This document shows, in pieces, positions 1 to 64,000 of a stretch of DNA of 64,000 bases (the stretch's first letter is position 1; each line of letters starts with the position of its first letter). Under the pieces are notes generated by a model. The model was not told the origin of the DNA. It was given only the letters and a program-made list of their open reading frames with translations, and did not search any database. Origin of the DNA: Peptococcaceae bacterium UBA5752 (lineage in GTDB: Bacteria > Bacillota > Dehalobacteriia > UBA4068); assembly GCA_002419055.1 (NCBI GenBank), contig DIFI01000009.1, positions 69,875 through 133,874 of the forward strand, given 5' to 3'. The position numbers and the translations under genes were made by a program.

Positions 1-128
1 TCGATCGCAAGTGTGCTGAGACCGACGACCTCATCGCCGAGAAGCAGAAAGCCGCAGAGACAATGCGGCAGTACAAGAAGTCGCTTATTTACGAATACGT
101 CACGGGCAAAAAGCGCGTGGCAGGTTAA
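1..128 (+). CDS. hsdS: Type I restriction-modification specificity subunit HsdS, C-terminal fragment (the 5' part lies outside the window)
   Basis: Frame 3 is open from the window edge to a TAA stop at 126-128. It translates to ...DDLIAEKQKAAETMRQYKKSLIYEYVTGKKRVAG*, matching the conserved coiled-coil C-terminus of HsdS proteins (...LLTGKxRV). It lies immediately upstream of hsdR. Confidence 0.5.
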   Translation, partial: DRKCAETDDLIAEKQKAAETMRQYKKSLIYEYVTGKKRVAG

Positions 129-143
129 AGGAGAAATACAGCT

Positions 144-3100
144 ATGCCTATCCGAGCAGACCAGCTTCAAGAGAAAAAGGATTACCAGAATCTGATTCTG
201 GAGGAGTTGCGCGACCGCAACGGCTACGTTATCCGCAACGCCCAAACAGACTGGGATGCGGACTTTGCGATGGACAAGGGGCTTCTCTTTCAGTTTTTGG
301 AGACAACCCAGCCCGAAAAAATGGAGAAGCTGCGGAAGTTTTACGCCGACAAAACTAATAAGACGGTCATCAACTACATCAACCGAGAGATTACCAAAGA
401 TCGTAGTTCCCTCATTTATGTTCTGAAAAACGGAGTGGAGTTCGACAACGGTGTAAAACTCGACCTTATGTATCGCCACCCTGCCACGTCGTTTAACGAG
501 AAATTGGCATGGCAGTATGAGCAGAATATCCTCTCGGCTATGGAGGAAGTCTACCACAAGGAGGGCGAGCGGATTGACCTTGTGCTGTTCCTTAACGGGA
601 TAGCCATCTTCGCCGTCGAACTCAAGTGCAATACATCCGGGCAGAACTACGAAAACGCCATTAACCAGTACAAGCACGAACGTGATCCCCATACCCGACT
701 GTTCAAGTTCAAAGCCGGTGTTTTTGCTGCTTTTGCTATGGATTTAAACGAGGTCTACTTCTGCACATCCCTGTGTGGAGTCAACTCGTCTTTCCTGCCG
801 TTTAACATTGGTATGCCGAAGTCACCCGACAAGCCATATTCCATCGGCAAGGGCAACCCACACAATGAGAACGGCATTAACGTCTCCTATATGTGGGAGC
901 AAATCTGGACGAAAGAGAAAATTATCCTACTCATCGAGCGTTTTATCTTCATAGAAAAAAAGAAAGAAAAGAACACCGAAACCGGAAAGACGAAGGTCAA
1001 GGAGACGGTTATCTTCCCGCGTTACCACCAACTTCGAGCGGTGGAGCGGCTTGTGGCGGACATTAAAGTAAACCGCACGAGTCAAAACTACCTCATAGAG
1101 CATTCGGCAGGCAGTGGCAAGACAAACACCATCGCATGGCTCACTCATATCCTTGCCTCCCTGCACGACACCGAAGATAAGAATATTTTCAGCAATATCA
1201 TCGTTATCACCGACCGCATTATCGTAGACCAGCAGTTGCAGGAGGCGATATCGGGCATTGACCATAAAACAGGGCTGCTTAAAGTGTTGGACGAAAAGTG
1301 TCACTCCGACGATCTTGCCCAAGCCCTGCGCGGCAACACGAAGATTATTGTCACTACTATTCATAAGTTCTTCTACATACTCGAAAAGAACCTACTGTCC
1401 CTCAAAGACAAGACCTTTGCTGTACTAATTGACGAGGCGCACTCCTCCACTGAGGGCGATCTTATGCGAGCTGTGACCCACGTCTTGGCTGGCGGCAAGG
1501 TAGAGGAACTCCCTGAAGAGACTCCAGAAGAGGAATCGGAAGAGGAACTGACCACCGACGAAAAAATCAAGGTTGAGCGGGCTAAAGCAGGCAAGCAGCC
1601 GAACGTCACAATGATTGCGTTCACCGCCACGCCGAAGCCCGGCACTTTGCAGCTTTTCGGCACTCTGAACGACGAGGGTAAAAAGACGTGTTTTGACCTC
1701 TACTCCATGCGTCAGGCTATAGAGGAGGGCTATATCTTAAACGTCCTCGATAACTATGTGACATGGCAAACCTACTTTAAGATTAATAAGGCTATTGAGG
1801 ACGACCCTGAACTCCAGTCCATTACTGCCAAACGTAAGATAGCTCGCTTCGTAGATCTGCATGACACGAACATCTCACAGAAAATCGAGATTATTATTGA
1901 GCATTTCCGTCAGAACATCGCCGACAGCCTCGGCGGTCAGGCAAAGGCGATGGTTGTAACCTCTTCTCGCCCTGCGGCGGTTAAGTATAAGAAAGAGTTC
2001 GAGAAGTACATTGAGCGGAATGGTTACACCAATATTCGTGCTTTGATTGCCTTTTCTGGCAAGGTCACGCTTGACGGCGAAACCTACACCGAAGCCGGAA
2101 TGAACGGTTTCTCCGAAGAGACCCTGCGTGACGAGTTTGACAAGAGTATCTATCAGGTTCTGCTTGTCGCCAACAAATACCAAACTGGCTTTGACCAGCC
2201 AAAGCTGGTGGCGATGTATGTGGATAAGAAATTACGCGGCGTATCGGCGGTGCAAACACTGTCGCGCTTGAACCGCATTTTTCGGCCCTACGACAAGCGC
2301 ACATTCATCCTTGATTTCAAAAACAAGGCCGAGGACATAGTGAAGGCGTTTGCACCGTTTTATGAGGAAACGGAGTTGTTCGATACCATCTCGCCGTCCG
2401 ACATCAGACGGTTAGAGGAGGAAATCGAGTTTTATAACATTCTTACCGACAACGATATAATTGAGTTTAACGACCTGCTTTATCTGCCGAAGCGGACAGC
2501 CAAGCAGAAACAACGTATGTGGGCATTGCTTGATAACGCCGCCCGAGAGGTTCGCAAGAAGAATACAGAGGAGCAGTTCGCTATTCGAACGACGATTCGG
2601 CGGTTCCTGAAATCGTACTGTTTCCTCATTCAGGCGACCTGCTACGAAAATGTGGAATTACATAAGCGGTACAACTATCTCTCGTATCTGGTCAAGGAAT
2701 TGGACATCAAGGGCGGGAATGATTTTGACGTCGCCGATAAAATCACGGTGAGCGGCTTCGAGCAGAAGCAGATCGGCGTGATGGCAAACCCCGAAGTCGA
2801 ATCCAAGCCCGAACTAAAAATGAAAACACCGAAGCCTGCCCAGCCGGAAGCCGAGCAACTCAAGATGCTTTCCGTCATCATTGATGAAATAAACACCATT
2901 TACGGCAGCAAAGGCGATACTGGAGTGAGGACAAAGGCAGCTATGCAAATACGAGACATTCTTCTGAAAGACGCACGGCTTAAGGCGAGTGCCAAAAACA
3001 ACCCGTATTCCGACTTCAAGTTTACCTACAAGGACAGCGTGTCAGATGCGCTTGTAGAAGGATACGACCAGAATGTCGATTTTTACACACTGCTTTTGGG

Positions 3101-3176
3101 CAACGAGGAACTACGAGATAAAATAACGGACGTGTTTATGGAGGAGATCTACAAGACCCTGAGAGAAAGCAAATAA
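144..3176 (+). CDS. hsdR: Type I restriction enzyme R subunit (HsdR), 1010 aa
   Basis: The N-terminal PD-(D/E)xK nuclease core reads IDLVLFLNGIAIFAVELK. SF2 helicase motifs are present: HSAGSGKT (Walker A) and VLIDEAHSS (DEAH). An RBS and start codon follow directly after the hsdS stop. Confidence 0.9.
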   Translation: MPIRADQLQEKKDYQNLILEELRDRNGYVIRNAQTDWDADFAMDKGLLFQFLETTQPEKMEKLRKFYADKTNKTVINYINREITKDRSSLIYVLKNGVEFDNGVKLDLMYRHPATSFNEKLAWQYEQNILSAMEEVYHKEGERIDLVLFLNGIAIFAVELKCNTSGQNYENAINQYKHERDPHTRLFKFKAGVFAAFAMDLNEVYFCTSLCGVNSSFLPFNIGMPKSPDKPYSIGKGNPHNENGINVSYMWEQIWTKEKIILLIERFIFIEKKKEKNTETGKTKVKETVIFPRYHQLRAVERLVADIKVNRTSQNYLIEHSAGSGKTNTIAWLTHILASLHDTEDKNIFSNIIVITDRIIVDQQLQEAISGIDHKTGLLKVLDEKCHSDDLAQALRGNTKIIVTTIHKFFYILEKNLLSLKDKTFAVLIDEAHSSTEGDLMRAVTHVLAGGKVEELPEETPEEESEEELTTDEKIKVERAKAGKQPNVTMIAFTATPKPGTLQLFGTLNDEGKKTCFDLYSMRQAIEEGYILNVLDNYVTWQTYFKINKAIEDDPELQSITAKRKIARFVDLHDTNISQKIEIIIEHFRQNIADSLGGQAKAMVVTSSRPAAVKYKKEFEKYIERNGYTNIRALIAFSGKVTLDGETYTEAGMNGFSEETLRDEFDKSIYQVLLVANKYQTGFDQPKLVAMYVDKKLRGVSAVQTLSRLNRIFRPYDKRTFILDFKNKAEDIVKAFAPFYEETELFDTISPSDIRRLEEEIEFYNILTDNDIIEFNDLLYLPKRTAKQKQRMWALLDNAAREVRKKNTEEQFAIRTTIRRFLKSYCFLIQATCYENVELHKRYNYLSYLVKELDIKGGNDFDVADKITVSGFEQKQIGVMANPEVESKPELKMKTPKPAQPEAEQLKMLSVIIDEINTIYGSKGDTGVRTKAAMQIRDILLKDARLKASAKNNPYSDFKFTYKDSVSDALVEGYDQNVDFYTLLLGNEELRDKITDVFMEEIYKTLRESK

Positions 3177-3259
3177 ACTATGCAGCTTTGCTGACAACGG
3201 GCAGCTCTGAGCCGCCCTTTCTCTCATTAAAACGAATTATATTCAAGGAGAATGGGCGG

Positions 3260-4852
3260 ATGGAGTATAACTACGACAAAGTAACGCTTGTGCCTATAAA
3301 CGTATGCAGGGACAACTATGACGAGGTTGCGGCTGACTTCCTCAAGCATTACGGCTGCGCCCAATATTTAACGACACCAATGCCGGTGCCAATATTTGAG
3401 ATTGCTCAAAAGCGTATGTTCCTGACGGTTTATACGAACCAACAGTTGTCGGAAAGCGGAGAAGTTCTGGGAACAATTGCTTTTTTTGACGGCGACTTGG
3501 ATGTGTACGACCCCGGCACTAAAAGTTACATCGGGTTTCCTGTAAAAAAAGGGACGGTCTTGGTCGACTGCACTATTGACCACGAGGGCAGAGAAAATAA
3601 CACGATGGCGCATGAATGCGTCCATTGGCATATACATCGTAACTATTTCGGGAATCTCCGCCGGAAAACGGCTGACTCGGATATAGCATTCCGTTGCCCA
3701 TCTAGACTGTCGGACGGTGACGAAGCAACCCGCGACGAGGAACGGATGGAGAAACAGGCTCGTGGCATAGCTCCGCGCATCCTAATGCCGAAAAACTCCA
3801 CAACAATTAAACTAAACGAACTTTTTGCCTCCCGTACCGTCCCCCAAGACGGTGAGCGGAGGCTTGCTGTACTTACAGAGATAGTGGACGAATTAGCCGC
3901 GTTTTACCACGTTTCCAAGATGTCAGCAAAATACCGTATGGTCGACCTGGGTCGTATGTCCCACGAAGAAGCTGAGCAGATTTACAACTTTGATAACAAT
4001 TCGCTGGCATGGGACTTCTCTGAGCACCCCCTGACGGTCAAGACGAGTAGCCGTCCGATGACACGCCACATCACGATTGAACAGGTTATTTATGAGTTTG
4101 GCAGAAATGCGGCTTTCAGAGAAGTGTTGCATAGCGGACTGTTCCGCTTTGTCGAGGATGCTTTTGTTATTAACGACCCGAAATATATACATACCGATGA
4201 TGAGGGTAAGACTCGGCTGACTCCATATGCGATAAAACATCAACAGGAATGTACACTCATCTTTGAGTACGCCGTTTCTGTCAGCCATAATTACAGCCAC
4301 ACCGATACAGAAAATTTCCAACCCAATATAATGAATATGCTCACTATGGGCTTCCTCACGAGGGTGGAAACAGAGTATAAGAAGCTGCCAAGGTACACAT
4401 CAAACGTTCAGAATGATGCTGCGTTTGATGTAGCCAAGGCTCTGGATGCAGTCAAAGCAGATTTTGACAAGTTCGCCAAAGCGCGTACTGCCTTAGCCCC
4501 AGCGACGGACTTCTGGGACAGGGTCGATCAGATTAAGACCGCCAAGAGTATAAGAAACAGCACCTTTAAAGACCGCTCTGGTCTTGACGATGCAACGATA
4601 AGCAGAATCAAGCTGAAAAAGACAGCGGTAACGCTCCGTGTCGCCATCGCTGCCTGTTTCGGGCTCGATTTGGATATAGATGAGTCAAAAAAGCTACTGG
4701 CTTTAGCAAAGCTGGCTCTCAATGACGAACCGGAATGCCTTGCCTATGAGTTTGTTATAATGAACTTCCAGTTTTGCCCTCTGTTCGAAAAGAATGAGGT
4801 GCTACAGAAGTTCGGTGTTGAGCCTATCGGGGTTCGTTCGAAAAAAGACTAA
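3260..4852 (+). CDS. Large ImmA/IrrE-family (HExxH) metallopeptidase-domain protein with a ~330-aa C-terminal region of unknown function
   Basis: The ORF track gives 3188..4852. The in-frame ATG at 3260 is preceded by AAGGAG at 3245-3250. The motif MAHECVHWHIH is typical of COG2856/ImmA zinc peptidases. The remainder has no recognisable motifs. Confidence 0.6.
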   Translation: MEYNYDKVTLVPINVCRDNYDEVAADFLKHYGCAQYLTTPMPVPIFEIAQKRMFLTVYTNQQLSESGEVLGTIAFFDGDLDVYDPGTKSYIGFPVKKGTVLVDCTIDHEGRENNTMAHECVHWHIHRNYFGNLRRKTADSDIAFRCPSRLSDGDEATRDEERMEKQARGIAPRILMPKNSTTIKLNELFASRTVPQDGERRLAVLTEIVDELAAFYHVSKMSAKYRMVDLGRMSHEEAEQIYNFDNNSLAWDFSEHPLTVKTSSRPMTRHITIEQVIYEFGRNAAFREVLHSGLFRFVEDAFVINDPKYIHTDDEGKTRLTPYAIKHQQECTLIFEYAVSVSHNYSHTDTENFQPNIMNMLTMGFLTRVETEYKKLPRYTSNVQNDAAFDVAKALDAVKADFDKFAKARTALAPATDFWDRVDQIKTAKSIRNSTFKDRSGLDDATISRIKLKKTAVTLRVAIAACFGLDLDIDESKKLLALAKLALNDEPECLAYEFVIMNFQFCPLFEKNEVLQKFGVEPIGVRSKKD

Positions 4853-4872
4853 TTTAATGGGAGGTTTCAGAC

Positions 4873-7434
4873 ATGGACAATGCTTACCAATGGGTACCCT
4901 TTTACGAGGCTCTCGCCAACAAATTACTTGCGTACAGCGCTAAAAGGAATGAACTCTTTGAGTTGATGAAAAAGGTGCGGTCTGAACAACCGCTTATGAA
5001 ATACCTCAACTTTGAGCGCGAGGACTGGTGGGGACCGCGTAACCATCATATGGATCCGCTAACCGTGATTGGAATCTTGAATCGCGGAACAACGGATGCC
5101 AATAGGATTAAACTGTCGAAAGTTCTTGCTGAGACATTCGGTGTGGAACTTCCCACGCCCACTCAATTTGCGGGGATTCCAGTCTTGAACAATATGAACT
5201 CCTTCTTTAACGGCCCAGATGAGGTCTGGGAACTGTTTATACAAGCAATGGCATCTGCGCAGTCAAACAACTTCTCGTATGAGTTTAGGACCGCCTTTGA
5301 AAAGGCTATTGCCGTGAAGGGCAATGGTCTGGCTTACATTACTATGGGATTATATTGGATACGCCCCAACATCTTTATGCCCCTCGATGGTAATTCCAGA
5401 GCTTTTGCGTCCGCACACTATGGCATTACTGTTCCGAGCGGTAATTGCACAGGAGAAGAATACGTCGCTTTCCTGAAAACCCTCAAGGCTAAGGTTGCCG
5501 AACGGTCGCCTGACATGACATTCCCTGAAATATCCTATACCGCTTGGACGCAAAAAGACAGCAAAGCGGATGAGGATTCTATTCAGGCTTCATCGGTTAT
5601 TGATGAGCAGCATCAGCGGGCGGCGTTTAAGCAATGGTATACAAAAAACGTCGGGTCAGCGAATTCGGCCAATACCATATCGACCGCTATTGGTAAAGCG
5701 CGGCTGAAAGATGGGCGGGCAGTATTCGCTATTGCCAGTTTTGACGAACTGGATGCCGTGATAAAAAGCAGCGGTCTTGATGGCTATTTTCAATCAAGCG
5801 GCGGAGACTATGCCAAGATGGATGCCGTCTTTGAAATTGACACTACCGCTCAGCGCGACGACCTGAAGAGCGGAATCAAGCACTACCTTGCTTTCCTGAA
5901 GAGCGAAGGTGTGACCTCTACTTCTACTACGCCGTCTGATTCGATCACGCAAACGCCAAAGTTTGCCAGGAATCTCATTCTTTGCGGCACCCCCGGCACG
6001 GGCAAAACATACAGCACCGTGCTATATGCTGTTTCGATTATCGAGGAAAAGCCGCTTAATGCTGTCAAAGCCGAGGACTACTCGGCGGTGTTTGCTCGCT
6101 ACTTGAAATACAAAGAGGACGGTTTGGTAGCATTCACGACATTTCATCAGTCATTCGGTTATGAGGAGTTTATTGAGGGGATTCGTCCTGTAGTCTCAGC
6201 AGAGGAGAATGCCGAAACGGGGCGGGATATTGAGTACGAGGTTCACGACGGTATTTTTAAGTCGTTCTGCGACAAAGCTGGAACACCTATCGGTGGTGGT
6301 ACAAGCGTGGACTTGGGCTTCGGCAAGAACCCGTCGGTCTGGAAGGTCTCTCTTGAAGGAAGCGGCGACAACCCAACCCGCACGGAGTGTCTCAACAACA
6401 ACCATATCAGAATCGGATATGACAGCTACGGCGAAACCCCACCCGACACCTATGAAAAAGGCGATAACGGTAGGAACATTCTGAATGCGTTCTATTATAA
6501 AATGCAAATTGGGGACATCGTATTCTCATGCTACTCCAACAAGACCATTGATGCTATCGGCGTTATCACGGGCGAACCAGAATGGCACGATGAATACGAG
6601 CATTACAAGCGGCTACGCAACGTCAAATGGCTCGTTAAAGACATTAGCGAGGACATCTTTGACCTCAATGCCCAAAGACTGATGATGCAGCCCTCGGTCT
6701 ACAAGCTGTCGGTATCGGTGTCGGATGCTCTCCAGATTCTCCGCAAGGTGAAGCCCGCCCTTTTCACGCCGAGTGTCAAAATTCCGAACCGTGTGTTTAT
6801 CATCGACGAAATTAACCGAGGAAACATCTCAAAAATCTTCGGAGAACTGATAACACTCATCGAACCCGCGAAGCGCACCGGGGCAAAGGAACAGCTTCGC
6901 GCACGACTGCCTTATTCAGGGAAAGATTTTGGTGTACCTGATAATGTCTACCTCATTGGAACTATGAACACCGCCGACCGCTCCATAGCCCTGATTGATA
7001 CTGCTTTGCGACGCAGGTTCAGCTTTGTGGAGATGCAGCCGGATTCAGCGACGCTTACCGATGTTCTTGTTGATGGTATCGACATTAGCGAAATGCTTGA
7101 TACCCTAAATAAGCGCATCACCGTCCTGCTCGACCGCGAACACACCATCGGGCATTCCTATCTGCTCCCACTGAAAGCCGACCCGACAATTGAACGGCTC
7201 GCAGCAATTTTTGAGAACACGATTGTCCCGCTTCTGCAGGAGTATTTCTATGATGATTACGAAAAAATTCAGCTTGTGCTGGGTGACAACCAGAAGCCAG
7301 ATGACAGCACGCGCTTTATTATAAAGAAGACGGACGCCGTCAAGATGTTTGGGAACGCCGACATTGACTTCCCTGAATATTACGAAATAAATGGCGAGGC
7401 GTTTAAGAGGATTGATGCCTATGCGTTCCTATGA
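4873..7434 (+). CDS. McrB-family AAA+ GTPase (type IV restriction-like motor subunit), 853 aa, with a ~360-aa N-terminal region and an internal inserted domain
   Basis: A GGGAGG RBS precedes the start. McrB signature motifs are present: LILCGTPGTGKTY, FHQSFGYEEFIEGIRP, VFIIDEINRGNISKIFGEL and GTMNTADRSIALIDTALRRRFSF. There is a ~165-aa insertion between FCDKAG and the Walker B segment, relative to E. coli McrB. Confidence 0.85.
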   Translation: MDNAYQWVPFYEALANKLLAYSAKRNELFELMKKVRSEQPLMKYLNFEREDWWGPRNHHMDPLTVIGILNRGTTDANRIKLSKVLAETFGVELPTPTQFAGIPVLNNMNSFFNGPDEVWELFIQAMASAQSNNFSYEFRTAFEKAIAVKGNGLAYITMGLYWIRPNIFMPLDGNSRAFASAHYGITVPSGNCTGEEYVAFLKTLKAKVAERSPDMTFPEISYTAWTQKDSKADEDSIQASSVIDEQHQRAAFKQWYTKNVGSANSANTISTAIGKARLKDGRAVFAIASFDELDAVIKSSGLDGYFQSSGGDYAKMDAVFEIDTTAQRDDLKSGIKHYLAFLKSEGVTSTSTTPSDSITQTPKFARNLILCGTPGTGKTYSTVLYAVSIIEEKPLNAVKAEDYSAVFARYLKYKEDGLVAFTTFHQSFGYEEFIEGIRPVVSAEENAETGRDIEYEVHDGIFKSFCDKAGTPIGGGTSVDLGFGKNPSVWKVSLEGSGDNPTRTECLNNNHIRIGYDSYGETPPDTYEKGDNGRNILNAFYYKMQIGDIVFSCYSNKTIDAIGVITGEPEWHDEYEHYKRLRNVKWLVKDISEDIFDLNAQRLMMQPSVYKLSVSVSDALQILRKVKPALFTPSVKIPNRVFIIDEINRGNISKIFGELITLIEPAKRTGAKEQLRARLPYSGKDFGVPDNVYLIGTMNTADRSIALIDTALRRRFSFVEMQPDSATLTDVLVDGIDISEMLDTLNKRITVLLDREHTIGHSYLLPLKADPTIERLAAIFENTIVPLLQEYFYDDYEKIQLVLGDNQKPDDSTRFIIKKTDAVKMFGNADIDFPEYYEINGEAFKRIDAYAFL

Positions 7435-8722
7435 TAAGACCTACACCATAACTGAATATGGCGGGTTTACTCGCGGAGAGGCATTGTACGGCTATCAGGG
7501 GTTGCCGGAGAAAACCTTTGACGCACTTGAAGCCTTCATTCTCGCAAATAACACGGGAGACGGAACGGACGCAATCGAATTGCTATCGCTGTCTGCCCGC
7601 CGTGGATTAGGCAAAATTATCACTGCTCGCAATTATGTTGGGTTGATAACAATGGCCGACGGCACTGTTATTGAGATACTCCCCAAAATAGCAGGCGATA
7701 TTACCGTGGCTGACACAAAGCGAATATTCCTTGAGATGCTTAAAACGCTAAAGGACGTGACATTTAAGGACTTCAATGTATCACATCTCCATACCGACCG
7801 CCTTGGTCTGCTTGAAATCTTTATCAAGATGTTTCTTGACGAAGTGGCAGTCCTTACAAAGCAGGGTTTGAAAGCGGCATACACGCCCATCGAGAAAAAC
7901 GAACGGTTTTACAAAGGAAAGCTGCTGGCTTCCCAAAACATCAAATACAATTTGGTGAGCAAGGAGCGGTTTTTCGTCCGTTACGATGATTTCAGCATAA
8001 ACAGGCCTGAGAACAGGCTGATAAAGTCCACGCTTGGCTTTCTCCTTAAAGCAACCAGCAACAGCTATAACAGGCAAAGCGCAGCACGGCTCCTGACCTT
8101 CTTTGAGGGTGTCGAATATTCCAAGAGCTACGATGAGGATTTTTCGAAGTCCTTTATTGACCGCAGTATGAACCATTACAATAAGGCACTCTCGTGGTGC
8201 CGTGTTTTCCTGCATGGCAACAGCTTCACCGCCTATTCGGGAAGCGAGGTCGCATTGGCACTTCTTTTCCCGATGGAGAAAGTTTTCGAGAGTTTTGTGG
8301 CTTCCAAATTTCACAAGCACATTGGGAGTAGCGTAAGCCTACGGACGCAAGATACAAGATACAGCCTGTTTGATAGCCCGACACATGCCTTTGCCCTCCG
8401 CCCAGACATTGTTTTGGAGTTCGGTGGGCATACGATCGTTTTGGACACAAAGTGGAAGATGCTCTCCGATAACGCCCGAAACAGCGGGATCTCGCAGTCT
8501 GATATGTACCAAATGTACGCTTATAGCAAGAAATACGACGCAGACGGTATCGTCTTGCTCTACCCTCATTCAAACGCTGTGAGCCGAAGCAACATAAGGT
8601 ATACATCTGAGGATAATGTTAAAGTCGATGTTTCTTTCATCGACCTTCGAAACGCAGACGAGAGCATCACAAATTTGATAGCAGATTCGCTAAAAGCCAT
8701 AAACAAGGCGGTGACAATATGA
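7415..8722 (+). CDS. McrC-like PD-(D/E)xK nuclease subunit, ~436 aa
   Basis: The start overlaps the stop of the upstream GTPase gene, with AAGAGG at 7405-7410. A C-terminal nuclease motif reads RPDIVLE...IVLDTKWK, as in the McrC catalytic core. The ORF track start at 7391 lies inside the previous gene. Confidence 0.8.
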   Translation: MPMRSYDKTYTITEYGGFTRGEALYGYQGLPEKTFDALEAFILANNTGDGTDAIELLSLSARRGLGKIITARNYVGLITMADGTVIEILPKIAGDITVADTKRIFLEMLKTLKDVTFKDFNVSHLHTDRLGLLEIFIKMFLDEVAVLTKQGLKAAYTPIEKNERFYKGKLLASQNIKYNLVSKERFFVRYDDFSINRPENRLIKSTLGFLLKATSNSYNRQSAARLLTFFEGVEYSKSYDEDFSKSFIDRSMNHYNKALSWCRVFLHGNSFTAYSGSEVALALLFPMEKVFESFVASKFHKHIGSSVSLRTQDTRYSLFDSPTHAFALRPDIVLEFGGHTIVLDTKWKMLSDNARNSGISQSDMYQMYAYSKKYDADGIVLLYPHSNAVSRSNIRYTSEDNVKVDVSFIDLRNADESITNLIADSLKAINKAVTI

Positions 8723-9789
8723 ATCCAAACGGAAACGCCCTAATCCTTAGACCAAGGCAGGCGGTCTTTGATGTGACGGACAAGTCCCTCTATTCGTTCA
8801 ACGAACGGGAGGGATTATCGAAGTTCCGAGAAGCCGCCACCGTGGTAGCTCTTGACAGCTTTTTCTCATTGGCAGATTCGGACGCCGCCAAATTCGTTAT
8901 ATACTTGGGCGAGAAAGTACCGCATATTCAGAACCTGTTTGATTCATTGAGGGGCAAGAAGGAACTTGTCGCCAAGCTATCTGATAAAGCAAAGAAAAAA
9001 CTCGCAAGCGGCGAATGGCACTGGGTGACCACAAAAGACGGCAGCGATTTGCTGACCACCCTGAAAGACGAAGCAGGGCATTTCGCAGAGCAAATCAAAA
9101 TCGGCGAGAAAACAATCCGCCCGGATATGATGAATGCCCTCATTAGTTTAACCCAGCAAAACAATCTTGACGCTCTTACGGACAAGATTGTTGAACTAAC
9201 GGAGACGGTTGAGAGAATCGCCGCCGGGCAGTACAACGACCGCATATCGATGTTCTACGAGGCAAGACAGACCTATATTGAAGCAATGGCTATGTCCGAA
9301 CCCGAAGACCGCCGAATTGCGCTACTTAATGCAGCACATTCCGCAAACAAGGCGATTTCCTCTTTGCAGCAGACCGTAAAATACGATTTGACCACTTTGC
9401 TGTCGGCGAAAGGCAAACTCGGCGACAGAACGAAGCTGATTGCAAAATGCTTCTCAATTCTTAACGATTCCGTCCAGATTTCGGTTAATTCCTATGCAGC
9501 ACTCGGTGAGAATCGTGCATTGCTTGCAGCGGTGACGTCATACCAGTGTTTTGTGGAGCAGACGCTGTTGGCAATTCCTGAAAAAGCATCGGACAAGAAA
9601 TACTCTGGCTGTACATTAGCAGAAATAATGTACTCCTGTGCTGAATTAGGCGGCACCGACTGGATAAAGCTTCCTCACGAGATAGTAGGGGCTTGTGAAA
9701 CGCTTATACAAACCGAGCGTGAAACGATTGCGGTTATCGCCGAAGAGTTCGAACCTAAAGAACTTGGAGGGCAAGAAGATGAAGTGTAA
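8719..9789 (+). CDS. Hypothetical 356-aa predominantly alpha-helical protein, translationally coupled to the McrC-like gene
   Basis: Its ATG overlaps the McrC-like stop (ATGA overlap). There are no recognisable catalytic motifs. Composition and codon usage match the upstream genes. Confidence 0.7.
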   Translation: MNPNGNALILRPRQAVFDVTDKSLYSFNEREGLSKFREAATVVALDSFFSLADSDAAKFVIYLGEKVPHIQNLFDSLRGKKELVAKLSDKAKKKLASGEWHWVTTKDGSDLLTTLKDEAGHFAEQIKIGEKTIRPDMMNALISLTQQNNLDALTDKIVELTETVERIAAGQYNDRISMFYEARQTYIEAMAMSEPEDRRIALLNAAHSANKAISSLQQTVKYDLTTLLSAKGKLGDRTKLIAKCFSILNDSVQISVNSYAALGENRALLAAVTSYQCFVEQTLLAIPEKASDKKYSGCTLAEIMYSCAELGGTDWIKLPHEIVGACETLIQTERETIAVIAEEFEPKELGGQEDEV

Positions 9790-9958
9790 GGCTTGTGGCA
9801 AGGAACTAATCGGCAAAGAAAAGCTGTTTTGTAAAAGTTGCTGGTCAAAAGGGACAGACAAGGCGAAAAAAGGTGCGATGGCTGTAGGTGGTCTGACTTT
9901 GACCGTAGTGTCGGTTATTGTTACAAAAGGAAAATTTAAGGGCGGTGGCGACACATAA
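9779..9958 (+). CDS. 59-aa zinc-ribbon peptide with a C-terminal transmembrane segment
   Basis: A GGAGGG RBS lies directly upstream, and the ATG overlaps the end of the 356-aa gene by 11 nt. A CxxC...CxxC motif (CKACG...CKSCW) is followed by the hydrophobic stretch AMAVGGLTLTVVSVIVT. The ORF track's 9695 start lies inside the preceding gene. Confidence 0.5.
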   Translation: MKCKACGKELIGKEKLFCKSCWSKGTDKAKKGAMAVGGLTLTVVSVIVTKGKFKGGGDT

Positions 9959-10237
9959 TGTTTCCATTATACGTGATAGTATGCCTTTCAACATAGTCCG
10001 TTAGGATGAGCCATTCTCATAGATGCTCCGGCTGCTGATTGACATCAAGGACAAAGAGACTTGCAAGAGTTTATAGGCTATGTGTTCCGTGACGGCGACA
10101 TCGGCTCGGATATTGATAAAATCTTACCGCCTGGTTCCCATTTTAGGGCGGCTATCGAGATGAAAGCATTAGACTGTTATCGAAAAACCACCGGAATTCT
10201 TTGAGGAGTTTTCGGCGTAGCGTAAAAGAGGTGTCGT

Positions 10238-11545
10238 ATGGCCACACAGATGTTAAAAATAGATGAGGCTATTCTGGAAAGCAATAATATCATTTGTCGC
10301 CAGATTAGCCGCCTGGGTGAATCTACAAGAGGCGAGGTTTCACAGGAAGTCTTAGAATCGCTAAGGCATTTTGTGGAGCATATCCTCCTTAAGGTTTATG
10401 CCGACGGCGAGGATATAGAAGATACGCAGGAAAATGTTAAGGCGGCGGTTAAACATGCAAAGAGTAACTCCAATTTGAAACATTTGTCACGGTTTCACCA
10501 TTTTCTGCAGGTGTCTGTTTCTCATCGTGCTTTAAAAGAGCAAAATGCCGAACGGCTGATGCTGAAATATTATGAGTATCTGTTGCAGATTAGGAATTTC
10601 TTGCACGATAGTTATTCTCTTGATGTGCTTGCTAACCTTGAGCAGTTCCCATTGGAAACAGATGAAAGTCTGATAGAGTATTATAAAAAAATCGCTGAAA
10701 AGGTTAGTAAATACAATACTCCGATACACGGCGAGTTCCGTTATGACCGTTTTTACGTGCAGAAAATCAAGCCGTTTTTTGTTGGCGGTAAAATATATTA
10801 TGAGGTAGCTTTTGTCCCCGCAAATGACAATGCGAGTAAAACTGATCGTATTATCGCTTTTACCGATATAGAGATAACAAGCTTTTATGCCGTAAAGTTT
10901 GCCATAGCCAACAACAGTGTAGAAATCCTCGGCAAACATATGCCCATCCGCATTATTGTGGACTGGGAAGTAAACATTCGACCTTGCGAACTAAAAAACT
11001 TCACAGCAATTATTGAAAGGACGCCCAGAGAGTATGGCAAAGCTGAACAACGCGAACTTAGCCGATATCTAACTGAAACCGGGCTTAGCCTTTCGGAAAT
11101 CATTATGTTTTCTGATGAGGCATTTGCGGCAGTTCGTGACCGTATTGTGCCTAAAACAGAATCCACGCACTTCTTTGATTGCCTCGAAACTTGCAGGAAT
11201 CTTATAAATCAGAAAGCAAACGGTAGCAATATACTGCGATATTTGCTTCACCATATGACAAATAGAATTATTAAAAGTCAATATAAAGAACACTATAAAT
11301 GGAATTATTATGAAGATCGTTATGAATATGTAGGCGGAAATTTTAAACTTTCAAATCTTTATTTAGCTTATGAATGCATTCCGTTCGATGATATGCCGTT
11401 TTGCTCGGGTTTGAAAAGTCACGTTCCGAGCCTTTCGGATTTGTTTGAATGCCTCGATGCAAGCGGTCGTGAACACGAGGTTTTAGCGTGGATATTAAAA
11501 ACAATACAGAACAGCAAGGTATGCTCTTTACTCCGCTCGAAATAA
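10238..11545 (+). CDS. Hypothetical protein, 435 aa: N-terminal helical region, central beta-rich region, Cys-rich C-terminus
   Basis: A long ORF with an AAAGAGG RBS. It sits in an AT-richer block than the upstream module. Its 3' end overlaps the downstream helicase gene. Confidence 0.7.
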   Translation: MATQMLKIDEAILESNNIICRQISRLGESTRGEVSQEVLESLRHFVEHILLKVYADGEDIEDTQENVKAAVKHAKSNSNLKHLSRFHHFLQVSVSHRALKEQNAERLMLKYYEYLLQIRNFLHDSYSLDVLANLEQFPLETDESLIEYYKKIAEKVSKYNTPIHGEFRYDRFYVQKIKPFFVGGKIYYEVAFVPANDNASKTDRIIAFTDIEITSFYAVKFAIANNSVEILGKHMPIRIIVDWEVNIRPCELKNFTAIIERTPREYGKAEQRELSRYLTETGLSLSEIIMFSDEAFAAVRDRIVPKTESTHFFDCLETCRNLINQKANGSNILRYLLHHMTNRIIKSQYKEHYKWNYYEDRYEYVGGNFKLSNLYLAYECIPFDDMPFCSGLKSHVPSLSDLFECLDASGREHEVLAWILKTIQNSKVCSLLRSK

Positions 11546-13059
11546 ATGAAGACGGGAAATATAAACTCGGCAATTTTGACGATGTTGCTGCTCTCGTAAA
11601 AACGTATAATGAAAAACTTTACGATTCGCCAAAGCAGCAACTTCGTAAAATGATAATCAAGTACGACCATGTTTTTATTGACAGCTACAAGGAGGATACG
11701 GTATCAATCATTAAGACGATTAAAGGCCTTACTCAAAGCGGCATTGACAACTACGCTAATTTGGTAAGCTACTGGATGCAAACTACCAATCAAGTGAACA
11801 GCGAAGAGAAAAAGCAAGCCTTGCTCGGAATGTTTACCGACTCAAAAGTGGCTCTTATTTATGGTTCGGCTGGAACAGGCAAGTCATACTTGATTAACCA
11901 TATCTCGCATTTATTTGCTAATAAATCAAGACTGTACTTAGCACAAACAAACCCCGCCGTAAATAATATGAGGCGAAAAGTTACAGCTTCAGCGGATAGT
12001 ACTTTTATGACAGTGTCGAAATTTACGAACCCATATTACAAAGGAAAAACCGAGTTTGACATTCTTATAATCGACGAGTGTAGTACGGTAAACAACCATG
12101 ATATGAGAACTATTCTCAGTCGAGCGAATTTCGAGTTACTTGTTTTAGTCGGGGACACCTATCAGATAGAGGCTATTGAGTTTGGCAACTGGTTTGATGC
12201 TGTGCGTAGTTTCTTGCCGGAAACCTCTGTATGCGAGCTAACGAAGCCTTACAGAAGTGATAGCCCCGCTTTATTAAGACTTTGGAGCGATGTCCGAAAA
12301 ATGGAAGACGATATTTTTGAACTTTTGCAAACATATAGCTACTCGGCAAATTTAGACGCAACGATTTTCACTTCCGCTGCTGAAAATGAGATAATCCTAT
12401 GCCTTAACTACGGCGGTCTGTATGGCATAAACAACATCAATCATTTTCTTCAAGAAAACAATAATGGTAAGGAAATATGGCGGGGCGTTCAGCGTTATAA
12501 GGTGAGTGACCCGATTCTGTTTAATGACTCGGCAGATAAGTTTTTCACACGAATCGATGACCAAGTTCCTGTTATTCATAACAATATGAAAGGTCGTATT
12601 ATTGATTTTAAAGTGCTAGACGACGGAAAAGCAAACGAAAGTATTCAATTTGATATTGAGATTGACAGACCTCTTATTGAAATGGATGCAAAGAATATGG
12701 ACTTCACGATTGTAAGGAACGCTGCCAACGGGAATTCTGTCATACGCTTTGCTATAAACAAAAACAAAAGCACCGATGAAGACGATGACGGCGTTTCAAA
12801 AACACTCGTACCGTTCCAAATTGCTTACGCCGTATCTATTCACAAGGCACAGGGCTTGGAGTACGACTCTGTCAAAGTTATCATAACCGATGAGATTGAC
12901 GAATTGATAACTCACAGCATTTTTTACACCGCAATAACCCGTGCAAGAAAATTGCTGAAAATATACTGGACGCAATCCGTCGAAAAGAAAGTACTTGAAC
13001 GGATAGAACCGAAGGACAATAAAAAAGATGTGGCACTGCTAAGGTTAGAAATAGTCTGA
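11488..13059 (+). CDS. SF1 RecD/Dda-like helicase (AAA_30 + UvrD_C_2-type), 523 aa
   Basis: Motifs present: Walker A GSAGTGKSY, Walker B ILIIDECSTV, motif III VLVGDTYQIE, motif V/VI VSIHKAQGLEYDSVKVII and YTAITRARKLL. The GTG start at 11488 has a GAGG 8 nt upstream; the alternative ATG is at 11521. It overlaps the upstream gene by 25-58 nt. Confidence 0.8.
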   Translation: MDIKNNTEQQGMLFTPLEINEDGKYKLGNFDDVAALVKTYNEKLYDSPKQQLRKMIIKYDHVFIDSYKEDTVSIIKTIKGLTQSGIDNYANLVSYWMQTTNQVNSEEKKQALLGMFTDSKVALIYGSAGTGKSYLINHISHLFANKSRLYLAQTNPAVNNMRRKVTASADSTFMTVSKFTNPYYKGKTEFDILIIDECSTVNNHDMRTILSRANFELLVLVGDTYQIEAIEFGNWFDAVRSFLPETSVCELTKPYRSDSPALLRLWSDVRKMEDDIFELLQTYSYSANLDATIFTSAAENEIILCLNYGGLYGINNINHFLQENNNGKEIWRGVQRYKVSDPILFNDSADKFFTRIDDQVPVIHNNMKGRIIDFKVLDDGKANESIQFDIEIDRPLIEMDAKNMDFTIVRNAANGNSVIRFAINKNKSTDEDDDGVSKTLVPFQIAYAVSIHKAQGLEYDSVKVIITDEIDELITHSIFYTAITRARKLLKIYWTQSVEKKVLERIEPKDNKKDVALLRLEIV

Positions 13060-13301
13060 CTACAATCTAAGAAATTATCGCCTTCTATGCACTGATTTGT
13101 TTCCACGAACAGATAAAGTCATAAAAAGCATTGGACATATTCCCGCGCACGGAGAATACCCCCAATATTGCCCTTGCCTTGTTTCCTTGCACGGAAAATC
13201 AGCAAAACACATACCAGACATTAATCTGATGCTATCGTTCCACGTAGAGACAGCGATTGTACATTATATCCGAAATTGCCATGTTGGCAGGAGGCAGGAT
13301 T

Positions 13302-14768
13302 ATGAAAAGGAATATTTTATTATTTATTTTAACAGCCGTAATGATTTGCTGTATACTCCCTACTGCAACGGCTTACGCAGAGAACATTACCGTAACCCCA
13401 ACGACATCCAGCGTTCTGGTTGATGGCTCGTCGCAATCCTTTAATGCTTATAATATCAATGGCAATAACTATTTTATGTTAAGAGACATCGCTTTTATCC
13501 TCAACGGAACGGACAAACAATTTGCAGTAGTATGGGACAAAGCGCAAAATGCAACCTACCTGACCACCGGACAAGGCTATACAGCAGTGGGAGGCGAGAT
13601 GCAGGCGGCTGCCGGCAGCGCTACAAAAACCGCCGCATTGGCAAATTTTGAAGTATACATAAATGGCCAAGAGGTTTTCTTGACAGCCTATAACATTGAC
13701 GGCTATAACTATTATAAATTGCGTGATCTTGGCATGTATCTTGATTTCGGGGTGGACTGGAACGGCAGTGCTGATACAGTTGAGATTTCGTCCACAAAGG
13801 GATATACGCCGGAAGGTGAACCAGTAATCGGCATACATACATCTGTATATGATGACGAAACGGCACAAATGTTAATTGACAGCTTGCAGGGACTTGCCGA
13901 TCAAGGGATTAATCTGATAGTTATTGAAGTCGGATATAGTTATCAATATACCAGTCACCCTGAATTAGCATCGGACTATGGGCTATCCTTTGAATATGCC
14001 AGAAAAATAGCAAAAGCGGCCAACCAACTAGGTATTGAAGTTGTGCCGGAGATTGATTGTCTAGGTCATCAATCATGGGAAGAATATACAGGTTCTTTAT
14101 TGTCGGTTTATCCCGGGTTGGACGAGACGCCCGGTCAATATCCCAACAATCAAGGAATTTATTGCCGCAGTTGGTGCCCATTAAATGAAAAGGTTAATCC
14201 CATCGTTTTTGATTTGATAGATGAGTTGATGGACGCTTTTCATGCGGACGCCTTTCATGTTGGATTAGACGAAGTTTTTATCATTGGCGATGACAATTGT
14301 CCGAGATGCCGGGGTAAATATCCGGGAGAATTGTTTGCCAAACAGGTTAACGATTTATATCAGCATATAGTTGTTGAAAAGGGCGCTACTATGTATATGT
14401 GGTCGGACGGATTATTAGACGGCGCAGCGCTGGGAGATGTGTATTCCGAATGGGAATCTTCTTATAATGGAACTTGCACTGCAATCAACAAAATACCAAA
14501 GGATATTATTATGTGTGATTGGCATTATGGCGTACTTGACGATTATCCGTCCATAGAGTATTTAACGGATGCCGGTTTTAGGGTATTGACGTCGAGTTGG
14601 AATGACATCAAAGCTACCGAGAATTTCATTCAAGACACTGTGCAAAACAGAAGAACAAATGCCAATGTGCTGGGACATCTTTATACGACATGGGGAGATA
14701 TTGAAAATGACGATTTGGCCGATTGGTCGCCGATGAAAGCCACGATTAAAATGTTGACTGGCGATTAA
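13302..14768 (+). CDS. Secreted protein with two copper-amine-oxidase N-terminal-like repeats and a GH20-like (beta-hexosaminidase-like) catalytic domain
   Basis: There is a GGAGG RBS and the signal peptide MKRNILLFILTAVMICCILPTATAYA. Repeats YNINGNNYFMLRDIAFIL and YNIDGYNYYKLRDLGMYL are present. The GH20-like motifs PEIDCLGH and FHVGLDE are present. Confidence 0.65.
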   Translation: MKRNILLFILTAVMICCILPTATAYAENITVTPTTSSVLVDGSSQSFNAYNINGNNYFMLRDIAFILNGTDKQFAVVWDKAQNATYLTTGQGYTAVGGEMQAAAGSATKTAALANFEVYINGQEVFLTAYNIDGYNYYKLRDLGMYLDFGVDWNGSADTVEISSTKGYTPEGEPVIGIHTSVYDDETAQMLIDSLQGLADQGINLIVIEVGYSYQYTSHPELASDYGLSFEYARKIAKAANQLGIEVVPEIDCLGHQSWEEYTGSLLSVYPGLDETPGQYPNNQGIYCRSWCPLNEKVNPIVFDLIDELMDAFHADAFHVGLDEVFIIGDDNCPRCRGKYPGELFAKQVNDLYQHIVVEKGATMYMWSDGLLDGAALGDVYSEWESSYNGTCTAINKIPKDIIMCDWHYGVLDDYPSIEYLTDAGFRVLTSSWNDIKATENFIQDTVQNRRTNANVLGHLYTTWGDIENDDLADWSPMKATIKMLTGD

Positions 14769-15067
14769 GAATTATTAGCGAAAGAATAGCGAAGAAATAT
14801 TCGAACTGCACGGATTATTTTGATTATGTCTCTTGCACGGTTAAAGAAATGGTACGCAAGATTGGCGAACCTGTTTTTGATGATAATAACTTGATGATAA
14901 TAGTTCCGTGGCTAAAAATGAACGGCTGAGGAAATATATCTAGTGATACTGCTTGGTCTTTTACATATATATAGCTAATTACCTCTTGTATGAAGCGGCT
15001 AAATGTTCTATAATTAAACAAGGATTAATCTGGGATTATTTGACAATAATGCTTTATAGGAGGGTAC

Positions 15068-15835
15068 ATGATTTCTTATTGGCAAGCAATAATTCTTGGT
15101 ATTATTCAAGGTCTGACCGAATTTCTTCCGGTTTCCAGTTCCGGCCACTTAACAATCGTCCAATCATTACTTAACATCAGTGGCGATATGATTAGCTTTG
15201 ATGTATTTGTGCATCTGGGGACGCTGGTGGCTGTTTTTGTGGCTTTTTGGTCGGATATTATTGCATTATTACGGCGCCCTTTCTGTAAGTTTACTGCTCT
15301 GATAATTATCGGCACAATTCCGGCTGCATTAATGGGTTTTTTACTTAACGATTTATTTACGATGCTTTTCTCTTCAATTATTGCAGTTTGCTGCGCGTTG
15401 ATAATCACGGGGGTTTTGTTATGGATTTCCGATCATTTTTTTGGTACCAAGAGCATTAATGACATGACATTTAAAGATGCCTTGATTGTCGGCATATTCC
15501 AGGGCTGTGCCATTACACCTGGCCTCTCCCGCAGCGGTTCAACTATTTTCGGATCACTGCTATGTGGACTGAAACGGTCGGAAGCAGCCAAATTTTCGTT
15601 CATACTTTCGATACCGGTTATTCTCGGTGCCGGATTAAAACAAATTTATGATTTAACACAAGGAAGTGCTTTTGTTTTTCAATCAAGCTACATAATAGGA
15701 GCAATAATAGCAGCGGTGAGTGGTTATCTAGCCATTCGTATTTTCCTAAGTGTATTGGCAAAAAAAAGTCTGCGTATTTTTTCCTATTATTGTTGGGCGC
15801 TGGCAATTATCATTTTAATATTACAATTATTTTAA
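15068..15835 (+). CDS. uppP: Undecaprenyl-diphosphatase
   Basis: The N-terminus GLTEFLPVSSSGHL and the SRSGSTI motif are typical of UppP/BacA. Confidence 0.9.
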   Translation: MISYWQAIILGIIQGLTEFLPVSSSGHLTIVQSLLNISGDMISFDVFVHLGTLVAVFVAFWSDIIALLRRPFCKFTALIIIGTIPAALMGFLLNDLFTMLFSSIIAVCCALIITGVLLWISDHFFGTKSINDMTFKDALIVGIFQGCAITPGLSRSGSTIFGSLLCGLKRSEAAKFSFILSIPVILGAGLKQIYDLTQGSAFVFQSSYIIGAIIAAVSGYLAIRIFLSVLAKKSLRIFSYYCWALAIIILILQLF

Positions 15836-15896
15836 AATTGCTCTAATAGCTTGATAATTTATCCCTTATCCCGTATTTTAAGAGAGGATTGTTCTG

Positions 15897-18299
15897 ATGG
15901 CTGCAGCTAAAACAAAACATAAGAAGAAAACAAATACAACAACCTCTTCACGTAGCAAGAGCGGTAAACTTACTGCAGCACAAATGGCACGTGATAAGGA
16001 AATTCTCGGTATTGTCATAATAGCCGTCGCTTTGTTGTTATTTGTTAGCTATATATTGGCTCCGACCGATGCAGATGCAGCCGGCATGGGCGCGGTTAGC
16101 TTATTGCTGATCGATCTTATGCGTTTCTTTGCCGGCAGCGCAGCCATCGCTCTGCCGTTTTTACTGTTGGTTTTTGGTGTGCTTGTATTGCTTAATAGAA
16201 ACAAAAATGAAAACAGTAACTTACGGCTGGCCGGTTTGATAATGATGTTTGCTGCACTTTTAGGTTTATTACATCTTGGTATGCCAATGCAAAGTTTTGG
16301 TGCTTATATGCTGGATGCAGTATCGGGCAATGGCGGTGGTATTATCGGCGGTTTGCTGGCCTTCGCACTAATTTCAGGATTTGGCATAGCAGGTGCGGTT
16401 ATTATATTACTGGCGGTAATTCTTATTGGTTTACTTATATTTACCAAGACTTCGATCGTTTCTGTTTTCGCATATATTAAACAAGCCTTTAGCTCATTAT
16501 TAGGTATTATTAATTCGGGAGAAGAAGATCAACCGCAAAATGAGATTGCGACGAAGACCGCATTAAAAAAGAATGCGGAGGCGCTAATGCGTGAGGCTGC
16601 TGATGATCAACGCCGCCGATCACTGATTCGTAATACATTTGATGCAGCGCCATTAATCAGCAACAGTGATACCGTTATATCGCCTCCTCCGTCTCAAACC
16701 GGTTTTTCCCGCGAATACTTACAGGATATTGATAAACCGGAAGCGAAGGCAGATGCCCATATTGTCACTAAACCTAGTGTTGCTAAAGCGGCTAAAGCAG
16801 TGACAGCTTCGTCAGCTTCAGTGGCGTCTGTTGTAGAAGTTAGTACTACGCCTAGTTCAGAACCATCGCCGGTGATGGAATCATATGTATTACCTGATCC
16901 TTCTTTAATCAGCCGAGGTGAACATCATAGCGACATTGAGATGAAAAAGGCCATCGCTGAGTCAATAGAGATTTTAGAAACGACATTAGCTGATTTTGGC
17001 GTCAAAGCCGAAGTTGTTCAGGTAGTTCCCGGTCCGGCAGTAACCCGTTATGAGCTGCAACCGGCGCCGGGTGTTAAAGTTGCTCGTATAACCAGTCTTG
17101 CCGATGATATAGCGTTGACTTTGGCAGCTCCGGCTGTGCGGATCGAAGCGCCAATCCCCGGCAAGTCGGCAATCGGCATCGAGGTTGCTCGCCGCGTTAC
17201 CGATACGGTATATTTCCGCGAGGTTATTGAAAGTAAAGAGTTTATCGATAGTCCGGCTAAGCTTTCCTTTGCTCTTGGCAAAAATATCGGCGGCGAATCA
17301 ATCGTCGGCGACTTAGCAAAAATGCCTCATTTGCTGATTTCCGGCGCTACCGGCAGTGGTAAAAGTATTTGCCTAAACTCGATAATTTGCAGCTTACTTT
17401 TTAAGGCAAAGCCTAATGAAGTCAAACTGATGCTAATTGACCCCAAAAAGGTTGAGATGACCGCCTATCGCCAGCTGCCTCATCTGTTAGTGCCGATAGT
17501 CACCGACAGTAAAAAGGCCGCAAGCTCTCTTAAATGGGTTGTTACCGAGATGGAGGACCGTTATTCGCTGTTTGCAGCTTCTGCTACAAAGGATTTCAGC
17601 GGCTATAATGCAGCGAAACCTGATAATCCTTTGCCTTACATAGTGGTTATTATTGATGAGCTGGCTGATTTAATGCTGGTTGCTAAAAAAGATGTCGAGG
17701 AATCAATCTGCCGTATTGCCCAGCTGGCGCGAGCCGCCGGTATTCATTTGGTCGTAGCAACGCAACGTCCATCTGTTGATGTGATAACCGGCTTGATCAA
17801 GGCAAATATTCCTTCAAGAATAGCATTTGCTGTTTCTTCAAATACTGATTCACGTACCATACTTGATATGGCCGGAGCCGAAAAGCTTTTAGGGCGCGGA
17901 GATATGCTGTATTACCCAATTGGCGCCAATAAGCCAATGCGGATTCAAGGAACATTCATTGCCGAAAAAGATGTTGCCAAGCTGATCGATTTCTGTGCCA
18001 AACAAACCACACAAAAATTTTCCGAGCAGGCCACCGCAGCCGCTGTCAGTAATCGATCCGATGAGCTTGATGAGGATATGGACGAGTTGTTCTACAAAGC
18101 AGGTACACTGATTATTGCCAGTAAACAAGCATCTACATCGTACCTGCAACGGCGCCTGGCGATCGGCAATCCGCGTGCCGCACGGCTGATGGATATTTTA
18201 GAGTGTAAAGGCGTGGTAGGTGGACCAAACGGCTCCAAACCACGGGAAGTATTAATGAGCGATGAGGAGTTTGAGAGTATATTTGGATCTGGTGCATGA
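15897..18299 (+). CDS. ftsK: DNA translocase FtsK/SpoIIIE
   Basis: There are N-terminal TM helices, a linker, and a motor domain with LLISGATGSGKS (Walker A) and VVIIDELADL. A C-terminal gamma (winged-helix) domain is present. Confidence 0.9.
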   Translation: MAAAKTKHKKKTNTTTSSRSKSGKLTAAQMARDKEILGIVIIAVALLLFVSYILAPTDADAAGMGAVSLLLIDLMRFFAGSAAIALPFLLLVFGVLVLLNRNKNENSNLRLAGLIMMFAALLGLLHLGMPMQSFGAYMLDAVSGNGGGIIGGLLAFALISGFGIAGAVIILLAVILIGLLIFTKTSIVSVFAYIKQAFSSLLGIINSGEEDQPQNEIATKTALKKNAEALMREAADDQRRRSLIRNTFDAAPLISNSDTVISPPPSQTGFSREYLQDIDKPEAKADAHIVTKPSVAKAAKAVTASSASVASVVEVSTTPSSEPSPVMESYVLPDPSLISRGEHHSDIEMKKAIAESIEILETTLADFGVKAEVVQVVPGPAVTRYELQPAPGVKVARITSLADDIALTLAAPAVRIEAPIPGKSAIGIEVARRVTDTVYFREVIESKEFIDSPAKLSFALGKNIGGESIVGDLAKMPHLLISGATGSGKSICLNSIICSLLFKAKPNEVKLMLIDPKKVEMTAYRQLPHLLVPIVTDSKKAASSLKWVVTEMEDRYSLFAASATKDFSGYNAAKPDNPLPYIVVIIDELADLMLVAKKDVEESICRIAQLARAAGIHLVVATQRPSVDVITGLIKANIPSRIAFAVSSNTDSRTILDMAGAEKLLGRGDMLYYPIGANKPMRIQGTFIAEKDVAKLIDFCAKQTTQKFSEQATAAAVSNRSDELDEDMDELFYKAGTLIIASKQASTSYLQRRLAIGNPRAARLMDILECKGVVGGPNGSKPREVLMSDEEFESIFGSGA

Positions 18300-18374
18300 T
18301 TATTGGGTATTATAGATTTACTTACAGATTGAGATTACTTTAGTCTTAGGTAACTATTGTTAGGAGGTAATAGC

Positions 18375-18863
18375 ATGCAAGATATCGGTGAATATTTGCG
18401 GAAAATGCGCGAATATCGCGGTTACAGCATTGAGGATACAGCCAAAGCAACCCATATTTCCGTCCGTTATCTCAGATTAATGGAAGAGGGCAATTTTAAG
18501 GCATTACCAGGCCGCGCCTATGCCTTTGGTTTCCTCCGTAGTTACGTTCGTTTTCTTGATGGCGACGAGCAGGCTTTAATGGATGCATTAAGCGAGGATT
18601 ATCCTGATGAAGATATCCCATCATTAAACAAATCCCGTCGTGAAGGCATACGCCGACCTGTGATATTTGATCGTAATGTTCAAGATGTCAATGAAGTTGA
18701 AGCAGAAATGGATTTGAGCGATGAGTATAGAGAACCGAATGAGGAATTTAGCGAACTTCCGGTTGATGAAAAAATCAAGAATCGACGTCAATGGCTGTAT
18801 TTATTATTGATTATGATTATCGTTGTTGGGCTTATTATTGGCGCTATCATCTATCTACCATAA
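18375..18863 (+). CDS. rodZ: RodZ-like HTH (Cro/C1-type) membrane protein
   Basis: AGGAGG precedes the ATG at 18375. An N-terminal HTH (IEDTAKATHISVRYLRLME) is followed by a C-terminal TM helix. Confidence 0.55.
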   Translation: MQDIGEYLRKMREYRGYSIEDTAKATHISVRYLRLMEEGNFKALPGRAYAFGFLRSYVRFLDGDEQALMDALSEDYPDEDIPSLNKSRREGIRRPVIFDRNVQDVNEVEAEMDLSDEYREPNEEFSELPVDEKIKNRRQWLYLLLIMIIVVGLIIGAIIYLP

Positions 18864-18882
18864 CTTATTATGAAGGATTAAT

Positions 18883-20208
18883 ATGACTGATGCTAAAGTG
18901 AATATATATTTATTGAGTCTTGGTTGTGCCAAAAACTTGGTCGATAGTGAGATGATGATCGGTATAGTCCGCTTGCAAGGTTGTCACATGACAGCCGATC
19001 CGAGTCAAGCACAGATCATCATTATTAATACCTGTGGTTTTATTAAATCAGCAAAAGAGGAAAGCATTGCTGCTATCCTTGATGCAGCTTCTTATAAAGA
19101 GCATGGCCGCTGCCAATTATTGATAGTGGTTGGTTGTCTTGTGGAAAAGTACCGCGATGAACTAGCTGATGCGATTCCGGAAATAGACTTGTTTTTAGGC
19201 ACCCAAGAGTATCAGAACATTGGTCAATTAATATCCAATCATACGGAGCAGGCGCTAGAGTTATTGCCTGCTAACACCTATCTATTAAGAGAATTGGCTA
19301 CCACTCCTGCAACAGCCTATTTAAAGATTGCCGAGGGCTGTAATAATTGCTGCAGTTATTGTCTTATCCCACAATTACGAGGTCGGTTGGTAAGCCGTCC
19401 ATCGACAGAGATTATCGAAGAGGCTCATCATTTGCTTGAGCGTGGTGTCAAAGAGCTGGTAATTATAGCGCAAGATACTACTGCCTACGGCAAAGATATA
19501 GACGGTGTTTCACATTTACCGCAATTACTTGATCAACTGGCAGCACTGCCATTTACTTGGCTGCGTCTGCTTTATGTCTATCCTGACGAAATCGATCAAC
19601 GTCTGCTGGAGGTAATGGAAGCTCACCCTAATATTTGTCATTATCTTGATATTCCGCTGCAACACGCAGATGATCAGATACTTTCGGCAATGAACCGGCG
19701 TTCCAATCAGAATCAAATCCGCGAAAAGGTTGCTCTGATACGCCGCTATCTGCCCGATGTCGCTTTGCGGACAACTATGATGGTTGGTTTTCCCGGTGAG
19801 CAAGAGCAGCACTTTCGGAGAATGCTACGGTTTATTAAAGATATCCACTTTGACTGGTTAGGAGCATTTTGCTATAGCCGTGAAGATGATACAGTAGCTG
19901 CTAAGCTACCACATCAAGTTCGTGAAGCTACAAAGCAACGTCGCCAAAAACAACTGATGGAGTTGGCAGCTGACATCAGCACCGAGCATCAAAGCAGTTA
20001 TATCGGACGCAGGCTACAAATTATCTGTGAAGGTTCCGCCACCGATGAATTTGGGAAGGGCTGGTATAAGGGACGTAGCAGCTATCAAGCACCGGAAGTT
20101 GATGGACAAGTCTATTTTCAGGCTGTCCGTCCGATTACAGCAGGGGAATTCATCTTAGTTATAATAACCGCTGCCGATACTTATGATCTGATTGGAGAGT
20201 TACTATGA
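18883..20208 (+). CDS. rimO: Ribosomal protein S12 methylthiotransferase RimO (MiaB-family radical SAM)
   Basis: An MTTase N-domain, a radical-SAM CxxxCxxC (CNNCCSYC) and a C-terminal TRAM region are present. The context, upstream of pgsA, fits. Confidence 0.75.
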   Translation: MTDAKVNIYLLSLGCAKNLVDSEMMIGIVRLQGCHMTADPSQAQIIIINTCGFIKSAKEESIAAILDAASYKEHGRCQLLIVVGCLVEKYRDELADAIPEIDLFLGTQEYQNIGQLISNHTEQALELLPANTYLLRELATTPATAYLKIAEGCNNCCSYCLIPQLRGRLVSRPSTEIIEEAHHLLERGVKELVIIAQDTTAYGKDIDGVSHLPQLLDQLAALPFTWLRLLYVYPDEIDQRLLEVMEAHPNICHYLDIPLQHADDQILSAMNRRSNQNQIREKVALIRRYLPDVALRTTMMVGFPGEQEQHFRRMLRFIKDIHFDWLGAFCYSREDDTVAAKLPHQVREATKQRRQKQLMELAADISTEHQSSYIGRRLQIICEGSATDEFGKGWYKGRSSYQAPEVDGQVYFQAVRPITAGEFILVIITAADTYDLIGELL

Positions 20209-20756
20209 ATTTACCTAACAAAATTAGTTTTGCCCGCATTTGTATGGTGCCGCTTTTTGTAATATTGGCTCTTTGTCCAATTCCTAATGGTGTTATCTGG
20301 GCCGCAGTGGTTTTTATCATCGCATCATTGAGTGATATGGTCGATGGTAAAATCGCCCGCAAATATAACCTTGTAACCACCTTAGGTAAGTTTATTGATC
20401 CATTGGCCGACAAAATATTAGTAAGCAGCGCTTTTATTTTATTAGTTAACTTGGATAGACTGGATGCCTGGATAGTGATCATAATCATCTGCCGTGAATT
20501 TGCCGTCAATGGCCTGCGTATTTTGGCTGCCGAGCAAGGTGTAGTAATCGCAGCCTCGTTTTGGGGAAAGCTAAAAACCACCAGCCAAATGGTAGCCATT
20601 GTGCTTCTGCTGGTACAGCAAATGTCAATCTGGCCGCAACCTTTCTTTGTGATTTTTGCTCAGGTTATTGTTTATATAGCGCTGATTATGACGGTGTTTT
20701 CCGGCGCAGATTATATAATCAAAGGTTGGCCATTCCTGATTGGTAAAAAGAAATAA
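20205..20756 (+). CDS. pgsA: CDP-diacylglycerol--glycerol-3-phosphate 3-phosphatidyltransferase
   Basis: The CDP-alcohol phosphotransferase motif DMVDGKIAR...G...D..ADK is present. The ATG overlaps the rimO stop. Confidence 0.85.
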   Translation: MNLPNKISFARICMVPLFVILALCPIPNGVIWAAVVFIIASLSDMVDGKIARKYNLVTTLGKFIDPLADKILVSSAFILLVNLDRLDAWIVIIIICREFAVNGLRILAAEQGVVIAASFWGKLKTTSQMVAIVLLLVQQMSIWPQPFFVIFAQVIVYIALIMTVFSGADYIIKGWPFLIGKKK

Positions 20757-21285
20757 TTACTTAAAATATTGTTTTATCGTGCTATATCTGGAGAGGGAGG
20801 GATACTATCTGGATGCTAAAACCATTGTAGAACGCTTAACAGCGAGTAACCTAACTATAGCTTGTGCCGAATCCTGTACCGGCGGTAGTTTTGCCGCTGC
20901 CATAACTGATATATCAGGGGCTTCCCAATGCTTCGGGTATGGTTTAGTCACATATAGCAATGAAGCTAAACAAAAACTGCTCAATGTGCCAGCCTCTATC
21001 ATAAATCAACATGGTGCTGTTAGTGCTCAAACGGCCGCTGCTATGGCCGAGGGTTTGCTACTTCTTTCCGATGCTGATATTGCTGTCAGCATCACAGGTA
21101 TTGCAGGACCTGGAGGCGGCACTAAAATAAAACCTGTTGGCCTTGTCTTCATCGCGGTTGTTTCTGCTGACTACCGGGTGATTAAACAATACAATTTTCT
21201 TGGTACCCGTACCAAGATTCGTCATGGTAGCGTAGAATCGGCCTTAAATATGGTTGGTGATTATTTGGAGGAAGTAAATATTTAA
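20740..21285 (+). CDS. pncC: CinA C-terminal domain protein (nicotinamide-nucleotide amidohydrolase PncC-like)
   Basis: The motifs TIACAESCTGGSFA and ITGIAGPGGG are present. The true start is probably a non-ATG codon near 20805, after GGAGAGGGAGGGA. The first ~20 codons of the listed ORF look non-coding. Confidence 0.7.
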   Translation: MVKRNNYLKYCFIVLYLEREGYYLDAKTIVERLTASNLTIACAESCTGGSFAAAITDISGASQCFGYGLVTYSNEAKQKLLNVPASIINQHGAVSAQTAAAMAEGLLLLSDADIAVSITGIAGPGGGTKIKPVGLVFIAVVSADYRVIKQYNFLGTRTKIRHGSVESALNMVGDYLEEVNI

Positions 21286-21842
21286 TGAGAAAAATAATAA
21301 TACTACTGCTCGTTTGTATACTACTATGTTCTTGTTCAGCCAACTACGGCGGGGAAGGCCTTGTGGGTCAATCAACAAAAGATTATAAGCTTGATGAGCA
21401 GGGTTATGCAATAACGTTGCCGGAGGATTGGCAGCAGCAACAAACTGAAGACGAATACACTACCTCGTTTCTCTCCGACGATGACTTGATTAAAATTGAT
21501 GTTGTATATGAGCTTGGCGGAGTTGAGTATTATTCACTGGAAGAAGTGGCAGGGCTACTTGAAGATGAGTTGGTAGAAGGAATGGACAGTGCGCAAAGAG
21601 TCTCTACCAAGAGCGATGATCAAGAACAATATCGGGAAGTATTTGCTTGTATCGATGAGCAGGGCAGGGGTGTGACCTATGATATTACAATTATTCACCC
21701 ATACAATTCTTTACGCTATTTCCTGATTTTCACCAGCGGAACTAATAATTATCAGGAAAACAATGTGTTGATTGATGATATCATCAACAGTTTTGAAGTA
21801 ACAGCCGAATCTGAAGATATGTATGCCAAACTAAAACAATAA
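21285..21842 (+). CDS. Lipoprotein (lipobox LLCSC), acidic
   Basis: Signal peptide and lipobox are present. A strong terminator follows immediately. Confidence 0.6.
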   Translation: MRKIIILLLVCILLCSCSANYGGEGLVGQSTKDYKLDEQGYAITLPEDWQQQQTEDEYTTSFLSDDDLIKIDVVYELGGVEYYSLEEVAGLLEDELVEGMDSAQRVSTKSDDQEQYREVFACIDEQGRGVTYDITIIHPYNSLRYFLIFTSGTNNYQENNVLIDDIINSFEVTAESEDMYAKLKQ

Positions 21843-21870
21843 ATCCGTGGCAAAGCCACGGATTTATTGT
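21841..21870. terminator. Bidirectional rho-independent terminator between the lipoprotein gene (+) and luxS (-)
   Basis: A perfect 11-bp stem AAATCCGTGGC/GCCACGGATTT with loop AAA, flanked by a T-tract. Confidence 0.8.
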
Positions 21871-21889
21871 TAAATCTGCTTTATTATAA

Positions 21890-22342
21890 TTAATATTGCA
21901 TTTTTTCAGCTGTCCAGTCTGCAAGTACTTTTGCCATGTCAGCAGCTATTTTTTTTGCCCCATTTAGGTCATGTTCCAGGTAGTTACCGCATTCTTGACG
22001 CGAGGACCCGGGAATATCGCCATTGTAGGATGCTATCTGCTGCAATATGTCACGAAACAGATCAAGAGCTTCTGCCGCCGTCATATTGCGGGTGAGAAAA
22101 TAAAAACCCGTACGGCATCCCATCGGTCCGATGTAGATAATTTGCTGGTGCCAGAGTGAGTTACGTGCTATTGTGGCAAACAAATGCTCAAAACTATGGC
22201 AGGTCGACATGTCAAGATAATTGCCGCTATTGGGTAGGCACATCCTAATATCCCAAGTTGAGATATCGCCGTCAATGCGGGAGAGGTACATGCCTTTTTT
22301 AAGCGTATCATGATTTACACAAAAACTTGCTATCTTTTTCAT
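21890..22342 (-). CDS. luxS: S-ribosylhomocysteine lyase
   Basis: The HSFEHLFA metal-binding motif is present, the protein is ~150 aa, and the N-terminus is LuxS-like. Confidence 0.9.
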   Translation of the reverse strand: MKKIASFCVNHDTLKKGMYLSRIDGDISTWDIRMCLPNSGNYLDMSTCHSFEHLFATIARNSLWHQQIIYIGPMGCRTGFYFLTRNMTAAEALDLFRDILQQIASYNGDIPGSSRQECGNYLEHDLNGAKKIAADMAKVLADWTAEKMQY

Positions 22343-22599
22343 GTCGATATAATAGCATGATTATAGTTCGAAAGCAAGCACCGTCATAAACTTACAACAA
22401 TAAACTGTATATTATTGGCATGCGCTTACCCTTTTCAGATTTAATATTATATGTTATAATGATCAAGAGTTATGCTTAAATTGTCACTTATCTGGATGCA
22501 ATAAATATAATCTTTAATATTATTAGCAAAAGTCAATTACAGTTTAATTGATAACATAAGACGACTGCTAACTCCGATAAATCAAAACGAGGTACTGAT

Positions 22600-24984
22600 A
22601 TGATAGAAAAAAGTAATGATAACAGCACCCGGCCTATCAACGATGAGTATACGCCTGAATACCGAGATGAAAAGGAACGTATGGTGTTACCGATGATGCC
22701 GCTTCGGGGGATGCTGGTTTTTCCCTACATGATTATTCATATTGATGTTGGTCGCGATCGTTCAATAAAAGCTATAGATGAAGCAATGCTCGATGATAGC
22801 CGCTTGCTTTTTTTGGCTATGCAAAAAAATCCACAAACAGACGATCCAATCGCTGATGAGATCTATGATATTGGGACAGTTGTCCAAATCCGCCAATTAC
22901 TTAAACTGCCGGGTGGCACTGTACGTTTATTGGTAGAAGGTTTATATCGTGCCAATATTCTGGATTACACACGCCATAACCCCTATTATGCCGTTGAAAT
23001 TCAATCACTTGATGAGACGCTTGGTGCCGATGAAATGGAAATGGAAGCGATTATCCGCATTACCCGCAAATGTTTTGAGGATTATGCCGGCAGCAGCAAG
23101 AAAATTACTCCGGAGGCACTGATTTCGATCAATGGCATTGAAGAGCCGGAACGCTTTGCTGATATCGTGGCGGCGCAACTTAACCTCAAATATGAAGACC
23201 GCCAGCGTTTGCTGGAAGAAACGGTTATCTACAAGCGTATGGAAATGATAATCAGTATGCTTGATAAAGAAACGCAGATCATCGGTATTGAAAAAAAGAT
23301 AGTTGACCGCGTGCGCCAGCAGATGGAAAAACACCAAAAAGAATATTACTTGCGCGAACAGTTGAAAGCAATCCAGCAGGAGCTGGGAGAAAAAGATGAA
23401 CGCACCGCCGAGGTTGAAGAATTCCGGTCACGGGCGCTTGAGCTCAAAGTTCCCGATTATGTGATGGAACAGATCGAAAAGGAACTTGACCGTCTGCTGA
23501 AAATGCCGGCTCAAATGGCCGAAGGATCTGTAATCAGTACCTATATTAATTGGTTGTTGGATGTTCCGTGGGAAAGTCAAACTACCGATAATCTCGATAT
23601 TCACCGTGCAGAAAAGATACTTGATCATGATCATTATGGCTTAGAAAAACCTAAAGAACGTATTCTGGAGTATTTGGCCAGCCGCCAGCTGACAAATAGT
23701 CTCAAAGGGCCGATTCTATGTTTAGTTGGACCTCCCGGCGTAGGTAAAACGTCGCTGGCCCGTTCGGTAGCCCGCGCTATGGACCGCAATTTTGTCCGGA
23801 TGTCTTTAGGCGGAGTTCATGACGAGGCGGAAATTCGTGGCCACAGACGTACGTATATCGGAGCTATGCCGGGTCGGATTATCCAAAATATTAAACAGGG
23901 GAAAAGCTGCAATCCGCTCTTCCTCTTGGACGAAATAGACAAATTAAGCAACGATTTTCGTGGCGATCCTTCAAGTGCGTTATTGGAAGTGCTTGATCCG
24001 GAACAGAACAATACCTTTGTAGATCATTATCTGGAAATCCCCTTTGATCTCTCGCGGGTAATGTTTATTACTACTGCCAATGTTAGGTATGACATTCCCA
24101 AACCGTTGCAAGACCGGATGGAGATCATTGAGATATCAAGCTATACAGAGGAAGAAAAAGTAAAGATTGCCTCTCGCCATCTGGTAGCGAAGCAGTTAAC
24201 GGAACATGGTCTTGATAAAAAACAACTATCTATCTCCGAAAACGCAATACGCGCCATGATACGCTACTATACCCGCGAGGCTGGCGTCCGTGAATTGGAG
24301 CGCCAGATCGCCCGGATTTGTCGCCATGTCAGCCGTGATATCGTCGGCGGCGTCGAACCGCCATTTAAGGTAACAGAGGCCAATGTCGAAGAATATCTGG
24401 GTATGCGCCGCTTCCATTACGGCAGCAAAAAACATCGGCCGCAGGTAGGCGTGGCTACCGGTATGGCCTGGACGCAGGTTGGCGGCGAGCTGTTGGAGAT
24501 TGAAGTGCAAACCCTGACCGGTAAAGGCAAGATCACTATAACCGGCCAGCTAGGCGATGTGATGAAAGAAAGCGTTCAAGCCGGGTATACTTATATCCGT
24601 TCCATCGGCAAAAAGCTGGACATCGCTGATAATATTGAAGAAACTACCGACTTTCATATACATGTACCGGAAGGCGCTATTCCCAAAGATGGTCCTTCAG
24701 CAGGTATTACTATGGCGACGGCGATTGCCTCCCAGCTCAGCGGCCGCAAGATTCGTTCCGACATAGCTATGACCGGTGAGGTGACATTGCGCGGACGGGT
24801 GCTGCCGGTTGGCGGTATCAAAGAAAAGCTGCTGGCCGCATATCGTGCCGGAATCAAGGAGATCATATTACCGCTTGATAATGAGAAGGACTTAGAAGAC
24901 CTGCCGACGAAAATTCGCTCCAAAATGAAATTTAACCTCGTCGAAACTATGGACGAAGTTTTGGACATCGCTTTGCTCCCATAA
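22600..24984 (+). CDS. lon: ATP-dependent Lon protease
   Basis: The Lon N-domain ([13 protein letters not shown]), the AAA+ motif GPPGVGKTS and a protease domain with the catalytic Ser in DGPSAGI are present. The start may instead be the ATG at 22681 (MVLPMM...), removing a 27-aa extension. Confidence 0.9.
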
Positions 24985-25030
24985 GCAGCAAATCTTAATA
25001 AAATAATTGCGCTAATAAAGAGAGTAAAAT

Positions 25031-25633
25031 ATGAAAATAAAGCAATCCTCACTGGCAGCGTCTGCTGTACACAAACAACAATATCCCGAACGTCAATTAC
25101 CGGAAATTGTACTGTTAGGACGCTCTAATGTTGGCAAATCATCGCTGATCAACTGTCTGCTCAATCGCAAAAATTTAGCGCGCGTTTCCGCCAGTCCCGG
25201 CAAAACGCGCTTGCTTAATTTTTATTTGGTAGAATCGGAAATTGCAAATAATCAGTATGATTTTTACTTTGTTGATTTGCCAGGCTATGGTTATGCTAAA
25301 GTTTCTCAGAGTGAGCGCAGCCGCTGGCTGGAGATGATAGAAGAGTTTTTATCATCTCGTGTCGATGACAAATTTTGTTGGCAGGTGGTAGATATCCGTC
25401 ATCAACCATCAGAGCTGGATTTAGTTATGCATCGGATATTGGTTGATGCAGGTTATCAGATTTTGCTGGTGGCCAATAAAGCCGATAAAATCAGCCGTGG
25501 CGCCAGATCTCGTCAACTGAAACTGATTGGTGAAGCACTGCAAGTAAACCCCGCTGAAATCATCGCCTTTTCCTCTGAAAGCGGAGAGGGAAAGCAACAA
25601 TTAGTAACTATTATTAAAGATCATTTAATCTGA
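25031..25633 (+). CDS. engB: Ribosome biogenesis GTP-binding protein YihA/EngB
   Basis: G1 GRSNVGKSSLIN, DLPGYG and NKADK motifs are present. Confidence 0.85.
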   Translation: MKIKQSSLAASAVHKQQYPERQLPEIVLLGRSNVGKSSLINCLLNRKNLARVSASPGKTRLLNFYLVESEIANNQYDFYFVDLPGYGYAKVSQSERSRWLEMIEEFLSSRVDDKFCWQVVDIRHQPSELDLVMHRILVDAGYQILLVANKADKISRGARSRQLKLIGEALQVNPAEIIAFSSESGEGKQQLVTIIKDHLI

Positions 25634-26542
25634 ATGGTTTTCATTCATTCTTTTTTTAATTAACATGTTTGGTACAATTAAAATAGCGATCATGCAGCAA
25701 ATCAGTATCGTCCCGCCGAGAAATTGGCGGGACGTAAACATTTCGTCCAATATCAACCAGCCAAAGAATGCGCTGAACAATGATTCTGCTGTGAATAAGA
25801 CAGAAGTTTGCTGGGGGGAGAGATGTTTTTGCGCTGCCGCTTGCAGAAAGAAGGCCACGGCAGTGGATAAAATAGCCGTATAAGCCAAAGAGGTAAATAC
25901 CGACGGAGTAAAGTTGGCGAACGCGGGTATAGGTTCAAAGATTAATGCTGTGGGTATATAACAGATTAAGCAGATTACTATCTGCATAAAAGTCAACTGC
26001 AGCGAGTCAATGCCGCGTGTGTATTTACCAAGCAATACGAAATGCAGCGCATAAGCAAATGAGCCTGCCAGAGCAAATAAGTCGCCGTTACTGAACCCTT
26101 GTTGCGGGTCATAGGAAAAAATTACTAAACCAACAAAAGTCAGCAGCGTGATGGCCATCTGAGATCGAAAGAGTTTATTGCCGAAAATGCAAGCGACCAA
26201 AGGGACAAAGACCACATATGTACAGGTGATAAAAGCTGTGCTGCCAACGTTACCGCGGTAGAGAGAAGAAGTTTGCAAGGTATTAGCAATAAATAAAGCT
26301 AAACCAACGGGAATAGCTTGCGTAAATATTTTACGGTTAAGTAATTTCATCTTTTTATGGGCGAAGATAAGTAATACAATTGCGGCTAAACCATAACGGA
26401 AGATCAGAAACCAGAAGGGAGGCATGTCATAATATGCCGTTTTGCTAAAGACGAATGAAAGCCCCCAAATTGCTGTGGCTAATAATATCCCTAGTGAAGC
26501 TATCATCTGTTCCCCAAAAGCCGGTTTTTTGGTCATCTTCAA
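25625..26542 (-). CDS. EamA/DMT-family transporter
   Basis: A ~10-TM protein with duplicated EamA-like halves. Confidence 0.7.
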   Translation of the reverse strand: MKMTKKPAFGEQMIASLGILLATAIWGLSFVFSKTAYYDMPPFWFLIFRYGLAAIVLLIFAHKKMKLLNRKIFTQAIPVGLALFIANTLQTSSLYRGNVGSTAFITCTYVVFVPLVACIFGNKLFRSQMAITLLTFVGLVIFSYDPQQGFSNGDLFALAGSFAYALHFVLLGKYTRGIDSLQLTFMQIVICLICYIPTALIFEPIPAFANFTPSVFTSLAYTAILSTAVAFFLQAAAQKHLSPQQTSVLFTAESLFSAFFGWLILDEMFTSRQFLGGTILICCMIAILIVPNMLIKKRMNENHSD

Positions 26543-26659
26543 TAACCTCGAATTCTATTAATAGAATTATTATATAATAAGTAAATATTATTATCAATTT
26601 ATCGCACAAGTTATTTTTTTGCCCCTCGGCTAGTAAAGTATATTAAGGAGGGGAGATAA

Positions 26660-27058
26660 ATGGCAAAATTCCTATTGAACTCGTTGGCAGCAGCGGCAAT
26701 CTGGCTGGCTGCGGGAATAGCTGGAATCTGGGGGGCAGCGAATATTGTGCATACGCTCTATGCTTCGACATTTGTGTTGATTTGGTTGATCGCCTTACCA
26801 TTGATTTCCTCAATTATTGGCAGTTGGCGGACAACAGCCTCTGTTCCTTCACTCAAGGCAGGTTGTTATTTCTCGGTAATCCTAATATTCCTAATGATGT
26901 TTCTATTAATTTGGTTTGCACCACGATTACTTAGTCTGCAATTACTGATTATTGCATGTTCAGCGATTGTTATTTTAAGCATCTGCGGCAGTTTGTTTGG
27001 TGCTTCTTTATACCGTGCTTACATAACTTTAAATCCGCCGCCTGATGATCTGGGATAA
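26660..27058 (+). CDS. Hypothetical small membrane protein (4 TM)
   Basis: A GGAGGGGAG RBS precedes a hydrophobic ORF. Confidence 0.4.
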   Translation: MAKFLLNSLAAAAIWLAAGIAGIWGAANIVHTLYASTFVLIWLIALPLISSIIGSWRTTASVPSLKAGCYFSVILIFLMMFLLIWFAPRLLSLQLLIIACSAIVILSICGSLFGASLYRAYITLNPPPDDLG

Positions 27059-27174
27059 TTTAAAAAAAAGGTGGAAATCAGTCGCTATTATATATATAAT
27101 TAAAAGATATAAGTAGAAAATAAGTCATATTTCGTTTTTAAAGTAAAACTCTAACACGAAGCGAGGGGTAGTTT

Positions 27175-29817
27175 GTGGAACAACAAAAAACTGCATTGGC
27201 AACCGCCTATGATCCGGAGGCAGTCGAGGACAAGTGGTATAAATATTGGGAGGAAAACGGTTATTTTAGCTGTGATGTAAATCCTGAAGGGGAACCCTTT
27301 TGTATCGTTATGCCTCCGCCTAATGTAACCGGCCAATTGCATATGGGACATGCCCTCGATAATGCTCTGCAGGATATTCTGATCCGCTGGCGGCGGATGC
27401 AGGGGCGTCGTGCTTTTTGGTTGCCCGGTACCGATCACGCCGGTATTGCAACGCAAGCTCGTGTTGAAGAAGAATTGGCCAAGGATGGCACCAATAAATA
27501 CGAAATCGGCAGAGAAGCCTTTTTAGAAAAAGTATGGCAATGGAAGGATACCTATCACGATCGAATTACCAAACAATTGCGCAAGATAGGTTCTTCCTGT
27601 GACTGGAGTCATGAACGCTTTACCTTCGATGAAGGTTGCTCCCGTGCCGTGCGTGAAGTGTTTGTTGAATTATATAATAAAGGCCTGATCTATCGCGGTA
27701 GTTATATAGTTAACTGGTGCAGCCATTGCCAAACAACTATCTCTGACATAGAGGTCGAGCATAGCACCCATTCTGGTCATCTTTGGCATTTACGCTATCC
27801 TTATGCTGACGGCAGTGGTTATATAGTGATTGCCACAACCCGTCCCGAGACAATCTTAGGAGATACGGCGGTGGCCGTTCATCCCGATGATCAACGTTAT
27901 CGTGACAAGGTCGGTAAGAAGCTGATTTTGCCGGTTGTCGGACGTGAAATACCGCTGATTGCTGACGAATATTGCGATATGGAATTTGGTACCGGTGCTG
28001 TTAAAATTACGCCGGCCCATGATCCAAATGACTTTGAGATTGGTCTGCGCCATAATCTGCAGCAGATAACAGTTATCGGTAAGGATAACAAAATGAACGA
28101 AGCTGCCGGCAAGTATGCCGGTATGGATTGTCTGGAGTGCCGCGAAAAGCTGATAGAAGAATTCCGCTCTTTAGGGCTGCTGGAGGATATTACCGATCTT
28201 GATCACGCAGTCGGAGAATGCTATCGCTGCGGTACTGTTGTAGAGCCTTTGATTTCACCCCAGTGGTTTGTTAAGATGGTCCCGCTGGCCGGTCCCGCTA
28301 TAGCTGCTGTTAATAATGGTGACATTAGATTTATACCGGAACGTTTCTCCCGTACCTATATTAACTGGATGGAAAATATTCGTGATTGGTGTATTTCCCG
28401 TCAGTTGTGGTGGGGACATCGGATTCCTGTTTGGTATTGTGAATGCGGGGAAGTTATTTGCGCCAAAGATGATCCGACTGTATGTCCTGTTTGTGGCAGT
28501 CACAATTTACGTCAGGATCCCGATGTGCTTGATACCTGGTTTTCATCGGCATTGTGGCCGTTTTCTACGCTGGGTTGGCCGGATAAAACCGAACAGTTAG
28601 ATGCTTTCTATCCTACGAATGTGTTGGTTACAGGTTACGATATCATTTTCTTCTGGGTGGCGCGGATGGTTTTTTCCGGTCTTGAGCATATGGGGCAAAA
28701 GCCTTTTGATGATGTCTTTATCCATGGTATTGTTAGGGATGCTCAAGGACGTAAAATGTCCAAATCATTAAGAAATGGTATCGATCCGATAGATGTGATT
28801 GAAAAACATGGTGCTGACAGCCTTCGTTTCATGCTGTTGACAGGCAATTCTCCCGGTAACGACCTACGCTTTAATCAAGATCGGTTGGAGGCTTGCCGTA
28901 ATTTTATTAATAAAATATGGAACGCTTGCCGCTTTGTGCTGATGAATCTTGATGATTATCAGCCTAATGATCAGTCGTTACAGTTAACTTTGGCTGATAA
29001 ATGGATTTTAGAGCAACTGCGCACTACAGCTAATGCTATTAATACTAACTTGGAAAAATATGAGTTGGGAGAAGCAGCCCGCGCTGCTTACGATTTTACC
29101 TGGGATGAGTTCTGCGATTGGTATGTAGAAATAGCCAAAGCTCGTCTTTATCGTGGTAATCCGCTTGAGAAGCATACTGCACAGACTGTTTTGGTGACGG
29201 TTGTCAAGCAGATACTGGAGATGCTGCATCCGTTTATTCCCTTTATTACCGAAGAGTTGTGGCAATATCTGCCCCATCAGGGGGAAACGATCATGCTGTC
29301 TTGTTATCCTGATGGCAGCGGCATGGAAGACTACAGTACTGAAGCCGAGCAGATGCGGCTGATAATGGATTGTGTGCGGGCTATTCGCAATATCCGTGCC
29401 GAGATGAAAGTGCCGCTTGGTAAAAAGGCTGCGATTATTTTGGCCGCCGACGGTAATGATGCAACCATATTGCGCGAGGGTACAAGCTATATTAAATCTC
29501 TTGCCTCAGGCGAAAGCGTTGATATAATTGCCAACGCAGATACCGTACCGTCACAAGCGGCTAAAGCCCATGTGAGAGGTGTTGATATCTATCTGCCGTT
29601 GGCTGGTTTAATTGATATCACTAAAGAGATAGAAAGAATAACCAAAGAAATTGATACTTGTGATAATGAATTAAAACGTTTGGAAGCCAAACTTAACAAT
29701 CAGAGCTTTGTTGCAAAAGCTCCGGCAGAAGTTGTAGCAAAAGAAAAGGAAAAGGCAGAGCAGTATCAGCAAAAAAGACAATCACTGCAAGATCACCTGC
29801 TAATATTCAAGGCATAG
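27175..29817 (+). CDS. valS: Valine--tRNA ligase
   Basis: A GTG start with a GAGGGG RBS. Class I HIGH (GQLHMGHA) and KMSKS motifs and a C-terminal coiled coil are present. Confidence 0.95.
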   Translation: MEQQKTALATAYDPEAVEDKWYKYWEENGYFSCDVNPEGEPFCIVMPPPNVTGQLHMGHALDNALQDILIRWRRMQGRRAFWLPGTDHAGIATQARVEEELAKDGTNKYEIGREAFLEKVWQWKDTYHDRITKQLRKIGSSCDWSHERFTFDEGCSRAVREVFVELYNKGLIYRGSYIVNWCSHCQTTISDIEVEHSTHSGHLWHLRYPYADGSGYIVIATTRPETILGDTAVAVHPDDQRYRDKVGKKLILPVVGREIPLIADEYCDMEFGTGAVKITPAHDPNDFEIGLRHNLQQITVIGKDNKMNEAAGKYAGMDCLECREKLIEEFRSLGLLEDITDLDHAVGECYRCGTVVEPLISPQWFVKMVPLAGPAIAAVNNGDIRFIPERFSRTYINWMENIRDWCISRQLWWGHRIPVWYCECGEVICAKDDPTVCPVCGSHNLRQDPDVLDTWFSSALWPFSTLGWPDKTEQLDAFYPTNVLVTGYDIIFFWVARMVFSGLEHMGQKPFDDVFIHGIVRDAQGRKMSKSLRNGIDPIDVIEKHGADSLRFMLLTGNSPGNDLRFNQDRLEACRNFINKIWNACRFVLMNLDDYQPNDQSLQLTLADKWILEQLRTTANAINTNLEKYELGEAARAAYDFTWDEFCDWYVEIAKARLYRGNPLEKHTAQTVLVTVVKQILEMLHPFIPFITEELWQYLPHQGETIMLSCYPDGSGMEDYSTEAEQMRLIMDCVRAIRNIRAEMKVPLGKKAAIILAADGNDATILREGTSYIKSLASGESVDIIANADTVPSQAAKAHVRGVDIYLPLAGLIDITKEIERITKEIDTCDNELKRLEAKLNNQSFVAKAPAEVVAKEKEKAEQYQQKRQSLQDHLLIFKA

Positions 29818-29835
29818 TAAAGATTATAGGCAAAT

Positions 29836-31152
29836 ATGAATTATCAGCAAAGTATCATAGAATTAAAAAATTTAAGTAAATTTGGCATTAATATGGGACT
29901 GCAGCGAATTTGTGAGCTTCTTCACCGCTTAGGTAATCCGCAGCAGCGCATAAATCACTATATTCATATTGCTGGAACCAATGGTAAAGGTTCGGTTGCG
30001 GCTATCAGTGAATCGATTCTGCGAGCACAAGGACATCGGACAGGCTTTTTTTCATCACCGCATCTTTATAGTTATCGGGAACGCTTTCGCATTAACAGCC
30101 AACCGATCAGCGAACGAACCCTGGCATATCATTTTAGTAATATTATTCCTATTGTGCGTAAAATTGCAGATGAAGGGTTTGAACGGCCAACAGAGTTTGA
30201 AGTCAGCACAGCTTTGGCACTTTGTTGTTTTGCGGAAGCAGGCGTTGACTGGGCGGTTATGGAGACCGGCTTGGGTGGAGCTATTGATTCGACCAATATT
30301 ATTGACGGAGAAATTGCCGTTATCACTAATGTTGATTGGGATCATATGGAGTATCTTGGTAATACTATTGAGGAAATTGCCACTGTAAAAGCAGGTATTA
30401 TTAAGAAAGGCGCATCTGTGATATGCGGTGTTACCGATGGTGTGGCGCTTGATATTATTAAGCGTAAAGCAGCAGATCAGCAAGCTTCATTAAGTATTTT
30501 AGGGCGCGAACTTGAATTTCGCATTAAGAGTTTTGATAGTGTTAGACAGGTAATTGACATTACTATTTCTAATCATCACTATAGCGATCTGCAGTTGCCG
30601 CTTTTGGGCGAACACCAGGCAGCTAATGCTACCTTAGCGGTCGCTGCCTGTGAATTAGCTGGATGCGGCGAACAGGCAATTCATCAAGGTTTGGCAACCG
30701 TAAAGTGGCCGGCGCGGTTGGAGATTATCAGCCAACAACCATTGATCTTGCTTGACGGTGCACACAATTGCCAAGGCATGGATTCTTTAGTGGCGGCGTT
30801 GTCGAAGTTGTGGCCAAATAAAAAGATAGTTGCCTTAATCGGTATGCTTGCCGATAAAGAGCGTGAACGAGCTCTTGATATCTTGCTGCCATATGTAGAA
30901 AAAGTAGTAGTATGCCCTCCGCCTTCAGCACGGGCCGGTGACTGGCATAGGATCACCGCTTATTGCCGTAATTGGGGCAAGCAATATGTTTTCGAAGAGG
31001 CAGATGTTAAGCAGGCTTGTCAATTGGCTTTGAAATTGTTAGATGATAATGATGATTCCATGTTGTTAGCGGCCGGTTCGCTATATCTGGTTGCCGAAAT
31101 CCGAAAATTTTTATTCAATGAGGGATGTAATAATGATCGACTTGTTCTCTGA
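29836..31152 (+). CDS. folC: Folylpolyglutamate synthase / dihydrofolate synthase (Mur ligase family)
   Basis: The P-loop GTNGKGS and Mur-ligase middle and C-terminal domains are present. Confidence 0.85.
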   Translation: MNYQQSIIELKNLSKFGINMGLQRICELLHRLGNPQQRINHYIHIAGTNGKGSVAAISESILRAQGHRTGFFSSPHLYSYRERFRINSQPISERTLAYHFSNIIPIVRKIADEGFERPTEFEVSTALALCCFAEAGVDWAVMETGLGGAIDSTNIIDGEIAVITNVDWDHMEYLGNTIEEIATVKAGIIKKGASVICGVTDGVALDIIKRKAADQQASLSILGRELEFRIKSFDSVRQVIDITISNHHYSDLQLPLLGEHQAANATLAVAACELAGCGEQAIHQGLATVKWPARLEIISQQPLILLDGAHNCQGMDSLVAALSKLWPNKKIVALIGMLADKERERALDILLPYVEKVVVCPPPSARAGDWHRITAYCRNWGKQYVFEEADVKQACQLALKLLDDNDDSMLLAAGSLYLVAEIRKFLFNEGCNNDRLVL

Positions 31153-31729
31153 TAGAAAAGTTGTATTGGCCAGCGCCAGCCCACAGAGATTGCAATTGTT
31201 AGAGCAATTAGGGCTCAATCCGCTTGTTCAACCGGTTGCAGTAGATGAGATTGACGATCCGCAAATGTCACCGGCAATTTTGGTGCGGGAAAATGCCATG
31301 CTCAAGGCTTGGGCTGCAGCAAATGAATGTGGTGATGCTGTGATTATCGCTGCCGATACGGTAGTTGCCCTTAATAATAAGTTAATGGGCAAACCAGGCG
31401 ATGCGATTGAAGCTGTAACAATGCTGCGTCAACTCTCCGGCAAAACCCACTCGGTATATACGGCTGTTTGTCTGATTGATACTGCTACCGGAGCTATGAC
31501 ATGTGGCCAGAAGGCCAGTTTGGTTACCTTCAGTAAAATTGATGATTCTGATATTAACGCATACATAGCAACCGGTGAGCCGCTTGATAAGGCCGGTGCC
31601 TATGGTATTCAAGGTATTGGCGGTATGTTTGTGGAGAGGATTGATGGCGATTATGGAACTGTGGTTGGTTTATCGTTGTCGTTATTAAGACAATTAGCCA
31701 TCAATCTCAGGGAGATAAACGAAAAGTAA
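31133..31729 (+). CDS. maf: Maf-like nucleoside triphosphate pyrophosphatase
   Basis: LASASPQR...DTVV motifs are present. The ATG at 31133 overlaps the folC 3' end. Confidence 0.85.
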   Translation: MIDLFSDRKVVLASASPQRLQLLEQLGLNPLVQPVAVDEIDDPQMSPAILVRENAMLKAWAAANECGDAVIIAADTVVALNNKLMGKPGDAIEAVTMLRQLSGKTHSVYTAVCLIDTATGAMTCGQKASLVTFSKIDDSDINAYIATGEPLDKAGAYGIQGIGGMFVERIDGDYGTVVGLSLSLLRQLAINLREINEK

Positions 31730-31791
31730 GATTTTACGTTTAATAGTTGGATTTGTGACGGTTTATACTTTAAATACGGAGGATTGCAAAG

Positions 31792-32820
31792 ATGATTTCT
31801 ACAGAGATAGGCATCGATTTGGGTACAGCTAATATATTGGTCTATGTTAAAGGCAAAGGTATTGTCTTAGATGAACCGTCAGTAATAGCGGTTGATAGCA
31901 AAACCGGCAATGTGTTGGCTGTTGGTATTGAGGCAAAACACATGATTGGCCGTACCCCCGGTAATATTAGCGCTATCCGTCCGGTAAAAGATGGAGTTAT
32001 TGCCAACTATGATTATACTCAGAGCATGATCAAATATGTAATCGGTAAAACTGCAGGCGGCAGTAATCGCTTTTTCAGACGTGTACGTGCAGTGGTATGT
32101 GTTCCTTCGGGTGTTACTGCTGTCGAAGAGCGTGCGGTCAGGGAATCAACTCTTTCTGCCGGCGCCCATGAAGCTTATTTGATTGAAGAACCAATGGCGG
32201 CAGCACTGGGGGCTAATATTGATGTCATGGAACCGCATGGTAATATGATTGTAGATATAGGCGGCGGTACAACCGAAGTGGGTATCATCTCTTTGGGAGG
32301 TATAGTAGCGGTTAGATCAATTCGTGTTGCCGGTGATGCGATGGATACGGCAATCATCAATCATGTCCGCCGGGCCTATAATCTGTATATCGGCGAGCGG
32401 ACAGCTGAGGATATCAAAATTAATATCGGCGCAGCTAAATTGGATAGTCATTATCTTGATAAGCATATTGAGATCGGTGGTCGCGATACAGCCAATGGCC
32501 TGCCGCGCACTGCTGTGATCAGCGCACGGGAAATTTGTATGGCTTTGTCCGAGACCACCCAACAGATTGTAGACGCAGTTAAATCATGTTTGGAAAGAGT
32601 CCCGCCGGAACTGATGTCGGATATCATGGATCGTGGCATTATTTTGACCGGGGGCGGCTCCTTGATCTATGGACTTGATAGGGTAATAACAGATGAAACA
32701 GAACTATGCGTTCATTATGCCGAGAAACCTTTAAACAGCGTTGTTTTAGGCACTGGAAAAGTATTGGAAAACTTTGAGGCAACCAAGAGAGTATTGCGGC
32801 CCGGTAAAGTTCGTTACTAA
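31792..32820 (+). CDS. mreB: Rod shape-determining protein MreB
   Basis: Actin-fold motifs DLGTANI and DIGGGTTE are present. Confidence 0.95.
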   Translation: MISTEIGIDLGTANILVYVKGKGIVLDEPSVIAVDSKTGNVLAVGIEAKHMIGRTPGNISAIRPVKDGVIANYDYTQSMIKYVIGKTAGGSNRFFRRVRAVVCVPSGVTAVEERAVRESTLSAGAHEAYLIEEPMAAALGANIDVMEPHGNMIVDIGGGTTEVGIISLGGIVAVRSIRVAGDAMDTAIINHVRRAYNLYIGERTAEDIKINIGAAKLDSHYLDKHIEIGGRDTANGLPRTAVISAREICMALSETTQQIVDAVKSCLERVPPELMSDIMDRGIILTGGGSLIYGLDRVITDETELCVHYAEKPLNSVVLGTGKVLENFEATKRVLRPGKVRY

Positions 32821-32829
32821 TAGGGATAG

Positions 32830-33765
32830 GTGAAGCAGTTGCGTAGATTCAGATTTCAAGGCCGAATATTAATAATTATATTATTAATCATTGCTGCATT
32901 AATTTTGGCTGCTACTACTTCGATGAGTAGAGGCGGTCTTTCTCTTGTTGAGCAGATTCTGCGTGAGAGTGCTTCGCCATTGCAAAGCACTACCTTAACA
33001 CTTGCCGAAAAGATTGCCTTATTGCCGCGCTATTTTTCAGCAGTAAACGATTTAGTTGCAGAAAATGAACAGCTTAAGGAGGACGTAGGCACACTTAAGT
33101 CAGAAAATACATATATGACAGAGATTGCCCAGGAAAACAAACGCTTACGAGATTTATTGGATATGGCCGAAACCATTGAAGATTGGCAGCCAAAAGGTGC
33201 TAAGATAATTGCCCGTTCCAGTGAAGGCTGGTATAAAACTATTACCATTGATGGCGGCAGTAAAGACGGTTTTGCTGTAGGTATGCCGGTGATCAGTGGT
33301 GAAGGTTTGGTAGGTAGGATTTGGCAAGTGACAGCTAATACTGCAGAAGTATTACTGATTACCGATTCTGAGAGCGCTGTTGCTGCGGTCACAGAAATTA
33401 CCCGTGACGCCGGTATTGTTGAGGGCGGGCACGGAGATACGCTGTTAATGGTCCACTTGCCTGCCGAATCAAAAATCGTTAAAGGTCAGATTGTTGTAAG
33501 TTCGGGATTAGGAAGTTATTATCCTCAAGGTTTGCGAATCGGTAAAATTGGTAAGATAAAAAAGAGTAATGGCGGTCTGACTTTGCAAGCCGAAATAATT
33601 CCTTTTGTTGACTATAATAATATAGAAAATGTATTGGTTTTACTTAACTCTGATGCCATTGTTGATACCTCGTCGCAGGAAAATGGTGAACAATCCACCG
33701 CAGATCAAACAGTTGATGAAGGAACAGAAGGTAACGAAGACGGAGCAAGAGAGGGAAGCGATTAA
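32830..33765 (+). CDS. mreC: Rod shape-determining protein MreC
   Basis: A GTG start, an N-terminal TM helix, a coiled coil, and MreC beta-domains. It is located between mreB and mreD. Confidence 0.85.
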   Translation: MKQLRRFRFQGRILIIILLIIAALILAATTSMSRGGLSLVEQILRESASPLQSTTLTLAEKIALLPRYFSAVNDLVAENEQLKEDVGTLKSENTYMTEIAQENKRLRDLLDMAETIEDWQPKGAKIIARSSEGWYKTITIDGGSKDGFAVGMPVISGEGLVGRIWQVTANTAEVLLITDSESAVAAVTEITRDAGIVEGGHGDTLLMVHLPAESKIVKGQIVVSSGLGSYYPQGLRIGKIGKIKKSNGGLTLQAEIIPFVDYNNIENVLVLLNSDAIVDTSSQENGEQSTADQTVDEGTEGNEDGAREGSD

Positions 33766-33846
33766 CCAACGCTGCCAGGGGCAAACAGTTACAAGCCGCG
33801 AACATAAAACCACCGCAGGTGCGGACGTTGGAGGTGAGGCAAGATT

Positions 33847-34365
33847 ATGAATTATAAAATGCTATCAGTCAAACAACGTGTTTTACTGGTCTTTTTATTT
33901 ATTTTTGCCTTGATTTGGCAAGATACCTTAATTCCCAAAATGGCCATCAATGGTATCATGCCCGATTTATTAACCTATTTTGTGGTGTTCATCGCCCTTT
34001 ATTTACAACCAGTACCGGCCATGGCCGTAGGTGCAGGAATAGGGTTAATTGAAGGTTTATTTATTGGTAAATATATTGGTCTTTCTTTACTCGCCAAAGC
34101 AGCCATGGCTTTTGTTGCCTGTTATATTGGAAGTAAATTCTATAAAGAAAACTATCTTTTACCATTGATTGTTGTTTTTATAGCTTCTTTAGTCGCCGGT
34201 TTTGTATATATATTATTTTCATATGTTACCGGGTTAAATTTGCCATTTTTATATAGCCTTTTTTGTATTGTATTACCTCAGTCAATCTATACTGCTATCC
34301 CATCGCCATTAATTTTTTTATTAGTATATTTGGTATTTATCCAACCGTCTCATAATCAGTTTTAG
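33847..34365 (+). CDS. mreD: Rod shape-determining protein MreD
   Basis: A small polytopic membrane protein in the mreBCD position. Confidence 0.7.
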   Translation: MNYKMLSVKQRVLLVFLFIFALIWQDTLIPKMAINGIMPDLLTYFVVFIALYLQPVPAMAVGAGIGLIEGLFIGKYIGLSLLAKAAMAFVACYIGSKFYKENYLLPLIVVFIASLVAGFVYILFSYVTGLNLPFLYSLFCIVLPQSIYTAIPSPLIFLLVYLVFIQPSHNQF

Positions 34366-34385
34366 GATTTAATTAAAGGAAAAAC

Positions 34386-36251
<1,866 letters not shown>

Positions 36252-36360
36252 CTTCTTAATATTGTTTTAGCTGTATCTTTTCCCTGATGATTGGCAGGAA
36301 ATAAGTATTATATATAGAAATTAAACAGTTATGATATAATTGCAAGGAGTGAATTATTCC

Positions 36361-36729
36361 ATGGAGCAATGGCCGGATAGATTAACCAATCTGCCGACAA
36401 CAATGGTTAACCGTACACTGCGTTCCGGTCAGAGTATTAATTCTGATGGAAATGTAGTTGTATTAGGTGATGTTAACCCCGGTGCCGAGGTTTCGGCAGT
36501 AGGTCATATAGTGGTAATGGGTGCTTTGCGCGGAGTTGTACATGCCGGTTCAACCGGCAATGAGAATGCAACCATCACAGCATTAGAATTGGTACCAACA
36601 CAGTTGAGAATCGCAACCCACATAACCCGTCCCCCCGATGGCAGTAATAAGGATAAATCTTATCGTCCGGAGACGGCAAGGATTAGAGACGACGAAGTAA
36701 TTATTGAAGAATATAACCCGACAAAATAA
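36361..36729 (+). CDS. minC: Septum site-determining protein MinC (short form, C-terminal beta-helix domain only)
   Basis: The ATG at 36361 follows an AAGGAG. The MinC C-domain repeats VVVLGDVNPGAEVSAVGHIVVMGALRGVVHAG are present. It lies upstream of minDE. Confidence 0.75.
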   Translation: MEQWPDRLTNLPTTMVNRTLRSGQSINSDGNVVVLGDVNPGAEVSAVGHIVVMGALRGVVHAGSTGNENATITALELVPTQLRIATHITRPPDGSNKDKSYRPETARIRDDEVIIEEYNPTK

Positions 36730-36766
36730 TCGGCGATAGTAAGCATACTCGCAAGGAGGACACGAG

Positions 36767-37564
36767 ATGGGAAAAGTAATAGTCATCACTTCCGGTAAAG
36801 GCGGCGTCGGTAAGACTACCACAACTGCTAATATCGGTACGGCGTTGGCCATGTTGGATAAAAAAGTTGTAATGGTTGATACTGACATCGGCCTACGTAA
36901 TCTTGATGTAGTATTGGGCCTGGAAAACCGCATTGTCTATGATATAGTTGATGCGGTGCGCGGAAATTGCCGTCTTAACCAGGCATTGATTAAGGATAAG
37001 CGTTTTGGAAATATGTATCTACTGCCGGCTGCTCAAACTAAGGATAAAACGGCTGTCACTGAAGAACAGATGGTTGAGCTTTGCGATAAGCTTAAAGACG
37101 AATTTGATTTTGTGATCATTGATTGCCCGGCTGGTATTGAGCATGGTTTTAGAAATGCTATTGCCGGTGCGGAAGAGGCAATTGTCGTCACTACGCCCGA
37201 AGTATCTGCTGTGCGTGACGCCGATAGGATCATCGGTTTATTGGAAGCTGCTGAAGTACGTTCGCCACGGCTGATTATCAACCGCATCCGTACCAATATG
37301 GTACAAAGCGGCGATATGATGAGCGTTGATGATATACTTAGTATTTTAGCCGTGGAGCTGCTCGGTATCGTTCCTGATGACGATGCGATCATCATATCAA
37401 CCAATCGTGGTGAACCGACAGTAATGGATGATGCATCCCAGCCTGGACAAGCATATCGTAATATTGCACGGCGGCTATGCGGTGAAGAGGTACCCCTAAT
37501 GACGTTGACCGCTAAGAAGAACAGTTTCTTTAGTCGTCTCAAGAGCTTGTTCAGTGGCGAATAA
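36767..37564 (+). CDS. minD: Septum site-determining ATPase MinD
   Basis: The deviant Walker A GKGGVGKTT and a C-terminal amphipathic helix are present. Confidence 0.95.
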   Translation: MGKVIVITSGKGGVGKTTTTANIGTALAMLDKKVVMVDTDIGLRNLDVVLGLENRIVYDIVDAVRGNCRLNQALIKDKRFGNMYLLPAAQTKDKTAVTEEQMVELCDKLKDEFDFVIIDCPAGIEHGFRNAIAGAEEAIVVTTPEVSAVRDADRIIGLLEAAEVRSPRLIINRIRTNMVQSGDMMSVDDILSILAVELLGIVPDDDAIIISTNRGEPTVMDDASQPGQAYRNIARRLCGEEVPLMTLTAKKNSFFSRLKSLFSGE

Positions 37565-37577
37565 AGGGGGAAAAGAT

Positions 37578-37853
37578 ATGGGTATTGTCAGCTTTCTCAC
37601 TCGCTTTTTTGGCAAGGATGACGAGTTAAGCAGCAAAAACGTTGCTAAAGAACGGCTGCGTTTAGTGCTGGTGCATGACCGCCTTGATATCTCCGAGAAA
37701 ATCATGGAAAACCTCCGTGAAGATTTGATCGCAACTATCGGCAAGTATATGGAAATAGATCAAAGTGCTCTTGAAGTTTCATTGAGTAGGGAAGAAGATG
37801 GTGTTGCTTTGCTTGCCAATATCCCCATTATGAACGTACGGCGTACTTCGTAA
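37578..37853 (+). CDS. minE: Cell division topological specificity factor MinE
   Basis: The N-terminus MGIVSFLTRFFGK and ~91 aa length fit. The ATG at 37578 follows GGGGGAAAAG. Confidence 0.85.
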   Translation: MGIVSFLTRFFGKDDELSSKNVAKERLRLVLVHDRLDISEKIMENLREDLIATIGKYMEIDQSALEVSLSREEDGVALLANIPIMNVRRTS

Positions 37854-37864
37854 ATAAGTAACAA

Positions 37865-37900
37865 AAGGCTGTCTTTTAAGGCAGCCTTAATAAATTATTG
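37865..37900 (+). terminator. Putative rho-independent terminator after minE
   Basis: A 9-bp stem AAGGCUGUC/GGCAGCCUU (one G-U pair) with loop UUUUAA, followed by a U-rich tail. Confidence 0.45.
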
Positions 37901-37907
37901 GTATGTT

Positions 37908-38246
37908 TTGTTCGTAAGAATGGTGTTTATATCGCCATGTTGTGAAGAGAACGTATGCGTTTTATTTATTTCACGAGATAAAGGATTTATTGAATATATT
38001 GATAAACTTCAATCTGAGTTTTTAGAATTTACTGGAAAAGAAGTTGAGATTAAAGATAACAGTTATTATAAAGTATTGTTAGGAGATGAAGAAGAACCAG
38101 TAAATGAAGAAAGAGTAAATGAAGAAACAGAAGAAGAAGCAGTAAAAGAAGTTCCCAATAAAGTGCTTTCTGATATAGAGAAAGCATCATTAAGGAAACT
38201 GATTAAAGATGTATTTTCAATATCTGTAATGTCTTTCTCTATATGA
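37908..38246 (+). CDS. Hypothetical acidic protein (112 aa)
   Basis: The ORF is followed by a strong hairpin terminator. It has a Glu-rich centre. Confidence is low. Confidence 0.35.
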   Translation: MFVRMVFISPCCEENVCVLFISRDKGFIEYIDKLQSEFLEFTGKEVEIKDNSYYKVLLGDEEEPVNEERVNEETEEEAVKEVPNKVLSDIEKASLRKLIKDVFSISVMSFSI

Positions 38247-38287
38247 ATATAAATATTTTGTTAGTTAAATTTGTCTATTGTACAGTA

Positions 38288-38318
38288 GATGGTATAGCAA
38301 AGCTATACCATCTTTTCG
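38288..38318. terminator. Rho-independent terminator (perfect 11-bp stem)
   Basis: GATGGTATAGC-AAA-GCTATACCATC followed by TTTTCG. Confidence 0.65.
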
Positions 38319-38345
38319 TAAATATAAGAAATTAGATATTTTGTA

Positions 38346-38453
38346 TTATTGTTCGATCATTCGGTATCCAACGCCGACTTCCGTTACAATATATTTAGGC
38401 TCGCCGGGATTTGCTTCCAGTTTTCTGCCGATATTGGCCATGTTGACCCGCAA
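38346..38453 (-). pseudogene. kdpE: Remnant of kdpE (last ~35 codons of a KdpE-like OmpR-family response regulator)
   Basis: The minus-strand translation ...LRVNMANIGRKLEANPGEPKYIVTEVGVGYRMIEQ* aligns with the E. coli KdpE C-terminus LRIYMGHLRQKLEQDPARPRHFITETGIGYRF. The upstream residues of the ORF are unrelated to a receiver domain. Confidence 0.7.
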
Positions 38454-38564
38454 ATCTGTAAATATGAAAATTACGCAGACTGCACTAAAGGTGAATACAG
38501 CAAAAGCGTATTTTTTGGTTATTTGCTCCACGCTTTACGGCTATAGAAGTCTACAGCTGCCCTT

Positions 38565-38699
38565 TTACACGGGTGTAATTATTCGTGATAATAATACTTT
38601 TTGACCGGACATGACCTTGTAAATATATATCCCCAGGGGTATGGACAAGCCGATCAGCAATAAGATAAAAACAATTTCCTCAATCACAATTCTGCTCAT
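38565..38699 (-). pseudogene. kdpA: Remnant of kdpA (first ~34 codons only), running into unrelated sequence
   Basis: MSRIVIEEIVFILLLIGLSIPLGIYIYKVMSGQK matches the KdpA N-terminus (B. subtilis ...ILVAKPTGIYLEKAFQG). It diverges after K34 and stops 10 codons later. Confidence 0.7.
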
Positions 38700-38781
38700 A
38701 ATCTCTCACCTTTGGCCAATACGTAAAACAGATAGATAAGCAGAGGGCGATGACCGCTGCCACTGTCAGCACAACATTCAT
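38680..38781 (-). CDS. kdpF: KdpF-like small hydrophobic peptide (33 aa) overlapping the kdpA start
   Basis: A GGAG RBS is followed by MNVVLTVAAVIALCLSICFTYWP.... Position and overlap with kdpA match kdpF, though the C-terminus is atypical. Confidence 0.45.
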   Translation of the reverse strand: MNVVLTVAAVIALCLSICFTYWPKVRDYEQNCD

Positions 38782-39150
38782 AAACAGATCACTCCATTCT
38801 TCTTGCTTGCTCCTCTTACTTTATTAAGTAAACCAGCGGTTGTTGAGACTCATCCGGTGATTTTACTATAATTGTTTTCCGAAAAAGACGGTGTGAAGGA
38901 ATAAGAATTATAAATAAATAAAACGTAAAGATGAACTTTAAAAAGGATTTACCGTGAAAAAACTTATATATTTGTTTATTCATGCCACAAAAAGGTGGTC
39001 CTTTTTGTATGTGTTTTTGTTTCAGATAGGTGCTGAATAATCTGTCGGATATGGTATTCTTGCTGGGGTATTTGTTGTTATTTGCTTAAAGGTATTGGCT
39101 ATTATAGCAGAGAAGAACCACTGCAAACCAAATTTGCGGAGGTTTAAATA

Positions 39151-39453
39151 ATGCTTCAAAGGTATTCTTTTTTTAAGGTAGTTGGCGGGGTATTTATAAT
39201 CATTTTGATCTCTACAATGGTCTGGTTCCTTGCCGGCGGTGCTGACTATTGTTGTAACCGTTTATATCTTCGTCGCCAAAATCAGATTGAATTGTTGGAA
39301 AACCAACAACAGCTTTTATCTGAGGCATTATGTAATTATTATATTGGAACAGGGGATTACATCACTACCGCAAATTTAATAGGACAAGTTCGGCAAACTC
39401 AAGATTCAATAAATTCTATTGAATGGCAGATAGAGATTGCAGAAGATTTTTAA
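39151..39453 (+). CDS. Hypothetical small membrane-anchored protein (100 aa)
   Basis: One N-terminal TM helix with a Gln-rich helical tail. Confidence is low. Confidence 0.35.
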   Translation: MLQRYSFFKVVGGVFIIILISTMVWFLAGGADYCCNRLYLRRQNQIELLENQQQLLSEALCNYYIGTGDYITTANLIGQVRQTQDSINSIEWQIEIAEDF

Positions 39454-39507
39454 TTTAATCGGCTTGCTTGTATAACTTATAAATTAAAGATAATATTAAA
39501 TATATAC

Positions 39508-39536
39508 TTGAATTTATGATATAATTGTGATATCAT
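39508..39536 (+). promoter_or_regulatory. Putative sigma-A promoter for the SPFH gene
   Basis: TTGAAT, 17 nt, then TGaTATCAT (extended -10). Confidence 0.35.
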
Positions 39537-39588
39537 AATCATACCAATTTGTACTGAAAAATTATGCAGTGACTTTAGGAGGATTTTA

Positions 39589-40482
39589 ATGGATAAGGAA
39601 AATAAACTAATTGCAGAAAAACCTGTTTGGAAAATTAACGGCTTTCTTGGTTTAATTTTAGTCTTGGTTTTTTTGGGGTTGAGCATCTACTGCTTTTATT
39701 TACTTGCAGTTATCGAAGGAGTACAGTCTGCTACCCCTTATATTGCAGGTGCTATTATCAGTATGATCATTTTCATTATATTGGCTACCGGATTAGTAAT
39801 TATTCAACCAAATACTGCTGCGGTAGTGGTCTTCTTCGGTAAATATATTGGCTGCATTCGTCAAAACGGTATATGGCTCACCGTACCTTTTTCGACTAAT
39901 AAAAAAGTTTCACTGCGGATACGTAACTTTAACAGTGAAAAGCTTAAAGTAAATGATATTAACGGTAACCCAATAGATATAGCCGCTGTGATTGTTTTTC
40001 GGGTAATCGATTCCGCCAAAGCTCTACTTGATGTAAACAATTACGAGGAATTTGTTGAGATCCAAAGTGAAACATCGTTGCGTCATGTAGCCGCGCAATA
40101 CCCCTATGATAACTATGACGAGGGCTTCTCGCTGCGTTCCAATGCCGATGAAGTATCGGCTCAGCTGATGCAAGAAACAGCTGCTCGGTTGAATTTAGCG
40201 GGAGTCGAGGTAATAGAAGCACGTCTGACGCACCTTGCCTATGCAACAGAGATCGCCAGCGCTATGCTCCAGCGTCAACAGGCTTCGGCAATATTGGCGG
40301 CACGGCGGATTATTGTTGACGGCGCTGTTGGTATGGCGACGATGGCTATTGAAGATTTGCAAAAGCATAGTTCGCTTGAGCTGGATGATGAGCGCAAGAT
40401 TAATATGATTAACAACATTATGGTTACGATCATCTCTGATCGTTCATCGCAGCCCGTAATCAATGTTGGGAGTATGTATTAA
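39589..40482 (+). CDS. SPFH/band-7 (stomatin/flotillin-like) domain membrane protein
   Basis: An N-terminal TM region and an SPFH core with a C-terminal coiled coil. Confidence 0.85.
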
Positions 40483-40485
40483 GCA

Positions 40486-40653
40486 ATGAGTGGACGTAAG
40501 AGCTTTCCGTTGCGAATCGACAGCGATATCTATAAAGCTATCGAAGGCTGGGCTGCTGATGAACTTCGCAGTGTTAACGGCCATATCGAGTATTTATTGC
40601 GGGAAGCATTGAAAAAATCAGGACGACTGCCGAAAGACAAGGAACGGTCTTAA
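40486..40653 (+). CDS. Ribbon-helix-helix (Arc/MetJ-like) small DNA-binding protein, 55 aa
   Basis: MSGRKSFPLRIDSDIYKAIEGWAADELRSVNGHIEYLLREALKK has an RHH beta-strand/helix pattern. It is below the ORF-track length cutoff. Confidence 0.5.
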   Translation: MSGRKSFPLRIDSDIYKAIEGWAADELRSVNGHIEYLLREALKKSGRLPKDKERS

Positions 40654-40725
40654 TTGACCGTTCCATTTTAACCTGTTTTCTGGATGTTATTAACGAAATA
40701 TCTAATGATATTTTAACTCCGATTT

Positions 40726-40754
40726 TTGCACAAAAAGCAGATTTATGTTATAAT
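40726..40754 (+). promoter_or_regulatory. Putative sigma-A promoter for map
   Basis: TTGCAC, 17 nt, then TGtTATAAT (extended -10), 33 nt upstream of the map ATG. Confidence 0.5.
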
Positions 40755-40786
40755 ATTCCGAAATTAATTATTTTTGGAGGCTATTA

Positions 40787-41536
40787 ATGATAATAACGAC
40801 TGCAGCAGAAATGGATGCTATGCGTGAAATCGGACATATAGTGGCAATCACACTACGTAAGATGGGTGAGCAAGTAAAACCAGGCATTACAACAAAGGAA
40901 CTAGATGAATATGGACGTCAAATAATGGAGAGCTACGGCGCAAAATCGGCTCCGATTTTCTGCTACGAATTTCCCGGCCATACTTGCATCAGCGTCAACG
41001 AGGTGGTAGCGCATGGTATCCCATCGGACAGGATTATTCAAGCCGGTGATACTGTTAACATTGACGTCTCTGCAATTAAAGATGGATTTTTCAGTGATAC
41101 TGCGACTACATTTGTCGTGCCGCCGGTTAAGCATAGTACGGAGAAGCTGCTTGCTTGTTGCAAGTCAACACTCGATAAAGCTATTGCTGCCGCTTGTGAT
41201 GGTTTTCCTTTAAGTGGCATTGGGTTAATCGTAGAAAAGGAAGCCCATAAGCAAGGATATAATACTATTCGTAATTTATGCGGACATGGTGTTGGCCGTT
41301 CGCTTCATGATGATCCTGAGAGTATATATAACTATCATGAGAAGCGTGACAAACGTTTGCTCAAATCGGGGATGGTATTGGCGATCGAACCGTTCATATC
41401 AGAGGGCGATGATTACGTGCTTGAGGAAAATGATGGTTGGACGCTAAAAACACCTCATAATCATAATGTCGCTCAATTCGAACACACTGTTGTTGTGACT
41501 GACGGAGATCCCATCATTCTTACTGTTGAAAACTAA
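40787..41536 (+). CDS. map: Type I methionine aminopeptidase
   Basis: Pita-bread fold with the metal ligands D...D...H...E...E in conserved spacing. Confidence 0.9.
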   Translation: MIITTAAEMDAMREIGHIVAITLRKMGEQVKPGITTKELDEYGRQIMESYGAKSAPIFCYEFPGHTCISVNEVVAHGIPSDRIIQAGDTVNIDVSAIKDGFFSDTATTFVVPPVKHSTEKLLACCKSTLDKAIAAACDGFPLSGIGLIVEKEAHKQGYNTIRNLCGHGVGRSLHDDPESIYNYHEKRDKRLLKSGMVLAIEPFISEGDDYVLEENDGWTLKTPHNHNVAQFEHTVVVTDGDPIILTVEN

Positions 41537-41553
41537 AAAATGGGGTTATTAAT

Positions 41554-42054
41554 ATGTTAAACGTTGATTTTGAATTACCGCAAATACCTCGCAGCAAAAT
41601 GGAAATTATCTGCGAAGTATTGTCTATAGTTGGTTTAATACTTGCACTGGTAATGATATTTAGTCAATATGCCGTCTTACCGGATGTGATTCCCAGTCAT
41701 TTTGGCCCCAATGGTGTGCCGGATGATTGGAGTAGCAAAAGTGATATCTTCTTTTTTGCCGGTGTTATGGTTTTAATTTACATAATAGTGACAATATCAC
41801 GATTTTTTCCTAAGATGATAAATATCAACGTGACGATCACTAAAAAAAATGCTGTCCCAGTACTTTCAATCATATTTGCGGGATTGTCTTTGACCAAGCT
41901 GATTTGCATTTGGATGTTTTTCTATATTGCCTATGGTATGATTGAAACAGCTAAAGGTAATGCCAACGGCATTGGTATTTTAATTTGGGTTTTTGTTGCC
42001 GCTTTGCTAGTAACCGTGCTAGGTATTCATATTACCAGTAAAAAAGTTACTTAG
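41554..42054 (+). CDS. DUF1648/SdpI-like membrane protein
   Basis: 4 TM helices and the motif PSHFGPNGVPDDWSSK. Confidence 0.55.
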   Translation: MLNVDFELPQIPRSKMEIICEVLSIVGLILALVMIFSQYAVLPDVIPSHFGPNGVPDDWSSKSDIFFFAGVMVLIYIIVTISRFFPKMININVTITKKNAVPVLSIIFAGLSLTKLICIWMFFYIAYGMIETAKGNANGIGILIWVFVAALLVTVLGIHITSKKVT

Positions 42055-42067
42055 TAAAACAATCTAA

Positions 42068-42100
42068 TAAAAAAAGGCCGCTAGTAGCGGCCTTTTTTAT
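42068..42100. terminator. Bidirectional rho-independent terminator (A-tract, GGCCGCUA stem, U-tract)
   Basis: AAAAAAGGCCGCTAGTAGCGGCCTTTTTT lies between convergent genes. Confidence 0.8.
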
Positions 42101-42111
42101 TATATATGGTT

Positions 42112-43650
42112 TTACATCAAAGGAGATATTAAACGGATTACTTCTTGGATTAGACGCGTAAAAAGATTGTGTTTGCAATCCTCTCTTTGAACAAGATACG
42201 AATTACTAACGGTTTCTAATATATCTTTTTTTATTTCGGGTATTATTTTGCTGTTATAGAGACGAACGGCGCATTCAAAATGCAGATAAAAACTGCGGTA
42301 ATCTAGGTTTAATGTACCAACTACTGCAGTTTTGTCATCAGAAATAATTGATTTGCTATGAACGAAACCTTTTTTATATTCATAAACCTTAACTCCGCCT
42401 CTGATAAGTTCCCTATAATAGGAGCGGTTTGCAATGTGGGTTATATATTTGTCCCAGTGTCCGGGTGTGATAATCCTTACATCTACGCCGCTTTTTGCCG
42501 CCAGTTTTAATGCGGTTAACATATTATCATCGGGAATTAAATAGGGTGTAGTTATAAATACATACTGTTTAGCGTTATTGATAATTTGAAGATAGACTTG
42601 TTCTCCGATATTTTCCTCACCAATAGGGTTGTCACAAAACGGTTGGATGAAACCATCATTAGGATATTCTTTAAAATCATTAACAGGTGGAAGATATACA
42701 GTTAACTGCTCAGAGAAATTTAGACTAAAACTCCACATTTGGAGGAACATCAACACAAAACTGCGGACAGCAAGTCCTTTAATCATTATGCCGGTATCTT
42801 TCCAATATCCTAACGGAGATTTAAGATTAATATATTCGTCAGCTAAATTGATGCCTCCGGTAAAAGCAACCTTGCCGTCAATGACAGTAATTTTCCGATG
42901 ATCTCTATTATTTTGAATAACGCTCAAAAAGGGGCGGAAAGGGTTAAAAGCACTACATTCAATACCCATAGCTCTTAATTGCTGTGGATAATCCGCAGGT
43001 AGGCGGTTAAAACAACCAAAATCATCGTAGAGTATGCGCACCTTAATGCCGACGGCAGCTTTTTGACGCAAAATATCGAGTATGGCATTCCACATTACAC
43101 CTTCCTCGATAACATAGTATTCCATGAATATATATTTTTCAGCTTTATTTATTTCATCTATTAAGCTCTTAAACATGGTTTTGCCCTGAGAAAAATACTC
43201 ATACTCAGTGTGGTTGTAAACGGGGAAACCGGCAAATTGTTGCAAAAAATTAATCTGTGTTGCTAACTCTGTAGCCTTGTTTTTTGCTGTATCCAGGGCA
43301 AAAGGGTTATTGTTTAATAGAGAGTTGCTCTGCTGCACCATCGTCATAAAGCGACGGCTAAAGTGATGAGTTGATGATTGAATTCGGTATAGTAAATATA
43401 ATAAACCACCAAACACAGGGAAGATCAAAATTAAGAAAATCCAAGTTAGTTTATATGGGTGTTTTTCTCTTGGGCTGCCGACAATATACAGCGCCACAAA
43501 CAGACTGATCAGTGTTAACGCCACGTTAATCCAGGAAGACAATGCGTTAGTGCTTTCAATAATATAAATTAAAGCAGCTATTTGGATAAGCAGCAGTATT
43601 ATAACTAAGAGACGGTGTCTTAATAAACTACGCAATAAATTTTTTTGCAT
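42112..43650 (-). CDS. cls: Cardiolipin synthase
   Basis: Two N-terminal TM helices and two PLD HKD motifs (HRKITVIDG, HSKSIISDD). Confidence 0.9.
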   Translation of the reverse strand: MQKNLLRSLLRHRLLVIILLLIQIAALIYIIESTNALSSWINVALTLISLFVALYIVGSPREKHPYKLTWIFLILIFPVFGGLLYLLYRIQSSTHHFSRRFMTMVQQSNSLLNNNPFALDTAKNKATELATQINFLQQFAGFPVYNHTEYEYFSQGKTMFKSLIDEINKAEKYIFMEYYVIEEGVMWNAILDILRQKAAVGIKVRILYDDFGCFNRLPADYPQQLRAMGIECSAFNPFRPFLSVIQNNRDHRKITVIDGKVAFTGGINLADEYINLKSPLGYWKDTGIMIKGLAVRSFVLMFLQMWSFSLNFSEQLTVYLPPVNDFKEYPNDGFIQPFCDNPIGEENIGEQVYLQIINNAKQYVFITTPYLIPDDNMLTALKLAAKSGVDVRIITPGHWDKYITHIANRSYYRELIRGGVKVYEYKKGFVHSKSIISDDKTAVVGTLNLDYRSFYLHFECAVRLYNSKIIPEIKKDILETVSNSYLVQREDCKHNLFTRLIQEVIRLISPLM

Positions 43651-43727
43651 TACCGAATTCCTCTCTGTTTTAAGTATATTAGTTTATATGTATTGGGATT
43701 CGGTGTTGTTTGTTAGGTAAATAGCTA

Positions 43728-44279
43728 TTAATTATTGACTGATCTAATTTTTCTTAATGGTTTCTTTTTATACAACAGCGTACTCAGTATTTTGCCGATC
43801 GAAAAACCTATAATAGCTGCCAACAATATAATAAATAGTTTGAGCAGGGCGGTGGAGATGCAGATATCAATTCCGAAATTATTGATGATAACCAGGTTGG
43901 CAATAAAAGCTATAATGGCTAACGTAAATGCAGGAAAGATATTGCCGCCACGAATTATTAATGTTATAAAAGCTGAGGAGATGAGAACGGCTATGAAAAA
44001 GATTATTAATGGTCCTCCGATAGACCGCGTTACGTCGACCTTTCCGAAGTAGGCAATGATACTCCAAATCAGGCAACCAAATGCAATAATCAGTGCGCAA
44101 TTAATTAGACCTAATGTTACCAGAGGTAAGATACGTATTTTTTTAAGGGTACGACGGCGCTTGTTTGCCGGTGGTTTTGAGGGTTGTTGTTTTTGTAGCT
44201 TTATCGCATTAACTGAATTGATGCGATCTCTATTAGAAGCCAACAGGTCATTAACGTTGGAATAACCTTTCATTATCAT
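43728..44279 (-). CDS. Hypothetical membrane protein (basic N-terminus, 4 TM)
   Basis: Hydrophobicity pattern only. Confidence 0.45.
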   Translation of the reverse strand: MIMKGYSNVNDLLASNRDRINSVNAIKLQKQQPSKPPANKRRRTLKKIRILPLVTLGLINCALIIAFGCLIWSIIAYFGKVDVTRSIGGPLIIFFIAVLISSAFITLIIRGGNIFPAFTLAIIAFIANLVIINNFGIDICISTALLKLFIILLAAIIGFSIGKILSTLLYKKKPLRKIRSVNN

Positions 44280-44427
44280 TAACCTCTAGTTTCATATTTA
44301 TTCTTGACTATTTTTCTTCACTATTCGCGTTTTTTCCTTCTATTGACTGTGATAACTAAAGGTTATATGATATAAATGAAGATTATATTTAGTAATCGTC
44401 TGATAATGCTGGGAGTGTAACGAAAAA

Positions 44428-45660
44428 ATGAACAACAACTTAGGTAAACTTATTATTTATAGAAACATCGCTAAGGATCAATTGCTGCTTTTGTATCAGG
44501 CTGCTATTGATGATGAGAAGCGCTGGCCTGATTATTGTCAGATCTTACTGGAGCGAGCCGTAAAGGAGCATATATGCGGAGATGTTTTTGATGCTTGGCT
44601 GCTTGATGCCATAATTTGTGATGATAATTTCTTCAGCCACGCTGCTGCGGTAGCGCCGCTTAATGATCTGCCGGCTACTTTGTTATCAATCGTCGCCGAT
44701 GAATTAAATAACTTGGCAGGGTTGGATGATAAAATGCCTCAGGCTGCTGATCAGCGCTGGCAAAGTTTATTGTCAAAATTGCCGCCTACCCAATCATTGA
44801 ATATTGACAACAGTTACTATAACAGTTTTCGCAGTAATTTTGCTAAAACTTTTCACAATCGCGACGGCGCCGCTGCTACTCGCATGCTGGCTGATTTTTA
44901 CTACCGTTGCGGTTATGGCGCTATCTGCCGCCACAATTTCTTTATTTGGGAAGACGGTCTAAAAGGTGTCGATAACAGTGATCCTATTTCTTTTAATCAA
45001 TTATTTGTTTATGAACGACAAAAACAGTTGATCCGTGAGCATACCAAAACTTTTGTTGCGGGGGGCATTATTAATAACCTCTTGCTTTACGGTGAAAAGG
45101 GTACCGGCAAATCTTCGATGATCAAAGCTGCTGCCAATTTTTTTGCCGATCAGGGTTTAAAGCTGGTAGCGGTCGATTGTCGATATTGGAGTAGCTTAGG
45201 AGAGATATTGCGTATATTGGCCGGCTATCGTCAAAGGTTTATCATTTTTCTTGATGATTTTTCATTTGATGCCGATGATAACATTTACCGTGAAATAAAA
45301 ACTATTATTGAAGGCGGCGTAACAGCTGCTCCTGCCAATACGGTGATTTATGCTTCCTCTAACCGTCGTCATCTGGTATCAGAAAGCTGGGCTGATCGGC
45401 TTCAGCGCAGTGAGGATATGTATATTGGTGACACAGTGGCAGAAAAACTATCATTGGCCGAACGTTTTGGTATAACAATTACTTTTCCGCCGCCTACTCA
45501 AGACGAATATTTAAATATTGTTGATGGGTTAGCCGCCGCTGTCGGTTTGGAGGTTGAATCTGTTATTCTTCATGCTGAGGCGATCAAATGGGAACGTCGT
45601 TATAATTCGCGCAGCGGTAGAACTGCCAAACAATTCATTACCGATATGCTTAATCGCTAA
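44428..45660 (+). CDS. DUF815-type AAA ATPase
   Basis: Walker A GEKGTGKSS and Walker B IIFLDDF are present. Confidence 0.7.
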   Translation: MNNNLGKLIIYRNIAKDQLLLLYQAAIDDEKRWPDYCQILLERAVKEHICGDVFDAWLLDAIICDDNFFSHAAAVAPLNDLPATLLSIVADELNNLAGLDDKMPQAADQRWQSLLSKLPPTQSLNIDNSYYNSFRSNFAKTFHNRDGAAATRMLADFYYRCGYGAICRHNFFIWEDGLKGVDNSDPISFNQLFVYERQKQLIREHTKTFVAGGIINNLLLYGEKGTGKSSMIKAAANFFADQGLKLVAVDCRYWSSLGEILRILAGYRQRFIIFLDDFSFDADDNIYREIKTIIEGGVTAAPANTVIYASSNRRHLVSESWADRLQRSEDMYIGDTVAEKLSLAERFGITITFPPPTQDEYLNIVDGLAAAVGLEVESVILHAEAIKWERRYNSRSGRTAKQFITDMLNR

Positions 45661-45731
45661 ATTACAGAGTTTTGCTTATTTTTAAATTATTTTCATAAGA
45701 ATAATCCATATTATTGATCGGAGTTTTATTA

Positions 45732-46988
45732 ATGCATTTGCCGCTTGCACTACATCATATATTTCAGCCAACTGTTAAAACACCGGATAAACCCTATACG
45801 ACACAGCCGGAAAATCTTTGGACACGCTCGTTTTGCCATATATGTTTACTGGAATTTATGATATTTATATCGGCTCATATGCTGATGCCGACTTTCCCTT
45901 TTTATATTAAAAGCCTTGGCGGTAATGAGCTGATCGTTGGCTTTGTAGCCGGTGCATATGCCTTTTCCGCTTTAGCGATGCGTCCCTTAGCCGGTTGGAT
46001 TCTTGATACTAAAAGCCGCAGTAAGCTATTGATTTATGGTCTGCCGATTGTTGGGCTTATTTTTGTAGCTTATATTTTCATACCTATATTGGCGGTAGCT
46101 ATTTTGCTGAGAATTGTTCATGGCTTTGTTTGGTCGGGAGCTACTACAGCTTCTAACACCAATGCTTGTGATATCATACCCCGCACTCGTTTTGCGGAAG
46201 GAATGGGATTCTTTGGTATGACCAACTCGATCTCTATGGCAATTGCTCCGGCTTTGGGATTGGTTGTGATGAAGGCTCTTGGTTTTAATCTCCTTTTTGT
46301 CGCCGCTGCGGCTATGACTGTTGCCAGTTTTTTAGTAGCGCGACGATTGACCTTCCAACAGGTAACAAATACAACAGTTGCCACCAGTAGTGGAAATTTG
46401 TTTTACCGCTTGTTTAATATTGATGCGCTTCCGGCCTCGGTAGTGGAATTTTTCTCAATGATTAATTATGGCAGCATAAATTCGTTTATCGCACTTTATG
46501 CTGCAAAAACCGGGGTAGGTTCCGGGGGCCTCTTTTTTACCATTATGGCTATCTTTTCGGCGTCTACAAGATTATTCAGCGGTAAATTGACCGATCGACA
46601 CGGGGAGGCACCTATGGTTTATTTTGCCAACTTTTCTTATCTTACCGCATTATTGCTGATCGCTTTTGGTAATAGCTTCTTGACATTTTACAGTGCTGCT
46701 GTCTGCTTTGGTTTGGGGTTTGGTACCAGTATTCCGGCATTACAGGCGATGGCGGTGCGGATAGTGCCGGTACACAGACGCGGTGCGGCTAGCAGTACTT
46801 TTCTTTGCTCGTTCGATATTGCGATTGGTATGGGAGGTATCATAGCCGGCATCCTGGTTACCGCCTTGGGATACCGTACAATGTACGCATTGATGGGTAT
46901 CAGTACGATAATTTCCATACTTACATATCTGTTATGGGCACGCAAAACTCCCTCTGCTTTTAAAAATGCCCAAAAGCTCAAAGCATAG
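45732..46988 (+). CDS. MFS transporter (paralog 1)
   Basis: 12 TM helices. The ATG at 45732 follows a GGAG. It is ~50% identical to the downstream paralog. Confidence 0.8.
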   Translation: MHLPLALHHIFQPTVKTPDKPYTTQPENLWTRSFCHICLLEFMIFISAHMLMPTFPFYIKSLGGNELIVGFVAGAYAFSALAMRPLAGWILDTKSRSKLLIYGLPIVGLIFVAYIFIPILAVAILLRIVHGFVWSGATTASNTNACDIIPRTRFAEGMGFFGMTNSISMAIAPALGLVVMKALGFNLLFVAAAAMTVASFLVARRLTFQQVTNTTVATSSGNLFYRLFNIDALPASVVEFFSMINYGSINSFIALYAAKTGVGSGGLFFTIMAIFSASTRLFSGKLTDRHGEAPMVYFANFSYLTALLLIAFGNSFLTFYSAAVCFGLGFGTSIPALQAMAVRIVPVHRRGAASSTFLCSFDIAIGMGGIIAGILVTALGYRTMYALMGISTIISILTYLLWARKTPSAFKNAQKLKA

Positions 46989-47035
46989 TATAAGTGGCAA
47001 ATCAATTATCTGCCGATAGCCAGCGGAGGCCATCT

Positions 47036-48238
47036 ATGTCTGACCAATCACCGATCAAAAAACAATCACTTTGGAACAAGCCATTCTTGATGGTTTGCTT
47101 TCTTAATATGCTGTTCTTTTTCGGTTTTTATATGTTACTGCCGACGTTTTCTTTTTTCGTCAAAAGCCTTGGCGGAAACGAAGCTATAATTGGGGTTGCC
47201 ATCGGCATTTTTTCGGTATCCTCGGTAATTGTTCGGCCATTTATCGGCTGGTTTCTCGATCATAAAAGCAGGCGTTTGCTGCTATTCGCCGGAGGGGTGG
47301 CAATTATTGCGATTGGTGCCATTTATCCATGGGTAAAATTGATTGCAATTATAATATTACTGCGTTTGATTCATGGCGTAGCTTGGTCTTGTACTACCAC
47401 ATCGGTCAACACTGCCGCTTGTGATATTATTCCCAGGCATCAGCTAGGGGAAGGCATGGCTTACTTTGGCCTTACCAATACTTTTTCAATGGCTATATCT
47501 CCGGCGCTCGGTTTGGCGGTAATGAGTTATTGGGGGTTTATACCGTTGTTTTACAGCTCTTGTTTACTGGCGGTTATTGCTCTGATTTTAGCTTCACAGG
47601 TGAGATTCCCCCGTATTGAATCTGCTGCAGCTACCACTAAGCTGCGGTTTAGTGTTAAAACACTGATTTTCAAAGATTCGTTGCCAGCTGCGGCAATTAC
47701 TTTAAGCACACTATTGACTTATGGTGCGGTTCAGGCGTTTATTGCTCTTTATGCCGTGAAGACTGGTATAGGCAGCGGCGGCATATTCTTTTCGGTGATG
47801 GCGGTTGCGGTTGCAGGCGCGCGGTTAGCCAGTGGTCGAATTGCCGATAGACGCGGCGAGGGTATCCTTGTCTTTGTCTGTAATGGGGCGATAGTCGCCT
47901 CTTTGCTGTTGCTCGCATATGGTCATAGCTTACCGTTGTTTGTTATCGCGGCACTGCTGTACGGCATCGGATTTGGCACACTGGTTCCCACCATGCAGGC
48001 GATGGCGCTGCGGGTAGCGGAACCGGAGCAACGCGGCGCGGCCAGCAGCACCTTTTTGTGCGCTTTTGATATCGGTATTGGCATGGGCGGCATTATCAGC
48101 GGCGTATTGGTTGAAGCTTTTGGCTATAACAATATGTTTACATTGATGGTTGGTGCTGCCGTTATCTCTCTGTTGTTTTATCTGTTCTGGGGTAGACGCA
48201 GCCGCTCGGCTTTCAAAAATGCAATGATGCAAAAGTAA
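47036..48238 (+). CDS. MFS transporter (paralog 2)
   Basis: The ATG at 47036 follows a GGAGG. It has the same architecture as paralog 1. Confidence 0.8.
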   Translation: MSDQSPIKKQSLWNKPFLMVCFLNMLFFFGFYMLLPTFSFFVKSLGGNEAIIGVAIGIFSVSSVIVRPFIGWFLDHKSRRLLLFAGGVAIIAIGAIYPWVKLIAIIILLRLIHGVAWSCTTTSVNTAACDIIPRHQLGEGMAYFGLTNTFSMAISPALGLAVMSYWGFIPLFYSSCLLAVIALILASQVRFPRIESAAATTKLRFSVKTLIFKDSLPAAAITLSTLLTYGAVQAFIALYAVKTGIGSGGIFFSVMAVAVAGARLASGRIADRRGEGILVFVCNGAIVASLLLLAYGHSLPLFVIAALLYGIGFGTLVPTMQAMALRVAEPEQRGAASSTFLCAFDIGIGMGGIISGVLVEAFGYNNMFTLMVGAAVISLLFYLFWGRRSRSAFKNAMMQK

Positions 48239-48257
48239 TATCTTAATAATATAAAAA

Positions 48258-48285
48258 AATAACGCCCTTTGGGGCGTTTTTTAAG
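48258..48285. terminator. Bidirectional rho-independent terminator
   Basis: AAAAAAATAACGCCC-TTTG-GGGCGTTTTTTAA lies between convergent MFS and GNAT genes. Confidence 0.75.
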
Positions 48286-49351
48286 TGTATTCATTGATAC
48301 GGCAACGCATAGGCGGAAAACATTTATTAAGCAGTGTCAGTGTTTGTGAAGTTGCTTCAAAATGGCTTGTATCCGCAGCTTTAGCCCCAAAAACTAATTG
48401 GGTCAAGCTGCCGATATCTGTTGCAACCGGCATAATCATTCCGCCGTTACCGATGTTTAGACAAAATGGTGGGTCTTGATCAATAGTAAATTGGAAACTT
48501 GCTGCTGTATCGGTTGGGTAGGGAAGAATTGGCAGCAAATTTTGGTAATCTACGAGCCGTGCCATCACAAACGGATGTGTTTTCACTGTTGGATCTGAGG
48601 GTAAGTCTATCGGTGCGTTCCAATCGACGTTTGATAAACCTTTGCTGGCCGCTATGCTTGTGGCCTTGGTCTTGGCGCTTGTAAATGCATCCTGATCTGT
48701 ATATCCCATTTCCCGAAGGCGTAACGACGAACCTTCAGTATAACTGATCAAGTAGGAATTTGATGCAATTTCAATCGTAGCTTGATCACACTCGGCTTCT
48801 TCAAGTAGTTTTTGCCAATTAGAGAGGTTTCGCAGTAATTGGCCATGGCAGCCAATATGCATTTGCCGATAGATTTTATCGATTGCATAAATATCATCTG
48901 CGCAAATTGCGCCCTTGCGCCACAAAGTGGTTTCACCTGATTTCGCCGGCCAGCTTAAATACTGTTGCCAATAACAATGGCGAAAGCCGAGCGGCAGATA
49001 AAAATCGGGAATATCACTATATAATAATGCTGTACTGATGTTTTTTTGTTTTAGTTCGGCAATCGTATATTTGATAATAGCTCGTCCAAAGCCTTCACCG
49101 CGTCGTGCCGGTGAGCTGACTACGCCGACCAGATAGGCGGCTGTTACTTTTGTGCTGCGCAGATTGAGCAAATAGGGGGCAATTTGGGTTACGGCGACAA
49201 TTTCGCTGCCATCGCAGCAGACTAAAGTTAGTTCAGGCCGGTAGACACGCGTAAAATACCAGCTGAAATATGGTTCCCAGCTCTCGAATTCAGACTTCCA
49301 AAGTTCTTTGATCGCCGGAGTATCGTAATTGTTGGCATAACGAAGTATCAT
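48281..49351 (-). CDS. GNAT-family N-acetyltransferase (Eis-like, with C-terminal extension)
   Basis: The GNAT motif A core reads VGVVSSPARRGEGFGRAII. Confidence 0.7.
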   Translation of the reverse strand: MILRYANNYDTPAIKELWKSEFESWEPYFSWYFTRVYRPELTLVCCDGSEIVAVTQIAPYLLNLRSTKVTAAYLVGVVSSPARRGEGFGRAIIKYTIAELKQKNISTALLYSDIPDFYLPLGFRHCYWQQYLSWPAKSGETTLWRKGAICADDIYAIDKIYRQMHIGCHGQLLRNLSNWQKLLEEAECDQATIEIASNSYLISYTEGSSLRLREMGYTDQDAFTSAKTKATSIAASKGLSNVDWNAPIDLPSDPTVKTHPFVMARLVDYQNLLPILPYPTDTAASFQFTIDQDPPFCLNIGNGGMIMPVATDIGSLTQLVFGAKAADTSHFEATSQTLTLLNKCFPPMRCRINEYT

Positions 49352-49369
49352 TTGCTAACTCCCTGATTG

Positions 49370-50281
49370 CTATTTTTGATTAATCTGATCGCAGCGGCGT
49401 AATATATATTTATTCTCAAGATGGCAAGGATGATAGCTGAGTTTTGCTTTGCACTGACCTTCACAATCCATATCTTCGGCACGGTTGATGTAATTATATC
49501 CACTACAGTAATTACGTACAAAAAATTGATTAATTGCCTGAAACGTACCAGGCAAATGACTATTGCCCTTCTCGATGTGGATCAAAAATGTATCTTCGTT
49601 AAGCGGTTCACCGATAGTGAACGCTTCTATAGATTCCCCGACCATTAGGCAGGCGCTGCTGCAGCCTTTAAGTTCGCTGATATGGTCGAGCGCCGTCATT
49701 ACGCCTTTTTGCTCCATTTGCAGATCATGGTTGTTCATGTCGTGAGAAGCGGCCCACTGTAATTGCCGGTCTTTGCACTTAATCGCCAGTTCCGATGTCA
49801 TTGGCAGCAGACGGTAGTCAGGGTTATCTCTGATAAAGCGGTTGACATGGTTGCGTTTGGCATTGTATTTTTTGCCACGCAGGTATGCCAAATCTTCTTG
49901 AAGGTAAATATAATTAGTGCCGCCGAGAAATTCTTCGGCAACAAGTACGCCGGGCATATATCGTTGATAAAACTCGATGGTTGATTGTGAGGCTTCGTTT
50001 ATCATAAATGGTATGCCTCGCTGCTCATACCAATTTATCAAAGTTTCTGTTGCCTGCAGCCGCGCATTGTCATCGGCAGTGATGGGGGGTAATACTGCAT
50101 CATAGCCACGGAAATCACTCTTGATACATAAAGTATCGTCAACTATGGTCCAGCCATAAGGATCCCAATCACGCCAGATAAAAAAAGCATTAAATGTGTA
50201 AGCTGCCAGTTCATAGCGACGGCCACGCAGATAATGATTAAATAAATCTCTTTGAGCAAGTGTTATTTTATTAAATTCCAT
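49370..50281 (-). CDS. DUF2156 protein (stand-alone homologue of the MprF lysyl-transferase catalytic domain)
   Basis: Conserved DUF2156 N-terminal pattern (YTFNAFFIWRDWDPYGWTIVDD) and length of ~300 aa. Confidence 0.6.
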   Translation of the reverse strand: MEFNKITLAQRDLFNHYLRGRRYELAAYTFNAFFIWRDWDPYGWTIVDDTLCIKSDFRGYDAVLPPITADDNARLQATETLINWYEQRGIPFMINEASQSTIEFYQRYMPGVLVAEEFLGGTNYIYLQEDLAYLRGKKYNAKRNHVNRFIRDNPDYRLLPMTSELAIKCKDRQLQWAASHDMNNHDLQMEQKGVMTALDHISELKGCSSACLMVGESIEAFTIGEPLNEDTFLIHIEKGNSHLPGTFQAINQFFVRNYCSGYNYINRAEDMDCEGQCKAKLSYHPCHLENKYILRRCDQINQK

Positions 50282-50373
50282 ATTACCTCACATAATACTA
50301 ATGATTAATCCAAGCTTTTTATTCTTGTCAAAATGGTATATAATAAACATATGATTTTGGGAGGTATTGTGCT

Positions 50374-51156
50374 ATGTCATCAACTGGTATCGCGTTTAGT
50401 ATCGGCAACCTTAGCGTTCGTTGGTATGGCATTCTCATTAGTTTAGCTTTGGCGCTTGGAATTTATCTTGCCTATCGTGAGGCCAAACGCGAGCGGCTTG
50501 ATGATGAAGAAATGATTAATATATTACTGGTGGTAATACCATCGGCGATTGTTGGCGCACGCCTTTATTATGTTATTTTTAACTGGAGTTTCTATGCGAC
50601 TGATTGGACTAGGATATTTCGCATTTGGGAGGGAGGACTGGCGATTCATGGCGGCATTATCGCCGGTATATTAGTTTGTTGGCTGATGACGCATTGCAAA
50701 GAGCCGGGCTTCTTACGCTGGGCAGATGTGTTTTGTCCCTCGCTGGCAATAGGGCAGGCGATTGGGCGCTGGGGAAATTTCTTTAATCAAGAGGCTTACG
50801 GTTATTCAACCGATCTGCCTTGGGCTATGTATATTGATGGCGCTTATCGTCACCCAACTTTTCTTTATGAATCACTTTGGGATGTCGGAGCATTCATAAT
50901 ATTAATTAAGCTGCTGCGTCGTCCTCATCGCAGAGGCAGCGTATTTGCTATATATCTGATTGTCTATTCAATTGGCCGTTTTGTTATAGAAACATTTCGT
51001 ACCGATAGTCTGATGTTAGGATTTTTACGGACTGCTATGATGGTGTCTATAATTTGTATTACGGCCGGTGTAGTAATATTATATGTTAACCGTAAGTTAC
51101 CATTGCTTGATTTTAATGCGCCGCAAAAACGTCTGAAAGGCAAGAAAAAGAGATGA
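50374..51156 (+). CDS. lgt: Prolipoprotein diacylglyceryl transferase
   Basis: The Lgt signature GRWGNFFNQE and a 7-TM pattern are present. Confidence 0.9.
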   Translation: MSSTGIAFSIGNLSVRWYGILISLALALGIYLAYREAKRERLDDEEMINILLVVIPSAIVGARLYYVIFNWSFYATDWTRIFRIWEGGLAIHGGIIAGILVCWLMTHCKEPGFLRWADVFCPSLAIGQAIGRWGNFFNQEAYGYSTDLPWAMYIDGAYRHPTFLYESLWDVGAFIILIKLLRRPHRRGSVFAIYLIVYSIGRFVIETFRTDSLMLGFLRTAMMVSIICITAGVVILYVNRKLPLLDFNAPQKRLKGKKKR

Positions 51157-52055
51157 AAAAACTATTATTAATTGCTACCGGCGGCACTATTGCTGCCAGT
51201 CAAAGCGAAAAAGGATTGACGCCGACTTTAGATGCAAAGCAATTGTTAAGCCATCTTTCAACACAGTTGCATCAGCGATATCAGATTGATTGCCAGCAGC
51301 TGATGAGTATCGACAGCGCCGAAATGACACCGGCCGATTGGGCCAAGATAGCCAAAGCCGTTTATCAGCTAATTAATGATTATGATGGTATCGTAATTAG
51401 CCATGGCACTGATACGATGGCCTATACCGCGGCTGCGCTGAGTTATATGCTGCCGGGACTGAATAAACCGCTGGTATTAACAGGAAGCCAGCGGCCGCTT
51501 GTTGCTGCCGATAGCGATGCTCCGGGTAATCTGGAGGCATCATTTTATGTTGCGGCAAGTGATCTATTCGGAGTGATGGTGGTATTTGCTAACCGTATTA
51601 TTGACGGACGCCATGCATACAAGTTTCATATTTCTGCTGATGATGCGTTTATCAGTGTTGGAGCCAAAGAAATCGGCCAGGTGAAAGATGGTGAGCTTAT
51701 TATTAATCAGCCACCACAGCCAATAGCGGATAAGCTTCGGCTCAATATTAATTATGATCAACGGATTGTTTTGATACGCCTGTTTCCCGGTATTAGCGAA
51801 CAGGCTATTCTTACTGCAGCGGTTGGTACCCGAGCTGTTATTATTACCGCTTATGGCGCAGGCAATATTCCGCCGGTGGCAGCGATGGCGATTAAAAAGC
51901 TCCAAGAGCAGAATATAAAGATTGTATTGCACAGTTACTGTATTGACGGAGACATGAACGCTGAATTATATGCCAGCGGCGCTGCCAGCCTGGGCGTGGA
52001 AGTATCGGATTTGCCGGGGCCGGCTATTGTCGCAAAGATGATTTGTCAGCCGTAG
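51153..52055 (+). CDS. ansA: L-asparaginase, type I-like
   Basis: IATGGTIA and HGTDTM motifs are present. The start overlaps the lgt stop. Confidence 0.85.
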   Translation: MKKLLLIATGGTIAASQSEKGLTPTLDAKQLLSHLSTQLHQRYQIDCQQLMSIDSAEMTPADWAKIAKAVYQLINDYDGIVISHGTDTMAYTAAALSYMLPGLNKPLVLTGSQRPLVAADSDAPGNLEASFYVAASDLFGVMVVFANRIIDGRHAYKFHISADDAFISVGAKEIGQVKDGELIINQPPQPIADKLRLNINYDQRIVLIRLFPGISEQAILTAAVGTRAVIITAYGAGNIPPVAAMAIKKLQEQNIKIVLHSYCIDGDMNAELYASGAASLGVEVSDLPGPAIVAKMICQP

Positions 52056-52079
52056 TTGGATGATAAATGCTGCTGAGGC

Positions 52080-52313
52080 TTATTTCATATCGATATAACC
52101 GGGGTCGTTGGGTATAATAAAAATCGCAATTATATAAATAATTATCCCTGCCCCATAAAACAAAGCTAATACTGCCCAAATAATGCGAATAATGGTGGCA
52201 TCAATGCCGAAGAAATCACTAAGTCCGCCGCAAACACCGGCGATTATTCGCTTTTCCAAAGAGCGGTATAATTTTTTTTGCATAAAATACTCCTTTACTT
52301 TTGTTTTCCCCAA
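52080..52313 (-). CDS. PspC-domain small membrane protein
   Basis: The PspC motif RSLEKRIIAGVCGGLSDFFGID and one TM helix are present. Confidence 0.6.
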   Translation of the reverse strand: MGKTKVKEYFMQKKLYRSLEKRIIAGVCGGLSDFFGIDATIIRIIWAVLALFYGAGIIIYIIAIFIIPNDPGYIDMK

Positions 52314-53974
52314 CTGTCTTTAAGAGAGGCAATTCTGTTAAATATCAAATGCTGGAGTGAAGAATCATAATCAGCAACGAAGTAGCCTTGGCGCATAAAC
52401 TGATAGGGAACGCCTTTGGCGGCATCAGCTAACGATGCTTCGATTAATGCGTTTTTAACAGTAATTAATGAACTAGGATTAAGATAATCGATAAAGTCTT
52501 TATCCTCTTCAACATCGTCAGGATTTTCTTTGGCAAAGAGGTTATCATAAAGCTGCAGCGTGGCCGGAATGGCTTTTGCCGCATCTACCCAGTGGATAGT
52601 GCCCTTGACCTTCTTGCCGGAGTTGTCGCTGCCGCTTTTGGTTGCCGGATCATAGCTGCAATGGAGTTCGACGATATTGCCGTTTTCATCTTTGACAATG
52701 CTCTCACATTTGATGATATAGGCGAATTTCAGCCTTACTTCGCTTCCTACTGTCAGACGACGGAAGCCTTTGACCGGTTCTTCCATAAAGTCGCTGCGCT
52801 CAATATAAATTTGATTGCTGAAACTGATTTCTCTTTTGCCGCGTTCCGGTAGCTCCGGATTGTTTTCCGCCGGTAAAAGTTCACTGCCTTGGTAATTATC
52901 AATTACGACTTTCAAGGGATCGATAACGGCCATCACACGGTCGGCGTTGGTATTGAGAATATCGCGTACACAATGCTCAAGCAGGCTGAATTCAACAGTA
53001 CTATTGGCTTTAGCTACGCCGATCTTATCGCAAAAATCGCGGATGGCAGCAGCCGGATAACCACGGCGGCGCATTCCCGACAGCGTAGGCATACGAGGAT
53101 CGTCCCAATCGCTGACAAAGCCTTCTTCGACTAAGCGGCGTAATTTGCGCTTTGACATCACGGTATAGGTAATGTTGAGTCGGGCAAATTCGATCTGGCG
53201 GCTTTTGCAGGGTACATCAATATTGTTTAAGAACCATTCGTATAGTGGTCGATGATTTTCGAATTCGAGAGTACAGATGGAATGGGTGATACCTTCCAGA
53301 GCGTCAGAAACCGGATGAGCGTAGTCATACATCGGGTAGATACACCATTTATCGCCGGTGCGTTGATGGTGTGACCTCTGGATCCGATACATTACCGGAT
53401 CGCGCATATTAAAGTTTGATGAAGCCATATCAATGCGGGCGCGCAGTACACGGCTGCCGTCTTCAAAACAGCCTTCACGCATCTGGGCAAATAACTGTAA
53501 ATTTTCTTCGACGCTGCGTGAGGCATAAGGGCTAATGGTACCGGGTACGGTTGGCGTACCGCGGTAGGCGCGGATTTCGTCCTGAGAAAGATCACAGACA
53601 TAAGCTTTACCTTCTTTAATTAACTGAGCGGCAAAATCGTAAAGCTTTTCAAAATAATCAGAAGCATAATAAAGCCGGTTCTGCCAATCAAAGCCTAGCC
53701 AATGAATATCTTCTTGAATAGCATCTATGAACTGTTGTTCCTCCTTGGAGGGATTGGTGTCGTCAAAACGGAGGTTGCAGAGGCCACCGTATTCTTTGGC
53801 AGTGCCAAAATCAATGCAGATTGCCTTAGCATGACCGATATGAAGACGTCCGTTAGGTTCCGGCGGGAAGCGCGTATGCACCTTTTCGCTGCATTTACCT
53901 TCCTTGAGGTCATTGTTGATAATAGTATTGATAAAATGATTGTTGGGAAGTGATGCAAAATCCCTTTCGCTCAT
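52295..53974 (-). CDS. glnS: Glutamine--tRNA ligase
   Basis: Class I HIGH (RFPPEPNGRLHIGHAK) and VMSKR motifs, a ~560-aa length, and an anticodon-binding beta-barrel C-terminus. Confidence 0.85.
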   Translation of the reverse strand: MSERDFASLPNNHFINTIINNDLKEGKCSEKVHTRFPPEPNGRLHIGHAKAICIDFGTAKEYGGLCNLRFDDTNPSKEEQQFIDAIQEDIHWLGFDWQNRLYYASDYFEKLYDFAAQLIKEGKAYVCDLSQDEIRAYRGTPTVPGTISPYASRSVEENLQLFAQMREGCFEDGSRVLRARIDMASSNFNMRDPVMYRIQRSHHQRTGDKWCIYPMYDYAHPVSDALEGITHSICTLEFENHRPLYEWFLNNIDVPCKSRQIEFARLNITYTVMSKRKLRRLVEEGFVSDWDDPRMPTLSGMRRRGYPAAAIRDFCDKIGVAKANSTVEFSLLEHCVRDILNTNADRVMAVIDPLKVVIDNYQGSELLPAENNPELPERGKREISFSNQIYIERSDFMEEPVKGFRRLTVGSEVRLKFAYIIKCESIVKDENGNIVELHCSYDPATKSGSDNSGKKVKGTIHWVDAAKAIPATLQLYDNLFAKENPDDVEEDKDFIDYLNPSSLITVKNALIEASLADAAKGVPYQFMRQGYFVADYDSSLQHLIFNRIASLKDSWGKQK

Positions 53975-54078
53975 AGTATGCCTCCTGTTGTAAATTTATC
54001 TTAATATTTTACATCTTTTTTACCTATTTAGTCAATTAATATGCTTATAATGGTGCTTTTAGTCAAATTTGTGTTATA

Positions 54079-55275
54079 TTATGAGAGTATTATATAAGCT
54101 ATTATACCGAGAACAAGAACCAGGGAATAAGGTGGTATGCTCATTACTAACACTTTGCGCAGATCAGCGTGAAAGTACTGGCTAACGATATTAGTGCATA
54201 TATGCATCGGCGTTATCATATTACCGGCATATCCAGCAAGTAATAGAAGCATCATCAACAGTATTCCGCCATTCGGAATAGCTGAAAAGGCCAGCGGCAG
54301 TCCAATCGCCACCATTGGCAGCATCATACCAGTAATCAAAGTGATAAAAGTACAAAGGATACAAAATACCAGATACGGTGGTATTGGCCATGATGCAACT
54401 AATGTCGGTAAGCTCTCGACAGCTCCGGAGTAGCTGAGGATATCTTTGAAGGCAAGTACAAACAGTACCATCAATAGTATCGATATATTGGTGCCGTTTT
54501 TGAGCATAGTCAACAGTTGGCATGGCTTTACGCGACTAACCAGGATTACCGCCAACAGCGTAATACAGGAAGCAATTGAAGTTCGTATACCGCAAAAGAT
54601 GATTAGTATTACGATTAAGAGAAATGGCCAAAAATTAGTTAGCATTTGCATCAGTGCTGTTTTAAGCGGTATAGATATCAGTTTTTCTTCCTTTTTGATC
54701 TTGCGAAGGTAAAATATGCCGATGATTGCCATAAACAGAGACCAAGGAAGCATTATCAGCACTACCTGAGGCAACGGGAAGCCGGAAATCTGTGCTGTCA
54801 GCAGCACACAGGGATAAGTTGGGAAGAACAGCTCCATAATATGACGATAATAGACATTGAGAAATGACTTGTCCTCGGGACTTAAAGCAGTGCCTTCCGC
54901 TGATTTACCTACTAAGGGAGCCGAAAAAAGCGCCCCGCCCGCCGAAGGTAAGAGCCCTATTACAGCCGGTAAAACTGCAATATTGATTCTCTTACTATGG
55001 AAGATCGCATTCATGGCGCCAAGCATTCCTTCCATATAACCGACCTGGCCCATGATATGCTCAAGCAGCATGATGAAGAATAATACTAATATGAATTCGA
55101 TTGTATCAATGCTGGTTATTGAAGAAATATAAGCATTTGTAAATTCAAGCGGAGGTATTAAAAATAATACCCCCAGTAATATTGTAGCCACAAAAATAAC
55201 GGGTCCCAACGGCTTTTTAAAGCCAAGCAGCACCACAATGAAGATGAATATTATAAACAATTTAATCAGTTCCAT
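54079..55275 (-). CDS. Polytopic membrane protein, putative transporter of unassigned family
   Basis: Eleven or more hydrophobic helices. No diagnostic motif was recognised. Confidence 0.45.
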   Translation of the reverse strand: MELIKLFIIFIFIVVLLGFKKPLGPVIFVATILLGVLFLIPPLEFTNAYISSITSIDTIEFILVLFFIMLLEHIMGQVGYMEGMLGAMNAIFHSKRINIAVLPAVIGLLPSAGGALFSAPLVGKSAEGTALSPEDKSFLNVYYRHIMELFFPTYPCVLLTAQISGFPLPQVVLIMLPWSLFMAIIGIFYLRKIKKEEKLISIPLKTALMQMLTNFWPFLLIVILIIFCGIRTSIASCITLLAVILVSRVKPCQLLTMLKNGTNISILLMVLFVLAFKDILSYSGAVESLPTLVASWPIPPYLVFCILCTFITLITGMMLPMVAIGLPLAFSAIPNGGILLMMLLLLAGYAGNMITPMHICTNIVSQYFHADLRKVLVMSIPPYSLVLVLGIIAYIILS

Positions 55276-55320
55276 ATTAACCTATCCTTGAATTTAGTCA
55301 CATATACTGTTAAAATTTTT

Positions 55321-55893
55321 TTATAAAAGATGCTCGAGTAATATTTTTGTTCCGACAAAAATTAAAACTAAACCGCCAAAAATAACCGCTTTTTGCTTTA
55401 ACAGACGTCCAAATTTGTGGCCGATGGAGGCAGCAATCATACAGCAAAGAAATGTTATTACACCGATAAAGGCGGAAGCTGCGACAATATTGACACTTAT
55501 AAAAGCAAAGCTGACACCAACTGCCAGCGCATCAATGCTGGTGGCGATAGCTTGTATTATTAGCTGTTTATTACTTAAAATTATAGTGTGTTTTATAGCG
55601 GAGGGCGGCTGTTTTAGCTCCTTTAATCCTTCAATAAGCATTTTACCGCCGATAGCCAACAGCAAGACAAAGGCTATCCAATGATCAAAGGCATTAATAG
55701 CTGCTGCAAAACTGGTGCCAACGGCATAGCCGATGATTGGCATCAGCATCTGGGCAATACCGAAGGCCAATGCCATGCGCAGACCCTGCTGCATAATATC
55801 ATTGCCTTTATAATTCATTGCGTTAGCTATTGTAATAGTAAAAGCGTCCATTGATAGGCCTAATGCAATCATAAATAAAGATAATAAATTCAT
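55321..55893 (-). CDS. mntP: Manganese efflux pump MntP
   Basis: MNLLSLFMIALGLSMDAF and a duplicated DUF204 half pattern are present. Confidence 0.85.
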   Translation of the reverse strand: MNLLSLFMIALGLSMDAFTITIANAMNYKGNDIMQQGLRMALAFGIAQMLMPIIGYAVGTSFAAAINAFDHWIAFVLLLAIGGKMLIEGLKELKQPPSAIKHTIILSNKQLIIQAIATSIDALAVGVSFAFISVNIVAASAFIGVITFLCCMIAASIGHKFGRLLKQKAVIFGGLVLIFVGTKILLEHLL

Positions 55894-56129
55894 ATTGCTC
55901 CTTTTGATTTAAACTCTTCTTAAAATACATAAAATTATTATAAAACTATGCGTATTTGATCTTTGATCATTTTATAGTATTATGATTAGTAGATTATGTT
56001 TTTGTCAAGTATTAATAGGTATATATCCTTTTTCTATTGACTTTTATTATCTTATTGAATATAATTACAAATTAAATTGAACACATGTTTTTGACGTCCG
56101 TAGTTATTTGTATTATAGGAGGGGTATCT

Positions 56130-57455
56130 ATGATTAGTAAAAACGATATACTTGTCAGTGCCAAAGAAAATCATATCCGATTTATTCGGCTCCAGTTTAC
56201 CGATATCTTCGGAGTGATGAAGAATATCGCTATCACTACCAGTCAGTTGGAAAAAGCCTTAGAAAACGAAATGATGTTTGATGGTTCTTCTATTGACGGC
56301 TTTGTGCGTATTGAAGAAAGTGATATGTATTTGAGGCCTGATCTTAATTCATGGCAAGTATTACCCGACACTTATACGGAGAGTTGTTCTGCAAGGCTGA
56401 TTTGTGATGTTTATAATCCTGATGGTACTCCTTTTGCCGGTGATCCCCGATACATTTTGAAGAAAGCGCTGACTAAAGCCGCAGATATGGGCTATAGCAT
56501 GAATGTCGGTCCTGAAGCAGAATTTTTTCTCTTCCATACCGATGATGATGGCAAACCAACTTTAGAAACTCATGATAAAGCTGCTTACTTTGATCTGGCC
56601 CCGGTAGATTTTGGTGAAAAGGCACGTGAGGCAATGGTTTTGCATTTGGAACAGATAGGTTTCGAAGTTGAAGCTTCTCATCATGAATGTGCACCCGGGC
56701 AGCACGAAATTGATTTTAAATATGCTGATGCGCTGACCGCTGCCGACGATGTCCAAACATTTAAATATGTAATTCGCCGCGTTGCTCAGTCTCATGGTCT
56801 CCATGCTACCTTTATGCCTAAGCCGATTGGCGGTATTTCCGGTAGCGGTATGCATGTTAATCAGTCATTATTTAAAGCCGGAGAAAATGTCTTTTGTGAT
56901 CCTGCCGGTGAGCGTGGTCTTTCACAGCAAGCATATTGGTATTTAGGTGGTTTACTAAAACACGCCGCAGCCTATACAGCGATTACCAATCCGATTATCA
57001 ATTCTTATAAACGGCTTGTATCCGGCTATGAAGCACCAGTCTATATTGCTTGGGCTACTCAAAATCGTTCTCCGTTAGTACGGGTACCGGCCAAGCGCGG
57101 TAAATCAACACGTATGGAATTGCGTTCCCCGGATCCTTCCTGTAATCCTTATTTGGCATTCGCAGTGATGCTGATGGCTGGATTGGATGGAATTGAAAAT
57201 AAAATAGCGCCGCCGGCGCCGATTGAAAGAAATATATTTGATTTGAGTGCTCTTGAACTAAAAGAATTATCCGTTAGCGTTTTGCCGGAAAATATCAGTG
57301 ATGCCGTTGATGTTATGAGCACCAGCAAACTGATGCGCGATACTCTCGGTGACCATGTTTTTAATCGTTTTATAGGAGCCAAAAGATTGGAATGGCAAGA
57401 ATACCGAGTTCAAGTAACCAAGTGGGAAGTAGATAAGTACTTGACCAAGTTTTAA
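56130..57455 (+). CDS. glnA: Type I glutamine synthetase
   Basis: An AGGAGGGG RBS precedes the start. Beta-grasp and catalytic domains are present with KPIGGISGSGMHVNQSL. The tyrosine adenylylation region is absent, as in GS I-alpha. Confidence 0.9.
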   Translation: MISKNDILVSAKENHIRFIRLQFTDIFGVMKNIAITTSQLEKALENEMMFDGSSIDGFVRIEESDMYLRPDLNSWQVLPDTYTESCSARLICDVYNPDGTPFAGDPRYILKKALTKAADMGYSMNVGPEAEFFLFHTDDDGKPTLETHDKAAYFDLAPVDFGEKAREAMVLHLEQIGFEVEASHHECAPGQHEIDFKYADALTAADDVQTFKYVIRRVAQSHGLHATFMPKPIGGISGSGMHVNQSLFKAGENVFCDPAGERGLSQQAYWYLGGLLKHAAAYTAITNPIINSYKRLVSGYEAPVYIAWATQNRSPLVRVPAKRGKSTRMELRSPDPSCNPYLAFAVMLMAGLDGIENKIAPPAPIERNIFDLSALELKELSVSVLPENISDAVDVMSTSKLMRDTLGDHVFNRFIGAKRLEWQEYRVQVTKWEVDKYLTKF

Positions 57456-57607
57456 GGATTATGGGCGGCATTAAGCCGTCCTTCTCTTTTGAATTTTTTA
57501 TGGCTGGTAGCTCTGTCCTTCTACCTAATTTTTTCTTGTAAACCAATCTTTTCCTATGATATAATTTTAAGAAATGGTTTTCCCCGTTAAAGAAAGAAGG
57601 TATTCCT

Positions 57608-58435
57608 ATGCGTTTTACCAAAATGCATGGTTTAGGGAACGATTTCGTGCTACTAAACGGTTTTACGGAACAGTTACCGACTGATTTAGGGGCTTTGGCT
57701 AAAACTTTATGCCACCGTCAGTTGGGTATTGGTGCCGATGGTTTGATAGTGCTTAAACCAGTTGCCGGTTATGATGGTGAATTTTTGATTTTTAACTACG
57801 ATGGGTCGCAAGCCGAAATGTGCGGTAATGGTATACGTTGTGCTGCTTTATTTGCCAATAGGCAAGGTATTGTTCAAAAAAATCAGTTTGTCTTTTTGAC
57901 ACTTGCCGGTCCGATAAGTCCGATGATTATCGATGAACAGCAGGGGATGGTTCGCGTTAACATGGGTGAGCCGCGCTTGAAACCTGCCGAGATACCGGCT
58001 GATTTTAGTGGTTCTCAGGTGGTAGATGCACCGTTGATGGTCAATGATCAGATGTTTAAAATAACTCTGGTTTCAATAGGCAATCCACACTGCGTGATAT
58101 TTGTAAATGATATTGTCTCCTTCCCGGTAGAGATAATCGGACCGCTAATTGAAAATCATCAGTTATTCCCGTCAAAAATTAACGTTGAATTTGTGAAATT
58201 ATTATCCGACGAGGTTATCCAGATGCGTGTTTGGGAACGCGGTTGCGGTGAGACTTTTGCCTGTGGCACCGGAGCTTGCGCTGCTGTTGTGGCGTCAGTC
58301 TTAAATGGTTTTACCAAAAATAACTGTGAGGTACAATTGGCTTATGGATCACTGAATATCAAATGGGTTGATTGCCAAAAGGTTTTTATGACCGGCCCGG
58401 CCACTTTTGTTGCCGAGGGTGAATTTTTTATCTAA
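57608..58435 (+). CDS. dapF: Diaminopimelate epimerase
   Basis: MHGLGNDF, the catalytic Cys in EMCGNGIRC, and GNPHCV are present. Confidence 0.9.
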   Translation: MRFTKMHGLGNDFVLLNGFTEQLPTDLGALAKTLCHRQLGIGADGLIVLKPVAGYDGEFLIFNYDGSQAEMCGNGIRCAALFANRQGIVQKNQFVFLTLAGPISPMIIDEQQGMVRVNMGEPRLKPAEIPADFSGSQVVDAPLMVNDQMFKITLVSIGNPHCVIFVNDIVSFPVEIIGPLIENHQLFPSKINVEFVKLLSDEVIQMRVWERGCGETFACGTGACAAVVASVLNGFTKNNCEVQLAYGSLNIKWVDCQKVFMTGPATFVAEGEFFI

Positions 58436-58494
58436 TAAATATTACATAATGCTTTTCGTCTAAGTAGTTAAAACATATATTTCGGAGGTAATTT

Positions 58495-59670
58495 ATGATA
58501 GAACAATCTGATCGCATTAAAACTATACCACCTTATCTATTTGCCGGTATTGAAAAGAAAATAGCTGAAGCTAAAGCAAAAGGTGAAGATATCATCAGCC
58601 TTGGTATCGGTGATCCCGATATACCTACGCCTGATTTTATTATTGAAGAAATGAAGAAACAGCTGGAAGTAACCATCAATCATCAATATCCGTCATCGGT
58701 CGGTATGTTGGAATATCGTGCTGCCGTGGCTGATTATTATCAAAACCGTTTTGATGTAGAAATTGACCCGGTTAATGAAGTATGTTCGTTGATTGGCTCT
58801 AAAGAAGGTATTGCCAATATTAATTATTGTTTTGTCAACCAGGGCGATATCAACCTAGTACCTAACCCCTATTATCCGGTCTATGATACAGCTACGATGC
58901 TGGCCGGCGGTAAGTCTTACTATCTGCCGCTGACTGCCGAAAACGGTTTTTTACCTGATCTTGATGCTGTGCCTTCTGAGATTGCAGCTAAGGCTAAGAT
59001 CCTTTGGCTTAATTATCCCAATAATCCTACCGGCGCAGTTGCCAATTTGGATTTTTATGAGAAAGCTGTAGCTTTTGCTAAGAGATATAATCTGCTGATC
59101 TGTCATGACTCTGCATATGCTGATATGACATATGATGGCTATGTCGCACCCAGTATTTTCCAGATTGCGGGCGCTAAGGATGTAGCTATCGAATTTGGTT
59201 CCTGTTCTAAACCTTTTAATATGACCGGCTGGCGGATTGGTTTTGTTGTAGGTAATGCTGAGGCGGTGGAAACGCTGGCTCGTTACAAATCAAATGTTGA
59301 CAGCGGTGCTTTTCAGGCAGTACAGTATGCGGGTATTGTCGGTCTTCGCAACTTTAAACCTGTTGTCGAAGCATCACGTCAAATCTATGCCGCACGGCGA
59401 AATATTTTAGTGGGCGGACTCAATGATATGGGCTGGTCACTGAAATTTCCATTAGGTACATTTTATGTTTGGGCCCCGGTGCCTAAAGGTTTTACTTCCG
59501 CTTCATTTGCCGAATATGTTTTGGAAAAAGCCGGCGTAATTATTACTCCCGGAAATGGTTATGGTGAGTATGGTGAAGGATATTTTCGGGCAACATTGAC
59601 TGTAGAAGAAAACAGATTAAAAGAAGCAATGGCTCGTCTTAAGAAGACTTTGGGCACTGTAGAATTTTAA
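58495..59670 (+). CDS. dapL: LL-diaminopimelate aminotransferase (DapL-type, class I aminotransferase)
   Basis: [12 protein letters not shown]...[11 protein letters not shown] matches the DapL N-terminus. The PLP Lys lies in a [11 protein letters not shown] context. Confidence 0.8.
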
Positions 59671-59779
59671 TCGATACACGCAAGTAGACTGTTTTTTTGT
59701 GAAATAGAGCAATTTAAAAACATATAAGAAGGCATCTTGTTTTTATACTATGAATATTTCAAAAATGGAGTGAAATGTC

Positions 59780-61507
59780 ATGACAATTGCCATCGCCCAA
59801 CCGGAAATCTATGCAGGTGATCTGCGACGCAATACTCAAACAATCATCACTATGATTTCTGCCGCCCGTGATATTGGTGCAGAAATAATTGTATTTCCTG
59901 AGCTTGTTGTCAGCGGACTGATGCCAAGTGATAACTTCTGCCGTGATGATTTTATTAATGATTGCGAGGCAGCTAATCAACAAATTGCCGCTGCCGCAGA
60001 TGGGATTACTGTTATTTATGGCAATATCAGGCGGATTGATGGTGGACTGGAAAATGCCTGTTTTATGGCTGTTGATGGCGAATTAGGGCGTTTGGAAGTG
60101 CTTAGTTGCAATAGTGCTATTAATGGCGTCTATACACCTTTTAATTGCAGTAGTGATTTAAAGATATACAATCTGATGTTGAACGGTAAGGTTTGCCGTA
60201 CCGGTTTTTTGACTGGAGATTGGCGGAATCAACAAACTCCTTTTAATAATAATGATATAGATTTACTGATTAATCTTTCGCCGTTGCCTTTTACGATTGA
60301 TAGTGATGACGCACCACTGATGGGTCAAAAACGTCCCTATATTCAAAGTGGTTGTTGTCAATTGGTTGCCAAAGGGAAGACTTACCATCTAGTGGCTGGC
60401 GGCGCCTACATGCTTGATATGCAAGGAAAACCAATTGCAGTAGCGCCCCGCTTCAGGGAAAAACTACTGTTGTGCAATCTTAACGATCCTACCTGTGATT
60501 TTTTGCCGCCGCGATTGGAGCAATTATCCGAGGCTATGATTTGGGCAATCCGCAACTTTTGTATTTCAATTAATGTTAATCATGTTACCATTGGTATTTC
60601 CGGCGGTATAGATTCCGCTTTGGCGGCTTGTTTATATACGCAAGCTTTAGGTAATGATAATGTATTGCTGATTTCGATGCCGAGCAAATATAGCAGCGAT
60701 ATTACCCGTAATCTTGCTGAAGGAATGGCGCGTAGTTTACAGACCAACTATTTAGTAATGCCGATGCAACAGGCTTTTGAGTATTTGGTTAGTCAGTTTA
60801 TGCGTACGTCGGTTAAACGCGCAGGTGGCGGTACAGATTGGACGATTACGTTGAACCAGGCAGCACAGGAAAATGTCCAAGCACGCGAACGGGCGCGCAT
60901 CTTGGCAGCAGCGGCGGCCGGGTTTGGTGGCATTTTTACCTGCAATGGTAATAAAGCCGAATCAACCGTCGGTTATGCAACTTTTTATGGAGATTTATCA
61001 GGGGCCTTTGCCGTAGCCGGTGATTTATGGAAACATCAGGTCTATGCGGCGTCCAAACAGATGGAGAAAATCTATACTGATGCCCCGCTGGCTGAAATTG
61101 CTGCTATTCGTCCTTCTGCGGAACTTTCTGCTGCGCAATCTGTTGAAAGGGGTTTGGGAGATCCGATAATATACGAGTACCACGATTATCTTTTTGCTTC
61201 ATGGGTGGAACAAAAAAACACTCCTTCAGATATTCTACGCTGGTATTCAGAGGGTACGTTGGCTGAACATATCGGCTGTGAACCTTCATCTGTTACAAAT
61301 AATTTTGCAACTACTGCTGATTTTTGTGCTGATATCGAATTTTGGTGGAAAGCTTACCGAGGTATTGGTGTTGCCAAAAGGCAGCAGGCTCCTCCAGGTT
61401 TGGTGCTGAGCAGATTTCCTTTTGGTGATGATAGCGGTGAAAATCAGGCAGCTATTTATTTGGGAGAAGAATATTTAAAACTAAAAAACTATCTTCTTAA
61501 TCGATAG
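59780..61507 (+). CDS. nadE: Glutamine-dependent NAD+ synthetase (nitrilase domain + PP-loop synthetase domain)
   Basis: An N-terminal CN-hydrolase domain and the C-terminal PP-loop ISGGIDSAL are present. Confidence 0.85.
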   Translation: MTIAIAQPEIYAGDLRRNTQTIITMISAARDIGAEIIVFPELVVSGLMPSDNFCRDDFINDCEAANQQIAAAADGITVIYGNIRRIDGGLENACFMAVDGELGRLEVLSCNSAINGVYTPFNCSSDLKIYNLMLNGKVCRTGFLTGDWRNQQTPFNNNDIDLLINLSPLPFTIDSDDAPLMGQKRPYIQSGCCQLVAKGKTYHLVAGGAYMLDMQGKPIAVAPRFREKLLLCNLNDPTCDFLPPRLEQLSEAMIWAIRNFCISINVNHVTIGISGGIDSALAACLYTQALGNDNVLLISMPSKYSSDITRNLAEGMARSLQTNYLVMPMQQAFEYLVSQFMRTSVKRAGGGTDWTITLNQAAQENVQARERARILAAAAAGFGGIFTCNGNKAESTVGYATFYGDLSGAFAVAGDLWKHQVYAASKQMEKIYTDAPLAEIAAIRPSAELSAAQSVERGLGDPIIYEYHDYLFASWVEQKNTPSDILRWYSEGTLAEHIGCEPSSVTNNFATTADFCADIEFWWKAYRGIGVAKRQQAPPGLVLSRFPFGDDSGENQAAIYLGEEYLKLKNYLLNR

Positions 61508-61553
61508 TTTTCTAAAAAATGCTAATAGATTAGCTATTTTAAATGGGGACGAT

Positions 61554-62423
61554 ATGGATCAGCTTACTCTTTATGCTCCGGCTAAAATCAATTGGTCACT
61601 CGATATTTGTGGTCGCCGCGCCGATGGCTACCATCTGTTGCGCAGTCTGATTCAGAACATCGATTTGACGGATAAAGTTGTTATTTCACAAAGTGATAGG
61701 GATAGTTGTATTTGCGATCAACCTATCAATGGTAATAATATTGCTTTAAAAGCCTGGCACTTGCTTAAACAACGGTTTCGGCTTAGTGGTGGATTAAAAA
61801 TATCAATAACGAAGCGAATACCTGTTGCAGCCGGACTTGGCGGCGGCTCTGCTGATGCTGCTGCTGTTTTGCATGGTGTAAATGAATTATTTGCTTTGGG
61901 AATTAATACTGAACAGCTGCAGCGTATTGGTTTGGAACTTGGTGCTGATCTGCCTTTTTGTGTGGCTGGTGGATTGGCCCTGGTCGAAGGGATAGGAGAA
62001 AAGGTGCAGGTTCTTGATCCAATTCCCAGCTATCATATGCTTTTGATCAATATCGGCCGACCTTTATCCACGGCAGCAGTATTCAACCGTTTTAATATAA
62101 CTGATGCAGGAACTCATACTGATCTGCCTACTTTGCTTCAAGCACTGATAAACGGGGATATCAATGCGGTAGCCGCTGCTCGTCATAACGCTTTGGAATG
62201 TCCTGCGTGTTTGCTTGAACCAACAATATGTTCATTGATACAACGGATTCGGGCGCTTGGCCTTAGTCCAATGATGAGTGGAAGCGGTCCTACTGTTTTT
62301 GTCCCTTCAAATGATCGTGAACGACTTGAAGCGGCTTTGAAACAACTTGCCATAGAATATCCTTTTGTTACTCTAACTGCTACCAGACTTCAAGGAACTA
62401 CATTTGGAGTCGTTAACAAATAA
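61554..62423 (+). CDS. ispE: 4-diphosphocytidyl-2-C-methyl-D-erythritol kinase
   Basis: APAKINWSL, the GHMP kinase motif PVAAGLGGGSADAAA, and ~290 aa length. Confidence 0.85.
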   Translation: MDQLTLYAPAKINWSLDICGRRADGYHLLRSLIQNIDLTDKVVISQSDRDSCICDQPINGNNIALKAWHLLKQRFRLSGGLKISITKRIPVAAGLGGGSADAAAVLHGVNELFALGINTEQLQRIGLELGADLPFCVAGGLALVEGIGEKVQVLDPIPSYHMLLINIGRPLSTAAVFNRFNITDAGTHTDLPTLLQALINGDINAVAAARHNALECPACLLEPTICSLIQRIRALGLSPMMSGSGPTVFVPSNDRERLEAALKQLAIEYPFVTLTATRLQGTTFGVVNK

Positions 62424-62534
62424 CCTGTTGCATACTTTCTCAATATGAACAAACTAAAGTTGCTGTCTGAAAAAGATACGTTACAAAACGGAGGCAAGTT
62501 TTCATTGCCCCTTTTTCTTGTGTCTTATTTTTTT

Positions 62535-64000
62535 ATGACAATCAGTTACCTTGAAATATTGTTTAAAGTGTTTGTTTATGGAGAGCTAATAATTGATAGT
62601 CTGATTGCGATTGCTCTTATCGCCGCAATTATAGCATTTGTTATTGTGTTACTGGTTACACTCCTTCAAAATAAATATCACAGTTATATGTTTGCTATGT
62701 TTTTCGTATTCGTTATTTGTTTATTTTTTGTTGCCCAATTTATTTATATTCAGTTTTTCCGTACGCCAATGCTGTTTTATTCAATATTCCACGGTGAGAG
62801 CGCCGTTGCTCAATTTTCAGGTGAAGTATGGGATTGTATGATCGAAGACTTCCCTAAAATATTGTTAATGTTAGCGCCGATTCCTTTAATATTTTTTACT
62901 AAAAAAAGCTTTATTCAAAAAGCTAGCGCCACCGGTAGGGTGATATTGTCATCACTGGTGATTATCATTTTTTTAATCTTTATCGGTTTTATTAATTGCA
63001 GTGATAATTCCCCGGGAAGTTCTCATTCTCTTATTTATGATGTCAATGTGCCGATCTTGAACCAACAGTATTTTGGCGTGATGGGTAATATCATTATTGA
63101 TGCGAAAAGGACGATACTTGGTTTTGAACCGCATGATTCATTTAATAAAGATAACAAGTCGATTGCAGTTAATGCTAAAATGGATGAAAATGCGGAAGCT
63201 AATGCTTTTGATATAGATTTTGCCTCCCTGGCCGAAGCCCAAACCGATCAAGACATTGCCGCTATTGACAGCTATTTTGCATCTGTTCAACCGACATACC
63301 AAAACGATCATACCGGTATGTTTGCCGGCTGCAATCTGATATTTATTACCGCCGAATCCTTTTCTCAATATCTGCTGGATGATCAGTATGCCGATCTCTT
63401 TCCGACGCTGCGGCGGCTGTCTGATCAGGGATTTAGTTTCAGCAATTTTTACAACCCACTATGGAATGTATCAACAACGGATGGTGAATATGTGTCTTGT
63501 ACCGGCCTTTTGCCGCGTCATGGCACATGGAGTTTTTCCAGTTCATCCGACAATTACTTGCCATTTTGTTTGGGTAACCAGTTTTTGAATGCCGGTTACA
63601 GCCAGCCTATGGCATACCACAACAATTCCTATACCTATTACGGTCGCAATTTATCTCATGCTAATATGGGTTACGAGTTTATTGCCGATGGTAACGGCCT
63701 CAATTTCGATGAAGGTTGGCCAGCCTCAGATTTGCAGATGATGGAACAAAGCGCTAATGATTATATTTCTGAGGCACCATTTCATGCTTACTACATGACG
63801 GTGAGTGGCCACCTGCCATATAGTTTTTCCGGCAATGTTCAGGCATCTAAACACCGTAATCAGGTTGCTGATCTTGATGTATCGACAGAGCTGCAAGCTT
63901 ATATCGCATGTAATATTGAGCTGGAACAAGCTGTTTCTTATCTGATAGATCAGCTTAAGGCGACAGGCCAATTGGAAAACACCGTGATAGTGATCAGCGC
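62535..64000 (+). CDS. LtaS-like sulfatase-family membrane protein (lipoteichoic-acid-synthase-like), 3'-truncated by the window edge
   Basis: The frame is open from the ATG at 62535 to the window end. There are N-terminal TM helices, then a sulfatase-fold ectodomain (NLIFITAESF...WNVSTTDGE...). The track ORF 62638..62841 is out of frame within it. Confidence 0.75.
   Translation, partial: MTISYLEILFKVFVYGELIIDSLIAIALIAAIIAFVIVLLVTLLQNKYHSYMFAMFFVFVICLFFVAQFIYIQFFRTPMLFYSIFHGESAVAQFSGEVWDCMIEDFPKILLMLAPIPLIFFTKKSFIQKASATGRVILSSLVIIIFLIFIGFINCSDNSPGSSHSLIYDVNVPILNQQYFGVMGNIIIDAKRTILGFEPHDSFNKDNKSIAVNAKMDENAEANAFDIDFASLAEAQTDQDIAAIDSYFASVQPTYQNDHTGMFAGCNLIFITAESFSQYLLDDQYADLFPTLRRLSDQGFSFSNFYNPLWNVSTTDGEYVSCTGLLPRHGTWSFSSSSDNYLPFCLGNQFLNAGYSQPMAYHNNSYTYYGRNLSHANMGYEFIADGNGLNFDEGWPASDLQMMEQSANDYISEAPFHAYYMTVSGHLPYSFSGNVQASKHRNQVADLDVSTELQAYIACNIELEQAVSYLIDQLKATGQLENTVIVIS

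Follow-up and report, generated by a model that had tools for sequence, protein, structure and literature searches.

Remnant of a kdpFABC-kdpDE potassium-transport operon between minE and an SPFH gene in an uncultured Peptococcaceae bacterium

The decay of the kdpFABC/kdpDE potassium-transport locus has a described precedent in Francisella tularensis SchuS4, in which kdpA and kdpE are pseudogenes and kdpB, kdpC and kdpD remain, the locus being complete in F. novicida (PMC6584805). On the fate of bacterial pseudogenes in general, Kuo & Ochman 2010 (PMC2916853) reported that these are rapidly removed by deletion and that shared pseudogenes are rare; where relatives do share one, the inactivating lesions often differ between them, a sign of independent events. 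The deletional bias itself was described by Mira, Ochman & Moran 2001 (cited in PMC2916853).

The locus considered here lies in a 64,000-nucleotide stretch of DNA from Peptococcaceae bacterium UBA5752 (the window), and a sequence-only reading had described it as what is left of a kdpFABC-kdpDE operon after the loss of the greater part of kdpA and of all that lay between it and the kdpE 3' end. This description holds, with a single junction and no kdpB, kdpC or kdpD in the 64 kb. As the reference for an undeleted locus we used L005 (contig_26 of ERZ21831111), which has a complete kdp operon, its kdpA being split by one frameshift. Based on the comparison of the remnant with this reference and with the remnants found in relatives, the locus is very probably a non-functional deletion relic of an operon that was intact in an ancestor; in a sister lineage the same operon was in all likelihood lost in a separate event, by another deletion.

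Anatomy of the kdp remnant

The remnant occupies 436 bases of the minus strand (38781-38346) and is made of three pieces in the canonical order (F, A, ..., E), all of them collinear: kdpF, then kdpA, then kdpE. The proposed succession (the start of a KdpF-like peptide, then the N-terminal part of KdpA and the C-terminal part of KdpE) is therefore borne out, both by profiles and by tblastn. When the L005 KdpA, KdpB, KdpC, KdpD and KdpE proteins were compared by tblastn with the whole window (the check that had been proposed), only KdpA 1-81 and KdpE 203-237 were matched, adjacent to each other, and no similarity to KdpB, KdpC or KdpD was found anywhere in the 64 kb. KdpA 1-81 aligned to 38699-38460 (E=1e-17, about 46% identity) and KdpE 203-237 to 38453-38349 (E=1e-13, 83% identical), so that chance similarity, one of the two things that together would have refuted the earlier idea, does not account for the fragments: both similarities are far beyond chance. 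Complete kdpA, kdpB, kdpC, kdpD and kdpE ORFs are absent. Judged by homology and gene order, the remnant belongs to the kdp locus family without being a functional Kdp system. A codon map gives one frame from the kdpA start (38699) through to the kdpE stop (38346), which reads MSRIVIEEIVFILLLIGLSIPLGIYIYKVMSGQKVLLSRIITPV, a stop, KGSCRLL, a stop, P, a stop and SVEQITKKYAFAVFTFSAVCVIFIFTDLRVNMANIGRKLEANPGEPKYIVTEVGVGYRMIEQ before the final stop.

The kdpF remnant (38781-38696, minus strand; defined by profile and homologue comparison) has a broken frame. Where a 33-aa KdpF-like peptide had been reported, only the first 13 codons (MNVVLTVAAVIAL) are KdpF; the remainder of that ORF is out of frame, with 4 nt missing at the Gly14 codon (about 38743) relative to the intact KdpF of L005. 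The KdpF C-terminus, LLIYLFYVLAKGERL with its stop, sits in the shifted frame after this lesion, and its TGA (38698-38696) overlaps the kdpA ATG, as it does in intact operons. In an NCBIfam profile search the 33-aa ORF as read matched no KdpF model, while the frame-corrected peptide (MNVVLTVAAVIAL joined to LLIYLFYVLAKGERL) matched NF011342 (E=2e-4) and TIGR02115 (E=1.7e-3), with scores below the curated cut-offs of both models. The corrected peptide resembles the intact L005 KdpF, MGTILVISAFIALGLLIYLFYVLFRGENL, and the C-terminal 15 residues are identical to it at 12 positions (about 80%). A small kdpF gene upstream of kdpA and overlapping it is, in other words, present only once the frameshift is corrected.

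The kdpA remnant comprises codons 1-80 of about 560 (38699-38460, minus strand) in a single frame. With the stops masked, it matches the Pfam KdpA family PF03814 with 34.8 bits (cut-off 22.6, E=7e-9), relic residues 10-80 aligning to profile positions 2-73 of 548; against four KdpA N-termini, tblastn gives 46-56% identity over 81 aa with one single-codon gap (E from 1e-17 to 5e-27), the remnant having one codon fewer than its homologues. The sequence-only reading had kept only the first ~34 codons and had seen the frame run on into unrelated sequence. Both points fail, since the homology extends in the same frame to codon 80 (38460) and the supposedly unrelated sequence corresponds to kdpA codons 45-80, interrupted by stops. 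The codon table and the alignments place these three stops in frame between 38567 and 38535, namely TAA at codon 45 (38567-38565), TAG at codon 53 (38543-38541) and TAA at codon 55 (38537-38535), the first aligning to E45 of the homologues. A compensated double frameshift was considered for the clustered stops and rejected: it is the main frame that aligns best with the homologues (P43, R50, L51, E58), and the stops are therefore true nonsense substitutions.

The deletion junction was located by tblastn, alignments and the codon map at 38459-38454 (minus strand), that is, at codons 81-82 (Thr-Asp), which are assignable to neither gene; kdpA ends at 38460 or above and kdpE starts at 38453 or below. 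This lies at the extreme edge of the interval in which a junction had been expected (38453-38600), because the supposed spacer of about 150 nt before kdpE is in fact decayed kdpA; there is no spacer, and the kdpE tail joins kdpA directly and in frame. Taking L005 as the yardstick, about 7.4 kb is missing, beginning with kdpA codon 81 and ending with kdpE codon 202. The proposal that one internal deletion removed it fits the single junction, although successive deletions would look alike.

The kdpE remnant consists of the last 35 codons plus the TAA stop (38453-38346, minus strand; profiles, tblastn and divergence counts) and makes up the wing of the winged-helix domain (L005 KdpE residues 203-237). 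It matches the C-terminal end of Trans_reg_C with 26.3 bits (cut-off 26.2), and its best NCBIfam match is KdpE NF007820 (positions 192-224 of 225, E=1.8e-6), which scores 27.6 bits against 20.2 for the next family with only 35 residues to compare. Together with the 83% identity to the L005 KdpE, this confirms the earlier assignment of the last ~35 codons, and the database proteins nearest to the tail in a protein search also carry the name KdpE. No mutation disables the tail; its one radical replacement puts G for R in the conserved LRRKLE motif. When the N-terminus of KdpA and the tail of KdpE were used as queries in protein searches, only short fragments came back and no close intact homologue; the fragments are mostly contig ends or frameshift-split genes, in unrelated contexts.

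Genomic surroundings and a second assembly

The mreBCD, PBP2 and minCDE genes are encoded on the plus strand and end at 37853. The kdp remnant is convergent with the minE/orf112 genes and divergent from orf100-SPFH. Within the plus-strand cluster, the PBP2 homologue (34386-36251) ends with ten glutamines (QEQQQQQQQQQQ, 36220-36251); its tblastn match to Peptococcaceae bacterium UBA4068 (L006), the relative discussed below, reaches only to residue 611, and the glutamine tail may thus be peculiar to the window lineage. Between the minE stop and the conserved hairpin described next lies a 431-bp AT-rich segment (37856-38286; 28% G+C vs 43% for the window), which contains a 112-aa ORF (37908-38246) with a Glu-rich C-terminal half. 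This ORF had no family match and the segment has no repeat elsewhere in the window; it is absent in UBA4068 and in a second related contig, L013, and it looks like a lineage-specific insertion.

A hairpin at 38288-38318 (12-bp stem, dG -18.5 kcal/mol) separates the convergent minE/orf112 genes from kdpE. It had been taken for the retained terminator of the kdp operon. The hairpin does exist, but its TTTT is found on the plus-strand side only, the minus-strand side continuing as CTACTGTACAAT; the T run that an intrinsic terminator of kdp would carry on the transcribed minus strand is thus on the other strand, and the consensus terminator scan did not call the hairpin. The UBA4068 homologue of this hairpin is flanked on either side by A and T runs and is bidirectional in appearance, the window segment 38287-38457 aligning to UBA4068 10335-10501 at 79%. 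In the window, to judge by its flanking runs, the hairpin appears better suited to the convergent plus-strand minE/orf112 transcript than to kdp.

Upstream, about 370 bp (39150-38782, minus strand) represent the retained kdp upstream region, shared with the divergent orf100-SPFH genes. This region contains a promoter-like site at 38897-38868 (TTCACA-18-AATTAT, a consensus match only), which falls in a block conserved in UBA4068 (window 38849-38900 vs 10853-10904, 81%). The E. coli kdp promoter requires phosphorylated KdpE, and by analogy the remnant would be transcriptionally silent. An Rfam scan of 37500-40000 for riboswitches or leader RNAs (for example the c-di-AMP riboswitch) found no family, the sole output being a sub-threshold chance match to a snoRNA. 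In the same kdp/orf100 intergenic region, the consensus scan also gave a terminator-like plus-strand hairpin at 38984-39008 (ACAAAAAGG-TGGT-CCTTTTTGT, with a T-rich tail), upstream of which there is no plus-strand gene.

A second assembly bears on the reality of the junction. Over 20.9 kb, the 513-kb JGI metagenome contig L001 differs from the window by a single mismatch and a single gap (99.99% identity), and the kdp relic in it is the same. The junction might otherwise be thought an assembly artefact (a chimeric join or a collapsed metagenome region) in an organism that really has an intact operon, since the window comes from metagenome-type data and the kdp loci of L002, L004 and L016 show frameshift-split genes of the kind typical of error-prone assemblies. 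Yet the two near-identical assemblies agree on the relic, the three stops and the kdpF frameshift are independent signs of decay, and relics occupy the same slot in the independent data sets L006, L013 and L014. The shared relic and the slot relics together make an artefact very unlikely, and we give it next to no probability.

The single gap between L001 and the window falls in a PLD-type cardiolipin-synthase-like gene, which is one 512-aa ORF in the window (42112-43650) and, because of this gap, is split into ORFs of 174 aa and 358 aa in L001 (12524-14063). The split probably stems from an error in sequencing or assembly, or from polymorphism between strains; the general genome decay that it might suggest was rejected, the gene being intact (512 aa) in the window.

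Relics in related genomes and the timing of the loss

Relatives were found by a MinE scan of species-representative genomes and by a metagenome scan, and the close ones comprise only UBA4068 and the short contigs L013 and L014. In UBA4068, MinE is 91-92% identical to that of the window and the flanks have 77-85% nucleotide identity; L013 and L014 are identical to each other over 696 nt and stand at a dS of about 0.23 from UBA4068. All three contain kdp debris between minE and orf100-SPFH. Kdp thus appears to have sat at this position in relatives, where relics now mark it; none of the relatives recovered by MinE, SPFH, metagenome and protein searches had an intact operon in the minE/SPFH interval.

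UBA4068 retains a frameshifted kdpF, about 50 decayed kdpA codons, and KdpE from about residue 148, the latter broken by deletions of 26 bp and ~65 bp and by a stop; residues 187-237 are clearly present (E=2e-21), and a stop codon lies just upstream of the tail. L013 and L014 are without the kdpE tail, and L013 has also lost kdpF and the promoter (about 170 bp). What L013 keeps is kdpA codons ~11-52 joined to QLVTLAGKETHLAPIKY, a peptide that matches KdpE 148-164 (identity to the L004 KdpE at 12 of 17 residues, a score reached by none of 5000 shuffles), although Pfam alone gave no confirmation of this segment. Reading the UBA4068/L013 peptide PIETGIYK...HLTPIKY as kdpA throughout was rejected on the same shuffle test, its second half being KdpE 148-164. 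The junction common to UBA4068 and L013 is therefore KdpA ~52 to KdpE ~148, while that of the window is KdpA 80 to KdpE 203, and the window kdpA codons 53-80 have no counterpart in UBA4068 or L013. Since each side has retained sequence missing from the other, the one deletion cannot have arisen from the other. These relics have been eroded stepwise by small deletions of 7, 26, ~65 and ~170 bp.

Two further features of these relics deserve mention. At the UBA4068/L013 junction (L013 ~248-280), Tyr-Lys occurs at the matching place in KdpA (GLYK) and in KdpE (NYKK), and that deletion may have used a short microhomology (TATAAA). The kdpF frame is lost at the same Gly14 codon in the window (38740-38745) and in UBA4068 (~10745-10755), by 4 nt in the former and 1 nt in the latter with a net shift of -1 in both, which could go back either to one old lesion common to both or to a site prone to mutation, for example a run of G.

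The divergence between the window and UBA4068 is informative about when the operon was lost. Their flanking genes have dS of 0.9-1.5 (about 1.1) and omega of 0.02-0.13. A kdpE tail that was already dead at the time of the split would be expected to differ at about half of its sites, with no codon-position bias. The two tails differ at 14 of 105 nucleotides (87% nucleotide identity), with 8 synonymous and 5 non-synonymous differences on 23.5 and 81.5 sites, respectively (dN 0.064, omega about 0.14); the synonymous excess has a binomial p=0.0027, in a test that covers 35 codons and 13 substitutions only. The kdpF halves likewise show an excess of synonymous change (p=0.018), and the differences in the kdpA remnant are distributed 12/9/18 over the codon positions. 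The divergence of the tail is of the coding type. Set against a flank dS of about 1.1, this argues that the operon was functional long after the split, and that, having been kept under purifying selection for most of the time since, it was lost separately and late in each lineage.

These numbers also weigh on the competing idea of one ancient deletion in the common ancestor (from kdpA codon at least 80 to kdpE codon at most 148), followed in each lineage by a secondary deletion abutting the junction. All three lineages do keep the kdpA 5' end and the kdpE 3' end in the same slot, the kdpF frame is broken at one and the same codon in both, and small secondary deletions clearly occur in these relics. 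The scenario nevertheless needs three events, two of which must end exactly at the old junction, where independent losses need two; it also predicts a neutral tail, and neither the few differences seen, nor their synonymous excess, nor the coding-type divergence of kdpF and kdpA agrees with this. An ancient single deletion is thus already disfavoured, and we hold it to be unlikely.

Under the preferred reading of independent losses, the common ancestor of the window organism and the UBA4068 lineage would have had a complete kdpFABC-kdpDE operon on the minus strand, pointing towards minCDE and away from orf100-SPFH, an ancestral state that we infer from three relics only. In the window lineage, about 7.4 kb (kdpA codon ~81 to kdpE codon ~202) would have been removed, in one deletion or in a series leaving one junction, joining the two gene ends in frame; a single step may be supposed on the evidence of the one junction. 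This remnant also carries the three nonsense codons, the one-codon loss in kdpA and the 4-nt deletion in kdpF. The sister lineage would have lost the operon independently, via a deletion from kdpA ~52 to kdpE ~148, its remnant being eroded later by small deletions.

In the sequence-only reading the loss was called recent, and this is tenable in a relative sense only. It followed the split from UBA4068 (flank dS ~1.1) and the tail has barely decayed; its only clearly lineage-specific replacement is the R to G change in LRRKLE, which suggests a short neutral period. On the other hand, the three nonsense codons, the one-codon loss and the kdpF frameshift have already accrued. The loss in the UBA4068/L013 lineage predates their split at dS ~0.23. 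The kdpA stops of the window (three within 11 codons, out of 80) exceed what would be expected from the near-undecayed kdpE tail, so that the two parts may have died at different times: kdpA may already have been out of action, with kdpDE still in use, when the deletion occurred, the deletion may have had several steps, or the mutations may be clustered. In UBA4068, the tail (10393-10497, vs window 38349-38453) has about 5-7 changes of its own vs about 12 expected if it had been neutral since the UBA4068/L013 split; chance, rate variation or residual constraint could be responsible.

The good state of the tail also raises the question of whether part of the remnant is alive, either as the 61-aa ORF at 38531-38346 (in which a transmembrane helix from kdpA is followed by the KdpE wing) or as a promoter with a kdpF/kdpA leader, expressed and selected as a small protein or as a regulatory or antisense RNA. 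The fusion is in frame, the kdpE tail is free of disabling mutations and better conserved between the window and UBA4068 than the remaining relic, the UBA4068 branch of the tail is somewhat better kept than a simple neutral estimate, and gene callers do predict the 61-aa ORF (P0006). Against this, no Shine-Dalgarno-like sequence precedes GTG 38531 or ATG 38444, UBA4068 has its stop codon immediately before the tail, and L013 and L014 have lost the tail wholly, hence it is dispensable; additionally, the window replaces R by G in a conserved motif, no Rfam family occurs in the region, and the time in which kdpE was functional accounts for the synonymous excess. Partial function of this kind is accordingly highly improbable in our view. 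The chance that the fusion is a newly born small membrane protein (the 61-aa ORF), or that the kdp promoter and leader were co-opted for regulation, is slighter still; were either true, it would account for the kdpE tail being better preserved, in two lineages, than any other part of the relic. For annotation, the consequence of the preferred reading is that the called 61-aa "Trans_reg_C" protein and the 33-aa ORF are pseudogene debris.

Beyond the close relatives, the adjacency of minE and orf100-SPFH is not maintained. The next-nearest relatives by SPFH (67-70% identical) have different upstream genes (Aminotran_4, DUF4911) and no kdp, and more distant relatives lack the adjacency altogether; in L007-L012 there is no kdp within 10 kb of minE, nor SPFH there. 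An exact-protein look-up of the window MinE gave no record. Among the other kdp loci collected, that of L002 (10001-14090; GCA_964619815.1, CAZUGK010000017.1) has a split kdpA (129 + 403 aa), a kdpB that was not called, and a 636-aa product with the KdpD N-terminal domains, Response_reg and Trans_reg_C, as if kdpD and kdpE had been fused by deletion. This locus may be decayed, real decay and assembly error being alike possible.

Comparison with described systems

With respect to gene content, the window locus resembles the canonical Bacillota operon of L005 in the F-A-B-C-D-E order on one strand and in the overlap of the kdpF stop with the kdpA start, and differs from it in being without kdpA from codon 81 to its end, kdpB, kdpC, kdpD and kdpE codons 1-202, what remains being interrupted. 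Its likeness to Francisella lies in a lineage-specific decay of kdpFABC/kdpDE that involves the same two genes, kdpA and kdpE, with close relatives differing. In Francisella, however, the lesions are point lesions and the operon is physically present, whereas in the window about 7.4 kb is deleted and the two ends are fused in frame; moreover, Francisella has an intact relative in F. novicida, and for the window none was found.

What the relatives add is that the sister lineage appears, from the incompatible junctions, to have lost the same operon independently and by a different deletion, after a long retention of Kdp in both. That two sister lineages lost it separately suggests that high-affinity K+ uptake became dispensable in this uncultured Peptococcaceae group, and a relaxed need for such uptake may have been the cause of the loss. 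The window locus itself is an ordinary, textbook bacterial deletion relic and opens no new biological question. Its value is that of a clean example of how an operon is discarded, in which the end genes are brought together by a large deletion and the remainder is then worn down by small ones, with three lineages caught at different stages. In this, the window and the UBA4068/L013 lineage follow the pattern of Kuo & Ochman, including the stepwise erosion by small deletions, and the UBA4068/L013 relic has persisted across a dS of ~0.23, which is rather long compared with the Salmonella data in PMC2916853.
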